Origin: Candidatus Marinacidobacterium sp.
GTDB taxonomy: Bacteria; Acidobacteriota; Vicinamibacteria; Marinacidobacterales; Marinacidobacteraceae
Direction: 5' to 3'
Length of the DNA: 64,000 nucleotides
NCBI GenBank assembly: GCA_965204755.1
Contig: OZ242011.1
Coordinates: 2,432,001 to 2,496,000 of the forward strand
Shown here: piece after piece, positions 1 through 64,000 of the stretch
Position numbering within the stretch: position 1 is the first letter of the stretch
Layout: every line of letters starts with the position of its first letter
Notes under the pieces: model-generated
What the model was told of the DNA's origin: nothing
What the model saw: the letters and a program-made list of their open reading frames with translations, nothing else
The model's database searches: none
Translations under genes and position numbers: made by a program

Positions 1-190
1 TGCGCCATGGAAATGGCGGTGTGACCGCGAACGGGAAGTGCTATCCGCCCCCGGAGGAACCCTCGGTCCGACTCACGGGGCGCCCGGAGTCCAGGCCATC
101 CCGTGCGCAAGGTTCCGGGCCGACCGGCCATACCCCATGACAGCGGTCGTCACCCCCGGCGCATAGGATGCCCCTTCTCCGGAGGCCCGC

Positions 191-2305
191 ATGATCCACC
201 GCTTCGCCCTTCGACCCGGCCTTTTCGGCGCCGCCCTCCTCGCGGCCCTCGCCGTCGTCGTCCCGCCGGCTGCCGCCCAGACCGCGTTCACCCTCCAGCA
301 GGTCCTCTCGGCGCCGTTCCCGACCGGACTCACCGCTTCGCGCGGCGGGGAGCGCGCCGCCTGGGTGTTCGACGAGGCCGGCGCCCGGAATGTCTGGGCC
401 GCCGAGGCGCCGGACTTCGCCGGCCGCCGCCTCACCGACTTCGCCGGCGACGACGGCGCGACGATCCACGGCCTGACGCTGAGCCGCGACGGCTCCAAGA
501 TCGCCTTCATCCGCGGCGACGGCCCGAACCGCGCCGGCGAACTCCCCAACCCCACCAGCGACCCCGCCGGCGTGGAACAGGCGCTGTGGGTCATCGAGGA
601 AGGCGCCGCCCCGCGCCGGCTCACCGAGCCGGCGTCCTCGCCGCTCTTCACCGCGGACGGGGCCTCCGTGCTGTTCCTGCGCCGCGGCCAGGTCTTTCGC
701 GTGGGCCTCGAGGACGGCGCCGAGCCGAGCCGGTTGATCCACGGGCGCGGCTCCTTCGGCAACCTGCGCCTGTCTCCCGACGGCGGACATCTCGCCCTCG
801 TCTCGAACCGGGGCGCGCACTCCTTCGTCGGGCTCTACGACTTCGCCGCGGAGACGCTGCGTTATCTCGATCCCTCGGTGGACCGCGACGGTTTCCCGGC
901 CTTCGCGCCCGACGGCGGCGCGCTCGCCTTCGTCCGCCGTCCGCCGGTCCTCGAGCCGTACCTGTTCGTGCCGCAGCGCGAAGGCCCGCCGTGGAGCATC
1001 CGGGTCGTCGAGTTGACCGACGACGGGGAGCCGGGCGCCGCGCGCGAGGTCTTCCGCGCCGACCCCGGCGCGGGGAGCGTCTTCTCCGGCACGGCTTCGG
1101 CCGATCAACTCCACTGGACCGACGACGGCCGTCTGCTCTTCCCGTGGGAACGCGGCGGCTACCGCCGAATCCACGCGGTATCCGCGGCGGGAGGCGGCGA
1201 GCCGGAACTGCTCACGCCCGGCGAGTTCGAAGTGGAGTACGCGGTTTCCGACGGCCGGGGCGGCCTGCTGGTCGCGACGAACCAGGACGACCTCCACCGC
1301 CGCCACCTCTGGCGGGTCGCGCCGGGCGGTCCGCCGGAGGCGCTGACCGCCGGCGCCGGGATCGAAACCCTCCCGGCAGCCGTGGACGGGGGCGTGGCGT
1401 ACCTCGGCGGCGGGGCGCGCCGTCCGCTGCAGCCCATGCTCCAACCGGACGGCGGGGAAGCGCGGCTGCTCGCCCCGGACGCTTTCCCCGACGACTTTCC
1501 GCTGGCGGCGATGGTGGAGCCGCGCCCGGTCGTCTTCCCCGCCGCGGACGGGATGTCCATACCCGGCCAATTGTTCGAACCGCCCCGCCCCGAAGACGCC
1601 GAACCCGGCCCGGGCGTCCTGTTCCTCCACGGAGGCTCCCGCCGGCAGATGCTGCTCGGCTGGCACTACATGGCCTACTACGCCAACTGCTACGCCTTCC
1701 ACCAATACCTGGCGAGCCGCGGCTACACCGTCCTGTCGGTGAACTACCGCAGCGGCACCGGCTACGGGATGGGATTCCGCGAAGCGCTGAACTACGGAGC
1801 GAGCGGCGCTTCCGAATTCGGCGATGTGCTCGGCGCCGGACGCTTCCTCGCCGACCTTCCCGGCGTGGACCAAGACCGCGTCGGGCTGTGGGGCGGCTCC
1901 TACGGCGGTTACCTCACCGCGCTCGGCCTTTCGCGGGCGTCCGACCTGTTCGCCGCCGGCGTGGACATCCACGGCGTCCACGACTGGAACCGCACGATCC
2001 AGGGCTTCATCCCGAGTTACGAACCCCGCCACCATCCGGAACAGCGGCGCCTCGCCTTCGAGTCCTCACCGCTGTCCACGGTGGACGGGTGGAAGTCGCC
2101 CGTCCTCCTCGTCCACGGCGACGACGACCGCAATGTCCCCTTCGACGAGACCGTCGAGTTGGTGGAACGCCTGCGCGACTTGGGCGTCGAACACGAGTTG
2201 CTCATCCTCCCGGACGAGGTGCACGGCTTCCTGCGCCAGGAGAGTTGGCTCCGCGTCTTCCGCGAGAGCGCCGACTTCCTGGACCGCCACCTGGCCGGCC
2301 GATGA
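191..2305 (+). CDS. S9 family (dipeptidyl aminopeptidase-like) serine peptidase, secreted
   Basis: Signal peptide, PD40/propeller-like repeats, nucleophile motif GLWGGSYGG, HGDDDRNV (Asp) and DEVHGF (His). Confidence 0.9.
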   Translation: MIHRFALRPGLFGAALLAALAVVVPPAAAQTAFTLQQVLSAPFPTGLTASRGGERAAWVFDEAGARNVWAAEAPDFAGRRLTDFAGDDGATIHGLTLSRDGSKIAFIRGDGPNRAGELPNPTSDPAGVEQALWVIEEGAAPRRLTEPASSPLFTADGASVLFLRRGQVFRVGLEDGAEPSRLIHGRGSFGNLRLSPDGGHLALVSNRGAHSFVGLYDFAAETLRYLDPSVDRDGFPAFAPDGGALAFVRRPPVLEPYLFVPQREGPPWSIRVVELTDDGEPGAAREVFRADPGAGSVFSGTASADQLHWTDDGRLLFPWERGGYRRIHAVSAAGGGEPELLTPGEFEVEYAVSDGRGGLLVATNQDDLHRRHLWRVAPGGPPEALTAGAGIETLPAAVDGGVAYLGGGARRPLQPMLQPDGGEARLLAPDAFPDDFPLAAMVEPRPVVFPAADGMSIPGQLFEPPRPEDAEPGPGVLFLHGGSRRQMLLGWHYMAYYANCYAFHQYLASRGYTVLSVNYRSGTGYGMGFREALNYGASGASEFGDVLGAGRFLADLPGVDQDRVGLWGGSYGGYLTALGLSRASDLFAAGVDIHGVHDWNRTIQGFIPSYEPRHHPEQRRLAFESSPLSTVDGWKSPVLLVHGDDDRNVPFDETVELVERLRDLGVEHELLILPDEVHGFLRQESWLRVFRESADFLDRHLAGR

Positions 2306-2384
2306 GAGCCGGTTCGCTTTCCCGCAGGAAAGACTTGCCGCCGGCGCAGTCTCGTGTCGGGCGCCGTCTCAAGGGGGACGCCAA

Positions 2385-2705
2385 ATGAACGAAACCCATG
2401 CCCGAGCCGTCGTAGCCGGCAAGAAGGCCGGCGAGGACTTCTCCGCGGCGGCGTGGATGGTCGGCGGCGTCTTCCTCGGTCTGATCATGCCGCTCATCTC
2501 CCATGCCATGAGAAAGCCGGAGCCGCCGGCGACGCTCCTGGTCTCGATGTCCGGGGACGACCGCCTGCTCTTCGCCGACGCCTACGGCGATGCGGCCAAG
2601 TCCAAGCGCAACCGATTCTCGTGGATCGGGACGGGTATCTCCTTCGTGCTGTTCTTCACGCTCTCGAACTGCGGCGCCTGCCTCGCCGCGATGGGTACCG
2701 TCTGA
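2385..2705 (+). CDS. Small hypothetical membrane protein (106 aa)
   Basis: ATG at 2385 after AAGGGGG; two hydrophobic segments; fills the gap between the peptidase and the convergent SNF2 gene. Confidence 0.55.
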   Translation: MNETHARAVVAGKKAGEDFSAAAWMVGGVFLGLIMPLISHAMRKPEPPATLLVSMSGDDRLLFADAYGDAAKSKRNRFSWIGTGISFVLFFTLSNCGACLAAMGTV

Positions 2706-2739
2706 GGTAGAGGGGATCCGCCGCTCACGGAGGTGGTCG

Positions 2740-4398
2740 TCAGCCACCACCCAAGCGGTGTTCTCGTAGGCGCTCCACACCCAGTTCGTCGAGGAGGCGC
2801 CGCGTGAGCGCCTGCTCCCGGTCGTCCGCGAGCCGGTCCACCATGTCGTCGAAGAGTTCCCGCTTTCCTTCCAGGATGCGTTCCAAGCCCTCCTCGACTG
2901 TATCCCGGCAGACGAAGCGGTATTCGCGCACCGACCGAGTTTGGCCGATCCGGTGGACCCGGTCGCGCGCCTGGTTGTTCGTGGACGGGTTCCACCACTG
3001 GTTGAACAGGAATACATGGTTCGCCTCGGTGAGCGTCAAGCCTTCGCCGCCGATGCGTGTCGAGGCGAGCAGCGCGGTCGTCCGTTCGTCCGCGCGAAAC
3101 CGTTGGAGGGCGCGCTCGCGTTCGTCGGCGTCCATTTCACCGACGAACAACAAACCGGCGCTCTCGCCCCAGCGTTCCGTCATCCGCCGGCGGAGTTCGT
3201 GGAGAGGTTTCAGCCGGTGGGAAAAGACGACGGCTTTCTCTCCTTCGTCGCGGATGCCGGCGAGCCGCCCCAGGATTCGATCTCCCTTGCTGCTCTCGTT
3301 GGTGTCCGGATCGAGATCGCAGACCGTGAGGAGCCGCGTGAGCAGCGCCAGTTCTTCACCGGGCGAGCGGTGCTCCCGCAGCGCGCTCCGGTAGGCGCGT
3401 TCCTGTCCGGCGGAGAGTTCCAGGTGTTCCGTCGTCTCGCGACGAGGGGGGAGTTGATCCAGGACTTCCCGTTTCCGCCGTCGCAACATGAACTCCCGCG
3501 CCCGGCTGCGGAGCGAGGCCGGGAGTCGCGCGTCCGATGGCGAGAACCGGGTTGGCTGGACGAGTGCGAGCAGCGTCGCCAAGTCGTCCGGAGCCCGCTC
3601 CAGCGGCGTGCCGCTGATCGCCCAGAACCGCTTGGGCCGCAACCGCGCCAGGCCGCCGGTGACCTTCACGCCCTGCTTGCGCAGTCGGTGCGCTTCGTCG
3701 GCGACGATCACTTCCGGTGGGTTGCCGACCAGCGCTTCCGGCGTCGTCCGCAGGTGTTCGTAGTTGGTCAAGAGCACATGCCGCCGTCCGGCGACCGCCC
3801 GCCACGCATCCTCCCGAATGGATCGGGGCGGGTTCAGGACGGCGACGCCGAGTTCCGGCGCCCACTTTTCGAATTCGTTCTCCCAGGTCGGGATGAGGCC
3901 CTTCGGGCAGACGACGACGACCGTGCGGATCGTCCCCCCATTGAACAGCAGACGGAGAGCGGTGATGACTTGGACGGTCTTCCCCAGCCCCATGTCATCG
4001 GCGAGGATGGCGCCGGTTCGCTCGACGAGCCATTCCACCCCGTCGCGCTGAAAGGGATAGAGACTCTCCATCTCCGGGGGATCGCAGAGCACCGGCAGTA
4101 CCAACTCCCCTACTCCGAGCCGGAGTCGGCGGTATTCCGCCAACTTCGGCCGCATCGCGCGTCCGGAACGGATCGCCCGGTCGGCGGAGACGACGACGCG
4201 CACCTGTTCGCCGTTCTCGACGAGCCGGCGTTGTTGCGCGTCGAGCGAAAGAGCCCACTCGGACGCCACCCTCAACCGCTCGGCGACCGTGGAGGCGTCG
4301 TGGATCGGTGGCGCGGAGGACAGGAACCGGAAGACGACCCCGCCGGAAACCGCATCCACCGGTTGGGATCGAGGCCGGTCGGCGCTCCGCGCCGGCAT
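2740..4398 (-). CDS. SNF2-family DEAH helicase/translocase
   Basis: LYPFQRDGVEWL, LADDMGLGKTVQ, DEAH, SGTPLE, GGEGLTLTEAN, WWNPS..QARDRVHRIGQ. Confidence 0.92.
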   Translation of the reverse strand: MPARSADRPRSQPVDAVSGGVVFRFLSSAPPIHDASTVAERLRVASEWALSLDAQQRRLVENGEQVRVVVSADRAIRSGRAMRPKLAEYRRLRLGVGELVLPVLCDPPEMESLYPFQRDGVEWLVERTGAILADDMGLGKTVQVITALRLLFNGGTIRTVVVVCPKGLIPTWENEFEKWAPELGVAVLNPPRSIREDAWRAVAGRRHVLLTNYEHLRTTPEALVGNPPEVIVADEAHRLRKQGVKVTGGLARLRPKRFWAISGTPLERAPDDLATLLALVQPTRFSPSDARLPASLRSRAREFMLRRRKREVLDQLPPRRETTEHLELSAGQERAYRSALREHRSPGEELALLTRLLTVCDLDPDTNESSKGDRILGRLAGIRDEGEKAVVFSHRLKPLHELRRRMTERWGESAGLLFVGEMDADERERALQRFRADERTTALLASTRIGGEGLTLTEANHVFLFNQWWNPSTNNQARDRVHRIGQTRSVREYRFVCRDTVEEGLERILEGKRELFDDMVDRLADDREQALTRRLLDELGVERLREHRLGGG

Positions 4399-4407
4399 CG
4401 GTGATCC

Positions 4408-5766
4408 CTACGATCCGGCGCCGACGGCCGCGGAGCGGGCGGCAGTGACCCGCTCCCACATGCGCTTGATCTCGTCGTTCGTGGCCGGCGGATAGAGGAA
4501 ACTCGACCAGCGATCGCGGAGATCCTTCTCTTCTTGCTCGGTCAACGGATCGAGGCCCGACATCCAGCGGAACAATTCCTCGGCCCCGTCCACGGCCTTC
4601 GTGCGATCCTCGCTGCGCATTCGCAGTTTCCCGGTCTTCGGGTCCTCGACGAGGAAATAGTTCCGCCACGGCGGGCCGTGGAGGTCCCAGGGCATGGAGG
4701 CCAAGGGACGGAGCGCCTGCACCATCGCCTGGTCGTCGCCGACCGGGTCCAGGTCACACCGATCCAGGAGCGATCGCGCCACTCGCGCCAACACTTCCTG
4801 CCCCACCGGCCAGAACGCGAGGTGGTCCGCGTACTTCTCGGGCTCCGCCTTCGGAATCTCGTGGGCGCGCATCAGTTCCGGTTCGCTGCGAAGCACCGGA
4901 AGGGCCTCGATGAGCGCCGACCAGATCCGGGAGATCTGGTCGTTGTAGGCGGCGATCTCGGTGTCTTCCGGTCGGAATTGCAAGAAGACCTTCAGATCCC
5001 TCGGCCTCCCGAGTTTCTGCCGCCGCGTGACGCCCATGAGCAGGACGCGGTTCATGTAGTAGAGCGTCTGGAGACTCGTGAAGTACTGCTGGCCCGAGCG
5101 CAGGTTCTTTCCGCTCGTCAGCACGCGAAAGGACTCCTTGTGCGGCAGGGGCACGCGGAAGAACTCGTGGTCGGAGATCAGCGCACGGGTCGCGATCGCG
5201 AACACATCGTCTTCGTCCATGATGATGTTCGTGTCGGGGTCCGTCGGCTTCGCGTAGCGGTTCAGGCTGGAGAACAGCCGCCGATACCGTTGAATCCAGA
5301 GCGACTTGTCCCGTTCCTCGGACGGGTCGGGCCGAGGCACGACGATCACCGAGATCTGCTCGTTGGCGAAGTCGGGCGGGGCGCCGGCCGGATCTTCGAG
5401 GAGTTCCTGGATGGAAGTCAGCCGGTGCTGGCCGTCGAGAGCGTAGTAGCGGGGATCCTTCTGGAAGGTCAGTTCGCCGAAGGTCTCGGCGAACCGGGAC
5501 TCCACCGGCGTCCAGGTCGGGTTCCCCCCGATCGCGGCGACGACCAGCGAGGAGTAGAAGCGGTCGGGCCGGCGGGAAAGGAACTTGACGAGTTCGTTCT
5601 TGACCCGCGACTCCTTCACCGCGCGCTGGATCGCGTCGCTCAGCGTCTCGTCGGTCCACAACTCGCTCGCGAGGTCCACTTCGCGAGCGACCTCCCGCAT
5701 GGTCATGCGGGCGATGTAGTAAGTCCAGTCGCCCATCCGGGCGCGCATGGCGGGATAGACCTGCAT
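4408..5766 (-). CDS. DndB-like DGQHR-domain protein (452 aa)
   Basis: Start MQVYPAMRARMGDWTYY with AGGAGG upstream; IQR, RFYSSLVVA, YALDGQHRL, RRLFSSLNRYAKP. Confidence 0.85.
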   Translation of the reverse strand: MQVYPAMRARMGDWTYYIARMTMREVAREVDLASELWTDETLSDAIQRAVKESRVKNELVKFLSRRPDRFYSSLVVAAIGGNPTWTPVESRFAETFGELTFQKDPRYYALDGQHRLTSIQELLEDPAGAPPDFANEQISVIVVPRPDPSEERDKSLWIQRYRRLFSSLNRYAKPTDPDTNIIMDEDDVFAIATRALISDHEFFRVPLPHKESFRVLTSGKNLRSGQQYFTSLQTLYYMNRVLLMGVTRRQKLGRPRDLKVFLQFRPEDTEIAAYNDQISRIWSALIEALPVLRSEPELMRAHEIPKAEPEKYADHLAFWPVGQEVLARVARSLLDRCDLDPVGDDQAMVQALRPLASMPWDLHGPPWRNYFLVEDPKTGKLRMRSEDRTKAVDGAEELFRWMSGLDPLTEQEEKDLRDRWSSFLYPPATNDEIKRMWERVTAARSAAVGAGS

Positions 5767-5789
5767 CGGTGTGTCCTCCTGGCTGCGGC

Positions 5790-7637
5790 TCAGCAGCCGC
5801 GGTGTTCTTTCTTGATTCGATCGAGCGCTTGACGCAGCCGCCGGATGTCGCGGGCGGCCTCCTTGCGGGCCTTCCTGTTGACGGCATCGGTCAGGGGCTT
5901 TCCGCCCTCGGGGAACTCTTCCTTGAGTCCCGGGCGAATCTGCTTCTTGTACCCCCGAAGGACGGTGTTCTCCAGAGTCTCCAGCAGCGTCTCCCGCCAG
6001 CCCTCCCAGTCCGTCGTCCAAGTCTTCGGCCACGGGCCGCCGTAGGCTGCGACCAGCAACTCCAGGTAGGCGCCCAGAGCGTCCGGGACCTGCGAGAAAC
6101 GGTAGTTGACGATGGTGTCGTTGTGATCTTCCGCGATGTGCAGCAGTTCGCGTCGTCCCTGTTTGAGCCAACCCGCGTCGAACAGTCCATTCAGGCCGAT
6201 GGCGAACCGCTTCCCGTACTTCGACCAGTCGGGGTTGTCGAACCGTTCCCGGAGCGCGCCGAAGGCGGCCATGACGCCTCTCATGCCGATATCGAGGCCG
6301 ATCGGTCCGGTGAGATGTTCCTTCTTGAGTTCCTCGATTCGGCCCCGGATGGTGTGGAGTTCCTTCCCTACGGCCTCCTTGATGGGATCATCCGCTCGGT
6401 TGCTGCCGAATCGCAGTTCTTCGAAGGCATGGCTCGCCAGGTCGGACTTCGCGTCGTCGCGGTAGTCCCGCTCGAGTTCGCGGAGTCCCTTCACATAGGA
6501 GGCGAAGGGACGGAAGGTCTGCAGGATGTGCTCGATAGCCGGAAGGATCCGCTTTCGAAAACGCTCCCGCAGCCGTTCACTGTCCGCGTGATTCAGCTTC
6601 TGGACGCCCGTGTTCCGGACGCTCGTGAAGGCGCGGTGGAGTGGATCCGGGGGCACGATTCCGAGGGCCGTTCGCGCCTGCTGGGAGAACTCGTCGACTT
6701 CGCCGTCGTTCTTGAACTCGCATCCGAGGATGTAGTAGCGCAGCCAGTCGCGAAGTTCCTCGACACTCTTGACGGCGGCCGGAGCGGCAACGCGTCGCCC
6801 CAAGCGCTCCTTCCCGGTCCAGTCGTAGAACAGCAGGGGTACGCGGTCGGGGTCTCGCCCCGCCAGCGGGCGGAGGTCGTTCTGGTGCGACCGTTCCAAG
6901 ATCTCCTGCGTGCAGATCGCAGATGGACTCTCGTCGGAGAGGAGGATCTGGCGGGCGACGCTGACGACCTGCGCCGTGGTGTTGATGTACACGAAGATCT
7001 TCCGCACGACATCGACGAGCCGAGGAAGGTTCTTCGCGCTGCCTTGAGAGCGGAAGGTGACGATGACCGCCGGAATACGCCACTGGCGCAATTGCCTGTA
7101 CCCAGACCTCCACATCCTCTTGAGGGCCGACAGTCGGTGTTGGCCGTCGACCGCGACCAGCCGGGTACGGGCGTCGCTCCACTCCAGGACTCCGTACTCG
7201 AAATGGCCCTCCATCCAGCGGACTCGGTAGTGGTCACCGTGGGTCAGGCAGTGCCACGGGGCCTCGCCTTCTCCGGAGATCCGCTGTTTCCGTTTGGTCA
7301 GCCGAGGCATCGCGGCGACGATGGAGCCGGCGCCCGTGGAAACGGGAAGGAGCGTCAGGGTGAGCGGATTGAAGAAGCGGACCTTGTCTTCGGATTCCAA
7401 GTACGGAATGAGGTTGTGCGTGACTCGTTCGAGGTCCACATCCCGCTGGAAGAGGTCCCGGACCGGCCACTGTTCCGATCCCTCGATGTCACTGACGAGC
7501 GAGATGTGATCGAGTTGGGCGGGATCGAGAGCGGTCTGGAGGTAGAGGGCGCTCACGCCGGAGCCGGCGCCGAATTCGCCGTACGCGCCGGCGAGTCGTT
7601 GGTTGAAGAGATGGTCCTTGACGGGAGGGGGAGGCAT
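5790..7637 (-). CDS. DndB-like DGQHR-domain protein (615 aa)
   Basis: LFQRDVDLERV, RFFNPLT, VAVDGQHRLSAL, RKIFVYINTTA. Confidence 0.85.
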   Translation of the reverse strand: MPPPPVKDHLFNQRLAGAYGEFGAGSGVSALYLQTALDPAQLDHISLVSDIEGSEQWPVRDLFQRDVDLERVTHNLIPYLESEDKVRFFNPLTLTLLPVSTGAGSIVAAMPRLTKRKQRISGEGEAPWHCLTHGDHYRVRWMEGHFEYGVLEWSDARTRLVAVDGQHRLSALKRMWRSGYRQLRQWRIPAVIVTFRSQGSAKNLPRLVDVVRKIFVYINTTAQVVSVARQILLSDESPSAICTQEILERSHQNDLRPLAGRDPDRVPLLFYDWTGKERLGRRVAAPAAVKSVEELRDWLRYYILGCEFKNDGEVDEFSQQARTALGIVPPDPLHRAFTSVRNTGVQKLNHADSERLRERFRKRILPAIEHILQTFRPFASYVKGLRELERDYRDDAKSDLASHAFEELRFGSNRADDPIKEAVGKELHTIRGRIEELKKEHLTGPIGLDIGMRGVMAAFGALRERFDNPDWSKYGKRFAIGLNGLFDAGWLKQGRRELLHIAEDHNDTIVNYRFSQVPDALGAYLELLVAAYGGPWPKTWTTDWEGWRETLLETLENTVLRGYKKQIRPGLKEEFPEGGKPLTDAVNRKARKEAARDIRRLRQALDRIKKEHRGC

Positions 7638-7649
7638 GAGCGGTTGGTG

Positions 7650-8282
7650 TCAGTGGATGCTGAAGGGTGGCCGGCAGGCGTTCATGAGGATGTGCTCGAT
7701 GAGGCCGGTCAGTGCTTCGTCGTCGATGCGACCGAGGTCTTGGCGGACGGACTTCTCGGTCCGGAGACAGGCGAAGAGGAGGTCGGACACGGGAAGGGAG
7801 ATTCCGAGTTCCTCCGTGTGACGGGTGAAGCGGCGGTGGAAGTTGCCGTTGGAGTTCCTGACATGCTCCGAGTATCGGCGCTTCAGGCAGTTCGTTCGGC
7901 CCACATACAGCGGGGGCATGAGCAAACTGGCTTCGAGAAGCAGGCGCTGCAGTGCGGTTCTCGTCTTCGACACCGACACGAGGCGCTTCCAAGTCTCCTC
8001 CGCGTCGCTACTCGTGTGGACGCGTTCGGTCCGACTGACGAGGAGATCGACGGACTGCCAGGTGAACTTCGCCGGAACCCGCCGCTCCGTCGGGTCGTCG
8101 TAACTGCGCAGATCGCGAACGATCTGCATCAACTTGGGGAGATCCCGGTCGTAGATCCAGAGCGGGACGAACCAGGCGTAGCAGCCAGGTTCTTCCGGGA
8201 TCTTGTGGGAGGTCTCGCTCGTGTAGAACGCGAGGCGGCCGTCGGCGCTCCGGAGGTCGCGGAAAACGCTGAGGTCGGTCAC
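7650..8282 (-). CDS. GIY-YIG-like nuclease (210 aa)
   Basis: PGCYAWF...LYVGRTNCLKRRYSEH...IEHIL..PPF; GTG start overlaps the cysteine desulfurase stop (GTGA). Confidence 0.7.
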   Translation of the reverse strand: MTDLSVFRDLRSADGRLAFYTSETSHKIPEEPGCYAWFVPLWIYDRDLPKLMQIVRDLRSYDDPTERRVPAKFTWQSVDLLVSRTERVHTSSDAEETWKRLVSVSKTRTALQRLLLEASLLMPPLYVGRTNCLKRRYSEHVRNSNGNFHRRFTRHTEELGISLPVSDLLFACLRTEKSVRQDLGRIDDEALTGLIEHILMNACRPPFSIH

Positions 8283-9556
8283 GACGAAGATCGGTTCGCG
8301 GCGCGCCGCCGTGCGGATTCGAGTCGCGTGGCCAGATGGACCGGCGCGGACTCCTCGGTCATCGGGCCGAGGGCGAGGCGGAGGGTGGAGTAGGCGTCGG
8401 TCGGGGTGAGGCCGAGGGCGCGGAGGACCTGGGAGGGTTCCGGGGCGCCGGAGTGGCAGGCGGAGGCGGCGGAGAGGTCGAAGGCGGGGAGGTTGGCGAT
8501 GAGGGCGTCGGCGTCCGCGCCGGGGAAGGTGATCGATGTCGTGTGCGGGAGGCGGTGGGCGAGGGCGCCGTTGATGCGGGCTTCGGGGACGCGCGCGGTG
8601 ATTTCGCGTTCGAGGCGGTCGCGGAGGGCGGCGAGGCGGGGGGCCACTTGCGGGAGGCGGGCGACGGCGTTCGTGGCGGCTTCGGCGAAGGCGGCGATGG
8701 CCGGGGTGTTGGAGGTGCCCGGGCGGAGGCCGCGTTCGTGGCCGCCGCCGAACTGGATCGGGGCGACGGGGGCCCGGCGGGGGCCGCCTCGGACGAAGAG
8801 GGCGCCGACGCCCTTGGGGCCGTAGCACTTGTGGCCGCTCAGCGAAGCGAAGTCGAGGTCGAGGGATTCGACATCGAAGGGGATCTTCCCGAGGGCCTGC
8901 GCGGCGTCGGAATGGACCGGGACGCCGTGTTCCCGCGCGAGCGCGGCCGCCTCGGCGACCGGTTGGATCGTGCCGATCTCGTTGTTCGCGGTCTGGATGC
9001 TGAGGAGGAGCGCCGGTTCGTCTTCGGGCGGGGCGAGCAGGGCTGCCAGGGAGTCGAGGTCCACGCGGCCGTCCCGGCCGACGGGGGCGGTCAGCAACTC
9101 GAAGCCGTCCGCCGCCAGGTATCGCGCCGGGGCGAGGACCGACGGGTGTTCGATGGGCAGGGTGACGATGCGGCGGCGGGCGTCGCCTCGTTCGCGCGCG
9201 GCGCGGGCGGCGCCGAGGAGCGCCAGGTTGTTGCTCTCCGTCGCGCCGCCGGTGAAGACGATCTCTTCCGGAAGCGCGCCGACCGCTTCCGCCAGTCGTT
9301 CGCGGGCGTTTTCGACGATCTCGGCGGCGCGCTTTCCGGCGCGGTGGGCGCTCGAAGGGTTCGCGTAGGTCTCCTCGGCGACTCGCTGCATCAGCGCGAG
9401 GGCCGCCGGGTCCATCGGCGTGGACGCCTGGTGGTCGAGGTAGGTGCGGGTCGGTACGGCGGTCACGGCGCGCGCCGGCGGCCCGGCCGACGGCGATACG
9501 ACCGGAGCGGCCGGCGCGGCCATCCCCGAGGGAAGGGCCGGCGCGGGGGCGCTCAC
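8279..9556 (-). CDS. sspA: Cysteine desulfurase (IscS/DndA/SspA-like); start uncertain
   Basis: YLDHQASTP, FTGGATESNN, NNEIGTIQP, HSDAAQ, SGHKCYGPKG (PLP Lys), SAASAC (catalytic Cys); symbol assigned from operon context. Confidence 0.9.
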   Translation of the reverse strand: MSAPAPALPSGMAAPAAPVVSPSAGPPARAVTAVPTRTYLDHQASTPMDPAALALMQRVAEETYANPSSAHRAGKRAAEIVENARERLAEAVGALPEEIVFTGGATESNNLALLGAARAARERGDARRRIVTLPIEHPSVLAPARYLAADGFELLTAPVGRDGRVDLDSLAALLAPPEDEPALLLSIQTANNEIGTIQPVAEAAALAREHGVPVHSDAAQALGKIPFDVESLDLDFASLSGHKCYGPKGVGALFVRGGPRRAPVAPIQFGGGHERGLRPGTSNTPAIAAFAEAATNAVARLPQVAPRLAALRDRLEREITARVPEARINGALAHRLPHTTSITFPGADADALIANLPAFDLSAASACHSGAPEPSQVLRALGLTPTDAYSTLRLALGPMTEESAPVHLATRLESARRRAANRSSS

Positions 9557-10422
9557 TTGTGACACATCAGGCACAGGTCGTCCTCGTCGTCGCCGAGCGC
9601 CTCGTAACCGAAGGCCTGGCCGAGGGTCTTCGGGCGGCGTCTCGCCGCGCGGCGCTCCCGATCCTTCGCTTCCCGGTCGAGGATCTGCTGCGTGCGGGCC
9701 GGGTCTTCGATCTGCGTGAGGCTCTCGTGACTCACCCAGGTGTATCCCTCTTCCTCCTTCTCGTAGGCCTTGGCCTTCTCGTAGAGGTCGGGGTGTTCCC
9801 GGCGCAGCCGCACCCACTCGCCGCGCTGCTGGAAGAAGCAGAAGTAGCAGCCGGAGCGGGAACGCCATTCGTAGTACTTCGGCACGCCGACGCCGCTGGT
9901 TTCCAGCAGGCGCAGGACATCGCCCTTGGCGAGTCCGTCCTCCTTGAACGGGAAGACCGCGGTGATGTTGGGTTTCGTGGAGATGTAGCCGCCGCGGTTC
10001 TCGTCGGCGCGGATGCCGACATAGAGGAGCGTGGGGTCGTCGCCGACATACTTCTCGAAGGGCTCGATCTTGAGCAGCCGGGTGCACCACCTGGCGCTGG
10101 GCGAGGGCAGGAAGCCGCCGTAGAGTTTGAGGAAGTGGTCGAAGCCGCGGTCGCCGTGTTCCGAAGCGAGGCGGACGATGGGGCGGCCGAGCCGCGCTTC
10201 GATGCGGGCCAGGTACTCGTAGGTTTCGGGGAGTTCCTTGTGGGTATCGCAGAAGAGGTACTCGTAGTCGGTTTCGGGGTGCTTCTCGCGGAGGTAGAGC
10301 GCCAGCGCGGTCGAGTCCTTGCCGCCGGAGAGCGTCACGATGTGGCGCACGGCTTCCGAACCGTCGGCGGGAGCCCCAGCGCGGCCCGAGCGCGCGGCGT
10401 CCTCTTTCGTACCGGCGCTCAT
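9553..10422 (-). CDS. sspD: PAPS-reductase family protein, SspD-like
   Basis: LSGGKDS PP-loop, RWCTRLLKIEPF, GIRADE, RSRSGCYFCFFQ, C-terminal CLMCHK; lies between the ATPase and the desulfurase. Confidence 0.85.
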   Translation of the reverse strand: MSAGTKEDAARSGRAGAPADGSEAVRHIVTLSGGKDSTALALYLREKHPETDYEYLFCDTHKELPETYEYLARIEARLGRPIVRLASEHGDRGFDHFLKLYGGFLPSPSARWCTRLLKIEPFEKYVGDDPTLLYVGIRADENRGGYISTKPNITAVFPFKEDGLAKGDVLRLLETSGVGVPKYYEWRSRSGCYFCFFQQRGEWVRLRREHPDLYEKAKAYEKEEEGYTWVSHESLTQIEDPARTQQILDREAKDRERRAARRRPKTLGQAFGYEALGDDEDDLCLMCHK

Positions 10423-13400
10423 GCGTCAGGCCTCGGGCGGGGCGGTCCGACGGCAGGTTCGATGAGCCGGGTCAACAGCGTGAGCGCGGCTTGGTGTTCC
10501 TGCGGCGTGTAGCGCGCCATCGCGCCGCGCCAGTCTTCGAACAGGCGCTCGGCCGCCCCGTTGCCGTTCGCTGCGCCGTTGGCGGGGGCGCCGTTGCCGT
10601 TCGCCGCACCGTTGGCGGGGGCGCCGTTCCCCTCCGCCGCCGCGGCCCTCGACGAAACGCCCTCCGCGGCGCGGGAATCCACCAAGCGGCCCAGCCGAGC
10701 CATCTCGTGGGCCAGCAGCCGGATGCGCGCTTCCGCCCGCTCCGCCCGGTCGTCGTTCCAGCGGTCCGCCGGGAGCCCGTCGCCCAGCGGGAGCGCGAGC
10801 GTCTCCCGCCAGTCCGTCCGGTCGTCGTCGGTCCGGAGCGCCGCTTCGAGGAATTGCCTCAGGGTCAACTCGGTGGCGTGCTCCCGCAGCCGCATCGCCT
10901 CCTCGCGCAGTCGGCGCGGGAGGTCGGCGTCCGTCTCCGCCCGTTCCGCCGGCGCTCCCCCGGCCCCGGATTCCGCCGCGACCGCCCGGCCGAGTTCGCG
11001 TTCGAGCCGCCGGAGCAGCGACGGGTAGGCCGCGCCGATCTCCTCGACCGCCATCCCCAACCGGGCCGCGTACTCGGCGCCGTCCGTCCGCCCTCGCGTC
11101 GGCGAGGCCAGGCCCAGCGCCTTCGGGAGGTCGCGGAGGACCAGGTCGCGCGGATCCCGGGCGGACAGCAACTCGTCGCGGACGCGGCGGGAGTCGTCGC
11201 CGATCCGTCGCGTCTGCCGGGCGTACGCGGGCAGGCGAACGGCGCCGCCCACGAGCCGGCGCGTGACCGCGAGCAGCCGCTGGTCGTCCCGCGCGGAGTC
11301 CGGGACGCCGAAGGCGCGGCCGACAGCCCGCAACACCCGCCGCTCGGCCGGGCGGAACCGCAGTGACCGGAGCGCGAAGGTCTCCGGGCGGCGGATGAGG
11401 CGCTCCAGCGTCTCGATGCCGGTGTCCGGGACGAACAGCCCGTCCTCGTAGAGCGCGACGCGGTCGCCGAACACCCGGAGGTAGAGCGCGAGCAGCACCG
11501 GGAACGGCCCGGAGCGCAGCCCGAACGGGGGCGCTTCCAACCGGGCGATGAGGTCGGTGAGCGGCCTCGGCGCCTCGGCCGCTTGCCGGACGAACTCCGA
11601 GATCGCCTTCCACACCGGCTTCCAGGCCGGCGCGGTCGGCGAATCCAACCGGAACGACCCGTCGCGGCGCCTCCGGTGGAAGCCGCCCGCCTCGACCAGC
11701 GAGCAGTACATGCTGAACTCCGGCGGGAAACCCCGGATTCCCAACCGCTCTTCGGCGCTCCCGGCGACGATGCGCTCGATCAGGTTCCGCCGCCCGGCGG
11801 CCGCCGCCGCCGACAGCGCGCTGCGGTTCAGCAACTCGTTGCGCAGCGGCGGCGCCTCGGCGTACTCCTCGTCGCAGAGGCGGGTGAGGCGCGCCTGGAG
11901 CGCCCGCGGCCCGGTCAACTCGGTCGCCTCGTCGCCGGCGAAGAACCAGCGCCAATGTGACGGGTCGAGGACATGGCCGGAGAGGCCGAGCGCCGGGCCG
12001 GCGGCCTCCTCGAACCGCCGCCGCGCCGCGTCCTCGCGTTCGGCGGCTTCCCGGCGGGCGGCTTCGTCGCCGGCGAGTTCGGGGACCCGCTCCCGCACCT
12101 GCCGCCAGGCCTCCACTTCGTCGAGGGCCGCGCCGAGCGCCTCCGGCTTCCGCGAGACCGCCACGACCACCGGCCGGCCCGGCGGCCGCTCGCCGAAGAG
12201 ACTCGCTCGCTCGCTGTCTCCGTCCCCCGCGCCGCGGCCGCCGGCCGCCCGCGCCCGGGCCGGCGGAAGGTCCCCGAGGACGAAGAGCAGGATCCCGTCG
12301 GCGGCGGCGGGTTCGGCGAGCGCTTCGTCGAGGGCGTCCGGCGCGGTGAGGCGCGGCTCGAACCAGCGGAGCGTCCCGGTGCGGACGCTGTGCTCGCGGG
12401 CCACCGGGGGCCGGGGTTCGCTGACGCGGCGGAGCCGCTCGTGGAGCGGCGCGGGCTCCCGCTCGGCGAGCGCCTGCGCCAGCGAGTCGTCGAGGTCGAG
12501 GTCGGAGCCCTCCCAGAGCCCGTAGGCCGAACGGTGCCGCCGCCAGAGCGCGATGGACTCCCGGGTGAGACCGGCGAGCGCCGCGCGAACCGCCTTCGGC
12601 GGGCGGTCGTCCAGCGCGGTCTCCAGGGTCTCCCGGTCCGGGCGCAGCCCGACGGGGTCCCCGTAGAGCGTGAGCAGGCCGATGGCCTTGACCAGGTCGG
12701 CGGCGAGCGGCGGCGCGTCCGCCGGCACGCGGTCGAGCGCCCCGGCGATGAGGCGGAAGCGGCGCGCGTCCGGGCCGCTGAACGCGGCGGAACCCAGCGC
12801 CTCCACCGCGTAGTCGTAGAGCCGGGGCAGGCGGAAGAACGGTGGCGGGGTCCCCGGGGCGACGGTCTCCTCGTCGAGGAACCGGCGGAAGCCATAGGGC
12901 TCGTGGCTGGTCAGGAAGGCGAACAGCGAGCGCTCGTTCTGCGCCGCCTTGCTGCGGAACAGCGGCCAGAGCAGCAGGGCCGTCGTCGCGTGGAGCGGGG
13001 CGCAGGCGGCCACGCGGGCCGGCGCGGCGGGCGGGCGGCGGCTCCGGCGGTGGAGCGTCCCGGCGAGGGCGGCGGCGCGCGCCGCGTAGGGGTCCTCCGC
13101 GGCGTCCTTCTCCGGCGCCCGGCCCAGCGCGGCGGCGATCAGGTCGAGGACCTGGTCGTCGGGGAGGGCGAAGGGGAGGTCCTGGAACCGGCCTTGGACC
13201 TTCTGCCACTCGGCGCGGCGGCGGGCGGAGGCGCCGGCGCCGGGGAGGTAGTCGGAGAAGCCCGAGTGGAGCGCGCCGATGAGCAGCAGCGGCCGTTCGC
13301 TCCGCGCCGCGGCTTCCGCGAGTTGCTGGAGGAAGAAGATGTCCTCGGTGTCCTCGCCGGCGGCGAATTCGAGGTACTTGCCGAGTTCGTCGAGGACGAG

Positions 13401-13976
13401 CAGCAGCCCGCCCGGGCTTTGGGCCGCGGCTTCGGAGAGCAGCGCGGCGCACTTGGCGCCGGACGGCGCGGCGCTCCGCGCGAGGGCCAGCGCCCGGCGG
13501 CGGATCGTCGGGAGGCCGGCGGCGGCGAGCGAGCCGGCGACGGCCGGGATCAGCGGGGCGGCCTCCGCCTGGAGCAGCAGGGGGGTGAGCGGCGCGGCGC
13601 GCTTCGGGAAGAGGTCGCCGCGCAGCCGCTCCGCTTCCGGGTGCTCCGGGGCCCTCCGGGCCAGCAGGTCGGCGAGGAAGAGGAGGAACGAGGACTTGCC
13701 CGAGCCGTAGGGGCCGGTGAGCGTCCAAGCGCGGGCTCCTCCGGGAGTCGTCAGGTCTTCGAGGATTTGGCGGGCGGTCTCCCGGATGGCGCCGGTGACC
13801 ACATAGCCGCCGGGGGCGTCCCGGTTCTCCCAGTCGCGGGGGAGGTGCGCCGAGCGGTGGAAGCGGAGGGGCGGCCGCACCAGGGCCCGGAGCGGGCGCG
13901 GCGCCGGCCGGGAAGTCGTCTGCCGGGCCGGGCGCGGTTTCGCCGCGGCGGCCGGGCGGCTCAGTTTCGATACCAC
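10419..13976 (-). CDS. sspC: Large P-loop ATPase, SspC-like (~1185 aa)
   Basis: TGPYGSGKSS Walker A, LVLDELGKYLE Walker B, FLQQLAE, EWQKVQGRF, AQNERSLFAFL, PPFGLRSG. Confidence 0.82.
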   Translation of the reverse strand: MVSKLSRPAAAAKPRPARQTTSRPAPRPLRALVRPPLRFHRSAHLPRDWENRDAPGGYVVTGAIRETARQILEDLTTPGGARAWTLTGPYGSGKSSFLLFLADLLARRAPEHPEAERLRGDLFPKRAAPLTPLLLQAEAAPLIPAVAGSLAAAGLPTIRRRALALARSAAPSGAKCAALLSEAAAQSPGGLLLVLDELGKYLEFAAGEDTEDIFFLQQLAEAAARSERPLLLIGALHSGFSDYLPGAGASARRRAEWQKVQGRFQDLPFALPDDQVLDLIAAALGRAPEKDAAEDPYAARAAALAGTLHRRSRRPPAAPARVAACAPLHATTALLLWPLFRSKAAQNERSLFAFLTSHEPYGFRRFLDEETVAPGTPPPFFRLPRLYDYAVEALGSAAFSGPDARRFRLIAGALDRVPADAPPLAADLVKAIGLLTLYGDPVGLRPDRETLETALDDRPPKAVRAALAGLTRESIALWRRHRSAYGLWEGSDLDLDDSLAQALAEREPAPLHERLRRVSEPRPPVAREHSVRTGTLRWFEPRLTAPDALDEALAEPAAADGILLFVLGDLPPARARAAGGRGAGDGDSERASLFGERPPGRPVVVAVSRKPEALGAALDEVEAWRQVRERVPELAGDEAARREAAEREDAARRRFEEAAGPALGLSGHVLDPSHWRWFFAGDEATELTGPRALQARLTRLCDEEYAEAPPLRNELLNRSALSAAAAAGRRNLIERIVAGSAEERLGIRGFPPEFSMYCSLVEAGGFHRRRRDGSFRLDSPTAPAWKPVWKAISEFVRQAAEAPRPLTDLIARLEAPPFGLRSGPFPVLLALYLRVFGDRVALYEDGLFVPDTGIETLERLIRRPETFALRSLRFRPAERRVLRAVGRAFGVPDSARDDQRLLAVTRRLVGGAVRLPAYARQTRRIGDDSRRVRDELLSARDPRDLVLRDLPKALGLASPTRGRTDGAEYAARLGMAVEEIGAAYPSLLRRLERELGRAVAAESGAGGAPAERAETDADLPRRLREEAMRLREHATELTLRQFLEAALRTDDDRTDWRETLALPLGDGLPADRWNDDRAERAEARIRLLAHEMARLGRLVDSRAAEGVSSRAAAAEGNGAPANGAANGNGAPANGAANGNGAAERLFEDWRGAMARYTPQEHQAALTLLTRLIEPAVGPPRPRPDA
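10558..10628. repeat. 33-bp in-frame tandem duplication (NGAPANGAANG x2) in the SspC C-terminal tail
   Basis: 10558-10590 and 10591-10623 differ at only two positions. Confidence 0.85.
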
Positions 13977-15056
13977 CGTTCGAGGAGGGAGAGCGGGCGC
14001 GGGGCGCCGCGGCGGTGGAGTCCGCGGAGTCCGGCGGTCTCGTCGTAGCGGAGGCCGGTGTCCTTCGGGAGGCGCTCGAGAGCGGCGACCAGACTGCGGT
14101 CGTCGAGCCGGAAGGCCGCGCCGGGGCTGCCGGGGTGGAAGAGGAGCCGTTCGAGGGTCAGCGTCTGCTGTCCGGCGGCCCTCGCGTCCCAGAACTCGAG
14201 GACGGCGAAGGCGAGTACGGCGTCGGGCAGGCTGGGCCGGGGGCCGCGCGGGATCGCGTAGCGGCGGCCCGCGAGCGGGCGGATCAGGCCGAGTTCGGCC
14301 AGCGGGCAGTCGAAGGACTCTTCCACCGGCCGGCGGCGGTCGTTCTTCGGCGGCAGGTAGGTGCGCAGGAAGACATCCACATCCCGGCGGATCGAGGACA
14401 GCGAGACCGCGCGGCCCGGCGGCGCGGCGTTCCGGGCCTGGAGGAGGAGCCACTGCGCCAGCCCCTCGCGGGTGAACGAGGACTCCGGGAACCGGGTGAA
14501 CGCCAGGCGCCAGGTGGACGCCGGCGCCGTCGGCGCCGTGAGACGCCAGTGGAGCAGCCAGAGGGTCCCGGGGTCTTCCAGGAACGGGTCTGCGCCCGAA
14601 AGGGCGTCAGCGGCGCTCTCAGCGCCGTTCAGCGACTGGTGAGAGTGGAGTCCCGGTGATTTCTGGGGGGGGGGGGGGGGGGGGTAGGTTGGTTCGGAGG
14701 TCGGGGCCGGCGCCGAGGAGGAGCGTTCCGAGGTCGGTCAGGCGGGCCTCGCGGCCCCGGTCGCGCGGCGTTCGGCCGCGAGCCCCGGCGGCGAATCGGA
14801 TCAGTCCGGCGGCGGCGCACCAGTGCCGGATGGAGGCGACCATGTTCTTCCCGACGCCGAGCCGGGCGAGCGCGTCCGGGCGGGCGAAGAGGGCGGGGTC
14901 TTCGTGGATCGCGGCGGCGGCCTTGGCGAACCAGCCGTGCCGGAACGGGAAGGTCTGATGCCCGGTGAACCGGTAGGCGGGGTCGGCCGCCGCGCCGGGG
15001 ACGGGGCCGCCGGGAGCGCGGGCGGCGGTTCCGGCGAGCGACCCGGTGGGAGGCAC
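13961..15056 (-). pseudogene. sspB: DUF4007/SspB-like gene frameshifted at a C20 tract (phase-OFF allele or sequencing error)
   Basis: N-half FTGHQTFPFRHGW..LGVGKNMVASIRHW in one frame; DPFLEDPGTLWLLHW..FDCPLAELGL..SPGAAFRL..DETAGL in another; removing one C joins them into ~364 aa. Confidence 0.85.
14665..14684. repeat. G20 homopolymer (C20 on the coding strand)
   Basis: Counted 20 consecutive G at 14665-14684. Confidence 0.95.
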
Positions 15057-15435
15057 GGAGGGCTTCGGCGAAGGGGGTTCCGGAGACGGGCGGGCGGCGC
15101 TCCGGGAACCGGGCGGGATTATTCCATTTCGGGCGGCGGAGGGCGGGGTCGGGCGTCGTTCCGCTGCGAGGGGCGGCGCGGAGGGAGCGTGCCGACGGTC
15201 TCGGCAGCGGCCGGCTGCCGAGCGGGATCGAGGCCCGAGGTCGCGCTGTGGCTCGGAGAGGAGCCGTCGGTCGGCGAAGAGAGGTCCGGCGCGCGGCGAC
15301 AGCGAGGAGGGAGTCGGCAAGAAGTGTCCGTGTCCGTTGTGGCGACGGTCATCTTCGTCCGATGGGTGGACGGAAAGTGTCATCCCTTCGTTCGGCGCGT
15401 CCGTCGGCGTCTCGCAGCCCGGGTCGTGGTTCCGG

Positions 15436-16371
15436 TCAGCGGCCTCGGGGCTCGCCCCGGAAGACCTGCTTCCGATGCCATGCCACGAACTCGGCGCTCG
15501 GGAGGAACTTCCCCTCCTGCGGCGGTCGGAGCGGGCGACCGCGGGCGTCCACGAGTTGGCGGAAGACCTCGCCTTGACCGCTCAGATTCCGGGACACGAG
15601 AAGGACGAAGCCGGCGCCGGCTTCGCGTTCGAGGCCGATGGCGCCCCGGTCGAGGGCGCGGTGGTGGAAGGCGCAGAGCGCGAGCCCGTTCGGGATCGTG
15701 TCGGGGCCTCCGTGGGAATGCCAGCGGATGTGGGCCGCATCGAGCCCGAAGAGATCGTCGGAGAGACGGATGTCGTAGTCGCACACCGCGCAGCGGCGCT
15801 CGTAGGCCGTGAGCACCAACTCCCGGAAGCGCGGGTCGCGCGGCCTTCGGCGCGCGGCGTCGAAGATCGTGTCTTCATGGCTCATGACCTCGTCGAGGCC
15901 GACCTCGTTCCGTATCGCTTGGTGCAGGGACTCCGGGAAATGGTCGGTGAGCAACCGGTTCGCGGCGCGCTCGACGAGTTCGCGATCGGCGAGCAACAGG
16001 CTCTGCAGCGACTCCGGGAACCCGCCCGCCACGGCGTGTTCCCGAAGATACTTCGCTCGGAGGTCGTCCCAACTGGTCTTGGCCTTTTCGGGCAGGGTCT
16101 CGAAACCCGGAATCTCCCAGAGTCCGTCCGTAAGCAGCCGTCGGAACGGATGTTCGGGATGGTGCCGTTTCCTCGGCGGGCCGAACCGTTCGAGCAGTCC
16201 GCTCAGTGGTCTCTCGATTTCGCGGCCGAAGTCGTGGAGGCGCGACGCCTCGCCCCTCGCCACGCGACCGAGCGCGAGCAGCAGAAGCAGCGGCTTGTGC
16301 GGCGCTCGTTTGCCTCCCTTCCGATGGACCCTCAGCCCGTCGAGACGGCGAAGGAACTCTTCGGGCGTCAT
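15436..16371 (-). CDS. SBD-HNH-like putative phosphorothioate-dependent restriction endonuclease
   Basis: N-terminal RAPHKPLLLLLAL and PEHPFRRL (sulfur-binding-domain-like); C-terminal FRELVLTAYERRCAVC, AAHI, NGLALCAFHH HNH. Confidence 0.8.
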   Translation of the reverse strand: MTPEEFLRRLDGLRVHRKGGKRAPHKPLLLLLALGRVARGEASRLHDFGREIERPLSGLLERFGPPRKRHHPEHPFRRLLTDGLWEIPGFETLPEKAKTSWDDLRAKYLREHAVAGGFPESLQSLLLADRELVERAANRLLTDHFPESLHQAIRNEVGLDEVMSHEDTIFDAARRRPRDPRFRELVLTAYERRCAVCDYDIRLSDDLFGLDAAHIRWHSHGGPDTIPNGLALCAFHHRALDRGAIGLEREAGAGFVLLVSRNLSGQGEVFRQLVDARGRPLRPPQEGKFLPSAEFVAWHRKQVFRGEPRGR

Positions 16372-16382
16372 CGCGTATCGAG

Positions 16383-16835
16383 TCAGTCGTTCGTTTCAGT
16401 AAGTCGGCGGTGGTCCTCCCGCGAGCGGGAGAGGGCGCGGTTGGCCAGGTTGATCGGGTCTTCGTTGCCGGTGAGTCCGAAGCCCTTCTCCTCGAGCATC
16501 TCGCTGACGCGTTCGCATTCGGCCCAGTAGGCCTGCTCGGCGCGTTCCTTCGCTTCCGGGCCGTCGTCGGGGTTCCACGAGGGGCCCATGGCGGGCAGCG
16601 CGTCCAGGCCGGTGACCCGGCCGTCCTCGTGGATGCGGACATGACGGTCGTTCGTCATGCGGTGCATGGCGTAGTAATCCAGGAACTCCCCGTCCTCGTC
16701 CCGGTCGAAGAGGAACCAGATCGCCCAACCTTGGTCGAGGATCTGCCCGCGCTCCCGCTGCCGGACGGCGCCGGCGGGCAGGCGTATGCCCCAGTGGTCG
16801 AACATGTCGCCGAAGATGGTTTCGATGCGTTCCAT
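16383..16835 (-). CDS. Hypothetical acidic protein (150 aa)
   Basis: GGAGG upstream of the ATG; ends 11 bp before the HNH start; no recognised motif. Confidence 0.65.
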   Translation of the reverse strand: MERIETIFGDMFDHWGIRLPAGAVRQRERGQILDQGWAIWFLFDRDEDGEFLDYYAMHRMTNDRHVRIHEDGRVTGLDALPAMGPSWNPDDGPEAKERAEQAYWAECERVSEMLEEKGFGLTGNEDPINLANRALSRSREDHRRLTETND

Positions 16836-16898
16836 GGTGCGTTCCCTCCGGATCCCCCGCGCCGGTCGAGGCGCGGCCCGAATGGTAGAGGCCGCGCC

Positions 16899-18008
16899 TC
16901 AGACCTTGAAGTAGATCCGGCGGCGGTCGAGGAAGACCGCGACCCCGATCCAGAGCGCCGTGTGGGTGAGCGCGAAGCCCAGGGAACCGTGGAGCGGGCC
17001 GAGCCACGAAGCGAAGACCGACTCCCAGATCCGGGTATGCGCCGAGCCCGCGCCGGGCGCCGGGAACAGCAGCAGGGTCTTCGCCAGCAGGCCCGAACCC
17101 ACGAAGATCAGGATGGAGTTTTTCCCCGCCGCCTCGGCCCAGCGGATGAAGGGTCGGCCCCATCGCGGCGGCTCCCCGCCGTAGTCGAGCAGGTTCGCCG
17201 AGAGGGCGAGGCAGGAGAGCGCGATGCCTCCCGTGAACACCGCGTAGGAACTCGTCCACAGGTTCTTGTTGATCGGCAGCCAGAAACTCCAGATCCACCC
17301 GGCGCTCAGGAGGACGAATCCGGCGCCGAGCAACCCGGAGGTCTTTTCCGCCGGCGAACGCCCGCTTCGCAGGTACGCGCCGGCGAACACGCCGATGAGC
17401 GCGCTGGCGATCGCCGGAACGGTGGAGAGGACGCCCTCCGGATCCCAACTGCCCTGGTAGAGGCTGCCGGGGAGCAGGACGCGGTCGAGGTATGCCGCGA
17501 GGTTCGTCCCCGGCTCGAGGTCGCCGGCCCGTCCGCCCGGAGGCGGAACGAACGCCAGCGCCGCATGGAAGCCGGCGAGACACGCTCCGGTGAGCCAGAG
17601 CAGTCCGCGCCGCGAGAGGTAGAGGAACGCCGCTCCGGTGACCAGGTACGCCGCGCCGATCCGCTGCAGTACGCCGGGGAGCCGCAGGTCGGCGAGATCG
17701 AAGAACGGATAGGCGGCGAGCAGCAGGCCGAGCGCGACCAGGATCCCGCTCCGCCGCGCCACCCGCCCGAGCAGCCGCGCGCGCGGCGTCCCGGCTTCGA
17801 CCCGCGCCCCCAGCGAGAAGGGAATCGCCGCGCCGACGATGAACAGGAAGAACGGGAAGATCAGGTCGGTGGGCGTCCACCCGTGCCACGGCGCGTGGAG
17901 CAGCGCCGGATAGACATGGCTCCAACTCCCCGGGTTGTTCACCACGATCATCGAGACGATGGTGACCCCGCGAAAGTAGTCGAGGGAACGAAGCCGCGTC
18001 CGCATCAC
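16899..18008 (-). CDS. Heparan-alpha-glucosaminide N-acetyltransferase-like membrane acyltransferase
   Basis: RLRSLDYFRG, MIVVNNPG, HAPWHGWTPTDLIFPFFLF, GVLQRI, DPEG, PINKNLWT. Confidence 0.88.
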   Translation of the reverse strand: MMRTRLRSLDYFRGVTIVSMIVVNNPGSWSHVYPALLHAPWHGWTPTDLIFPFFLFIVGAAIPFSLGARVEAGTPRARLLGRVARRSGILVALGLLLAAYPFFDLADLRLPGVLQRIGAAYLVTGAAFLYLSRRGLLWLTGACLAGFHAALAFVPPPGGRAGDLEPGTNLAAYLDRVLLPGSLYQGSWDPEGVLSTVPAIASALIGVFAGAYLRSGRSPAEKTSGLLGAGFVLLSAGWIWSFWLPINKNLWTSSYAVFTGGIALSCLALSANLLDYGGEPPRWGRPFIRWAEAAGKNSILIFVGSGLLAKTLLLFPAPGAGSAHTRIWESVFASWLGPLHGSLGFALTHTALWIGVAVFLDRRRIYFKV

Positions 18009-18066
18009 CGGCGAAGGGTACGCGGGGCGTTCGCGCGGAGTCGGGCCTCGTGGTACAACGGGCGGC

Positions 18067-18894
18067 GTGGCTGGATCGAGCGACCCCCCGATCTCCCCGT
18101 CCGGCGGCGGGTTCTGGTTTCCGCGGACGCCGGCCGGCCGGGCCTCGCTGGTTTCGGCGCCGCCGTGGTTCTACTCGGGGGAGATGTTGACCATCGAGTA
18201 CCTGGCCGCGCCGGGCGCGGTGGCGGCGCTGCTGCCGCCGCCGCTCGCCGCGGTGACCGATCGGCCGGACGCGGTGGCGGCGATCTGGGCCGAGTGGCAG
18301 TGTTGTTCGGAGAGCGGCGAGGAACTGCTCGATCCGGTGCGCGCCCAGTACCGGGAATGCCTGCTCGTCGTCCGCTGCCGCTTCCGCGGCCGCGACTGGT
18401 CCCGGTGCGTCTTCATCTGGGTGGACAGCGACGCGTCGCTCGCTCGCGGCCACTTCCAGGGGTATCCGAAGAAACTCGGCGAGATCCGGATGACCCGGCC
18501 GGCGCTCGTCGGGCGCGCCGGGCCGAGGCTCGGTCCCGGCGGGCGGTTCGGAGCTACGGTCGCCGCCGGTTCGCGGCGGTTGCTGGAGGCGGAGTTCACC
18601 ATCACCGGCGAAGCGGAGTCCGCGGGTTTCGTGAACGCGCATCCCATGCTGCACCACCGGCTGATGCCGCGGGTGGAGGCCGACGGAAGCGACGCGTTCG
18701 CCGAACCGGTGGCGGTCGCTTCCGAAGATGTCGAGTTCGGGACGGCTTACACCGGTGACGCCGCGCTTCGGGTGTTTCCCTCACCGACCGAGGAACTCGA
18801 ACGGCTCGCCCCGCGAGAGGTGCTGGGCGGGTTCTGGCGGCGGGCGGGTTTCACCTTTCGCGGCGGGCGGAGTCTCGCCGCGGCGGGCGGCTGA
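18067..18894 (+). CDS. Acetoacetate decarboxylase family protein
   Basis: PPWFYSG, QYRECLL, IWVDSD, GYPKKLG. Confidence 0.85.
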   Translation: MAGSSDPPISPSGGGFWFPRTPAGRASLVSAPPWFYSGEMLTIEYLAAPGAVAALLPPPLAAVTDRPDAVAAIWAEWQCCSESGEELLDPVRAQYRECLLVVRCRFRGRDWSRCVFIWVDSDASLARGHFQGYPKKLGEIRMTRPALVGRAGPRLGPGGRFGATVAAGSRRLLEAEFTITGEAESAGFVNAHPMLHHRLMPRVEADGSDAFAEPVAVASEDVEFGTAYTGDAALRVFPSPTEELERLAPREVLGGFWRRAGFTFRGGRSLAAAGG

Positions 18895-18913
18895 GCCCGG
18901 GGAGGCCCACGGC

Positions 18914-19816
18914 ATGGCGGTCGTCGGTTTCGGGCTTCTTTCCCATGTGCCCACGATCATGCTGCCCGAGCGGGAGCGCCGGGCGCTGAACGAAGGCGAG
19001 GAGATCAGTCTCGTTCCCGGTCTCCGGCGGTTGCGCTCCGAGGTCCTGGATCCGCTCGCGGCGGAGACCTTCGTCGTCTTCGATACGCACTGGGCGAGCA
19101 CCTTCGAGCACCTGCTCAGCGCGCACGACCGGCGGCGGGGGGCGTACACCTCCGACGAACTGCCGCGCGGCCTGGCCGGGATTCCCTACGACTTTCCCGG
19201 CGACCCGGCGCTCGCTGACGGGGCGGCGGCCGCCGCGGAGCGGTTCGGCCAGCGGGCGCATGCGAGCCGCGATCCGCACCTGCCGATCCACTACCCGACG
19301 GTCAACCTGCTCCACCACCTCCACCGGGGGGAGCGGGTGGTGTCGGTGAGTTGCGCCCAGACCGGGGAGACCGCCGACTTCCTCGCGATGGGCCGGGCCA
19401 TCGGCGAGGCGGTGAGCGCCGCCGGGCGCCGCGTGGCGCTGCTGGCTTCCGGCGGGCTGAGCCACCGGTTCTGGCCGCTTTCGGTCATCGCCGACCACGA
19501 GCCCTCGGATCCGGTCCATGTGCGGACGCCGGAGGCGCGGGCGGCCGACGAACTCCGCCTTCGATGGATGCGGGAGGGGCGCCATCGCCGGGTCGTGGAG
19601 ACGATGGACGAGTACGCCCGGTTCGCGCCGGAGGGTCGTTTCGGCCACTACCTGATGGCCCTCGGCGCGGTCGGCGGCGCGGACTGCCGGGCGCCCGGAC
19701 GGATGTTCTCCCGCTACGAGAGCGCGGTGGGAACCGGCCAGGCGCATGTGTGGTTCGACCGCCCGGCGGACGGATGGTCCGGGTCGAACGACGGACCGAC
19801 GCCGCCGCGGCGGTGA
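18914..19816 (+). CDS. LigB-class extradiol dioxygenase (homoprotocatechuate 2,3-dioxygenase-like)
   Basis: SHVPTI, FDTHW, YTSDELP, HYPT, ASGGLSHRFW, GTGQAHVWF. Confidence 0.82.
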   Translation: MAVVGFGLLSHVPTIMLPERERRALNEGEEISLVPGLRRLRSEVLDPLAAETFVVFDTHWASTFEHLLSAHDRRRGAYTSDELPRGLAGIPYDFPGDPALADGAAAAAERFGQRAHASRDPHLPIHYPTVNLLHHLHRGERVVSVSCAQTGETADFLAMGRAIGEAVSAAGRRVALLASGGLSHRFWPLSVIADHEPSDPVHVRTPEARAADELRLRWMREGRHRRVVETMDEYARFAPEGRFGHYLMALGAVGGADCRAPGRMFSRYESAVGTGQAHVWFDRPADGWSGSNDGPTPPRR

Positions 19817-19874
19817 TGGGTCGGCCTCCCCGAATCGCCCGAACCGGTCACCGGACGCGGACTGGCGCCACTAC

Positions 19875-20235
19875 GCGGAGGGTGGCGTCGATACGCGAGG
19901 TGGTGTCAACTACGCCCTACCGTCTCGGTGCGCAAGGGGCACTCGATATGCCGGTGGTCTTCGCGCGGGGTCGTGTCGTTGCACGAGGTGGTGTCACTAC
20001 GGCGAAGGGTTCGGTGCACCGAGTCATGTCGTTCGGCGGAGTCGTGTCGCTGCGCGAGATGCGCCCCGCAGGGCGTCGTCGCTTCGGGCGATCGTTGGCG
20101 AGGTCGTGTCGATTTCCGCGAGAGTCGTGACGATAACGGCGAGGTGGAGTCAATTACCGCCGAGGTGGTGCCAATTGCGGCGGAGGTGGAGTCAATTCCG
20201 CGGAAGTGGTGTCGATACGCGAGGTGGTGTCATTG
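19875..20235. repeat. Degenerate intergenic array of ~20-bp direct repeats (core GCGAGGTSGTGTC)
   Basis: About a dozen copies; exact 22-bp duplicate GTCGATACGCGAGGTGGTGTCA at 19887-19908 and 20211-20232. Confidence 0.75.
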
Positions 20236-20269
20236 GCGAAGGCGGGAACCGCCGCCCGGTCGTCTCCGG

Positions 20270-22597
20270 TTACTCCGGCGACGGGAACTCCAGTCCGACC
20301 TGCGTCATCAGGAACGCGGTCTCCATCGCCACATCGGCGACCACTTTGGCCCGCGGGCGTCCGCCGGCGTGGCCGGCGCGTTCGTCGTACCGGAGGATGA
20401 CCGGCAGCCCGGAAGAACTCGCCGCCTGCAGCCGCGCGGTCATCTTGCGCGCCTGGAGCGGCGGCACCCGCGTATCCAGGTCGCCCTGGGTCAACATCAC
20501 CGCCGGGTAGTCCACCCCGTCGCGCACCGCCTGGTAGGGCGAATACCGGCGCAGGAACTCGAACTCCTCCGCCTTCTCCGCGTTCCCGTATTCGAGGAGC
20601 GCCGGCAGGTTGTTCGTCTCGCGGAAGGTGAAGAAGCGCACCATGTCCAGGTCCGGGAAACCGCAGAACACCGCGCGGAAGAGATCCGGCCGCTGCGTGA
20701 ACGCGCTCGCCACCAGGAGCCCGCCGTTGCTCGCTCCGGTGATCGCCAGTCGGGCCGGATTCGTGACGCCGTTGTCGACGAGCCATTCGGCGGCGGAGAG
20801 GAAGTCGTCGAAGACCTGCTGCTTGTTCCCGAGCATTCCGGCGCGGTGCCACTCCTCCCCGTACTCGCCGCCGCCCCGGAGCGTCGCCACGGCATAGACG
20901 CCGCCGGCCTCCGCCCAGACCGCGGCCTGGGCCCGGAAGGTCGGCGTGAGGCTCACATCGAAACCGCCGTAGCCGTGGAGCAGCGTCGGCGTTTCGCCGT
21001 CCGGCTCGACATCGCGCCGCCGGAGGAGCGTCATCGGCGCCCGGGCGCCGTCGGTCGAGGTGTAGAACACCTGCTCGACGACGAGGTTCCCGCCGTCGTA
21101 GTCCGGACGCGGGGGTTCGATGAGTTCGCGTTCGCGGGTCTCGAGGTCGAGGCGGTAGCGCGCCTCCGGCGAGGTGAACGAACGGAGCGTGAGCACCGCG
21201 GTGTCCTCGCTGTCGCCGGCGCTTTCGATCGAGGCGGTATGGAGCGGCGGGAGCGGCACTTCGCCGACCGCGCGCAGCGGCGCTCCGTCCTCCCCGTCCT
21301 CGTCCGCTTCGTACGCGACGATCCTCGACGCCGCGTCGGCGAGGTAGTGCGCGTAGGTCCGTCCGCCGATCGTCGTATAGCGGGTCAGCCGCTGCTCGCC
21401 TTCGGGGATCCATTCCGTCCAGAGCGAGCGGTCGGCCCATCGCTCCGGGGCGACGCCCTCCACCGGCGCGGAGAGCACCCGGTAGTTCGGGGCGTCCCAG
21501 TCCGTGTGGAGCAGCAGCCGTCCGTCCGCGTATCGCGCCGCCATATGGGCGTCTTCGCCGGCGAACACCGGGTGGACGGCGCCGCTCGCCCGCTCCAGCA
21601 GGAAGACTTCGTTCCGCGCCCAGCCGTGCTGCGCGCCGACGAGCAACCACTCCCCGCCGCGGATCTCTTCCACCCGCAGGAAGGTTTCCGGGCCGTAGCC
21701 CTCGCCGAAGAGTTCCGCCGCTTCGCCGGCGGCGCCCCCGATCCGGTGGTGGCGCACTCGCGGCCCGATCTCCCGCGACCGATGGACGGCGTAGAAGCCC
21801 TCGCCTTCGCCGTCGAAGGCGATCGTTCCGTAGAGCGCCTCCGGCAGCGAGTCGGGCCGCGCTTCGCCGGCGCCCAGGTCGAACAGGTGGACGCTGATCT
21901 CGTCGAGCCCGCCGTCCCGGACCCGGAACAGGAGGAGCGATCCGTCAGGCGACACATCCACGATGTCCACGCTGGCGGCGTCGTCGTAACCGAGGGCGGC
22001 CGGATCCACCAAAGTCTCGTAGTCGCCGTCCGCCGCCGGCCGGGGCGCGCCGGCGGGTTCCGCGCCCTCCGCCGGAGCGGGACGGGAGACGATCCGCGCC
22101 TGGGGCTCGCCCGGGCGGCGCAGGGTGAAGACCTCCCGGTCGCCGGCGCGCCGCGGCGCCCCCACCGACGCGGTGTCCATCAACTCGGAGAGCCGGGCCT
22201 GCAGCCTCGCCGTGAGCGCCGCGTCGGCGACCACCTCCCGGGCGTAGGCGTTCTGCGCCGCGATCCAGGCGCGGGTCTCCGCGCTGTCCTGTTCCTCCAG
22301 CCACCGGTAGGGATCGGGGACTTCCACGCCGTGGAGCGTGTCCACGACGACTTCCACCCGCGTCGGCGGCGGCGCCGGCCAGCGCTCGCCGCCGCAACCG
22401 GAAGAGACCGCCGCCAGGGCGAGCGCCGGCAGCAGCGGCGCGAGCCTCCGCCTCCCTCCGCCGAAAGGCGCCGCCGAGGCGCCGCCGCCGGGCGTCGCCC
22501 CACTTGCCGGCCCACCTTCCGCCGCCGTTGCGCCGGGTCGCCGAATCCCGCTCATCGGAGTCTCCTTCGGGGCGTCCTTCGGCGCTCGGTCCGCCAT
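20270..22597 (-). CDS. Prolyl oligopeptidase (S9A), probable lipoprotein; start may be 22555
   Basis: VPDPYRWLE, HGYGGF, RGGGEYGEEWH, GASNGG, DTRVPP, AGHAGG; lipobox-like SSGC. Confidence 0.9.
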   Translation of the reverse strand: MADRAPKDAPKETPMSGIRRPGATAAEGGPASGATPGGGASAAPFGGGRRRLAPLLPALALAAVSSGCGGERWPAPPPTRVEVVVDTLHGVEVPDPYRWLEEQDSAETRAWIAAQNAYAREVVADAALTARLQARLSELMDTASVGAPRRAGDREVFTLRRPGEPQARIVSRPAPAEGAEPAGAPRPAADGDYETLVDPAALGYDDAASVDIVDVSPDGSLLLFRVRDGGLDEISVHLFDLGAGEARPDSLPEALYGTIAFDGEGEGFYAVHRSREIGPRVRHHRIGGAAGEAAELFGEGYGPETFLRVEEIRGGEWLLVGAQHGWARNEVFLLERASGAVHPVFAGEDAHMAARYADGRLLLHTDWDAPNYRVLSAPVEGVAPERWADRSLWTEWIPEGEQRLTRYTTIGGRTYAHYLADAASRIVAYEADEDGEDGAPLRAVGEVPLPPLHTASIESAGDSEDTAVLTLRSFTSPEARYRLDLETRERELIEPPRPDYDGGNLVVEQVFYTSTDGARAPMTLLRRRDVEPDGETPTLLHGYGGFDVSLTPTFRAQAAVWAEAGGVYAVATLRGGGEYGEEWHRAGMLGNKQQVFDDFLSAAEWLVDNGVTNPARLAITGASNGGLLVASAFTQRPDLFRAVFCGFPDLDMVRFFTFRETNNLPALLEYGNAEKAEEFEFLRRYSPYQAVRDGVDYPAVMLTQGDLDTRVPPLQARKMTARLQAASSSGLPVILRYDERAGHAGGRPRAKVVADVAMETAFLMTQVGLEFPSPE

Positions 22598-22645
22598 GGC
22601 CCCCCGGCTATTCTCCCCCGGCCGCTTCGCCCCCCCGTCGCCGAC

Positions 22646-23236
22646 TTGCCGTTTCGCCTGCCCGAAGACTTCGTCCTCGATCCCGACCGGGGTTTCCCGA
22701 TCCACCGGGGCGTGGTCGCTCCGGATTGGACCGACCGGAACGGCCACATGAATGTCGTGTACTACCGGCTGGCCTTCGACCGGGCGACCCAAGCCTTCCT
22801 CACCCGCATCGGCCTTTGGGACAACGACAACGACGAGGGCTCCACCTTCGCCCTGGAGGACCATGTGACCTACCAGGGCGAACTCCATCCGGGACGGGGT
22901 TTCTTCGTCACCTACCAACTGCTGGACTACAGCCAGAAACTGGTCCACGCCTTCCTCCGGCTCTACGCCGACCCGGAGTCCGGCGGCGGCGCCCCGACCC
23001 TGGCGGCCACCTGCGAGCACATCGGCTGCTATGTGGACATGCGCACCCGCCGCTCGGCGCCGATGCCGGCGGCCTTCACCGCGCTCCTCGAAGCGGTCGC
23101 CGAGCGGCAGCGCGGCCTTTCGCCCGATCTCGCGCCGCCGGCGGAGAAGGGGCGGGTCATCGGCATCCGCCGCCGGCCGCGCGCCGGCGCCGAGGCGGAG
23201 GCGCCGGCCGGAACCGCCGCCGCGGCGGCCCGCTGA
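22646..23236 (+). CDS. Hotdog-fold acyl-CoA thioesterase; start uncertain
   Basis: WTDRNGHMNVVYY..FD, FALEDHVTYQGEL, VDMRTRRSAP. Confidence 0.8.
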   Translation: MPFRLPEDFVLDPDRGFPIHRGVVAPDWTDRNGHMNVVYYRLAFDRATQAFLTRIGLWDNDNDEGSTFALEDHVTYQGELHPGRGFFVTYQLLDYSQKLVHAFLRLYADPESGGGAPTLAATCEHIGCYVDMRTRRSAPMPAAFTALLEAVAERQRGLSPDLAPPAEKGRVIGIRRRPRAGAEAEAPAGTAAAAAR

Positions 23237-23381
23237 CCGGGGCCGCCGGCCCCGCCTTCCCCGAAGGCCGGAGGCCGGCGCCGTCCCCTCTACAATGGCG
23301 GGTTCGGCCTCGCGCCCGGCCCCTCCGAGGGGCCGGGGAGGCCACGACACCGACCCCATCGAGACCCCGGAGGTCCTTCCC

Positions 23382-23915
23382 ATGACGATCTCGAACCCCC
23401 GTCCGCTCCGCCTCCCGGCGCTCGCCGCCGCCCTCGCCGTTTCCTTCGGCCTCGCCGCCGCGCCGGCGTTCGCCCAGAGTCCGCGGGGAACCGCCGAAGG
23501 GACCGTCGGCGGGGCCTCCGTGACCGTCGAATACGGCCGCCCCAGCCTCGGGGGCCGCGACATGCTTTCGCGGATCGAGGACGGCATGGTCTGGCGGCTG
23601 GGCGCCGACCAGTCCACCACGCTGACCACCAGCGCGGCCCTGGAGATCGGCGGCGCTTCGCTGGCCGCCGGTTCCTACAGCCTGTTCGCCCGGAAGACGG
23701 CCGACGGCTGGGTGCTGCTGGTGAACTCGGAGACCGGCCAGTGGGGCACGGAGCACGAGTCGGCCAAGGATGTGGCCGAGACGCCCCTCTCGGTTTCGAC
23801 CGGCGAGTCGGTGGAGCAGTTCACGATCAGCATCGAAGAGCACGGCGGCTCGCAGATGCTCCACTTCGCCTGGGGCGAGACCACGCTCATGGCGCCGGTG
23901 TCCGCCGGTTCCTGA
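23382..23915 (+). CDS. DUF2911 family secreted protein
   Basis: Signal peptide, SPRG, VEYGRPS.GR, VWRLGAD, GSYSLF, QWG, VEQFTI. Confidence 0.85.
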   Translation: MTISNPRPLRLPALAAALAVSFGLAAAPAFAQSPRGTAEGTVGGASVTVEYGRPSLGGRDMLSRIEDGMVWRLGADQSTTLTTSAALEIGGASLAAGSYSLFARKTADGWVLLVNSETGQWGTEHESAKDVAETPLSVSTGESVEQFTISIEEHGGSQMLHFAWGETTLMAPVSAGS

Positions 23916-24042
23916 ACCCCGCGCGCGCCGAACCCCTTTCCCTCGAAGAGTCGAAACGCCGCGCCGGAGGCCGTTCTCGCACGGTTTCCGGCGGCGGCCG
24001 TTCCTCTTCTCCCTCATCCGTTTGACCCAAGGAGGCCCTCAG

Positions 24043-26961
24043 ATGGCTGACACCAGGACGATGTCGATGCTCGGACGCCCCGGGAGGTGCTCGGGAGTCG
24101 GGACTTGTTCGAAGGCGGCCACGCTGACGGCCGCCCTTTTCTTCTTCCTCGCCGCTCCGGCGTTCGCCCAGTACGGGCAGATCGAGGGACGGGTCGCCGA
24201 CGCCACCGGCGCGGTGCTCCCCGGTGTGACCGTCACCGCGGTCAACGAAGACACCGGCGTGGCGCGCTCGGCGGTCACGGACGCGGAAGGCGACTACCGC
24301 CTTCCCGCGCTCCTGCCCGGGCCGTACACCGTTTCCGCCGAACTCACCGGTTTCTCGACGGTCGCGACCACCGGCGTAATCCTGACCATCCAACAGACCA
24401 TCGTCATGAACATGGACCTGGCGATCGCCCAGGTCGAGGAGACGGTCACGGTGACCGGCGCCGCCCCCCTGCTCGACACCCGCCGATCCGATGTCTCGAC
24501 CGCGGTCTCCGACCTCCAGATCCAGGACCTGCCGGTGGCGTCGCGCCGCTGGGTGGACCTGGCCCTGCTCACTCCGGGAACCAGCCAGGACGCGATCCGC
24601 GGCTTCTACTACCGCGGCAATGTGAACATGGGCGCCGGCGGCCGGTACTACGCGAACGCCTTCATCGTGGACGGCGTGAACAACACCTGGGCGGAGATGG
24701 GCGAAGCGCGCCAGAACTTCCCCATGGACGCGATCGGCGAGTTCAAGATCACGACGAGCAACTTCAAGGCGGAATACGGCCTCGCCACCGGCGGACTGAT
24801 GACCGTGGTGACCAAGTCGGGGACGAACGACTTCTCCGGGAGCGCCTTCGTCTTCTTCCGCGACAAGTCGCTCACCGCGCTCACCTACCAGGACCGGGAG
24901 GCCGGGCGCGAAAAGCCCGACTACCGCCGGTACCAGTGGGGCGGCTCGCTGGGCGGCCCGATCGTCGAGGACCGGACGCACTTCTTCTTCGCCTACGAGC
25001 GCACCGACGAGTCCCTGTTCTACACGGTGGACACCGGCGGGGTCTTTCCCGACTACGACGGCACTTTCCCCAAGGACGAGTGGCGCTACATGTGGCTCGG
25101 CCGGATCAACCACCAACTGACCGACGACCACTCGATCTGGCTGCGCGTGGCCTGGGAGAACGAGTACCGGCCTAACCTGAACGCCCGCGGGATCACCGCC
25201 GAGGGCTTCGACTTCGCGGTTCCGAGGAACGCCGAAGTGTTCGGCGTCACCTCGGTGCTCGGCGAGAACGGGCTGAACGAGTTCCGCTTCCAGCGCGCCT
25301 TCTCCAAGTACGAAGTGAGCCCGGCCTTCACGCACGGCTCGTTCGACGCCGGCGACTTCAACCCGGAGCGGCTGGCGAATTGCTCGGTCAACATCCGCCG
25401 TCCGGACCTCCGCACCGGTTCCTGCAACGACCAGATGGGGCCGGAGACGCGCTGGCAGTTCAAGGACGACTTCACGCTCTTCCGCCCCGGCTTCGGCGGC
25501 GACCACCAGTTGAAGATCGGCGTGGACTACAACTGGATCGATTTCAAGGCGGACAGCCTCGGCAACTACGCCGGCCGGTTCACCTTCGAGACCAACGATC
25601 CGTTCGACGAGGACGACCCGGAGACCTACCCCTCGCAGTATGTCCAGTCGCAGCCCCGCTACGACCGGGTGCCGGTGCACCATGTCTCCGCGTATGTCCA
25701 GGACGATGTCACCGCGGACCGGCTGACGCTGAACCTCGGTCTCCGCTACGACCTCCAGGTCGGCACCTTCAACGAGGACATCCGCGACATCTCGTTCCCG
25801 CTGCCCATTCCCTTCCACGAGGGAGCGGAGAACCGGGGCGACGGCGACAACTGGGGACCCAGGATCGGCTTCGTCTTCGACCTGTCGTCGGACAACACCG
25901 GCCGCACCACGGTGAAGGGCGGCTACGGGAAGTTCTTCGAGAACATCCGCACGCTCACGAACTTCGGCGAGCGGTGGTGGCACCAGCAGCAGACGATCGT
26001 CATCAACAACCCGCCGTATCCGGATCCGCTGGGCGGCCGGTCGCGGGAGGAATTCCTCTCCTCGGCCGCGCCGAACATCACGGTGCTGGCCAACGACTAC
26101 GAGAACCCGTACGCCCACCACTTCAACCTCGGCGTCGCCCATCAACTCCGGGACGACATGGCGCTCTCGTTCGACCTGACCCGGGTCGCGACCCGCGCCG
26201 ACGCCCAGCGGAACATCAACATCAACTACGCCGTGGACGGCGTTCGCCCCTACCCGCAGTTCCGCCGCGTGGCCGCCTCCTACTCCCTGCTCGACCACGA
26301 CTACCAGGCGTTCTACGCCAAGTTCGAGAAGCGGTACGCGAACAGTTGGCAATTCCTGGTGAGTTACACGCTGGCCGAGACCGAGACGACGGAACTCTGG
26401 ACCCGGAACACGGAACCGGCGGGCTGGGAATCGCAATTCCCCGGCTACACGCGGGTCACCCATCCGGGGGACACCGACCGCCGCCACCGGCTGGTAACCA
26501 GCGCCATCGTGACGCTTCCGTTCGACATCCGTCTCTCGACGATCATGGATTACCGCTCGGCGCTCCCGGTGCTGGTGCATTCCGGCCGCAACCTCAACGG
26601 CGACGACTTCAACCAGGACCTGCCCGCCGGCTTTACTGCGTCCAACACCTACGGCTGCCGGAACTTGGACCTCGGACTGGCGAACACCTACCGGGCTGAA
26701 ATCGGCCAGCCGGCTGCGAACGACTTTTCCTGCGCCGACTTTCTGAATGTGGACTTCCGCGCGGCCAAGACCTTCTACTTCGGCAACGACTACGGAATCG
26801 AGGCCGTGTTCCAGGTGCTGAACGCCTTCGACCGCGCCAACTTCGATGTCCCGATCGGGAACCTGAGTTCGGCCAACTTCGGGGTCGAGGAGCGCTCGCT
26901 GGCGGCGAACATCAACGCGCCGTCCCGCCAGATCGAACTGGCGCTGCGTCTCTCCTTCTGA
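24043..26961 (+). CDS. TonB-dependent receptor with carboxypeptidase-regulatory-like N-domain (Oar type)
   Basis: GRVADATGAVLPGVTV, KSGTNDFSG, LNLGLRYD, PRIGF, C-terminal RQIELALRLSF. Confidence 0.9.
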   Translation: MADTRTMSMLGRPGRCSGVGTCSKAATLTAALFFFLAAPAFAQYGQIEGRVADATGAVLPGVTVTAVNEDTGVARSAVTDAEGDYRLPALLPGPYTVSAELTGFSTVATTGVILTIQQTIVMNMDLAIAQVEETVTVTGAAPLLDTRRSDVSTAVSDLQIQDLPVASRRWVDLALLTPGTSQDAIRGFYYRGNVNMGAGGRYYANAFIVDGVNNTWAEMGEARQNFPMDAIGEFKITTSNFKAEYGLATGGLMTVVTKSGTNDFSGSAFVFFRDKSLTALTYQDREAGREKPDYRRYQWGGSLGGPIVEDRTHFFFAYERTDESLFYTVDTGGVFPDYDGTFPKDEWRYMWLGRINHQLTDDHSIWLRVAWENEYRPNLNARGITAEGFDFAVPRNAEVFGVTSVLGENGLNEFRFQRAFSKYEVSPAFTHGSFDAGDFNPERLANCSVNIRRPDLRTGSCNDQMGPETRWQFKDDFTLFRPGFGGDHQLKIGVDYNWIDFKADSLGNYAGRFTFETNDPFDEDDPETYPSQYVQSQPRYDRVPVHHVSAYVQDDVTADRLTLNLGLRYDLQVGTFNEDIRDISFPLPIPFHEGAENRGDGDNWGPRIGFVFDLSSDNTGRTTVKGGYGKFFENIRTLTNFGERWWHQQQTIVINNPPYPDPLGGRSREEFLSSAAPNITVLANDYENPYAHHFNLGVAHQLRDDMALSFDLTRVATRADAQRNININYAVDGVRPYPQFRRVAASYSLLDHDYQAFYAKFEKRYANSWQFLVSYTLAETETTELWTRNTEPAGWESQFPGYTRVTHPGDTDRRHRLVTSAIVTLPFDIRLSTIMDYRSALPVLVHSGRNLNGDDFNQDLPAGFTASNTYGCRNLDLGLANTYRAEIGQPAANDFSCADFLNVDFRAAKTFYFGNDYGIEAVFQVLNAFDRANFDVPIGNLSSANFGVEERSLAANINAPSRQIELALRLSF

Positions 26962-27130
26962 GCCCACCGCGCCCGGGCGGCTGACCCCGCCCGGGGCCCC
27001 GCCGCCTCGACCCGGCTCCCCGGCCGGGTCGCGGTGGCGGAGGCTGCCGCGGCCGCGCCTCCGGGGGGCTTCGGCCCTCCGCGTCGGCGCCAGGCGTGGA
27101 GTTTTTCGGGCGATAGCGGATTCTCTCTCG

Positions 27131-27151
27131 CATGAATGATTATCATTCATG
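27131..27151. promoter_or_regulatory. Perfect AT-rich palindrome, Fur-box-like operator
   Basis: CATGAATGAT-T-ATCATTCATG; the central 13 bp equal the core of the E. coli Fur consensus (AATGATAATCATT on the minus strand). Confidence 0.55.
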
Positions 27152-28392
27152 ACATGACTTCCCATGTTCTGCCGCGGCAGATATTGCCCCGGCTCGCCCG
27201 CAACCTCCGGGTGATGCCCGCGGTCGTGCTCACCGGCGCCCGGCAGACCGGGAAGAGCACGCTGGCGCGGGAACTGGCGCCGGGGCCGCGCCGGTTCGAG
27301 ACGCTGGACGACTTCGCGGTCGCGAGAACCGCCCGGCGCGACCCCCGGGCGCTGCTGGCGGGCCCGGGGCCGATCACGCTCGACGAAGCGCAGCGCGAAC
27401 CGGCGCTCCTTCCGGCGCTCAAGATCGAGATAGACGAACGGCGGGCGCGCGGAGACCACGAGGGAGGGCGATACCTGCTCACCGGTTCCGCAAACCTGCT
27501 GCTGATGCGGCGCGTCACGGAGTCGCTCGCCGGCCGGGCCGGCTACCTGAACCTCTGGCCGATGACCCGGCGCGAGCAGCGGGGCGAAGAGTCCGGCGCC
27601 GCGTGGGAGGAGTTGGTTCGGGCCGATGACCGGGATTGGCCGGCCCTGCTGGCGGCGCGTCCGGCGGAGCGGGAGGACTGGCGTCACCTGGCCCGCCGGG
27701 GCGGGCTTCCGACTCCGGCGGTCCACCTCGCCGACGCGGACGAACGGGCCGTCTGGTTCGACGGCTATGTCCGCACTTATCTCGAACGCGACCTGTCCGA
27801 CTTGGCGGCCGTTTCGTCGTTACCGGACTTCCGGCTGCTCATGAAACTCGCCGCCGAGCGGCTCGGCCAAGCCGTGAACCAGACGAACCTGGGGCGGGAT
27901 TGCTCGTTGCCGCAGCCGACCGTACGGCGGTACCTGAATCTCCTGGAAGCCTCCTACCAACTGGTCCGGCTGCCGGCGTACGCCGTGAATCGAGGGAAAC
28001 GGCTCATCCGGACGCCGAAACTCTATTGGGGCGATACCGGCGTGGCGCTCCATCTCGCGAGCGGAATGGAGCCGGGGGGCGCGCACCTGGAGAATGTCGT
28101 CCTGAACGACCTGCTGGTTTGGCGCGATACGCGCAGCGCCAAGGCTGATGTCTTCTACTGGCGTACGACGATCGGCGAGGAAGTGGACTTCGTGATCGAG
28201 AACGAACGCCGACTGCTTCCGGTCGAAGTGAAGGCGGCGGCGCGTCCGCGCCTCGGGGACGCGAAGGGGCTGCTCGCGTTCCAGGAGGCGTACGGCGACG
28301 CGGCGCGCGCGGGACTGCTCCTCCACACCGGCTCCGAGATCGAGTGGTTGACCGGTCGGGTGCTCGCGGCGCCGTGGTGGAGGGTGCTGTAG
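27136..28392 (+). CDS. AAA_14 + DUF4143 ATP-binding protein; start may be 27154
   Basis: TGARQTGKST, LDEAQ, LLTGSA, ESLAGR, YVRTYLERD, PKLYWGDTG, EVDFV, VEVK. Confidence 0.9.
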   Translation: MIIIHDMTSHVLPRQILPRLARNLRVMPAVVLTGARQTGKSTLARELAPGPRRFETLDDFAVARTARRDPRALLAGPGPITLDEAQREPALLPALKIEIDERRARGDHEGGRYLLTGSANLLLMRRVTESLAGRAGYLNLWPMTRREQRGEESGAAWEELVRADDRDWPALLAARPAEREDWRHLARRGGLPTPAVHLADADERAVWFDGYVRTYLERDLSDLAAVSSLPDFRLLMKLAAERLGQAVNQTNLGRDCSLPQPTVRRYLNLLEASYQLVRLPAYAVNRGKRLIRTPKLYWGDTGVALHLASGMEPGGAHLENVVLNDLLVWRDTRSAKADVFYWRTTIGEEVDFVIENERRLLPVEVKAAARPRLGDAKGLLAFQEAYGDAARAGLLLHTGSEIEWLTGRVLAAPWWRVL

Positions 28393-28479
28393 CCCGTCCT
28401 TCTTTTCTCTCGGCTTCTCCCGACCCCGGGTTTCCCCGGCGGCGGCCCGCCCCGGAGCGCGCGGCCGCCGTCGGCGCGG

Positions 28480-30219
28480 TTACTCCCGGCGGATCACTTC
28501 TCCGGCGAGCGCTCCGGTGAGACGCCCGTTTGCGACCGCCGGTTCCCCGTTCACGAGCACCCAGGGGATTCCCTCCGGGGCGCCGTCCGGATCGAGGATC
28601 GTGGCGTGGTCCACCACGCCCTCGTAGTCGAAGATCACGATGTCCGCTTTACACCCGACGCGCAGACACCCGCGGTCGGTCATACCGATGATCGCCGCCG
28701 GAAGGCTGGTCGAAGACCGCACCATGAAGGGCAGCGAAACCACCCCCCGCTCCCGGACATAGTGCGCGATCCGCCGCGGATAGGAGCCCCAGAACCGCGG
28801 ATGGCGTCCGGGCGTCGCTTCCAGCGCGATTCCCGCGTCGGTGGAAGCGGCGGTGAAGTCCTGTTCCATGTAGGTCTCCACATCGAACCGGTGGCCGGCC
28901 ACCGGACGGAACGCCACGCCGTGGAGCAACTCCTCGTTACCGGCCCGCGCGAACTCGATCAGCGCTTCGGCGGCCGTCGAGCCGCGGCCGGCGGCGACTT
29001 CGGCGAGCGTGGCGCCCACCAACGCCGGGTCCTCCGGGAACAGGACGACGATGAGCCGGTCCGCGCCGCCGAAGAGATCGAGTTGCTGTTCGATGTCTTT
29101 CGTCAAGTCGGCGCGGATGGCGTCGTCCGCCAGGTTCGCTTCCAGGTTCTCGAGGGAGAGCAGGCCCGGCCGGCGCCAGTCGGGGTCGTCGAGGCCGCCG
29201 GAGCGGTCGCTGCCCGGGGGCGCGAACGCCCAGATCGGGATGACGCCCACCGGCCCGCCGCCGAAGGTCTCGTAGGGGTATTGGTCGAGGAACACCTGGA
29301 CGCCCTGCCGCCGCGCCTCCACGATGGCGCGCACATCCTTCGCCGAGTGCCCCCAACTCGACGGGCCCTTCGCCTTGATGTGCGTGCCCACGACGCGAAT
29401 GCCGGTTTCGCGGCCGATGCGGATCGTCTCCGCCATCCCGTCCGTGCCGGTCAGCGTCGCGCCGTCCACGATGCTCGGCACCTGCCAGCGCGGCATCGGC
29501 GACTGGCTGCGTTGGTGCGAGTAGTAGAAGCCGTCGTAGTCCGCGACCACCTGCGCGAGGGCGATGATCTCTTCCGTCTCGGAGAACCGCGCCGGGCGGT
29601 ACTCCGGGCCGGCGCCGAGCCCCCAGGCGCCTTCCTCCATACCCGTTCGCACCAGTTCGGCCATCCGGGCGACCTCTTCCCCGGTAGCCGCCCGCTCGTG
29701 GTCGCCGCCCATCACCTGGAGCCGCACGGTGGAATGCCCGACGACCGGAACGACATTGAGGCCGACGCCCAGCCTCTCGTAGGCGGCGATCTCCTCCGCG
29801 ATCGGCCAGCGCGCGTTCCGTCCGTCCGCGCCCATGACCACCGTGGTGATTCCCTGGGCGACCAGGTTCGGCGCCCGCCGCAACTCGAGATCGTCGCCGA
29901 CCAGGGCCCGGTCGGCGTGCGAGTGGAGGTCCACCCAGCCCGGCGCGACGAACATCCCGTCGGCCTCGATCACCCGATCCGCCGAGACCCCGTCCCGCCC
30001 GGCGAGCCGCCCGGCTGCCGCCACTTCCCCGTCCCGGATCCCCAGGTCCGCCCGAATCGCCGGGTTCCCCGACCCGTCGAACACGAACCCCCCGGAGACG
30101 AGCAGGTCGAACCGCTCCTGCGCCCCGCCCGCCGCCGCGAGCGCCGAGGCCGCCGCGAACAGGAGGCTGTGCCGCACCCGGTTCGACCGGCCGAAGTTCT
30201 TGTGGTCTCGGTTCCTCAT
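28480..30219 (-). CDS. N-acyl-D-amino acid deacylase-like amidohydrolase
   Basis: APGWVDLHSHAD, QGITTVVMG, HIKA, DQYPY, HPRFWGSYPR, ADIVIFD. Confidence 0.88.
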   Translation of the reverse strand: MRNRDHKNFGRSNRVRHSLLFAAASALAAAGGAQERFDLLVSGGFVFDGSGNPAIRADLGIRDGEVAAAGRLAGRDGVSADRVIEADGMFVAPGWVDLHSHADRALVGDDLELRRAPNLVAQGITTVVMGADGRNARWPIAEEIAAYERLGVGLNVVPVVGHSTVRLQVMGGDHERAATGEEVARMAELVRTGMEEGAWGLGAGPEYRPARFSETEEIIALAQVVADYDGFYYSHQRSQSPMPRWQVPSIVDGATLTGTDGMAETIRIGRETGIRVVGTHIKAKGPSSWGHSAKDVRAIVEARRQGVQVFLDQYPYETFGGGPVGVIPIWAFAPPGSDRSGGLDDPDWRRPGLLSLENLEANLADDAIRADLTKDIEQQLDLFGGADRLIVVLFPEDPALVGATLAEVAAGRGSTAAEALIEFARAGNEELLHGVAFRPVAGHRFDVETYMEQDFTAASTDAGIALEATPGRHPRFWGSYPRRIAHYVRERGVVSLPFMVRSSTSLPAAIIGMTDRGCLRVGCKADIVIFDYEGVVDHATILDPDGAPEGIPWVLVNGEPAVANGRLTGALAGEVIRRE

Positions 30220-30570
30220 GATGTCCCTCACGCCGGCGCCGAAGGCCGTTCCGTCCCGATGCGGGCTCGGCTCGCCGAGGGCGGCGCGCACCCGATTCTA
30301 CGGGCACGCCGCTGGTGCGCTCCGGACCGGCCCGGATACCGGGCCTCCGGCACGGCGTTCCCATGGACTCGCCGGCGCCCGAACGCGCTCCTTTCCCGGC
30401 TTGCCTCCCGGTCGCTGCCGCCCGGCAGAACGCGGCGATATCCTTAGCGCCGTGCCGCTGCCGCCGAGCGCCGGCTTCGCCACATCGGTCCGGGCGTTCG
30501 TCGTCGTGGCCGAGGCGCCGGGCTTCCCCGGGACAGACTCCGAAACCGAACGATGACCGGGAAGGGCTCG

Positions 30571-31335
30571 ATGTCCGACCGTCACCGCTATCGCGCGCCT
30601 CCGATCGAAGAGGCCGTCTGCGAGTTCCGCTTCCAACCCGGGCCCGCGTGGAATCCCACGATACCGGGAAAACTCCACACTCGACTCGCCGAGGAGTATT
30701 CCGGCCAGCCCCGCGAACAGACCACGACCGAACTGACAGCGGAAGGCCCGGACGCTTCGTCCGGGGGCTCCACGGTCAGCCGAAGCATTACCCGAGTGCA
30801 ACTCGCGACGGCGGACGGGCGGCGCGTGGTCAGCGTGGGGGAGGATGTCCTCAGCGTCCACACGCTGAAGCCCTACCAACGGGACCGCGACTCCGGCGGA
30901 TGGGAGGAGTTTCGACCGCGAATCGAACGCGCCGTCGCCGCGTACTGGCGGGTGGCCCGACCGAAGGGTGTCGTCCGGATTGCGTTGCGGTACATCAATC
31001 GACTCACGCCGCCCGCAGGCTTGAGCGAGACGACGAAGTTCGTTCGCTGCGCTTTCGAGAGTCTTCCGGACCTTCCCGCAACGCCGCAGCGATATTTCGT
31101 GGAGCGGGAGTACGCCTACGACGACGGCATCCACTTGAATCTGCGGTACGGGACACCGGGCGGCGTGCCGGATCCGAAGGACCTCTATCTCGACATCGAA
31201 GTCCTATGGAAGCCGTCGGAGGCCTTGGCGGAGGGCGCCGCGGTCGCCAAGACGGACTGGCTCCGGGACCGGGAGCGCCGAGTCTTCGAGGCGCTGATCA
31301 CAGATTCCGCGAGGGACTTGTTCGATGCCGTCTGA
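30571..31335 (+). CDS. TIGR04255 family protein
   Basis: YRAPPIEEAVCEFRF, PY..WEEF, RIALRYIN, LDIEV, FEALIT. Confidence 0.8.
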   Translation: MSDRHRYRAPPIEEAVCEFRFQPGPAWNPTIPGKLHTRLAEEYSGQPREQTTTELTAEGPDASSGGSTVSRSITRVQLATADGRRVVSVGEDVLSVHTLKPYQRDRDSGGWEEFRPRIERAVAAYWRVARPKGVVRIALRYINRLTPPAGLSETTKFVRCAFESLPDLPATPQRYFVEREYAYDDGIHLNLRYGTPGGVPDPKDLYLDIEVLWKPSEALAEGAAVAKTDWLRDRERRVFEALITDSARDLFDAV

Positions 31336-32002
31336 GTTCGCGGCCGCGGCGGTGGAGACGGACTCCGCGAGCGCTCCGGAACTTGAGTGGCCGGGCCACG
31401 GCGCGGCGACCCGGGGAGAGGAGCGGACTCGGTTCTGGCCCGCGTTCGTGGAGTCGTGGGCTCGGCAACATCGGTTGAACTCCGGCCGTCTGCCGATCTC
31501 GCACGATTCCGTGCGGCCGATCGTAGATTGGTCGGTCGGCCGGCTGATCACAGTCTCGGTAGAGTCCGCCGACTCCGAGGAGCGGGAAATCTCCTGGAGT
31601 CGCCTCAAGACCCGTCTTCACATTGCTTTCACCGAAGAGCCGCTCGAAGACGGCGTGTCCCATCGCGCGGAGACGATTCTCGTCGAGTCGCTGACGGCGC
31701 CGCCGGGTGATTCCTTGTTCGACGCCGTCCGGACTTACTGCACCGGGGCATCCAGACCGTCCTTTGCCGCAGAAACCCTGCGCTGTCTGGGACGCATAAC
31801 TGCTCCGGGTACGGCGGACTGGAGACTGGCGCTGGTTCGGGACGCCTTGGGGTCCCCGGACATCGAGATCCGGGACGCTGCTCTGCAGGCGGTGGAAGGC
31901 TGGGAGGACGCCGCGTTGGTTCCCGTGTTGAAGTCGCACCGGGAGAGCGAGGAGTGGCTCCGAGACTACCTCCGCGAAGTCCTTCACTACCTGGACAAGT
32001 GA
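31325..32002 (+). CDS. Hypothetical protein with a HEAT-like C-terminus
   Basis: EDG..H, DIEIRDAALQAVEGW..E..EWLRDY; overlaps the upstream stop by 11 bp. Confidence 0.65.
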   Translation: MPSEFAAAAVETDSASAPELEWPGHGAATRGEERTRFWPAFVESWARQHRLNSGRLPISHDSVRPIVDWSVGRLITVSVESADSEEREISWSRLKTRLHIAFTEEPLEDGVSHRAETILVESLTAPPGDSLFDAVRTYCTGASRPSFAAETLRCLGRITAPGTADWRLALVRDALGSPDIEIRDAALQAVEGWEDAALVPVLKSHRESEEWLRDYLREVLHYLDK

Positions 32003-32005
32003 TTC

Positions 32006-32530
32006 GTGTTCCTTGTACGCCGGATCCGCTTGGCGAAGTGGCCGAAGACCTACACCGAAGCGGCAGCCGGCCGCATTTCTGCGGATGCGATCACTGCCGA
32101 CCTCCGCACCTCAGGGAATTGCCTGTCCTTCTGGACCTGCGATCGGGATGACCAGATCGAGAGCGTGGCGCTCGCGATCGCCGCGGCGGCAGACCGACTC
32201 GACCGGATCGATGTCGTGTGGATCGAGGATGAGGAGCGCCGATTCTCCCGTTATCGACGGCTCTCGACACCGGGCGAGACACCGGTCGCGGAATGGAGAA
32301 CGCGCCATCTGGACATCGCCGGCCTCGATCATGAGGGCTTGGGGGTCGTGGCGTTGGCGGTCGCCCGCTCCATTGCGGCGAAGCGCTGTCGCCGTTTGCC
32401 GGCGCTCCGCGTGAAGGAACGGCTCGCAGATGCCGTTTCTGACGGCGCGTTGAGTTTGGATGCGCTCGATCCCCGGATTCGGGACAAAGTTCAGGCGACC
32501 GTGGAGAGGCGGGAGGAGCCGCTGTCGTAG
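32006..32530 (+). CDS. Hypothetical protein (174 aa)
   Basis: ADAITADLRTSGNCLSFW, GETPV, HLDI; 3 bp after the previous stop. Confidence 0.7.
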   Translation: MFLVRRIRLAKWPKTYTEAAAGRISADAITADLRTSGNCLSFWTCDRDDQIESVALAIAAAADRLDRIDVVWIEDEERRFSRYRRLSTPGETPVAEWRTRHLDIAGLDHEGLGVVALAVARSIAAKRCRRLPALRVKERLADAVSDGALSLDALDPRIRDKVQATVERREEPLS

Positions 32531-32554
32531 TCGCGGTCTAATCTCCGGTTTCCC

Positions 32555-35500
32555 ATGCGGCCCCTCGCCCTCCTGCTCCTCCCGGCCGCGGCGGCCCTCG
32601 CCCTCGCCCCGGCGGCCCGCGGACAGACACCGCCCCCCGACCCTGACGACCTCCACGCCCTCGAGTGGCGTTTCATCGGCCCCGACGGGAACCGGCTCAG
32701 CGCCGCGGTCGGCGTCCCCGGAAACCCGGACATCACCTTCTTCGGCGCGGCTTCCGGCGGCGTCTGGCGCACCGACGACGGCGGCGTCACCTGGGCGCCG
32801 GTCTTCGACGACCGGGACGCGGCCTCCATCAGCGCCCTCGCGGTCGCGCCGTCCGACCCGGCGCAGGTCTGGGCCGGAACCGGCGAGACCTTCATCATCC
32901 GCCCGGCGCTCGCCATGGGGAACGGGATCTACCGCTCCACCGACGGCGGCCGCTCCTTCCACCACCGGGGCCTCGAAGCCACCGGCCGGATCGCCCGCAT
33001 CCTGGTCCACCCCCGGGACCCCGACCGGGTGTACGCCTGCGCCCTCGGCCACTCCTACTCACCGCAGCCGGAGCGCGGGGTGTACCGGACCACGGACGGC
33101 GGCGCGAACTGGGAACTGGTCCTCCACGCCGACGAACACACCGGCTGCTCCGACCTGGCGCTCGACCTGCGGAACCCGGACCGGATGCTCGCCGGGATGT
33201 GGCAACTCCGGATCGACACCGACGGCCTCCGGAGCGGCGGCCCGGGCAGCGGGATCTACCGCTCCGCCGACGGCGGAGACACCTGGGAACTCCTCTCCGG
33301 CGCCGGAAAGTCCCTCCCCGGCGGGGAAGACCACCCGATCGGGAAGGTCGCGGTGGCCATCGCCCCGAGCGAGCCCGACCGTTGGTACGCCCTGGTCGAG
33401 GACGAGAGCCCCGGCTTCTACCGCTCCGACGACGCCGGCGAGTCCTGGCGGCTCGTCCGCACCGACCACGACCTGGCGGAGCGCGCTCCCTACTATGTCC
33501 GCTTCGCGGTGGACTCCGGGGACGCCGACCGCCTCTACTTCGCCTCGGTGCTCTTCTCCACCTCGGTGGACGGCGGCGCCACGCTGGTGGAGACCTCCTA
33601 CCGGGCCGGCGGCGACAACCACGATGTCTGGGTGGATCCGCTCCTCCCCGGCCGCGTCCTGGTGGCCCACGACGGCGGCGGCAGCATCTCCCTCGACCGG
33701 GGCGCCTCCTGGCGCCGCGTCGTTCCGCCGGTCGCGCAGATGTACCAACTCACCGTGGACGACCGGATCCCCTACCGGGTGTACGGCAACCGCCAGGACG
33801 GCTACTCCTACCGGGGGCCCAGCCGCACGACGGGCGGCGGCATCCCGCTGGCCGCCTGGCAGGGGGTCGGCGGCTGCGAGAGCGGGTGGGCGACGCCGGA
33901 ACCCGGGAACGACCGGTTCGTGTGGTCCGGCTGCTACGACGGCGGCCTCGAGGTGTACGACGACGACACCGGCCACACCCGCGATGTCCGGGTCTGGCCG
34001 GAGGCCGGCTACGGCTGGGCGCCCGCGGACCTCGAAGTCCGCTGGCACTGGAACTTCCCGATGGTCCTGTCGAAGCACGAACCGGGAACCGTCTGGGTGG
34101 GCAGCCAGCAGGTCCACGAGAGCCGCGACCGGGGCCAGTCCTGGCGGCGGATCAGCCCCGACCTCACCACGAACGACAAGTCCCGGCAGCAGGACTCCGG
34201 CGGGGTCACCGTGGACAATCTCTACACCTTCGACGGGGCGGTGCTCTTCGCGCTCGCCGAGTCGCCGCTCGCGCCGGGCCAACTCTGGGCCGGAAGCGTG
34301 GACGGCAAACTCCACCTCACCACCGACGGCGGGGAGACCTGGCTCGACCGGAGCGCCGCGGTCCCGCTGGACGAGGGCGGCCTCGATGTGGAGAGTTGGA
34401 TCAAGTCCATCGAACCGAGCCATCACGATCCGGAGACCGCCTACCTGGCGGTCAGCCGTCACCAGCACGGCGACTTCCGCCCCCACCTGTTCCGCACCCG
34501 CGACCTCGGGGAGACTTGGGAACCCGTCGGCGCCGGCATCCCCGAGTCGCCCTTTTCGTTCGTCCATGTGATTCGCGAAGACCCGAAGCGCGCCGGGATG
34601 CTCTTCGCCGGAACCGAGAACCAGGTCTGGGCCAGCCTCGACGACGGCGGCTCGTGGTTCTCCCTGCGCCGGAACATGCCGCCCGCGCCGATCTACGGCC
34701 TGGCGGTCCAGGCGAGGTTCGACGACCTCGTGGCGGCGACCTACGGGCGCGGCTTCTACATCCTGGACGGCATCGGCCCGCTGCGGGAGATGGCGGCGCC
34801 GACCGACGACCCGTTGCGGGTGTTCGAGCCGCCGCCGGCTTGGCGCTTCCTGCCCCGGCAGGGCCCGAAGACCGAGCCGGGGAGCCTGGTGACCGGGCAG
34901 AATCCGCCCTACGGCGCGGCGATCTCCTACCGCATCGCGGCGGAAGCGGCGTCGGACGACCCGGCGAAGATCGAAATCCTGGACGAGGAGGGGGAGGTCT
35001 TGCGGACGCTCACCGGCCCCGGGGGCGCCGGGCTCCACCGCGTCCACTGGGATCTCCGCCGCGAGGCGCCGAAGCGCGCCACGCTGCGCACCCGCCCTCC
35101 CGACCGGGACTGGGTGCGGCTCGGGGAGGACGGCGAGAGGTCCATCCGCACCTGGGACCTGGACATCTTTCCCGGCTACCGGGGCGCGCTCGTTCCCCCG
35201 GGCGCCTACCGGGCGCGGGTGGCCGCCGCCGGCGAAACGGCCGAAGCCCCGGTCGAGGCGCGGAAGGATCCGGCGTCCGCCGGTACGCCCGAGGACATCC
35301 GGGAGCAGTACCGGTTCCTGCTCGCCATCCACCGGCAACTGGACCGGCTGGCGGAGATCGTGGACGAACTGGAATGGCTCCGGTTCGAGATCGAAGCGCT
35401 CGAGAAGCGTTACGCCGGGGATTCCCGATTCGAGGCGGTGCTGGAGAGCGCCGGCGAGATCGCCGGGACCGCCCTCGCCATCGAGGGGCGGTTCTTCGAT

Positions 35501-35815
35501 GTGGGGTTGACCGGCGCGCGGGAGGACGCCTTCCGGGCGCCGATGCGCCTCTACGGCCGCCTCGGCGCTTTGGCGAACGACGCCGGTTGGGACGGCGCCG
35601 ACTTCCGCCCGACCGACGCGCAGCGCGAGGTGCACCGGATCCTCACCGAGCGCTTCGAGGCGGCGGAGTCGGAGTACCGCCGTCTCACCGAAGAACTTCT
35701 TCCTCCGTTCTGGCGTTCCCTGGCCGAGGCGCGCGCCGCCGCGGCTCGTCCCGAGGAACGCCCGTCCGCTCCTCCGGGGTCGGCCGGCCCGTCCGCGCCG
35801 CCGGAGCCGCGATAA
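32555..35815 (+). CDS. VPS10/BNR-repeat (sialidase/glycosyl hydrolase-like) secreted protein
   Basis: LEWRFIGP, many [ST]xDGGxTW Asp-boxes, GDNHDVWVDP, QDGYS, GGCESG. Confidence 0.88.
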   Translation: MRPLALLLLPAAAALALAPAARGQTPPPDPDDLHALEWRFIGPDGNRLSAAVGVPGNPDITFFGAASGGVWRTDDGGVTWAPVFDDRDAASISALAVAPSDPAQVWAGTGETFIIRPALAMGNGIYRSTDGGRSFHHRGLEATGRIARILVHPRDPDRVYACALGHSYSPQPERGVYRTTDGGANWELVLHADEHTGCSDLALDLRNPDRMLAGMWQLRIDTDGLRSGGPGSGIYRSADGGDTWELLSGAGKSLPGGEDHPIGKVAVAIAPSEPDRWYALVEDESPGFYRSDDAGESWRLVRTDHDLAERAPYYVRFAVDSGDADRLYFASVLFSTSVDGGATLVETSYRAGGDNHDVWVDPLLPGRVLVAHDGGGSISLDRGASWRRVVPPVAQMYQLTVDDRIPYRVYGNRQDGYSYRGPSRTTGGGIPLAAWQGVGGCESGWATPEPGNDRFVWSGCYDGGLEVYDDDTGHTRDVRVWPEAGYGWAPADLEVRWHWNFPMVLSKHEPGTVWVGSQQVHESRDRGQSWRRISPDLTTNDKSRQQDSGGVTVDNLYTFDGAVLFALAESPLAPGQLWAGSVDGKLHLTTDGGETWLDRSAAVPLDEGGLDVESWIKSIEPSHHDPETAYLAVSRHQHGDFRPHLFRTRDLGETWEPVGAGIPESPFSFVHVIREDPKRAGMLFAGTENQVWASLDDGGSWFSLRRNMPPAPIYGLAVQARFDDLVAATYGRGFYILDGIGPLREMAAPTDDPLRVFEPPPAWRFLPRQGPKTEPGSLVTGQNPPYGAAISYRIAAEAASDDPAKIEILDEEGEVLRTLTGPGGAGLHRVHWDLRREAPKRATLRTRPPDRDWVRLGEDGERSIRTWDLDIFPGYRGALVPPGAYRARVAAAGETAEAPVEARKDPASAGTPEDIREQYRFLLAIHRQLDRLAEIVDELEWLRFEIEALEKRYAGDSRFEAVLESAGEIAGTALAIEGRFFDVGLTGAREDAFRAPMRLYGRLGALANDAGWDGADFRPTDAQREVHRILTERFEAAESEYRRLTEELLPPFWRSLAEARAAAARPEERPSAPPGSAGPSAPPEPR

Positions 35816-35922
35816 CGGCCTGACCGGATGCCCTCCCCGCCTCTCCGCGCCGCCGCCCGTCCCCGTCCCGCCCGGCGGTTCGTCCGCCCCGCCGCGACCC
35901 ATCCGCGGCCGCCCGCGTCGAG

Positions 35923-37554
35923 TTGACCTCGCCTCCGCCCCCCCGCTTCGGGTTCCGCAACCTGGCGGCCTTCGCCGGGCTCGCGGCGTGGGCCTACTAC
36001 GCGGCGGTCTCCGAGGTGGACCTCGGCCTGCCCGGCGCCTCCGCCCGCGCCCTGATCGAGGGGCTCTCGTGGCAGGCGCTGTGGTTCGTCCCGGTGGGGG
36101 CGCTCTCCGCCCTGGCGCTTCCCCGGCCCCGCTCGCTCTTCTACCACTTGGTCTTCGGCTTCCTGCCGTCGGCGGCCCTCGGCGCGGTGGTCGTGGCGCT
36201 CATCGCCCAGGCCCCGGCGGAGGCCCCCTGGAGCGTCCTGGAGAACCCGACCGCGCCGCCCCTGCTGCCCCTGCTCGCGCCGCTGGCGGGGATGGTCATC
36301 GGGGCGCTCATCGGCCTGGTGCTGGCGCGCGGCGTCGGTTCCGCGCTGATGCTGATCCCGGTGCTGCTGGGGGTCGGGGTCGTCCTGGTGGCGATCGCCG
36401 CGGTGGCGCTCCTGCTGCTCACCGACCGGGTGGCGGTCGCGGAACCGTCCCGCCCGCCTGCGGACGGCGCCCTCTCCGCCCGGCTCCATCCGGGCGCCGG
36501 CGCCGCCGGGATCTCCTCGCTCTTCCAGAGCGCCCTGTTGCTGGAAGACGAGGAGTTGGAACTCGCGGTCTCGCTTCCCTGGGAAGCGCCGCTCCTCGGG
36601 GAGCGGTTCTTCAACTTCACCGCGACCGCGTCTCCCTGGATCGGCGCCACCCAGTTCCACGCCGGACTCCGCACGCTGTCGGTCGGCGGAGTCGGGCTGC
36701 CGCAGAGCGGGGTCCAACTGGCCTCCGACCTCCTGTCCCGTTGGTTGACCGGCGACCCGCTGGCGATGGGCGGCTCCGGCCTGGCGCCGGTGGAGTCGGT
36801 CTGGATGGACGGCTCGCGGGTGCTGGTCCGGCTGGCCGGGGAGGAGGCCGCGGAGGCGCTCGGCGCGCTCGCGCCGTCGGTCTCGTTCTATCTCGACTCG
36901 CTCTCCGGCGAAGCGGACGCCATCCGCGCCCGGCGAAGCCGGCTGGCCGCGGCCGTCGGACGGGCGTTCGCGTTGGCCCGGGGGCGTTCCGCGGAGGAGG
37001 GGGCGTTGGAGCAGAACCGCGCCGTCCTGCTCGCCCTCGGCGCCGCCGGGGGACATCCTTCGCTGCTGAGTCTCGCCGGAATGCCGGCGGCGGTGGAGCC
37101 CGCCCGCCGCCTCGGCGAGTCGCTCGGCCTCACCCTCCACGGGCGGAACGACTGGGCCCGCCATTTCCTGCTGAGCGCCGGACTGACCCAGGTCGGCGAA
37201 GGCGGCCTCACCGCCGGCGCCGGGCTGCTCAAGGAGCGCCTCGACGCCGCCCCCGGCGGGAGCGGCTTTTCGTTCACCGACCTCCTGATGGACGCCGCCG
37301 GCGCCCGCTTCGGCGCCGCCGCCACCGAGGACGAGCCCTCCGCCCGCGCGCTCCAGGCCCGCCTCGCGGAAGGCGTCACCGACGCCGACCTCGCCCCGTC
37401 GCCCATCGGAATCGCCGACCTCGCCCCGCCCGCCGGCGCGGAGGCCGGCGGCCCCCCGGCGGCCGAGTTGCTCGCCATGGAACGCGAGATCGCCCGCCGC
37501 GTGGACGCCCTCCACCTCTACCGCCCCGCCGAACCCCCCGAAGGCGACCGCTGA
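35923..37554 (+). CDS. Hypothetical membrane-anchored protein
   Basis: N-terminal TM helices; C-terminal HFLLSA..KE..D..GSGFSFTDL; start uncertain. Confidence 0.65.
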   Translation: MTSPPPPRFGFRNLAAFAGLAAWAYYAAVSEVDLGLPGASARALIEGLSWQALWFVPVGALSALALPRPRSLFYHLVFGFLPSAALGAVVVALIAQAPAEAPWSVLENPTAPPLLPLLAPLAGMVIGALIGLVLARGVGSALMLIPVLLGVGVVLVAIAAVALLLLTDRVAVAEPSRPPADGALSARLHPGAGAAGISSLFQSALLLEDEELELAVSLPWEAPLLGERFFNFTATASPWIGATQFHAGLRTLSVGGVGLPQSGVQLASDLLSRWLTGDPLAMGGSGLAPVESVWMDGSRVLVRLAGEEAAEALGALAPSVSFYLDSLSGEADAIRARRSRLAAAVGRAFALARGRSAEEGALEQNRAVLLALGAAGGHPSLLSLAGMPAAVEPARRLGESLGLTLHGRNDWARHFLLSAGLTQVGEGGLTAGAGLLKERLDAAPGGSGFSFTDLLMDAAGARFGAAATEDEPSARALQARLAEGVTDADLAPSPIGIADLAPPAGAEAGGPPAAELLAMEREIARRVDALHLYRPAEPPEGDR

Positions 37555-37703
37555 GGATCCGGGACGAACGACCCGGACGGACGCAGAGGGCGGTCGTGTT
37601 CGTCGCCGCGAGAGTCCCGGTCAGGGACGATCTCCCCTTCGAGTTCGGCGTCACCTTCCATCAGTTGCCGCGGGAATCCGCCGCTCACGGGTACATCCGG
37701 TGA
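37555..37703 (+). pseudogene. Probable C-terminal remnant of a Type III mod (methyltransferase) gene
   Basis: RAVVFVAAR..GVTFHQLPRE..stop, overlapping the res start (TGATG); resembles Mod C-termini from memory. Confidence 0.45.
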
Positions 37704-40237
37704 TGGAACTGAAGAAGTACCAGCGTGGGGCGCTGGCCGCGTTCGTCCGGTGGCGGGAAGGGCTGGAGGAAGCGCGGGAAGAAACCGGGAAGCGCGTGGC
37801 GGTGTTGGAGGAGGCGGGGATGTCCGTGTCGGAGGGTGACCGGAATTTCCCGCGCCGGGCGTGGAAGCGGTTCTGCGAAACGGAGGAAGGCGGGGCGCGG
37901 AGGCCGCATGTGGATCGGGCGGACGAGGCCGGGCGTCCGATTCCCCACATCTGCTTCAAGATCCCGACCGGCGGCGGCAAGACGCTCCTCGGCGCGGCGG
38001 CGCTGGGGCGGCTGCGGGAGCAGACCGGCCTCGTCCTGTGGATCGTGCCCAGCCGGGCCATCTACGCGCAGACGAAGGCTGCCTTCTGGAACAAGGAGCA
38101 TCCGTACCGGCAACTCTTGGAGCGGGAAACCGGCGGTCGCGTGAAGGTGCTCGAGAAAGACGACCGGTTCACCGCGAACGACCTCGAACACCACTTCTGC
38201 CTGATGCTCCTGATGCTGCCGGCGGCCAACCGGCAGAAGGGCCGGGAGTTCCTGCGAATGTTCCGCGACTCCGGCCGCTATCCCACGCTCTTCCCCGACG
38301 CCGGCGACGAACCGGCGAACGATGCCCTGCGCGACCGATTCCCGGATCTCGACCTCCATGACGATCATTCGGTCAAACACAGCCTCTTCAATGTGTTCAA
38401 GATGAGCCGGCCGGTGGTCGTCCTCGACGAGGCGCACAAGGCTTACGGAGGCAAGGGCGCGCGGGAATTCGTCCGATCGGTCAACCGCCTCGACCCCCGC
38501 CTGGTGATCGAACTGTCGGCCACGCCGAACGCGGCCGTCAGCAATCTCCTGGTGGACATCTCGGGCGTGGATCTCAAGAAGGAACAGATGATCAAGTTGC
38601 CCGTGGAAGTCACCGCCGTGAGTGACACGGGCTGGCGCGAGACGCTGGCGCTGGCGCACGCCCGCCTCGAGGAGTTGACGGAAGAGGCCGGCGCGCTCGA
38701 AGGCGCCGAGGGACGGTATATCCGGCCCATCGCCGTCGTGCGGGTGGAGCGAACCGGGAAGGACCAGCGTGACGGCGTGCGGGTCCACGCCGAGGATGTG
38801 CGGGAGCGGCTGACTCGCTACCTGGCCGTACCCGAGGAGGCCGTGCGCGTGAAGTCGGCGGCGCAGGACGAAATCGCCCGCGAGGACCTCCTCTCGAAGT
38901 ACTCGCCGGTGCGCTGGATCATCACCAAGGCGGCGTTGATGGAGGGGTGGGACTGCCCCTTCGCCTATCTCCTGGTGATGCTGGACAACACCCGGAGCGA
39001 GCGGGCGCTGACCCAACTCGTCGGCCGGGTGATGCGCCAGCCGTACGCCCGGCGAACGGGCCGGGCCGCGCTCGACCGGTGCTATGTGCATAGTTGGCAG
39101 ACCGCCGTGGACACCGCGATACGCCAGGTCAAGGCCGGACTGGAGCACGAAGGGCTCACCGGCCTCGGCGGCGATGTGACCGCGGTCGGCGCGGCCCTTC
39201 CGGAACGCGTGACGGTGCGCCGCCAAGCAAAATTCCGGAACCGGCAGATCTTCCTGCCCCTGGTGCTCCATCGCCGGGGAGAGGGTGATTGGTCGGATCT
39301 CGACTATCAGCGACACATCCTGCCGGAGATCCCGTGGGGCGATCTCGAAGCCACGGTCGCTTCGGAACTTCCGACCACCCGGGACGGAGCGGTCGCCGAG
39401 ACCGTCGTCGTCGGTCTCGGCGACGAGGAGTCGGAGCCGGCGCGGCGGGCGAAACTCGAAGTGGACACCACGATCACCGTCGAGTGGTTCGCGCGGCAAC
39501 TCGCGGATCTCATCCCGAACCCGTGGCAGTCGGCGCGACTCGCCGGCGAGGTCATCGAACGGCTTCGCGCGCGGCTCGCCGCCCACGACCTCGGGGACGA
39601 CGAGTTCTACGCCCAGCGCCGGGCGCAGTTGTTCGCGCTGCGTCGGGGACTGGAGGAGCAGATCGGATGTTTCGCGGAACAGGTATTCCGGCGCAAGTTG
39701 AAAGACGGTGAGATCCGATTCGATCTCCTGGCCAGCGAGCCGAACTTCCGGGTCGTGGAGGGCTTCGAGCGCGACCTGCTGCCGGACGACCGCACGCTCG
39801 AACGCCGACCGGGCGCACCGGCGCAGAAGAGCCTGTTCGAGGCCCCCATCGAGCGCGATTTCAACGGTCTGGAAAAGAAGTTCGCCTTCTACCTGGACCA
39901 GCGGGCGGCGATCTCGTGGTGGCACCGCGTGGCCGTCCGGCAACAGCACGAGTACTACCTTCGCGGCTGGAACCGGGACCGGATCTGGCCGGACTTCGTC
40001 GCCATGTCGGACGAGCCGGACGGCAGTCGGCGCCTGTTCGTCTTCGAGACGAAAGGGACGCATCTCGAAGGCAACGAGGACACCGAGTACAAGCGCAGCG
40101 TGTTCGCCACGCTCGAGGAGTGGTTGGACCGCGAGGACACTTACGAGTGCGGGGCCGTGGAACTCGAACGGGGCGCGGAGACCGCCAAGTTCCGGCTCGT
40201 GTTCAACGAGGAGCGGTTCGACGAAGCGCTCGCGTGA
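37703..40237 (+). CDS. Type III restriction Res-subunit-like helicase-nuclease
   Basis: MELKKYQ, FKIPTGGGKT, LDEAH, ELSATP, EGWDCPFAY, QLVGRVMRQP, PDFV..FETKG. Confidence 0.88.
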   Translation: MELKKYQRGALAAFVRWREGLEEAREETGKRVAVLEEAGMSVSEGDRNFPRRAWKRFCETEEGGARRPHVDRADEAGRPIPHICFKIPTGGGKTLLGAAALGRLREQTGLVLWIVPSRAIYAQTKAAFWNKEHPYRQLLERETGGRVKVLEKDDRFTANDLEHHFCLMLLMLPAANRQKGREFLRMFRDSGRYPTLFPDAGDEPANDALRDRFPDLDLHDDHSVKHSLFNVFKMSRPVVVLDEAHKAYGGKGAREFVRSVNRLDPRLVIELSATPNAAVSNLLVDISGVDLKKEQMIKLPVEVTAVSDTGWRETLALAHARLEELTEEAGALEGAEGRYIRPIAVVRVERTGKDQRDGVRVHAEDVRERLTRYLAVPEEAVRVKSAAQDEIAREDLLSKYSPVRWIITKAALMEGWDCPFAYLLVMLDNTRSERALTQLVGRVMRQPYARRTGRAALDRCYVHSWQTAVDTAIRQVKAGLEHEGLTGLGGDVTAVGAALPERVTVRRQAKFRNRQIFLPLVLHRRGEGDWSDLDYQRHILPEIPWGDLEATVASELPTTRDGAVAETVVVGLGDEESEPARRAKLEVDTTITVEWFARQLADLIPNPWQSARLAGEVIERLRARLAAHDLGDDEFYAQRRAQLFALRRGLEEQIGCFAEQVFRRKLKDGEIRFDLLASEPNFRVVEGFERDLLPDDRTLERRPGAPAQKSLFEAPIERDFNGLEKKFAFYLDQRAAISWWHRVAVRQQHEYYLRGWNRDRIWPDFVAMSDEPDGSRRLFVFETKGTHLEGNEDTEYKRSVFATLEEWLDREDTYECGAVELERGAETAKFRLVFNEERFDEALA

Positions 40238-40343
40238 CCCGGTCGTCTCGCCCGGGCGGGCGGTCGAACTCCGGCGGGCATCGGCGGCCTCCGCGGGCTC
40301 CGCGACAGTCGGGAGGCGCCGGTCGAGCGACTGTGTTTCGGCG

Positions 40344-41273
40344 ATGAACCCGCCTCGTCTCCAAGGCGGTCCTGCCCGCGCCGATGACGCGCCGGGGCGT
40401 CGCGCCCGCTCCCTCGCGCCCCTCGCCGCGGGGCTCCTCCTCGGTCTCGTCGCCGGCGGCTGCGGGCGGGATTCCGGGGGCGTCTCCCCGCCCACGGTCG
40501 CCCCGCCCCCCAACCCGCCGACCCCGCCTCCGACCCCGCCTCGGCCGATCCGGTTGCCGGACGGCGCGGACACGGTGTTCCTCCAAGTCGAGTTGTCGGC
40601 GGGGTTCGTCCCCATCGAGTACTCGATCGGCCGGGCGCCGCTCTACCGGCTGACCGTCGCCGGCGACCTGTTCCACGAAGGCCCCACGCCGGAGATCTAC
40701 CCCGGCCCGCTGCTCCCGAACCTCCGGCATTCCCGGCTCCCGGAGACGGCGCTCGATGAAGTCGTCCGCGCGGTCACCGCCACCGCCCTCGCCGAGACCG
40801 ACGACGAGCAGATCCTGGAATACGCCTCCATCATCGCCGACGCGCCCGTCACCACCTTCATCCTCACCGACCGCGCCGGCGAACACCGCCTGGGCGTTTA
40901 CGCCCTGTCCGCCGGGCCGTTCTCCGACCCGCGGGTGGCGCCGCTGAAAGCGCTCTCGGACACCTTGGGGCGGGTGGCCGGGGAAGCCGAAAGCGAGTCC
41001 TGGCGCGGCGACCGACTGCAGGTGTGGGCGCTCCGGTCCGGCCCCTTCCCCGACCCCGACCTGGCGACCGTGGCGCCGTGGCCGCTCGCCGCGCCGCCGG
41101 CGGCGGCCCGCGCCGACTGCCGGGTGCTGGAGGGCGAGGAGGCCTCCCGCCTCTACGCGCTCTTCAACACGGCGAACCACGGCTATCGGTGGGAGCACGA
41201 AGGGACGCGCTACCAACTCGTCCCCCGCGCGCTGTTCCCGGGCGAGGCCGGCTGCGCCGGCGCCGACCCCTGA
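40344..41273 (+). CDS. Hypothetical lipoprotein with a Pro-rich linker
   Basis: LLLGLVAGGC lipobox followed by PPTVAPPPNPPTPPP. Confidence 0.7.
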   Translation: MNPPRLQGGPARADDAPGRRARSLAPLAAGLLLGLVAGGCGRDSGGVSPPTVAPPPNPPTPPPTPPRPIRLPDGADTVFLQVELSAGFVPIEYSIGRAPLYRLTVAGDLFHEGPTPEIYPGPLLPNLRHSRLPETALDEVVRAVTATALAETDDEQILEYASIIADAPVTTFILTDRAGEHRLGVYALSAGPFSDPRVAPLKALSDTLGRVAGEAESESWRGDRLQVWALRSGPFPDPDLATVAPWPLAAPPAAARADCRVLEGEEASRLYALFNTANHGYRWEHEGTRYQLVPRALFPGEAGCAGADP

Positions 41274-41329
41274 GTCCGCGCGGCGCGGAATTGACAGCGC
41301 GCCGCGGCGGGCGTACGAATTCCACCCCC

Positions 41330-41467
41330 ATGAAACTCCCCTCGTTCCTCAAGGGACGCGCCGGGCGCGCCGTCGCCGGCGGCGCGTTCGCCTTCTTCCT
41401 GATCAAGGGCCTCGTCTGGCTGGCCATCGCCGCCGCCGCGGCCTGGTCGGCTTTCCGCCTCTCGTGA
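41330..41467 (+). CDS. Small single-TM protein (45 aa)
   Basis: MKLPSF..FAFFLIKGLVWLAI; stop overlaps the heme oxygenase start (GTGA). Confidence 0.6.
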   Translation: MKLPSFLKGRAGRAVAGGAFAFFLIKGLVWLAIAAAAAWSAFRLS

Positions 41468-42155
41468 GCGACCTGACCTCGGCGGCGCGGTCTCCGTCCC
41501 CGGGCGCCGCGCCTCCTCCGGCAGCGGAAAGCGGCGCCGCGGCCGAGCCCGGCCTCGCGGACCTGCTCAAGGAAGCCACCGCGGAAGACCATCGAGCGGC
41601 CGAGGGGCACCCGCTCCAGCAGTCGCTCGTGAACGGAACCGTGTCCCGCGAGAGTTTCGTCGCCTTCCAGGGCCGGGTGCTCCGGCTCCTCCGGGAGTTG
41701 GCGCCGCGCCTCGCCGGCGAAGGAGAGGACTGGGCGCCTTCCGCGCCGCGCTCTCCGGGCACGAGGCGCGCTTGGCCGCCGACCTCGAAGGCCTCGGCCG
41801 GTCGTCGAACGGCGTTCGGCCCCCGGCGCCGAGCGCCGCGCTCGACGAGTTCTTCCGCGCTCTCGACGAAGGGCCGATGCCGGAGGGCGCCCTCGGCGCG
41901 TTCTATGTGATCGAGGGCTCGATGAACGGCAACCGGTTCATCCGCCGCGCCTTGGCCGGCCGCCGCCCCGAGTGGGCGGAGTACCTGACCTACTTCGACC
42001 CGTACGGCGAGGAGCAGCGCGAGCGGTGGATGGGCTTTCGCGAGGCGATCAGCCGGGTCGGCGCGACGCTCGATTCCCCGGCGCCGGCCCTCTCGGCGGC
42101 GCGGGCCACCTTCCGGCTCATCGGCCAACTGGCCGACGAGTCCTCCTCCGCGTAG
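41464..42155 (+). pseudogene. Biliverdin-producing heme oxygenase with a 1-bp frameshift near 41732
   Basis: LKEATAEDHRAAE in one frame; LAADL, FYVIEGSMNG, YFDPYG, W..F in another; adding one base at TGGGCGCC joins them. Confidence 0.8.
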
Positions 42156-42251
42156 CCCTCCGGCTGCCGGGCGCGCCCCGGCGGACGGGCGCTCGCTCCG
42201 CGGCGCGCCCGCCCCCGAAACCACGCCGGGAGGGCGCCCCGGCCGCGTCTT

Positions 42252-43574
42252 CTACAGGTAGTCGGCCTGGTGGGCGGCGATGTGGCGGACGGCTTCGATC
42301 AGCCGATCCACCTCCGCGGGCAGGTTGTAGAAGTGGACCGACGAGCGAACCGCCGCCAGGTCCGGCTTCTCCACGGTGCGGATGAAGATTCCGGCGCGCT
42401 CCATCACCCCGTCCACGATGTTCTTCACCGGGACTTCCCCGATGCTGAAGGTCGTGAGCCCGGCGGACATCCGCGGATCGGTCGGCGTGTAGAGGGTCAC
42501 CCCGGAGGTCTCGGCGAGCGCCTCGCGCAGCGGATCGTTCAACTCCCGGATCCGCGTCTCGATGTTCCCTTGGCCGACCGTCTGCTGCAACTCCACCGCG
42601 GCGCCCATCGCCAGCGCTGACGGCGCGTTCCGCTGGCCGCCGAAGTCGTAGATCCGGGCGCCCTTCTGGTAGTCGCCTTCGTCCTCCTCGGGAACCCAGC
42701 AGTCCGGCCAGATCCGGTCCTGGAGGTCGGAGCGGACATAGGCCATCCCGGTGCCCGTGCCGGCGAGCAGCCACTTCTGCCCCGCGCCGGCGTAGTGGTC
42801 GCACCCCATCTCGCGGAGGTCCACCGGCACCATCCCCACCGGATGGGCGCCGTCCACGGAACTGAGGATCCCGCGCTCCCGGGCGAGGGAACAGAGTTCA
42901 GTCGCCGGCATCATGAGCCCCGTCGGGTAGAGGGCGTGGCTGACCACCAGCGCCCGCGTCCGCTCGGTCATGGCCGCCCGGTAGAGGTCGAGGATCTGCT
43001 CGGGGCTCTCCGGCGGCCAGGGCATCTCGACCCAGCGGATCACGATGCCGCGGCGCTTTTCCAGCGCCCGGTAGATCTGGATCGGCCAGGGGTGCTCGTG
43101 GGGGTTCATGAGCACCTCGTCGCCCTCGCGCCAGTCGAGGCCGTGGGCGAAGACCCGCATCCCCTCGGTCGTGTTCCGGGTGAGCGTGATCTCGCCGGGA
43201 TCGGCGGACAGGAACTCGGCGAGCCGATCGCGCACCCCTTCCCGATCCCGGAACCGGTAGCCGTTGCGCGGATCCTCGGAGACCTCGCGGGCGACGCGCT
43301 CCAGGGTGTCCAGCACGACGCGGGGCGAGGGGCCGAGCGTCCCGTTGTTCATGAAGGTCATGCCGTCGAGCAGGTTGAACTGCCCGCGCACCTTCCACCA
43401 GTACGCCTCGTCCGGCGCGCCGCTCGGCGCCAGGTCGGCCAGCGCCCCGGCGACCGACGGGTTCGGTTCGGCGGCGGCGGCGCCGCGGGGAACCGCCAGT
43501 CCGGCGGCTGCGGCGGAGGAAGCGGCCAGGAAGCCGCGGCGGCTGAATCCGGTTCCGGTTTCCGGGTGGGGCAT
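42252..43574 (-). CDS. TAT-exported class V PLP aminotransferase
   Basis: SRRGFL signal, MNNGTLGPSP, RNTTEG, VDGAH, GQKWL. Confidence 0.9.
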   Translation of the reverse strand: MPHPETGTGFSRRGFLAASSAAAAGLAVPRGAAAAEPNPSVAGALADLAPSGAPDEAYWWKVRGQFNLLDGMTFMNNGTLGPSPRVVLDTLERVAREVSEDPRNGYRFRDREGVRDRLAEFLSADPGEITLTRNTTEGMRVFAHGLDWREGDEVLMNPHEHPWPIQIYRALEKRRGIVIRWVEMPWPPESPEQILDLYRAAMTERTRALVVSHALYPTGLMMPATELCSLARERGILSSVDGAHPVGMVPVDLREMGCDHYAGAGQKWLLAGTGTGMAYVRSDLQDRIWPDCWVPEEDEGDYQKGARIYDFGGQRNAPSALAMGAAVELQQTVGQGNIETRIRELNDPLREALAETSGVTLYTPTDPRMSAGLTTFSIGEVPVKNIVDGVMERAGIFIRTVEKPDLAAVRSSVHFYNLPAEVDRLIEAVRHIAAHQADYL

Positions 43575-43685
43575 GGGGGGCTCCTTCCCGCCCGGCTCGG
43601 CCGCCGGACAGGGGATTGGACGCTACCCGCCCGCCCGCCTCCCGGTCAACCGCCCGGCGCGGCGGCCGCCGATCCCCGGGGGCCG

Positions 43686-44294
43686 TCAGCGCTGGATTTC
43701 GACCTCGGCGGCCTCGCCCAGTCCGAGATAGAGCCGGGTTCGCAGGATGCGCCCCTCGCGGAGCCGGAAGAACACCGCTCCCGGCACGGTCCAGCGCTTC
43801 CCGTCGTCCGTCCGGGTGCCGGCCACCGTGAACTCGGCGGCGACCAGCGGGCCGCCCCAAGGACCCGGACGGCTCGGCCAGACCGCCTCCGAAGTCTCCC
43901 GCGCCGTCGCGACCACCGGCCGCAGCGCGAAGTCCTTCCACTCCGCCAGCAGCCGCTCGAGCATCGAGGCGATCTTCTCCCGCCCCCAGTAGGTGGCGGT
44001 GCCGCGCTGGTGGCCGCCCGCCGGCCCCTGGATGTGGAGGGCGTCTTCCTCGTAGAGGGCGAGGAACTCCTCCCGGCTCTCCGGCGTCCCGTCGAGGTCG
44101 GAGGCCAGCAGGAACCACCGCTCCACCAGCGATTCGGCGCTCGCCTCGCCGGTCTCCGACGGCTCCTGGCGGGCGGCGGGCGCGGGCTCCCGGAACGCCG
44201 GAGCGGCGGCGCCGAGGGTCGCTCCGAGCCCCGAGGCGAAGAGTCCCGCCGCGACGGCCCAGGTCTTCCGGCGCGAACCGGCTTCCGCGAGCAT
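43686..44294 (-). CDS. NTF2/SnoaL-like secreted protein
   Basis: Signal-like N-terminus; FLALYEEDA, GREKI, GAVFFRLREGRI. Confidence 0.7.
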   Translation of the reverse strand: MLAEAGSRRKTWAVAAGLFASGLGATLGAAAPAFREPAPAARQEPSETGEASAESLVERWFLLASDLDGTPESREEFLALYEEDALHIQGPAGGHQRGTATYWGREKIASMLERLLAEWKDFALRPVVATARETSEAVWPSRPGPWGGPLVAAEFTVAGTRTDDGKRWTVPGAVFFRLREGRILRTRLYLGLGEAAEVEIQR

Positions 44295-44454
44295 CTCGGC
44301 CCGGATTATCCCGTTCCCGTCAGCCGCCCCCGGCGAGATCGCCTCGCGGGGCGGCCGCCGGCCGGGGCCGTATCCTCTATCTCCGTCCTCGCCGGCCGCG
44401 GCGCCGGCCGCGAACCGCAAGCCGTCCCCATCGCTCCCGTCCCGTTCCCGCGCC

Positions 44455-45552
44455 GTGAAGAACCCGCTCCGCTCCCGTTGGTTCTCCCGGTTCCTCCTCC
44501 CCGGGTTCTGCTTCCAGTCCATGATCATCGCCGGCGGGTACGGCACCGGGCGGGAACTGGTCGAGTTCTTCACCACCAAAGGAGTCCTCGGGGGGCTGAT
44601 GGGCATGACCCTGGTGACCATGCCGCTCTGGTCGCTCCTCTCCGCGATCGCCTTCGAGACCGCTCGGCGGGCGAAGGCCTTCGACTACCGCAGTTTCTCC
44701 CGCCAACTGCTGGGGCGCGCCGACTGGCTCTACGAGGTCGTCTATGTGGCGGCGATGCTGGTGGTCGTCTCGGTGGTGGCGGCGGCCGGCGGCGAGATCG
44801 TCTCCCGCTCGCTCGGCCTTCCCTACGCCGTCGGCGTGCTCGCCATCCTGGGCGCCGTCGGCTGGTTGGTTTACCGGGGCACCTCCACGGTGGAGCGGTT
44901 CCTCTCGTTCTGGTCACTCGCGCTCTACGCGGTGTACCTGGCCCTGCTGGTCGCCGCCTTCCGCGCCTTCGGCCCGGAGATCTCGGAGGCGGTCCGCGCC
45001 GGAACCGCCACCTCCGACTGGGCCCTGGGCGGCGCGGAGTACATGGCTTACAACATCGGCACCCTCCCGGCGGTCCTCTTCTGCGCCCGGCACCTGGAGA
45101 GCCGGCGCGACGCGCTGGTCGCCGGCGCCTTCGCCGGCTTCATCGGTATCTTCCCGGCCGTGCTGTTCTTCGTGGCGATCTCCGGTTTCTCGGCGGAAGT
45201 CCTGACCGAAGCGGTGCCGTCGGTCTATCTGCTCGAACGGATCGGCTCCCCGCTGCTCGCCTTCGCGTTCCAGATCGTCCTGTTCGCCACCCTGATCGAG
45301 ACCGCCACCAGCCTGATCCACGCCGTGAACGAGCGCGTCGCCCGCGCCCTCGAAGAGCGCCGCCGCGCGCTCCCCGCCGGCTGGCGCCCGGCCGTCTCGA
45401 CCGCGGCGCTCCTGCTTGCGGTCCTCCTCGCGCAGGCGGGCTTGGGGCCGCTGATCGGCATCGGCTACCGGATCCTCACCTACGGCTTCTGGCTGGTCTT
45501 CGTCCTGCCGCTGCTGTTCGTCGGCCTGCCCCGCCTCCTCCGCGCTCGTTGA
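44455..45552 (+). CDS. YkvI-like membrane transporter
   Basis: IIAGGYGTGRELVEFF and many TM helices. Confidence 0.8.
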   Translation: MKNPLRSRWFSRFLLPGFCFQSMIIAGGYGTGRELVEFFTTKGVLGGLMGMTLVTMPLWSLLSAIAFETARRAKAFDYRSFSRQLLGRADWLYEVVYVAAMLVVVSVVAAAGGEIVSRSLGLPYAVGVLAILGAVGWLVYRGTSTVERFLSFWSLALYAVYLALLVAAFRAFGPEISEAVRAGTATSDWALGGAEYMAYNIGTLPAVLFCARHLESRRDALVAGAFAGFIGIFPAVLFFVAISGFSAEVLTEAVPSVYLLERIGSPLLAFAFQIVLFATLIETATSLIHAVNERVARALEERRRALPAGWRPAVSTAALLLAVLLAQAGLGPLIGIGYRILTYGFWLVFVLPLLFVGLPRLLRAR

Positions 45553-45637
45553 GCCCGCCCTCCCGGCCTCGCCGGCCGGTTGCTCCGTTCCCCGAACGAA
45601 CCATCGCCCCGTTCTTCCGAAACAAGGAGTCCCTCCG

Positions 45638-46312
45638 ATGAATCACCCGAAGTCCCTCCTCCCGGCCCTCGCCGTCCTCGGCCTGCTCGCCGCCGTCTCG
45701 GCGCCGCTCGCCTCCACGCCCCCGGAGACCGCGGCCGCCCAGCCGGAGATGACCTTTTTCCTGACCAGCCGCGGCCCCGGTGACGGCGCGAACCTGGGCG
45801 GGCTCGAAGGCGCGGACGCCCACTGCGCCGCGCTCGCCGCCGAGGCCGGCGCGGCCTCCGGCCTGGTCTGGCGCGCCTATCTCGGCGCCTCCGGCATGGA
45901 TCCCCGCGACCGCATCGGCGCCGGCCCCTGGCACAACGCGAACGGCGTGATGGTCGCGGCCGATGTCGCCTCCCTCCACGACGGCAGCGACGCGCTCAGC
46001 AAGGAGAACTCGATCTCCGAGAAGGGCGAGGTGATCAGCGGCCGCGGCGACGAAGTGAACCGGCACGACATCCTGACCGGCGCTTCCGAAGACGGAAGCG
46101 TGTTCATGGACGGCGGCGACGCGATCACCTGCTCCGACTGGAGCAGCAACGCCCCGGACGGCAGCGCCCGGGTGGGGCACCACGACCGGATCGGCGGCGG
46201 CGACAACGGCCCGTCCTGGAATTCGGCCCACAACTCCCGCGGCTGCGGCCAGGAGGACCTCCGGGGCACCGGCGGGGACGGCCTGTTCTACTGCTTCGCC
46301 CACCGCCCCTGA
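45638..46312 (+). CDS. Secreted C-type-lectin/endostatin-like fold protein
   Basis: NLGGLEGADAHC..LA, WRAYL, RDRIG.GPW, HDILTG, C.DW, LFYCFA. Confidence 0.75.
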   Translation: MNHPKSLLPALAVLGLLAAVSAPLASTPPETAAAQPEMTFFLTSRGPGDGANLGGLEGADAHCAALAAEAGAASGLVWRAYLGASGMDPRDRIGAGPWHNANGVMVAADVASLHDGSDALSKENSISEKGEVISGRGDEVNRHDILTGASEDGSVFMDGGDAITCSDWSSNAPDGSARVGHHDRIGGGDNGPSWNSAHNSRGCGQEDLRGTGGDGLFYCFAHRP

Positions 46313-46448
46313 GCCGGCCTCCGGGCGGCTGACACCCCCCGGCCCGGCGCCGACCCGGTCGTCGGTTCCCGGAGGTCCCCTGCGGCCGGCCGGGCGCCCC
46401 GCCGCCCGTTGTGCGGCGGGTCTCCCGGCGCGATGATCCCGGACGCCG

Positions 46449-47738
46449 TTGCCCCTCCTCGCCCCGCCCGCGGCCTCCGCCGCCCAGCCGATCCTCGAAG
46501 TCTTCCAGGAGATGGGGCGCAGCCTCGAGATCGGCCGCACCGCGGACACCGTTCTCGCCGGGATTCGACCCCTGTTCCCCGGCGCCGACCGCGTATCCCT
46601 CACCGTCCTGGCGCTCGACGGCGCGAGCGTCGTCTGCCGGCGCGCGCGGGGCCGGGATGCCGAGTCGGCGCCCGACTGCGCGCCGGGCGAGCCGCTGCCT
46701 CCTCCGGCGGACGGCGCCGCCCATCCGTCCGTCGGCCTGACCCGCCGAGTCCTCGACTCGGGCCGCGCGGAACTGCTGGCCTCGCTGCCGCCACCGGTTC
46801 CGGGCGCCGACCTCGGCGCCGGCACGGCCTCCGCGGTCGCCGCGCCGGTGCTCGGCGCGGGCGGCCGCCGACTCGGCGCCCTCGTGGTCGAGGCGCCGGA
46901 ACCGCATGCGTTCGACTCCGGGAGCCGCCGCGCGCTGCGCACCTACGCCGCCGGCGCGGCGACCGCCCTCGAACGCGTCCTGTTCTACGAGAAGGCCGTC
47001 GAGGGACACCGACTCGTCTCCGAACTCGAAGTCGCCGGCAAGGTGCTCGAGGGCTTGCTCCCGCACCACACCCCCCGGCTCGACGGCTTCGACATCGCCG
47101 CGGTCTATGAGCCGTGCTCCCAGGTCGGCGGCGACTACTACGACTTCGTGCCGCTGGGGGAAGACCGCTGGGGCATCGCCATGGGCGATGTGGCCGGGAA
47201 GGGAATCCCGGCGGCGCTCCTGGTCGCCGCGCTCCGCGCCTCGATCTTCTCGCTGGCGCATTCCAGCCTCGCGCTCCGCGCCATCCTGGCCCGCACGAAC
47301 CGGCTGATCTACGAGTCGGTGGGCGAAAGCCGTTACGCCACGCTCTTCTACGGCGTCCTCGATGTCCCCCTGCGCCGCATCGTGTACATCAACGCCGGCC
47401 ACGCCCCGCCGATCCTCGCCCGCGCGAACGGCGAGATCGAGATGATCCACGCCGGCAGCCTCCCCGTGGGCCTCTTCCCCGCGCCGCGCTACTTCGAACA
47501 GCACCTCCAGTTCGAGGCGGGAGACCTGCTCTGCCTCTACACGGACGGCGTCACCGAGTCCGCCGACCGCTCCGGCGACCTCTTCGGCCGAGAGCGTCTC
47601 GCGGACCTGCTGGTAAGCGAACGCGACCGCGGCGCCCAAGCCGCCGAGATCACCGACCAGGTCCTCCGCGCCGCCCGCCGCTTCCGCGGAGGCGCCCCCG
47701 ACGACGACACGACCGCGCTGGTCCTCCGGGCCCTCTGA
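46449..47738 (+). CDS. GAF + SpoIIE/PP2C phosphatase
   Basis: VGGDYYD, GDVAGKG, YINAGH, LYTDGVTE, DDTT. Confidence 0.9.
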   Translation: MPLLAPPAASAAQPILEVFQEMGRSLEIGRTADTVLAGIRPLFPGADRVSLTVLALDGASVVCRRARGRDAESAPDCAPGEPLPPPADGAAHPSVGLTRRVLDSGRAELLASLPPPVPGADLGAGTASAVAAPVLGAGGRRLGALVVEAPEPHAFDSGSRRALRTYAAGAATALERVLFYEKAVEGHRLVSELEVAGKVLEGLLPHHTPRLDGFDIAAVYEPCSQVGGDYYDFVPLGEDRWGIAMGDVAGKGIPAALLVAALRASIFSLAHSSLALRAILARTNRLIYESVGESRYATLFYGVLDVPLRRIVYINAGHAPPILARANGEIEMIHAGSLPVGLFPAPRYFEQHLQFEAGDLLCLYTDGVTESADRSGDLFGRERLADLLVSERDRGAQAAEITDQVLRAARRFRGGAPDDDTTALVLRAL

Positions 47739-47772
47739 TCCTCGCATCGGCCCGATCCTCTCCACCGGTTCG

Positions 47773-48440
47773 ATGAGCATCGAAAGCCGCTTCGACATCC
47801 CGTTCGTCGCCGCGATGGCCCTGCGGGAAAAACAGGTGCAGCAGAACTACCGCCCGGTGATCGCCGTCCACAAGTGGTTCGCGCGAAGACCCGGCAGCCC
47901 CTTCCGCGCGCATCGGCGCTCCGCTCGCCTTCACCTTCCACCACAACCGACTCGAGGTGTACGCCGCCATCGGCGTAGCGATCCTGGACGCCGGGTTGAC
48001 CTGCACGGCGGCGTTCCCGTGTCCGGCGGAGATGAGCGGTTCCATCCACATCCGGGGAACCCGCTCATCCATTCCGGACACCGTATTCGTCTGTCGCGAG
48101 CCGAGTGTCACCGGCGCCGCGAAGGCGTCGAAGAGCGCCGCCGAAGTCGAGAAGGCGGTCGCGGCCGGTCTCGGGGCCCTGGCCGCCGCCGGGCTCCGCC
48201 CGACGACGGGCGACATTCGCTGCCTCACCTTCGGCCACCTGACCGCTGCCGTCGCTCCTCGCCTGATCCACGATTGGGATACCCGGCTCGATTGCGGCGG
48301 CAAATTGGCTCGCGTCGAGACCGAAGCGCGAGTCTTCGGAGACCCTGAGAGCGTGGCGCGGACCTCGGCTGCCGCCTTCGAGGAACTCTCCGCAGAGCCC
48401 TGCCTTCCGTCCCTGTTCCACCGGAGCGCCGCCGACGGCG
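47773..48440 (+). pseudogene. Internally deleted DUF1156-type DNA methyltransferase
   Basis: N-terminal ALREKQVQQNYRPVIAVHKWFARRPG joined within ~40 bp to C-terminal AFTFHH..PCPAEM..DTVFVCR; no SAM-binding or catalytic motif remains. Confidence 0.7.
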
Positions 48441-48446
48441 TTCGTC

Positions 48447-49247
48447 GTGCTTCGCGCGATTCTCGGGTTCAGCCCGTCGGAATGGGCCGAGGCCACGGCG
48501 CGGCGCGCGGGCGCCCCTTGTGTCACTCAACAGTTCGCACGCAGTCCGGATCGGCGGATTCGCCTCATGCCTTTTCAGCCAGTACTCGGCCGAAGCGAAA
48601 CTGCCGGCGCGCGCTTACGAATATTCGCCGAAACGGCGTGCGATCTGGTGACTGCCGGCGCTCCCCCGGCGAGCGATGTCCTGGTTCACCGGCTGGAGAA
48701 GGCGGACACCGGGAGCGGTGTTGCCGGAATCCAGCGGTTGGCGCAACTCGGGTATCCGTACGCGGTCTTGTTGTATGAACGATTCCTAGGGCGTCCCTTC
48801 GCCAGTCATCGAGATTCCGTTTCCGAACTCGTCGGCGATGTCCTGGAAACTGCCGTCGAGAGGGTTCTCGCGAACGCCGGCGTCAGTTTTCGCAAGACGG
48901 CTCGGGCAGGGCGGATTCCCGGTTTCGACCAGGCGCCGGACTTCGTCGCGCCGAGCGAGTTCGAACCGCGCGTCGCGATCGAAGCCAAAATCGCGGAAGA
49001 CGACGGAACGGCGCGCGACAAGGTGACTCGGGTGCAGCACTTGGCAAGCCTCGCTCGCGCTCAAGCCGCACCGGGCGGGCCCGGGCGCTTCCAGGTCGTG
49101 GCCGTGATCGGAGGGCGGGGGTCTCGGACCCGGCGGAAGGACCTGAGGAAGCCCCTCCTCGCCACCGAGGGCAAGGTCTTCACCCTGCGCCGGTTGCACC
49201 TCTTGGTGGGGAGCACCGGCTTCGCCGAGTTCGCGGCGGCGCCCTGA
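48447..49247 (+). pseudogene. PD-(D/E)XK restriction endonuclease, probably N-terminally truncated
   Basis: QAPDFV..IEAKIAEDDGTARDKV; no convincing start or RBS. Confidence 0.6.
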
Positions 49248-49288
49248 GATCTCCCGGTCGCCGATCGCGCCTGTCGCCGGCGCGCCGG

Positions 49289-50149
49289 TCAGTCCGAAAA
49301 ACGGCGGAGGAACCGGGTGGTGCGCTCCACCATCTCGTCGAAACTCGCCGCCAGGAAGTAGTAAGGCTGGTACATCGTCGGGTCGTACTCCGTCGCCGCG
49401 GTCGCCTCGGCGGTGTATGGCCGGAGTTCAGCAGTCGCGAAGCGGTCGATCTCGCCGACCGAGGAGAGGATGCCCGCCCCGTAGGCCTTGACCTCGCCGT
49501 CTTCGAGCGCGGCGCCGAACTCCAGGGTGAACCAGTAGGTCCGGGCGATCCGTTCGACTTCCTCGTCGCTCGCCGCCTTCGCGGCGCGGCCGAAGTGGGC
49601 GCTGAGGTCCGCGTAGCCCGGGTGGGCGAACGACGCGGCGTGTCCGACCAGTTCGTGGATCACATCCGGTTCCGGCGTGTAGAGCGGCCGACTGTGGTGC
49701 CGGATGTACTGGGTGGAGAGGAACACCCGGTCGGCGAGGCAAGCGAGGAACGCGCGCGGGGTGACCAGGCCGGCCACCGGCAGCATCCGGAAGCCGGTCG
49801 CCGGGCGGATGCTCCGGTTGACTTCCTCCAACTGGGGAATGCGGTTGCGTTCGAGCGCCACCGCCTCGGCGCATTCCCGGTATTCGGCGCAGGCCCGCTC
49901 CCGGTGACGCGGGTCGAGCAGGGCGTTCACCTCCCGCCAGACCGCCTGCTCTTCCTCGGTGTAGGCGACTTCGGGAACGGGGTCGCCCGGCGAGTAGTCG
50001 AACGCCAGCCGGGCGATCGTGTTTCGGCGCGCCCGGTAGTCCGCGTCGCGGAACCCGGGATGGTCCGGGTCGAGCGGGACGAGTTCCGGCGCCTTCGCCT
50101 CCGGCGGCGCCGGCCTCGGCGGGCCTTGGAGGACGGCGCTTTCCGGCAT
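49289..50149 (-). CDS. phhA: Phenylalanine 4-monooxygenase
   Basis: DHPGF.D..YR.RR, STQYIRH, YTPEPDVIHELVGH, YWFTLEFG, AYGAGILSS. Confidence 0.92.
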   Translation of the reverse strand: MPESAVLQGPPRPAPPEAKAPELVPLDPDHPGFRDADYRARRNTIARLAFDYSPGDPVPEVAYTEEEQAVWREVNALLDPRHRERACAEYRECAEAVALERNRIPQLEEVNRSIRPATGFRMLPVAGLVTPRAFLACLADRVFLSTQYIRHHSRPLYTPEPDVIHELVGHAASFAHPGYADLSAHFGRAAKAASDEEVERIARTYWFTLEFGAALEDGEVKAYGAGILSSVGEIDRFATAELRPYTAEATAATEYDPTMYQPYYFLAASFDEMVERTTRFLRRFSD

Positions 50150-50216
50150 GGCGGCGCGGGAGTCTATCGGGGGCCGGAGGGCCGCCGCCGACGGGATTCG
50201 GCTTCGGCGCGTCCGC

Positions 50217-51623
50217 TTACAGGAGTCCCGCCGCGAGGAACGCCGCGACTGCCGCCCCGCCGCCCAGCAGCGCGTACGGCAACTGCGTGTTCACATGATC
50301 CACCAGGTCCGAACCGGAGGCCATGGAAGCGATGATCGTGGTGTCCGAGATCGGCGAGCAGTGGTCGCCGAAGATGCCGCCGGAGAGGACCGCGCCGACC
50401 ACCAGCGGCGCGTCCAGCCCCAGCACCGCCACCGACGGCATCGCCAGCGGCAGCATGATGGCGAAAGTGCCCCACGAAGTGCCGGTGGAGAAGGCCATCG
50501 CCGCCGCCGCGCCGAAGAACACCGCCGGCGCGGCCCAGGCCGGGAGCGCCCCCTCCGCCAGCCCGGCGAGGAACACTCCGGTCCCGAGGTCCCGCGCCAC
50601 CCCGGAGATGGCGAAGGCGAGCAGCAGCACGGTGACCACCGGCACCATCCCGGCAGCGCCGCGCAGCACCAGGTCCACGCTCTCGGAGAGGCCGACGGCG
50701 CGCTGCGCCAGCCCGAGCGCCACGGCGCACGCGGTGGCGGCGAGCACCGCCCAGAGCACCGAGACGCCGCCGCTTCCGGCGAGCAGGTCCCCGTCGCCGG
50801 TCACGAACAGGCCGACGAAGATCATGGCGAGCATCACCGCCAGCGGGATCGCCAAGTTTCGCGCCCGGTGGGCGGTCCCCGCCGCCGGCTCGGTGGCGAG
50901 GACTTCGTCCGCGACCAGCGGGCGGGCGCCCTCGCGGAGCACCTGTCCGGTCTCCCGCGCCCGCCGTTGCGCCCGCGCCATCGGACCGAAGTCGCGTCCG
51001 GAGAGCCCGAACCAGAACGCCAGGCCGAGCGCGGCCAGCGCGTAGAAGTTGAAGGGGATGCTCCCCACCAGCGTCCCCACCGCGCCCTCCACGCCGAGCG
51101 TGCCGAGCACGCCGATCACCAGCGCCCCCCAGCCGTTCATCGGGATCAGGATGCAGACCGGCGCCGAAGTCGAGTCGGTCAGGTACGCCAGTTTCTCGCG
51201 CGACAGCCGGAACCGGTCGAACAGCGGACGCGCCGCCGCGCCGCTCACCAGGCAGGTGATCGAAGACTCCACGAAGATCCCGAGCCCCAGGATCAACGCC
51301 AGCGCCTGGGCCCCCCGGGCGCTCCGCACCAGTCCCTTCCCGGTCACCCAGTTCACGAAGCCGCGGACCCCTCCGGTCCGCCCGGCGAGCGCCAGCACGG
51401 CGCCCACCAGCGTGCTGAACAGCAGGATCTCCGCGTTTCCGGAGAACGCGCCGGTGATCCGCGTGACCGAGGCGGCGAGCGCGGAAAAGGGCCGGCCGCC
51501 GGCGAGGACGAGTTCGCCGAGCACCACCCCGGCGAGCAGCGCGAGCACCGCCTGCCGCGTGGCGAGCGCGACCAGGATCGCCAGCACCGGGGGGACGATG
51601 CTGAGCAGGCCGGGATCTTCCAT
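50217..51623 (-). CDS. NhaC-family Na+/H+ antiporter-like transporter
   Basis: SREKLAYLTDST, FSTGTSWGT, GDHCSPISDTTI, HVNTQLPYA. Confidence 0.9.
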   Translation of the reverse strand: MEDPGLLSIVPPVLAILVALATRQAVLALLAGVVLGELVLAGGRPFSALAASVTRITGAFSGNAEILLFSTLVGAVLALAGRTGGVRGFVNWVTGKGLVRSARGAQALALILGLGIFVESSITCLVSGAAARPLFDRFRLSREKLAYLTDSTSAPVCILIPMNGWGALVIGVLGTLGVEGAVGTLVGSIPFNFYALAALGLAFWFGLSGRDFGPMARAQRRARETGQVLREGARPLVADEVLATEPAAGTAHRARNLAIPLAVMLAMIFVGLFVTGDGDLLAGSGGVSVLWAVLAATACAVALGLAQRAVGLSESVDLVLRGAAGMVPVVTVLLLAFAISGVARDLGTGVFLAGLAEGALPAWAAPAVFFGAAAAMAFSTGTSWGTFAIMLPLAMPSVAVLGLDAPLVVGAVLSGGIFGDHCSPISDTTIIASMASGSDLVDHVNTQLPYALLGGGAAVAAFLAAGLL

Positions 51624-51900
51624 GAGGGTCTTGGCGCCGCGTCTTCACCGGGGCCTCGGCGTCGCTCCGGTGTTCGCCGGCTTTCTCCGGGCGCGGGCGG
51701 CGGCGCGTATGAAACCACAGCGCCGCCCGGCGGTACACTCCGCCGCGATCTCCCTCCCGGCGCGCCGCGCTCCCGCGCCGCGCTCCCGAAAGTGCGAACG
51801 GCGGCCCCAGGACCGCCGGTGATCCCCGGTTTCCGGTCGCGCGCCGGTCGGCGGAACCACGCGGAGCGGAGAACCGCCACGAACACCCCCCGGAACTCGC

Positions 51901-53730
51901 TTGGGAGACACACCGCAGGCGCCTTCGCGCGCTGAGGCGCGGGGCGGGGACGGGGCCGGGAGAACCGGCCCGCCGCCCGGCGCCGAAGGCCGTCCGCCGA
52001 ACAAGCGCCCGGGGAACGGCCCGCGGAACGGTCCGCAGAAGAGCGCCGACGGGCGGCGGCGGCGGAAGTCGAGGGCCCCGGCTGCGGAGGGTCGCTCCGG
52101 CGAAGACCGGCCGGCCGCCCCCCTCGCCGAGCGTTCCGCCGGGTCCGGCGACGATCGCGCCGAGTCGGGGGAAGCCGCCCCGTCCGGCGAGGCCGGCGAC
52201 GCGGAACGGCGGTCGGAAGGGCGGGGGGGGCGCCGACGAACGAAGGCTCGGGGCGGGGAGCCGCGCCGCCGGGCCGGCGGCGGCGCGACCTCCGACGAAA
52301 GCGACACCGACGGCGAAACGGCCCCGTCCGCTCGCGGCCGAGGCGGCGGCGACCGCGCGAAGGGCGGCGGCCGGCAACCGGCGCCCCGCCGCCGCTCGGG
52401 CCGGGAGCGGGCGTCCCCGTCGGCGGAGGGGGCGGGCCGGCCCGACCGCTCCGCCGACGCCCGCGTCGGCGAAGTCGAGATCGTCGAGAGCGCTTCGGCG
52501 CTCGAAGCGCTGGCCGACGGGATTCGGCGCGCCGGCGCCTTCGCCCTCGACACCGAGTTCATCCCCGAAAACCGCCTGATCCCGGAACTCGGCCTCGTCC
52601 AGGTGGCGACCGCCGACCGGGAAGCGGTGGTGGATCCGCTGGCGGTCCCCGACCTGAAGCCGCTCTTCGATCTCATCGCCGACCCGGCGGTCCGGAAGGT
52701 CGTCCACTCGGGCAAGCACGACTTCGACATCTTCCACGAACTCGGCGGGGTGGTCCCCCGGAACATCTTCGACACCCAAGTGGCGGCTGCGGTCATCGGC
52801 CACCAGCGCAAACTCCAGATCGCGCTGCGCACCCTCGTCGCCGGCTTCGTGGGCCGCGACCTGTCGAAGCAGGAGCAGATGTCGAACTGGCTGGCCCGCC
52901 CGCTGACCCCCCGGCAGGTCGAATACGCGATCTCGGATGTCCGCTACCTCCTGCCGCTCGAAGCGAAACTCCGCGAGCGCGCCCGTTCGCTCGGCCGCCT
53001 GGAGTGGCTCGAGGAGGAGATGCGCCGCCTCTCGGCGAACGAGTCGTACGGCCCGCCCGCCCCGGAGCAGTACTACCGGGAACTCGACGGCCCCGGCTTC
53101 ACCGCGGAGCAGCGCGGCGCGCTGCGGGCGCTCACCGCCTGGCGCGAGCGGCAGGCGCGGCAGGCGAACCGGCCCCGGGGGAAGATCCTCAAGGACGGCG
53201 TGGTTCGCGACCTGGCCCGCCGGGGCCCCCGGAACGCGGAGCAACTGCTCGCCCCCTATGTGTGGGCGGAAGGCCGGCGTCCGCCCAAGGCCGACCCGAA
53301 GACCGCTTCCCAAGCCCGCCCGGTGCTCCAGAAGAACTCCGCCGCCATTCTCCGGGCGCTCCGCGAGGGCGCCCGGAAGCCGATCCCCTTCACCGGCTCC
53401 GGCCCGGTCGGGCGGCGCCCGGCGCCGGAATCGCTCGCCCTGCTGCTGGAGACCTGGTTGAAATTGCGCGCCACCGAACACGGCGTCGCGCCGGACCTGC
53501 TCGCCACCCAGGAGGAACTCCGCGCCATCGCCGCGGCGTGGCCGAAGGAGGCGAAGGGCGTCCGGGCGCTCGCCGGCTTCCGCCGGCAGATCCTCGGCGA
53601 GGACCTGCTGCTCATCCTCTCCGGCAAGGCGGTGATCCAGGTGGGAGGCAAGAACGCTCCCGCCGACCGACCTCCCATCCGCCTGGCCCGCCTCGGCATG
53701 CTCGGACGCCTGTCCCTGCGATCGTTCTGA
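51901..53730 (+). CDS. rnd: Ribonuclease D, possibly with a long disordered N-terminus; start uncertain
   Basis: ALDTEF, LVQVA, FDTQVAA, NW..RPL..Q..YA..DV, WRE..A...N.P HRDC. Confidence 0.85.
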   Translation: MGDTPQAPSRAEARGGDGAGRTGPPPGAEGRPPNKRPGNGPRNGPQKSADGRRRRKSRAPAAEGRSGEDRPAAPLAERSAGSGDDRAESGEAAPSGEAGDAERRSEGRGGRRRTKARGGEPRRRAGGGATSDESDTDGETAPSARGRGGGDRAKGGGRQPAPRRRSGRERASPSAEGAGRPDRSADARVGEVEIVESASALEALADGIRRAGAFALDTEFIPENRLIPELGLVQVATADREAVVDPLAVPDLKPLFDLIADPAVRKVVHSGKHDFDIFHELGGVVPRNIFDTQVAAAVIGHQRKLQIALRTLVAGFVGRDLSKQEQMSNWLARPLTPRQVEYAISDVRYLLPLEAKLRERARSLGRLEWLEEEMRRLSANESYGPPAPEQYYRELDGPGFTAEQRGALRALTAWRERQARQANRPRGKILKDGVVRDLARRGPRNAEQLLAPYVWAEGRRPPKADPKTASQARPVLQKNSAAILRALREGARKPIPFTGSGPVGRRPAPESLALLLETWLKLRATEHGVAPDLLATQEELRAIAAAWPKEAKGVRALAGFRRQILGEDLLLILSGKAVIQVGGKNAPADRPPIRLARLGMLGRLSLRSF

Positions 53731-53839
53731 TCCTGACCGCGACTCCTCCCGCCCCCGCCTCCGCCCGGTCGGGATCCGCGCCCGGCCGGGCGGTCCCGCG
53801 TCCCGCCTTTCCCGCCGCCACCTCCGGAGGTGACGCCCG

Positions 53840-55153
53840 ATGACCCCGCAACCCTGGTATCGAAAGATGTGGGCGCAGATCGTCCTCGGTCTCGTCCTCG
53901 GCATCCTCTACGGCGTCCTCTCCGCCGGCCTCGGCTGGACGCAGTTCACCGAGAACTACATCGCCCCGTTCGGCACGGTCTTCGTGAACGGCCTGCAGTT
54001 GATCGCGGTGCCGCTGGTCCTCGCCTCGCTGATCGTCGGGGTGGCCTCGCTGAGCGACATGCGGAAGGTCAGCCGCATCGGCGGGAAGACGCTGGCGATC
54101 TATGTGGCCACCACCGCCATGTCGGTGACCATCGGGCTCACCTACGCGAACCTGGTGCGCCCCGGCGACCGGGTTCCGCCGTCCCTTCGCGCCGAACTCG
54201 GCGAGCAGTACCGCGACGCGGCCGCCGGGCGGGAGGGAGCGGCGAACGCCATGATGGAAGAGCGCGGCCCGCTCGCCATCCTGGAGGACATCGTTCCGCC
54301 GAATGTCGTGTCTTCGGCGTCGAGCAACCGGAACATGCTCCAGATCGTGTTCCTGTCGCTGCTGTTCGGGATCGCGCTGATCCGCATCCCCAAGGAGACC
54401 GCGGGCCCGCTGCTGGGCTTTTTCAAGGGGCTGGAAGCGGTGGTGGTCGAGTTCGTGGGGATCGTCATGCGGATCGCGCCGCTCGGGGTGTTCGCCCTGA
54501 TCGCCCGCGCCATCTCCGGGATGGCCGGGGACGACCCCGGGGAGGTGGTCGCGCTGCTCGGCGCGCTCGGCTTCTACTGCCTGGTGGTGGTCGTGGGGCT
54601 CGCGACCCAGATGTTCGTGGTGTACCCGCTGATCCTGAAGTTCTTCACGCCCCTCGGCTGGCGGCGGGTGCTGACCGCCGCCGCCCCGGTGCAACTCGTC
54701 GCCTTCTCCACCAGTTCCAGCGGCGCCACCCTGCCGGTGACCATGCGCCGGGCCCGGCAGATGGGCGTCTCCGAAGAGGTCTCCTCGTTCGTCCTGCCGC
54801 TCGGCGCGACCGTGAACATGGACGGCACCGCCCTCTACCAGGCGGCGGCGGCGCTGTTCATCGCCCAGGCGCTCGGCATCCCGGTGGGGCTCGAGGGCCA
54901 ACTCGCCATCGTGCTGACCGCCGTCCTGGCCTCCATCGGCACCGCCGCGGTGCCCGGCGCCGGCATCATCATGCTGGTCATCATCCTGCAGGCGATCGGC
55001 GTTCCCGCGGAGGGCGTGGCGCTCATCCTGGGCGTGGACCGCTTGCTCGACATGCTGCGGACCGCGACCAATGTGACCGGCGACCTCACCGTCGCCTCGG
55101 TCGTCGCCGCCTCCGAAGAGGGCCAACTCGACCTCGACAACGCCGAGGTCTGA
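53840..55153 (+). CDS. Dicarboxylate/amino acid:cation symporter (GltP-like)
   Basis: AFSTSSSGATLP, PLGATVNMDGT, DRLLDMLRTATNVTGD. Confidence 0.93.
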   Translation: MTPQPWYRKMWAQIVLGLVLGILYGVLSAGLGWTQFTENYIAPFGTVFVNGLQLIAVPLVLASLIVGVASLSDMRKVSRIGGKTLAIYVATTAMSVTIGLTYANLVRPGDRVPPSLRAELGEQYRDAAAGREGAANAMMEERGPLAILEDIVPPNVVSSASSNRNMLQIVFLSLLFGIALIRIPKETAGPLLGFFKGLEAVVVEFVGIVMRIAPLGVFALIARAISGMAGDDPGEVVALLGALGFYCLVVVVGLATQMFVVYPLILKFFTPLGWRRVLTAAAPVQLVAFSTSSSGATLPVTMRRARQMGVSEEVSSFVLPLGATVNMDGTALYQAAAALFIAQALGIPVGLEGQLAIVLTAVLASIGTAAVPGAGIIMLVIILQAIGVPAEGVALILGVDRLLDMLRTATNVTGDLTVASVVAASEEGQLDLDNAEV

Positions 55154-55165
55154 GAACGGCCGAGC

Positions 55166-55192
55166 CCCCGGCGGGTTTCGCGCCCGCCGGGG
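55166..55192. terminator. GC-rich hairpin between convergent genes
   Basis: CCCCGGCGGG-7 nt-CCCGCCGGGG perfect 10-bp stem; no U-tract. Confidence 0.45.
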
Positions 55193-55198
55193 CGGCGC

Positions 55199-55786
55199 TC
55201 AGTCGAGCGCGCCGGTCTCGATCAGCGCGCCGATCTCCTCGTCGAGGACTTCGCCGACCGGGCCGAAGTAGCGCTTCAGGATCTTCCCGTCCCGATCCAC
55301 CAGGTACTTGGTGGGGTAGCCGAGGAACGGGCCGAAGGCGTCGCGCGCTTCGTCCGACCCCATGACATTCGGGTAGGTGAGCCCCCGCTCGGCCACGAAT
55401 TCCGCGACATCCTCCGCGCTTCCGGACTCGAGGACGATCCCCAGCATCAGGAAGTCCTCGCCCGGGAAGGCTTCCGAGAGGCTTTGCAGGTGCGGCAACT
55501 CGGCGACGCAGGGGACGCACCAGGTGGCCCACAGGTCCACGAGCACCACGCGGCCGGCCCCGGCTTCGCGCAGGTCGAGCGGCTCGCCGTCGTCGGCCCG
55601 GGGCAGGGTCAGCGCCGGCGCTTCGGCGGCGATGCCGCCCCCCGCCGCGCCGCCCCCGCCGGAGTCGTCCGCGGGCGGCGCGCACGCGGAACCGGCGAGC
55701 GCGAATCCGAGGAGGGTGAGCCCGAGCGTGGCGGGGGAAGAGCGGAGGACGAAGTAGCGCACGAGAGGTCTCCCGGGGGTCTCCAC
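55199..55786 (-). CDS. TlpA-family thiol:disulfide reductase lipoprotein
   Basis: WATWCVPC, YPTKYLVDRDG. Confidence 0.88.
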   Translation of the reverse strand: METPGRPLVRYFVLRSSPATLGLTLLGFALAGSACAPPADDSGGGGAAGGGIAAEAPALTLPRADDGEPLDLREAGAGRVVLVDLWATWCVPCVAELPHLQSLSEAFPGEDFLMLGIVLESGSAEDVAEFVAERGLTYPNVMGSDEARDAFGPFLGYPTKYLVDRDGKILKRYFGPVGEVLDEEIGALIETGALD

Positions 55787-55799
55787 CGGCGAAGTCGGT

Positions 55800-56204
55800 T
55801 CAGTTGCGGGGCGGTTGGAGGGTGCGCAGGTAGTGCACCACCTGCCACCGCTCCTCTTCGCTCAGCGTCCGGGCCATCCCCGGCATCGGTTTCCGGCCCT
55901 CGGTGATCTTGTAGAAGAGTTCGCCGTCGGTCATCCGGTCCCGGGCTTCCTCGGTCGAAATGTCCGCCGGCGGCGGCTTGATGAACCGGGTCGCCTTCCC
56001 GTCGCCCTTGGCGGCGTCGCCGTGGCAGGTGGCGCACCGGGCCTGGTAGGCGGTCTTCCCGGCTTCGAGGACCGCGTCGCTGAGGGGCACCGGGTTCTCG
56101 ACGGCCCGGGCCTCGTCCGGGACGAGCCACTCCTCCTGGGCGAGAGCGGCCGCGCCCGAGCAGAGGGAGAAGCAGAGGAGGAGTCGGGGGATTCGCGCGG
56201 GCAT
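55800..56204 (-). CDS. Monoheme cytochrome c
   Basis: Signal peptide, CATCHG, DGELFYKITEG..PMP. Confidence 0.9.
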   Translation of the reverse strand: MPARIPRLLLCFSLCSGAAALAQEEWLVPDEARAVENPVPLSDAVLEAGKTAYQARCATCHGDAAKGDGKATRFIKPPPADISTEEARDRMTDGELFYKITEGRKPMPGMARTLSEEERWQVVHYLRTLQPPRN

Positions 56205-56270
56205 GGGCGTTCTCGCCGGTCGGGCGGCGCGCCCCGGCGGTCGGTGGGTTTCCAATGGGGGAGGGCGGCG

Positions 56271-56999
56271 CTATCCCAGCACCGGCAGGAAGGTCAGGTA
56301 GCGGGAGAGGGCCTGCAGGCTGTCGGTGAACACCAGGACGCCGATCACGATGAGCAACGCTCCGCTGCCGATCTCGATCGCCCGCATCCGGGACTTGATC
56401 TTCCGGGAGATCGAGAGGAACCGGTTCACCGCCAGCCCGGTGAGCAGGAACGGCGCTCCCAGCCCCAGGGAATACACGCTGAGCAGCACGATGCCCTGTC
56501 CGACGGTCTCCCGCTGGGCGGCCAGCACCAGCACCGTGGCCAGAATCGGGCCGATGCAGGGGGACCAGCCGAAGGCGAACGCCAGGCCGATCCCGAAGGA
56601 GCCGATGAGGCCCACCGGTTCCCGGTCGGTGTGGAGGCGCTTTTCCAGGTTCAGGAAGCCGATCCGCAGGACGCCCATCACATGGAGTCCGAACAGCACG
56701 ATCACCGATCCGGCGATCCGGGAGAGCCAGAGCCGGTTCCCGGCGAGCCACTGCCCGGCGTAGGTCGCGGACGCCCCCATCGCCACGAACACGATGGAGA
56801 ACCCGAGCACGAACACCAGCGTGTTGCGCACCACCCGCCGCCGGCGTTCCCGGTACTCCTCGCCGCTCTGCTCGGCGAGTTCGCTCAGCGAAATCCCGGA
56901 GACGAACGACACATAGCCGGGAACGAGCGGCAGCACGCAGGGCGAGATGAACGAGATCACCCCGGCGCCGAGCGCGGTGAGCAGGGTCAGGGCATCCAT
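56271..56999 (-). CDS. ccdA: Cytochrome c biogenesis protein CcdA
   Basis: SFISPCVLPLVPGY and FGWSPCIGPIL. Confidence 0.92.
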   Translation of the reverse strand: MDALTLLTALGAGVISFISPCVLPLVPGYVSFVSGISLSELAEQSGEEYRERRRRVVRNTLVFVLGFSIVFVAMGASATYAGQWLAGNRLWLSRIAGSVIVLFGLHVMGVLRIGFLNLEKRLHTDREPVGLIGSFGIGLAFAFGWSPCIGPILATVLVLAAQRETVGQGIVLLSVYSLGLGAPFLLTGLAVNRFLSISRKIKSRMRAIEIGSGALLIVIGVLVFTDSLQALSRYLTFLPVLG

Positions 57000-57433
57000 G
57001 GGGTTCCGGGGCGCGCGACGCGGTTGACGGGCCGTTCGTCTGCGGCGGCCGTCCCGTCGGGAGGACAGGGCAAGCGGGGAAAGATCGACAAGGGGGTCGA
57101 GACCGGCGAAACCCGGTTGCGCCGGCCACCGTCGCGTGGCGGCGGGGCGGAATCGTAGCCGGGAGGTCGGCCCTCCCGATCGGGGGCTCCGCGCGCTGCG
57201 CCTTCGGTTGGCCTCTCGCCGGCGCGCGCCCGAAGTCCGGCTTCCGCCCGCATTCGCGGCCCGTTCCGCCAGCCGGACCGCTCGAGGGCGGCCTCCGGCC
57301 CGCGCGCCGAGGCGACTTTTCCGAAATTCGCCCGTTTCGGCCCGTTTCGTGAGCAGAAATCGTCGGCCATCCGTCCAACTTTTCGTTCGCGCTCCTCCCC
57401 GGACTCCCGAGTCCCAACACGGAAGGCCCCCCA

Positions 57434-59188
57434 ATGAGTTCCCCCGCACCGCCCGCACCCCCTGCCTCGCCCCCGTCCCGGCCCCCGACTTCCGCCCCAC
57501 CGGCCCGGCCGGGCGCCCCCCCGGCCGCCGCTCCGCCGGCCGCTGTCCGCCGGCCGCCGGCCGTTGTCCGCCGGCCCCCGGCCGTTGTCCGCCGGCCCCC
57601 GGCCGTTGTCCGCCGGCCCCCGGCCGCCGAGGCCGCCGGAGCGCCGGCCCCGCCCGGAAGGCCCGCCTCCGCGCGGCGGCTCGCCGCCACCCGCACCGGC
57701 ACCGTGGTCGGAGTGGACGGCCTCACCGTCCGGGTGGAAGTGGACATGCAACTCTCCGCCGACGGGCGGTCGAGCGTCCGCACCGTCGGCCTTCCCGACG
57801 CGGTGGTCCGCGAGGCCCAACAGCGGGTCCACGCGGCCCTCCGCAACGGCGGCTGCGAACCCCCGCCGGCGCACCTGATCGTGAACCTCGCCCCGGCCTC
57901 CGTCCGCAAGGAGGGCTCCGGCTTCGACCTGGCGGTCGCCGTCGGCATCATGGCCGCCGCCGGCCAACTCCCCCGCCGCCGCCTCCCGGAGACGCTCCTG
58001 CTGGGGGAACTCGCCCTCGACGGTTCGCTTCGCCCGGTACGCGGCGCCCTCCCGATCGCCTGGGCCGCGGCGGCCGACGGGCTGAACACCGCAGTCGTCC
58101 CGCCGGAGAACGCCGACGAGGCGGCGCTCGCCCCGGGCCTCGCGGTCCACGCGGCGCCGAGCCTCGGCGCGGCCGCCTCCCTGCTCGCCGCCGCCGAGTT
58201 GCCTCCGGCCCACCGGGCCTCCTCGGCCGCCCCCTCCCCGGCGGCCCCGGCGGTGGATCTCGCCGAGGTCCGGGGCCAGGGCAAGGCCCGCCGCGCCCTC
58301 GAGATCGCCGCCGCCGGCGGCCACAACCTGCTCTTCACCGGCCCGCCGGGCAGCGGCAAGACCCTGCTGGTGAGCGCCCTGCCCGACCTCCTCCCACCGC
58401 TCTCCGCCGAAGAGGCGCTGGAAGTGGCTCGAATCCGCTCCGCCGTCGGCCAACAGCCGACGATCCTCTCCGGTCGGCCGCCGTTTCGCGCCCCCCACCA
58501 CACGATCTCCTACGCCGGCATGGCCGGGGGCGGGCCGGGGCCGGGGCCGGGGGAAATCACGCTCGCCCACCGGGGGGTCCTCTTCCTCGACGAACTCCCC
58601 GAATTCCGGCGCTCCGTGCTCGAGTGCCTGCGGCAGCCGCTCGAGAGCGGCGAGATCCACATCGGCCGCGCCCGCCAATCGGTCCGCTTCCCCGCCCGGT
58701 TCATGCTGGTCGCGGCGATGAACCCCTGTCCCTGCGGCTTCGACGGCGACGAGGGCCGCCCCTGCTCCTGCACCCCGTCCGCGATCGCCCGCTACCGCTC
58801 CCGGATCTCCGGGCCGCTCCTCGACCGGATGGACATCCACCTCACGGTGCGCCCGGTGCGGTCGAAGGAAGTGCTCGGCCGGGGTCCGGCGGAGTCCACC
58901 GCCGCGGTCCGGGAGCGGGTCGCCCGGGCCCGGTCGGCGCGATGGCAACGGTTCCGCCGCGCCCTTCCCCGGCGCCCGCCGACCGTCGCGGAACTGCGCC
59001 GGGCCTGCCGCGCCGAGGGGCCGTTCCGCTCGCTGGTCACCTGGGCGATGGACGGTCTGGGCATGTCCGCCCGCGCCGTCACCCGGGCCTTCCGGGTGGC
59101 CCGGACGATCGCTGACCTGGCCGGTTCGGCGGACATCGAACCCCTCCACCTGGAGGAGGCCCTGGCCTTCCGGCGGGTGGAGCGATGA
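57434..59188 (+). CDS. comM: YifB/ComM Mg-chelatase-like AAA+ ATPase
   Basis: VGLPD, VNLAPA, GELALDG, GPPGSGKT, FRAPHH, LFLDE, AAMNPCPCG, SGPLLDR. Confidence 0.9.
   Translation: MSSPAPPAPPASPPSRPPTSAPPARPGAPPAAAPPAAVRRPPAVVRRPPAVVRRPPAVVRRPPAAEAAGAPAPPGRPASARRLAATRTGTVVGVDGLTVRVEVDMQLSADGRSSVRTVGLPDAVVREAQQRVHAALRNGGCEPPPAHLIVNLAPASVRKEGSGFDLAVAVGIMAAAGQLPRRRLPETLLLGELALDGSLRPVRGALPIAWAAAADGLNTAVVPPENADEAALAPGLAVHAAPSLGAAASLLAAAELPPAHRASSAAPSPAAPAVDLAEVRGQGKARRALEIAAAGGHNLLFTGPPGSGKTLLVSALPDLLPPLSAEEALEVARIRSAVGQQPTILSGRPPFRAPHHTISYAGMAGGGPGPGPGEITLAHRGVLFLDELPEFRRSVLECLRQPLESGEIHIGRARQSVRFPARFMLVAAMNPCPCGFDGDEGRPCSCTPSAIARYRSRISGPLLDRMDIHLTVRPVRSKEVLGRGPAESTAAVRERVARARSARWQRFRRALPRRPPTVAELRRACRAEGPFRSLVTWAMDGLGMSARAVTRAFRVARTIADLAGSADIEPLHLEEALAFRRVER
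57536..57626. repeat. 21-bp tandem repeat x4.3 (PAVVRRP) in the ComM N-terminal extension
   Basis: Unit CCGGCCGTTGTCCGCCGGCCC; three exact copies plus one variant. Confidence 0.9.
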
Positions 59189-59240
59189 CCCCCGCCGCGC
59201 CGCCTCCGCGCCCGGCGGCCCGGCCCCTTCCGCTAAGTCG

Positions 59241-59249
59241 TGGTAGAAT
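59241..59249 (+). promoter_or_regulatory. Extended -10 promoter element
   Basis: TGGTAGAAT, 14 nt before the M23 ATG. Confidence 0.5.
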
Positions 59250-59263
59250 CTGGAATTCGCTTT

Positions 59264-60238
59264 ATGCCAAGTCTCGATTCGAGCCGGCTGCGGCGCCTCG
59301 GCGGGGCCCTGTTCCGCCGGTTCTCGCAGCCGCTGCTCCGGCGATTCCTGGGGCCGACCGACGAGCGGGATTCCATCCGCGTCGTCGTTTTCGGCGCCGG
59401 CGGCCGGACACCGACAGAATACCGGCTCGGGGCCGAGAGGTTCCGGCGCAGCAGGCGGATCGCCGCCGCGGCGCTCGGCGCGGCGCTGCTGGTCGGCGCG
59501 CACTACGCCTATCTCCTCGTCGCCCCCCATGCCGGATCCGAGGCGCTCATCGAGGAGCGCGACCTGCTCCGGGAGCAGGGGCTCGGCTACGCCCGGGACA
59601 CCGAGCGGATGGCCGGCCGCATCGAGGCGCTCGAGGTGCAGATGCGGAAGTTGGCGGTGCTCGCCGGGGCGGATCCGCTGCCCGACCGGGCGGCGGGGAT
59701 CGGCGGGGCGGTGGACGCTTCGACCGGCTACGACTATGTGAGCGACCGCATCGAGGACCTCTCGAGCCGCATCGCCCGGCTCGACCAGCAGGGCTTGGCG
59801 CTCGAGCGGAGCATGCGGGAGAAGACCCGGCTGCTCGCCTCCACGCCGTCGGTCTGGCCGCTGCGCGGCTACATCGCCTCCGGCTACGGCCGGCGGAGCG
59901 ACCCGTTCACCGGCGAGATCGAGTGGCACCAGGGGGTGGACATCGTCGCCAGCCCGGGCGCGCCGGTGCGCACCACCGCCGACGGGGTGGTGCTCGAGGC
60001 CGCCACTTCCCCGACCTTCGGCAAGAATGTGGTCGTCTCCCACGGGTTCGGCGCGGTGACGCGCTACGCCCACCTCTCGCAGATCGAGGTTCGCCGCGGG
60101 CAGCGGCTGCGCCGCGGCCAGATGGTCGGCCGCGTGGGGAACACCGGCCGCAGCCGGGCCCCCCACCTCCACTACGAGGTGTGGCTGAACGGACGCGCCC
60201 AGGACCCTCTCGACCACATCGTGGACTACACGCGGTAG
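59264..60238 (+). CDS. M23 family metallopeptidase
   Basis: TPSVWP, H.GVDI, TRYAHL, GNTGRS..PHLHYEV. Confidence 0.92.
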   Translation: MPSLDSSRLRRLGGALFRRFSQPLLRRFLGPTDERDSIRVVVFGAGGRTPTEYRLGAERFRRSRRIAAAALGAALLVGAHYAYLLVAPHAGSEALIEERDLLREQGLGYARDTERMAGRIEALEVQMRKLAVLAGADPLPDRAAGIGGAVDASTGYDYVSDRIEDLSSRIARLDQQGLALERSMREKTRLLASTPSVWPLRGYIASGYGRRSDPFTGEIEWHQGVDIVASPGAPVRTTADGVVLEAATSPTFGKNVVVSHGFGAVTRYAHLSQIEVRRGQRLRRGQMVGRVGNTGRSRAPHLHYEVWLNGRAQDPLDHIVDYTR

Positions 60239-60340
60239 CGCCGCGCTGCCGACCCCCCGGAGCCCTTCCTCCCGCGCGCGGGGCCCGGAGGGGCGCCGCG
60301 TCTCCCGCGCTTCGGTCCGCCCCGAGCCGCCGCTGACCTG

Positions 60341-63175
<2,835 letters not shown>

Positions 63176-63215
63176 CCTCGCGAAACGCGGCCGGCCCGGC
63201 GCCCGAGGACCGGCG

Positions 63216-64000
63216 ATGAGCGGGGAAGCGCTCGAGGCCGCGCTGACCTTCGACGATGTCCTGCTGAAGCCGCGCTACTCGGCGGTGCTGCCCGCGGAGT
63301 GCGCGGTGCGGAGCCGGTTCAGCCGGCGGATCGAACTGGCGTCGCCGGTGGTGAGCGCCGCGATGGACACCGTGACCGAAGCCCGTCTCGCCATCGCCAT
63401 CGCCCAGTTGGGCGGCATCGGGGTGATCCACCGCAACCTCCCGGTGGAGAGCCAGGCGGCGGAAGTCGCGAAGGTGAAGCGCGCCCAGGGAGGGATGGTG
63501 GTGGAGCCGGTCGGCGTCCGCTCGGACGCCCCGGTCGCCGAGGCCGTCCGCCTGATGGAGCGCCACGGCATCTCCGGCCTGCTGGTCACCGACGACGGCG
63601 GCCGCCTGGTGGGCATCCTCACGCACCGGGACCTCCGTTTCGACTCGGACGGCGACCTCGAGGTCAGCGACCTGATGACGCGCGACCCCCACACCGTCAC
63701 CCTCTCCGAGGCGCTCGACGACGAGCGGGTCCTCGACGAGGCCAAGGCGATCCTCCACCGCCACCGGGTGGAGAAGTTGCCCGTGGTGGACGAGCGCGGC
63801 GCCCCGGCCGGGCTGCTCACCTTCAAGGACATCCAGAAGGCCAAGGAGTACCCGGACGCCACCCGCGACGAGCGCGGCCGGCTGCGCTGCGCGGCGGCGG
63901 TCGGGGTCGGGGACGCGGCGCTCGCCCGCGCCGAGGCGCTCGCCGAGCGCGAAGTGGACGCGATCGTCGTGGACACCGCCCACGGCCACACCGAGAGCGT
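63216..64000 (+). CDS. guaB: IMP dehydrogenase (runs off the window)
   Basis: ALTFDDVLL.P, SAAMDTVTE, GGIGVIHRN, CBS pair, VDTAHGH; absent from the ORF track because it has no stop in the window. Confidence 0.95.
   Translation, partial: MSGEALEAALTFDDVLLKPRYSAVLPAECAVRSRFSRRIELASPVVSAAMDTVTEARLAIAIAQLGGIGVIHRNLPVESQAAEVAKVKRAQGGMVVEPVGVRSDAPVAEAVRLMERHGISGLLVTDDGGRLVGILTHRDLRFDSDGDLEVSDLMTRDPHTVTLSEALDDERVLDEAKAILHRHRVEKLPVVDERGAPAGLLTFKDIQKAKEYPDATRDERGRLRCAAAVGVGDAALARAEALAEREVDAIVVDTAHGHTES

Follow-up and report, generated by a model that had tools for sequence, protein, structure and literature searches.

A conserved nuclease, DGQHR and helicase module joined to Ssp-type phosphorothioation genes in Candidatus Marinacidobacterium sp.

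In Candidatus Marinacidobacterium sp., genes of an Ssp-type DNA phosphorothioation (PT) pathway are followed, within one operon, by genes for a nuclease, two sensor-like DGQHR proteins and a DNA motor. This nuclease, sensor-like and motor set is a conserved, undescribed partner module of Ssp phosphorothioation; a search of the literature for a nuclease, DGQHR and helicase companion of Ssp found none. The signature gene of the module encodes a DGQHR protein of 615 amino acids (DG615). The module is probably a PT-coupled restriction (anti-phage) arm, which would work like a split SspE or DndI; phage restriction, PT dependence and the role of each protein are what we infer by analogy with these systems. 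Positions refer to the window, which is the whole analyzed stretch of 64 kb.

Organization of the operon

Positions 2740 to 15056 comprise eight genes, all on the minus strand, in the order sspB-sspC-sspD-sspA, GIY-YIG nuclease, DG615, a second DGQHR protein of 452 amino acids (DG452) and an SNF2 ATPase. These genes, a homopolymer tract and one gene further upstream are as follows.

15436-16371, minus strand: SBD-HNH type phosphorothioated-DNA-binding restriction endonuclease, 311 amino acids (NCBIfam NF045808 301.9 bits, cutoff 180)
13961-15056, minus strand: sspB (DUF4007), GTG start at 15056, split in this assembly
14665-14684, minus strand: C20 homopolymer (G20 on the plus strand) inside the sspB linker
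10419-13976, minus strand: sspC, BrxC/ORC-like AAA+ ATPase, 1185 amino acids, GTG start at 13976 (PADLOC SspC 792.2 bits)
9553-10422, minus strand: sspD, PAPS-reductase-like ATP pyrophosphatase, 289 amino acids (PADLOC SspD 360.3 bits, Pfam PAPS_reduct 41.5 bits)
8279-9556, minus strand: sspA, class-V aminotransferase/cysteine desulfurase, 425 amino acids, GTG start at 9556
7650-8282, minus strand: GIY-YIG nuclease by fold and motifs, 210 amino acids, with an insert of ~85 amino acids between the GIY and YIG strands
5790-7637, minus strand: DG615, N-terminal DGQHR (ParB/sulfiredoxin-fold) domain and helical C-terminal half of ~390 amino acids
4408-5766, minus strand: DG452, DndB-family DGQHR protein, paired with SNF2 (Pfam DndB 106.6 bits, cutoff 29.1)
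2740-4398, minus strand: SNF2-family ATPase, 552 amino acids, helicase core only plus an uncharacterized N-terminus of ~110 amino acids

The eight genes are joined as one operon by a 16-bp overlap of sspB and sspC, by 4-bp overlaps at sspC/sspD (ATGA), sspD/sspA (GTGA) and sspA/GIY-YIG (GTGA), and by gaps of 12 bp (GIY-YIG/DG615), 23 bp (DG615/DG452) and 9 bp (DG452/SNF2). The co-orientation and all junctions given by a preceding sequence-only reading of this DNA were reproduced exactly. The SBD-HNH type gene, which also matches Pfam HNH_2 (30.9 bits) and is located 379 bp upstream of sspB, was absent from that reading.

The writer genes and the poly-C tract in sspB

Judged by profile matches, the proximal genes would encode an SspBCDA-type writer of PT marks. 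Both parts of sspB match DUF4007 of Pfam and SspB of PADLOC, the N-terminal part with 84 and 80.4 bits (Pfam profile positions 1-79) and the C-terminal part with 162.1 and 180.9 bits (positions 74-288). For SspA, the 416-amino acid translation of 8279-9529 scored 408.2 bits with PADLOC SspA, 397.6 bits with DndA and 199.4 bits with Pfam Aminotran_5.

The frame of sspB is broken at the C20 tract. The N-terminal part spans 14619-15056 and terminates with a TGA at 14619, while the C-terminal part is found in another frame, which ends at 13961 and contains no ATG, GTG or TTG start before 14380. Only C19 and C22 leave the frame open; since either length fuses both parts, the C19 allele proposed from the sequence alone is correct. 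In this assembly, sspB is out of frame. When in frame, the tract encodes a poly-proline linker. It is the sole homopolymer of at least 12 letters within the 64-kb window, in which about 9e-5 runs of at least 20 C or G are expected; because of this low expectation and the recurrence of the gene order in many genomes, the operon and its tract are not due to chance. Tracts of C20 to C32 occupy the same place of sspB in seven related loci. In each of six assemblies with an unbroken tract exactly one frame is open through the linker, and five of these six related assemblies are out of frame. Short contigs of run X13 bridge the tract, differing in length by 0-2 letters; on our reading, they indicate lengths of about C18 to C22, with a depth of 45 for the in-frame C19 and 34.8 for C20, values that may include a slippage artefact. 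The tract is likely hypermutable. With sspB out of frame at C20, the system may therefore be switchable or off.

The distal genes

The 210-amino acid protein scores 19.2 bits with the Pfam GIY-YIG profile, under the cutoff of 22.6. The sequence call is weak, and the fold search supports its assignment as a GIY-YIG nuclease. When the AF2 model (pLDDT 87.5) was compared by VIA-align, the six best rows were all GIY-YIG nucleases with Z scores of 5.0-7.8, among them UvrC-N (7.8), T4 EndoII (7.7), I-TevI (7.1), PD-T4-3 (5.2) and Eco29kI (5.0), while unrelated rows reached at most 3.1. Across 17 sequences there is no variation at G33, Y35, Y126, G128, R136, H140 and E196.

DG615 stays under both relevant cutoffs (DGQHR 30.9 of 58.85 bits, DndB 18.3 of 29.1). 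It carries the QR pair and the DGQHR and FxxxN motifs, with Q64-R65, D164-R168, F215 and N219 invariant, and about 200 residues at its N-terminus can be aligned with DG452 (hhalign 97.6%). In the AF2 model (pLDDT 81.4), residues 19-225 resemble PadC (Z 6.3), KorB (5.4), ParB-N (5.2) and sulfiredoxin (4.9); the comparison with SspE (7drr) gave a Z of only 3.9. All structural Z scores for the GIY-YIG and DG615 models are below 8.

In addition to its Pfam DndB match, DG452 passes the TIGR03187 DGQHR profile (83.5 bits, cutoff 58.85). Its D111-R115 is invariant in 13 sequences, and the QR, DGQHR and FxxxN motifs are kept in both DG families. The SNF2 protein matches Pfam SNF2-rel_dom (150.2 bits) and Helicase_C (68.6 bits); among 12 sequences, GLGKT of Walker A (137-141), DEAH (234-237) and motif VI (476-486) do not vary.

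With PADLOC, the GIY-YIG protein and DG615 matched 0 families and DG452 matched only DndB; among the matches listed for SNF2 (25 of 40), only helicase parts of the ZorD/DpdE/DrmD/BrxH type were seen. No SspE or Pbe profile was found among the PADLOC matches listed for the four distal genes, in agreement with the initial statement that no known partner is recognizable. The module had also been called unfamiliar. This applies to the combination, for which the literature search gave no description, but not to the DGQHR domain, which is homologous to the DUF262/DGQQR NTPase domain of SspE, DndI and GmrSD; homology of DUF262 and DGQHR domains has been reported (PMC4619093).

Distribution of the module

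Relatives of DG615 form 142 representative clusters at E<=1e-30. In the fetched DNA, sspB, sspC or sspD genes were detected in 23/27 genome and 49/80 metagenome loci, the latter including near-duplicates (87 long DG615 copies correspond to 70 distinct ones). Where at least 3 kb of upstream DNA was available, they were found beside DG615 in 23/23 genome and 34/35 metagenome loci (57/58), which supports the sequence-only reading. The sole exception (L107) has PbeA/PbeC-like genes upstream in place of ssp. The gene order persists in six phyla, namely Acidobacteriota, Pseudomonadota, Planctomycetota, Bacteroidota, Ignavibacteriota and Latescibacterota. Within its own family DG615 occurs in 5/28 genomes, a patchy distribution as expected for accessory defense genes.

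Where the upstream DNA extends for at least 700 bp, a nuclease gene adjoins DG615 in 21/26 genome and 69/71 metagenome loci. Its type varies; besides the long GIY-YIG protein, a short canonical GIY-YIG protein encoded after DG615 (L019, L022), a PLD nuclease (L017) and a PLD-helicase with a PbeA score of 531.5 bits (L015) are found. Of the loci covered for at least 1.8 kb downstream, 20/25 from genomes and 36/41 from metagenomes contain a helicase. The common helicase arm is a ResIII/Helicase_C protein of ~540 amino acids; DG452 and SNF2, present in 12 and 11 of 27 genome loci and in 2 and 1 of 80 metagenome loci, respectively, make up the rarer one. From the gene neighborhoods, the conserved core is the nuclease plus DG615, mostly with an SF2 helicase, and DG452 with SNF2 is one of several interchangeable helicase arms. 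Both the ssp linkage and the invariant motifs support the proposal that the four distal genes form a PT-coupled effector set, but what is conserved is this core, not the four genes together.

Relation to known systems

The locus shares with SspABCD-SspE the writers SspB, SspC, SspD and SspA (PADLOC) and a companion that combines a nuclease with a ParB/Srx-fold NTPase-type DGQ(Q/H)R domain. SspE is described as a PT-dependent fusion of a DUF262 NTPase and a DUF1524/HNH nickase, whereas here the nuclease is of the GIY-YIG type and a separate protein, accompanied by two DGQHR paralogues and an SNF2 motor. For DG615 with its GIY-YIG partner, the nearest mechanistic model is DndI of IscS-DndBCDE-DndI, in which a PT-stimulated DGQQR NTPase reportedly controls a nickase and self DNA is spared (PMC11662687); yet DndI is a single polypeptide with HNH, works with Dnd (double-strand PT) and lacks a helicase partner. 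SspFGH likewise is a multi-gene sspBCD companion including an NTPase and a DNA translocase (PMC8092258), but it differs in its Walker A protein SspF and its FtsK-like SspH, and Pfam revealed no FtsK-type domain in the genes of the window.

PbeABCD (CxC-ABC) is also linked to PT and combines a nuclease with an SF2 helicase. DG615 relatives adjoin PbeA/PbeC-like genes in two genome loci (L015, L011), a gene for a PbeC-like ABC ATPase in a third (L003), and both PbeA- and PbeC-like genes in one metagenome locus. In contrast, the window lacks a PLD domain and an ABC ATPase, and PbeB and PbeD are small and not DGQHR proteins. DG452 belongs to the Pfam DndB family, and SNF2 resembles the C-terminal helicase parts of ZorD (PADLOC 227.2 bits) and of DpdE (185.1 bits), the latter accompanying DpdB. 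However, DG452 is far under the cutoff of the DndB equivalog TIGR03233 (58.7 of 328), the SNF2 match to DpdE and ZorD is confined to their helicase parts, and the operon proteins gave no Pfam match to any 7-deazaguanine gene.

The SBD-HNH type gene passes NF045808 and resembles PT-dependent type IV enzymes of the ScoMcrA/SprMcrA type. Coupling of such enzymes to PT writers is reportedly rare (<3.6%; PMC7461809), whereas here the gene lies beside ssp in the window, as do homologues in seven related loci (L001 and L009, two each; L002, L005, L007, L008, L012).

Proposed function and alternatives

In a PT-coupled restriction arm, DG615, together with DG452, would sense the PT state of the DNA, each as a switch driven by NTP. 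These ParB-fold DGQHR NTPases would either permit or hold back the action of the separate GIY-YIG nuclease, and this nuclease would nick or cut invader DNA; SNF2 would translocate on DNA, either scanning for marks or bringing nuclease and target together. The module could be activated by PT, as SspE and Pbe are, or blocked by it, as SspFGH and DndFGH are. The precedent is that DndI and SspE combine a DGQQR NTPase of PT-responsive activity with a nickase (PMC11662687, PMC8092258). Several findings count against restriction: DG615 has a mean column identity of 62% across phyla, unusually high for a defense sensor; a DndB-like gene occupies the expected GIY-YIG position in L002; 5/25 genome and 5/41 metagenome loci are without a recognizable helicase; and sspB is frameshifted in this assembly. 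Moreover, DndB, the only DGQHR protein known to be characterized, is described as a PT-modification regulator and not as an effector (PMC4507180, PMC12839542).

It might also be argued that the DGQHR proteins serve modification, as regulators like DndB or as accessory factors, and determine the sites or the amount of PT, for example by ATP-dependent control or loading of SspBCD, with the GIY-YIG protein as a nicking helper. DG452 is a clear Pfam DndB member, DndB is reported to regulate PT modification (PMC4507180), another ParB-like ATPase, DpdB, is reported to drive the insertion of a DNA modification (PMC12839542), and DG615 is conserved like a biosynthetic enzyme and nearly inseparable from sspBCD. 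Such a role is nevertheless unlikely. DG452 falls far short of the DndB equivalog, the additional half of DG615 is absent from DndB, and characterized SspABCD systems are described as making PT without such genes (PMC8092258). Furthermore, nuclease and helicase types (GIY-YIG, PLD, PbeA-type; SNF2, ResIII) are swapped among loci, which fits effectors, not a fixed biosynthetic step.

Alternatively, the four distal genes could be an independent GIY-YIG/ParB-like/SNF2 defense system, acting regardless of PT and carried in ssp operons as defense-island cargo. Defense genes are reported to nest often inside other systems (bioRxiv 10.1101/2024.01.29.577857); the correlation between SspD and DG615 in pairwise identity is weak (Spearman 0.266, 190 pairs; 85/2000 permutations as high); the effector genes have a G+C of 63-67.5%, below the 75-77% of sspB, sspC and sspA (sspD, 66.6%); and in L107 the module stands beside Pbe-like genes. 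Mere cargo is made rather improbable by the ssp genes in all other loci with enough upstream DNA, by the translational coupling to sspA and by the order kept across six phyla. Decay or silencing of the locus, leaving a remnant without PT and with downstream genes of no functional relevance in this organism, would agree with the C20 frameshift and its counterparts in related assemblies, but is very improbable: none of the other seven genes is broken and their catalytic residues are invariant, one frame is open through the linker in each of the six assemblies with an unbroken tract, a tract of random length is out of frame two-thirds of the time, and the short contigs include the in-frame C19, slippage being a possible source.

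A further point for restriction coupled to PT, the preferred reading, comes from sspBCD clusters at large. According to PMC8092258, 83.9% of 2,678 sspBCD clusters have neither sspE nor sspFGH nearby, and the undescribed module could fill this known gap.

Organization of the Operon

Eight co-oriented genes occupy positions 2740 to 15056 on the minus strand of the window, and their start and stop coordinates give the junctions exactly as claimed in the sequence-only reading: sspB and sspC overlap by 16 bp, overlaps of 4 bp follow at sspC/sspD (ATGA), sspD/sspA (GTGA), and between sspA and the gene of the GIY-YIG protein GIY (GTGA), and gaps of 12, 23, and 9 bp separate the genes thereafter. In order of transcription, the genes are as follows.

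13961-15056, minus strand: sspB, PADLOC SspB with 80.4 and 180.9 bits (two parts), Pfam DUF4007
Minus strand: sspC, AAA+ protein, PADLOC SspC with 792.2 bits
Minus strand: sspD, PAPS-reductase-like protein, PADLOC SspD with 360.3 bits, Pfam PAPS_reduct
Minus strand: sspA, SspA/IscS cysteine desulfurase, PADLOC SspA with 408.2 and DndA with 397.6 bits, Pfam Aminotran_5
7650-8282, minus strand: GIY, 210-amino acid GIY-YIG protein, Pfam PF01541 with 19.2 bits (E 0.0015, residues 125-152), below the cutoff of 22.6
5790-7637, minus strand: DG615, 615-amino acid DGQHR protein, below the cutoffs of TIGR03187 (30.9 of 58.85 bits) and Pfam DndB (18.3 of 29.1 bits)
4408-5766, minus strand: DG452, 452-amino acid DGQHR protein, Pfam DndB with 106.6 bits (cutoff 29.1), TIGR03187 with 83.5 bits (cutoff 58.85)
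2740-4398, minus strand: SNF2, 552-amino acid ATPase, Pfam SNF2 N-lobe with 150.2 and Helicase_C with 68.6 bits

The gene set of an SspABCD module (SspB, SspC, SspD, and SspA together) is complete in the window according to PADLOC and Pfam, and these profile matches identify the first four operon genes as an Ssp-type phosphorothioate (PT) writer. The frames of the four are not all intact, sspB being split at a run of 20 cytosines (C20).

The four distal genes have 63.0-67.5% G+C versus 74.7-76.6% in sspB, sspC, and sspA; sspD, with 66.6%, is as low as the distal genes, and the window overall has 71.2%. The dip at the genes for GIY and DG615 is repeated in four of the loci collected around DG615 relatives (L001, L002, L004, and L009). 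The low G+C content of the distal genes could be due to a different origin or to a compositional constraint. A promoter scan of the locus gave no promoter-like sites, terminator-like sites were at background (10 versus 7.9), and neither tRNAs nor Rfam families were found near the locus.

Near-identical copies of the sspB region are present in sequencing runs labelled sponge metagenome or marine metagenome from six coded studies; in 11 of the 18 listed runs (X1-X18), at least half of the sampled words are found. The source organism appears to be sponge- or marine-associated.

The Proteins Encoded by the Distal Genes

From its profile scores, DG452 is a clear member of the DGQHR/DndB family. Against the DndB equivalog TIGR03233 it reaches 58.7 bits, far from the cutoff of 328, and DG615 does not match that model. 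The motifs described as defining the DGQHR domain (PMC4619093), that is, the QR pair, DGQHR, and FxxxN, are invariant in DG615 and 15 relatives; both a profile match above cutoff and the three motifs are thereby found in the operon, the profile match in DG452 only. The first ~250 residues of DG615 align with DG452 over ~200 columns (97.6% probability, hhalign), while the C-terminal halves do not. In the AlphaFold model of DG615 (pLDDT 81.4), residues 19-225 resemble proteins of the ParB/sulfiredoxin fold (PadC, Z 6.3; KorB, 5.4; ParB-N, 5.2; sulfiredoxin, 4.9), with a weak match to the SspE structure 7drr (Z 3.9), and the matches of residues 376-443 are to sigma-factor region 4 (Z 5.7 and 5.1); the remaining helical C-terminal half gave no specific structural match. 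With all Z scores under 8, these matches of a predicted model are to be taken as leads.

The assignment of GIY to the GIY-YIG superfamily is supported by its predicted fold and its residue set, not by its Pfam score. In a comparison of the AlphaFold model (pLDDT 87.5) with 48,161 chains, the six best matches were all GIY-YIG nucleases (UvrC-N, Z 7.8; T4 EndoII, 7.7; plant Grx N-domain, 7.5; I-TevI, 7.1; PD-T4-3, 5.2; R.Eco29kI, 5.0), and unrelated rows begin at Z 3.1; Foldseek with the same model found nothing in the PDB at E<=0.001, the best match being R.Eco29kI with E 0.2. All of 17 sequences share G33, Y35, Y126, G128, R136, H140, and E196, and an insert of ~85 residues separates the two signature strands. 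Going by I-TevI and UvrC, we take Y35, Y126, R136, H140, and E196 to be the catalytic Tyr/Tyr/Arg/His/Glu set.

SNF2 belongs to the family of that name, with GLGKT (Walker A), DEAH, and motif VI invariant in 12 sequences; its PADLOC matches, among the best 25 of 40, are confined to the helicase portions of ZorD, DpdE, DrmD, and BrxH. The PDB was searched by sequence with a DG615 profile, with DG452 both as a single sequence and as a profile, and with GIY; none returned a match. In the ESM Atlas, DG615 and GIY carry only the automatic names "DndB family" and "hypothetical protein", respectively. A search of a plasmid collection gave only distant DndB-annotated matches with 24-29% identity; the match in Nonomuraea is unannotated and lies in a context of Dnd type, not Ssp type.

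Linkage to ssp Genes and Variants of the Module

DG615 represents a distinct family of proteins of ~600 amino acids. The number of its representative clusters is 893 at E<=1e-3 and falls to 478 at 1e-10 and to 142 at 1e-30. Among the 120 homologues listed, the sole source name is "hypothetical protein" (3 rows). Loci were taken from species-representative genomes (27) and metagenome contigs (80), and the genes of the window together with extra genes were mapped on them by tblastn. The pattern-based search is biased toward conserved DG615 members, and the metagenome set includes near-duplicates, 87 long DG615 copies reducing to 70 distinct sequences.

The sequence-only reading had proposed a search for recurrence of the distal genes with ssp genes elsewhere, and such recurrence was found. 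Of the 27 genome loci, 23 carry sspB/C/D, as do 49 of the 80 from metagenomes; where at least 3 kb upstream of DG615 are available, the counts are 23 of 23 and 34 of 35, respectively, the exception (L107) carrying PbeA/PbeC-like genes in place of ssp. Each of the four genome loci lacking ssp (L020, L023, L024, and L026) has less than 1.9 kb upstream. The module is nearly always tied to sspBCD. Where upstream sequence extends to at least 700 bp, a nuclease gene adjoins DG615 in 21/26 genome and 69/71 metagenome loci; where downstream sequence extends to at least 1.8 kb, a helicase gene is present in 20/25 and 36/41, respectively. Carriers belong to Acidobacteriota, Latescibacterota, Pseudomonadota, Planctomycetota, Bacteroidota, Ignavibacteriota, and others; in the window's own family, 5 of 28 genomes encode DG615, and the window's genome has one copy.

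The common form of the locus is sspBCD, in many loci a DUF1232 protein, GIY, and DG615, followed by a ~540-amino acid ResIII/Helicase_C helicase. The window form, GIY-DG615-DG452-SNF2, is found in L001, L003-L005, L007-L009, and L012, with two DG615 copies in L009 and L012; L021 has DG452 without SNF2. Other variants of this form differ at the nuclease: L002 has a DndB-like gene where GIY would be, and in L019 and L022 a short canonical GIY-YIG gene follows DG615 (Pfam 18.5 and 27.1 bits). An hhalign comparison of this short form with the long one gave only 47.5% probability, and orthology is not claimed. In L017 (5298-9772), a 540-amino acid helicase, a GHKL ATPase, and a PLD-type nuclease lie upstream of DG615, the entire set being divergent from sspBC; the GHKL ATPase resembles MzaB with 66.5 bits, far under the cutoff. 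In L015 and L011, DG615 adjoins a PLD-helicase and an ABC ATPase, which in L015 score as PbeA (531.5 bits) and PbeC and in L011 were recognized by tblastn to L015/L003 proteins and by Pfam; in L003, sspD and GIY are separated by the gene of a PbeC-like ATPase. On the short contig of L020 (541-6779), DG615 has a PAPS-reductase-like gene on one side and sspA on the other and is followed by a 593-amino acid GmrSD_N (DUF262) protein matching PADLOC HEC-05; L020 may encode a DUF262-type effector in addition to a DGQHR protein.

The DUF1232 protein is small and is encoded between sspD and GIY/DG615 in L016, L018, L019, L022, L027, and 39 of the 80 metagenome loci (e.g., L047-L055); it scores 34-45 bits in Pfam in L019 and L022 and is absent from the window.

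A tree of 70 DG615 sequences, made by a quick search and used for the placement of the window only, puts the window in a well-supported clade of 18 rows with most loci of the DG452/SNF2 type. Partner labels cluster on this tree but are imperfect, label "A" being inflated by DG452 cross-matches on DG615 (L020, L097, L070, and L072).

Comparison with Known PT-Linked Systems

SspE is one protein with an N-terminal DUF262 domain (motif DGQQR) and a C-terminal DUF1524/HNH nuclease; in the window, by contrast, the motif is DGQHR, the nuclease would be a separate GIY-YIG protein, and the four distal proteins show neither a PADLOC SspE match nor a DUF1524/HNH Pfam domain. SspFGH consists of the Walker A protein SspF, SspG, and the FtsK-like translocase SspH; the distal proteins contain no FtsK-type Pfam domain, and no Ssp F/G/H name is among the PADLOC matches listed (for SNF2, the best 25 of 40), in a library that may lack SspFGH models. 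PbeABCD includes PbeA (PLD, ResIII, and Helicase_C) and PbeC (ABC ATPase); neither PLDc nor ABC ATPase domains occur in the operon of the window, and PbeA and PbeC are not among the matches listed, whereas L015 and L011 have both. PADLOC (2.0, 2023) provides no family for GIY or DG615 and only DndB for DG452. The earlier statement that no SspE or Pbe partner is recognizable thus agrees with the PADLOC matches listed for the distal genes.

In DndI and SspE, both of them characterized PT-linked effectors, an HNH nickase is joined to a DUF262 NTPase domain that carries the motif DGQQR. For DndI, it is reported that PT-containing DNA stimulates the ATPase and that ATP hydrolysis frees the protein from self DNA (PMC11662687); for SspE, PT-stimulated NTPase and nicking activities are described (PMC8092258; PMC7461809). 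DUF262 and DGQHR domains are given as homologous, with a ParB/Srx fold (PMC4619093), and SspE is called the equivalent of DndB by Rakesh et al. (PMC10853773). In the latter paper, diverse nucleases including URI/GIY-YIG are assigned to Dnd, not Ssp, neighbourhoods. Of 2,678 sspBCD clusters, 83.9% are reported to be without sspE and sspFGH (PMC8092258). No paper describing the present gene combination was found in searches of the full-text literature, in line with the sequence-only reading, which knew of no such description; supplementary tables of PMC8092258 and PMC10853773 may list such neighbourhoods. What is new here is the companion module, next to a known writer.

Proposed Role of the Module

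The distal genes probably constitute a PT-coupled effector, the function of each protein being predicted by analogy. The anti-phage effector proposed in the sequence-only reading is partly supported and can be narrowed to a core of nuclease, DG615, and helicase, which is in its logic homologous to SspE and DndI. Based on the SspE/DndI precedent and the homology of the DUF262 and DGQHR domains, DG615, and with it DG452, would act as NTP-driven readers of the PT state and gate the separate GIY-YIG nuclease, and the SNF2 ATPase would scan or reel DNA. PT might either activate this arm, as with SspE and Pbe, or block it, as with SspFGH and DndFGH.

Several observations count against a PT-coupled effector. 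Mean column identity in DG615 is very high (62%), the structural scores are modest, and the correlation between SspD and DG615 in pairwise identity is weak (rho 0.266, with 85 of 2000 permutations as high), so that it was not used as support. A DndB-like regulatory or accessory role of the DGQHR proteins in modification is unlikely, since nuclease and motor are swapped around a constant DGQHR protein, which fits a restriction arm and does not suit a fixed biosynthetic step. An independent system carried along with ssp is a little harder still to credit, next to the linkage in nearly all loci with sufficient upstream sequence, and we give very little weight to a silent remnant. A Dpd-like second base modification was considered and dropped as unsupported, with no TGT/Que-type Pfam domain in the operon proteins.

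A Poly-C Tract in sspB

The C20 run (G20 on the plus strand) at 14665-14684 splits sspB into two frames in this assembly; the N-terminal part stops at 14619, and the C-terminal part ends at 13961 in another frame, where no ATG, GTG, or TTG start codon precedes 14380. The two parts would be joined by C19 or C22, and the earlier remark on a C19 allele was correct in this regard. The tract is the sole homopolymer of at least 12 in the 64-kb window, where ~9e-5 runs of its length are expected from composition, and all homopolymers of at least 12 in 1.27 Mb of fetched loci fall inside sspB of seven loci. These relatives carry C19-C32 at the same position of the sspB linker, mostly flanked as TA-Cn-GAA, and an additional G14 is found in sspB of L007. 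L019, from Stieleria tagensis, carries the module without such a tract. The tract positions are as follows.

L001:2725
L002:2004
L007:2921
L008:2711-2888
L009:2795
L012:2884
L015:3730

The tract is unbroken in six assemblies; in every one of them, exactly one of three frames is open across the linker, encoding poly-proline, and in five of the six sspB is assembled out of frame. In run X13, compared at the level of contigs only, long contigs end at the tract, which is bridged by five short contigs of 38-42 letters that differ by single letters and have 0-2 gaps and depths of 9.8-55. These bridging contigs suggest tract lengths of ~C18-C22, though library-preparation or sequencing/polymerase slippage could look alike. 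With a long repeat in the coding region whose length sets the frame, sspB has the makings of a phase-variable gene, and on sequence grounds the tract resembles a contingency switch, one that would place a PT writer gene under phase variation. A precedent is the G-tract switch in Streptomyces pglX. A narrowly targeted search of the literature found no report of phase variation of a PT writer gene.

The Neighbouring Endonuclease and a Possible Two-State Switch

Two further genes precede sspB.

15436-16371, minus strand: gene of SBD-HNH, a 311-amino acid predicted PT-DNA-binding endonuclease, intact, 379 bp upstream of sspB
16383-16835, minus strand: ORF of 150 amino acids, ending 11 bp before the SBD-HNH start

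SBD-HNH matches NCBIfam NF045808, "phosphorothioated DNA-binding restriction endonuclease" (301.9 bits, cutoff 180), as well as Pfam HNH_2 (30.9 bits), and its PT dependence is predicted from these profiles. The 150-amino acid ORF has no Pfam/NCBIfam family and no homologue in the 27 genome loci. SBD-HNH homologues lie beside ssp in L001, L002, L005, L007, L008, L009, and L012; they are found in seven of eight tract-bearing loci, the window included, versus one of 20 tract-less ones (Fisher p 5e-5, a value overstated, since the loci are kin). PT-dependent enzymes of the SBD-HNH type are described as rarely coupled to PT writers (under 3.6%), with mutated writers suggested as one explanation (PMC7461809).

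Because a putatively switchable writer stands beside a predicted PT-dependent nuclease, it is conceivable, if doubtful, that this Ssp clade is a two-state immune switch. Cells would turn PT writing ON and OFF by means of a hypermutable poly-C tract in sspB; the GIY-YIG/DGQHR/SNF2 arm would target DNA in the wrong PT state, and the SBD-HNH enzyme would target PT-marked DNA. PT-bearing phage progeny from ON cells would then be cut in OFF cells, and PT-less progeny from OFF cells would be restricted in ON cells. If this were true, a phage acquiring the host mark would gain nothing at the population level, and a PT-dependent restriction enzyme adjoining a PT writer would be explained.

Implications

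The module is a concrete and widespread candidate partner for some of the sspBCD clusters without a known restriction partner; DG615 alone accounts for 142 representative clusters at E<=1e-30 in at least six phyla. If the proposed role is true, separate proteins, with another nuclease fold and a motor, could reproduce the DGQ(Q/H)R NTPase-plus-nuclease logic known from SspE and DndI, and the variants of the module would be a natural swap set for dissecting PT reading. The tract and the neighbouring endonuclease raise the possibility that, in uncultured sponge- and marine-associated bacteria, phase variation extends to backbone-sulfur epigenetic marks.
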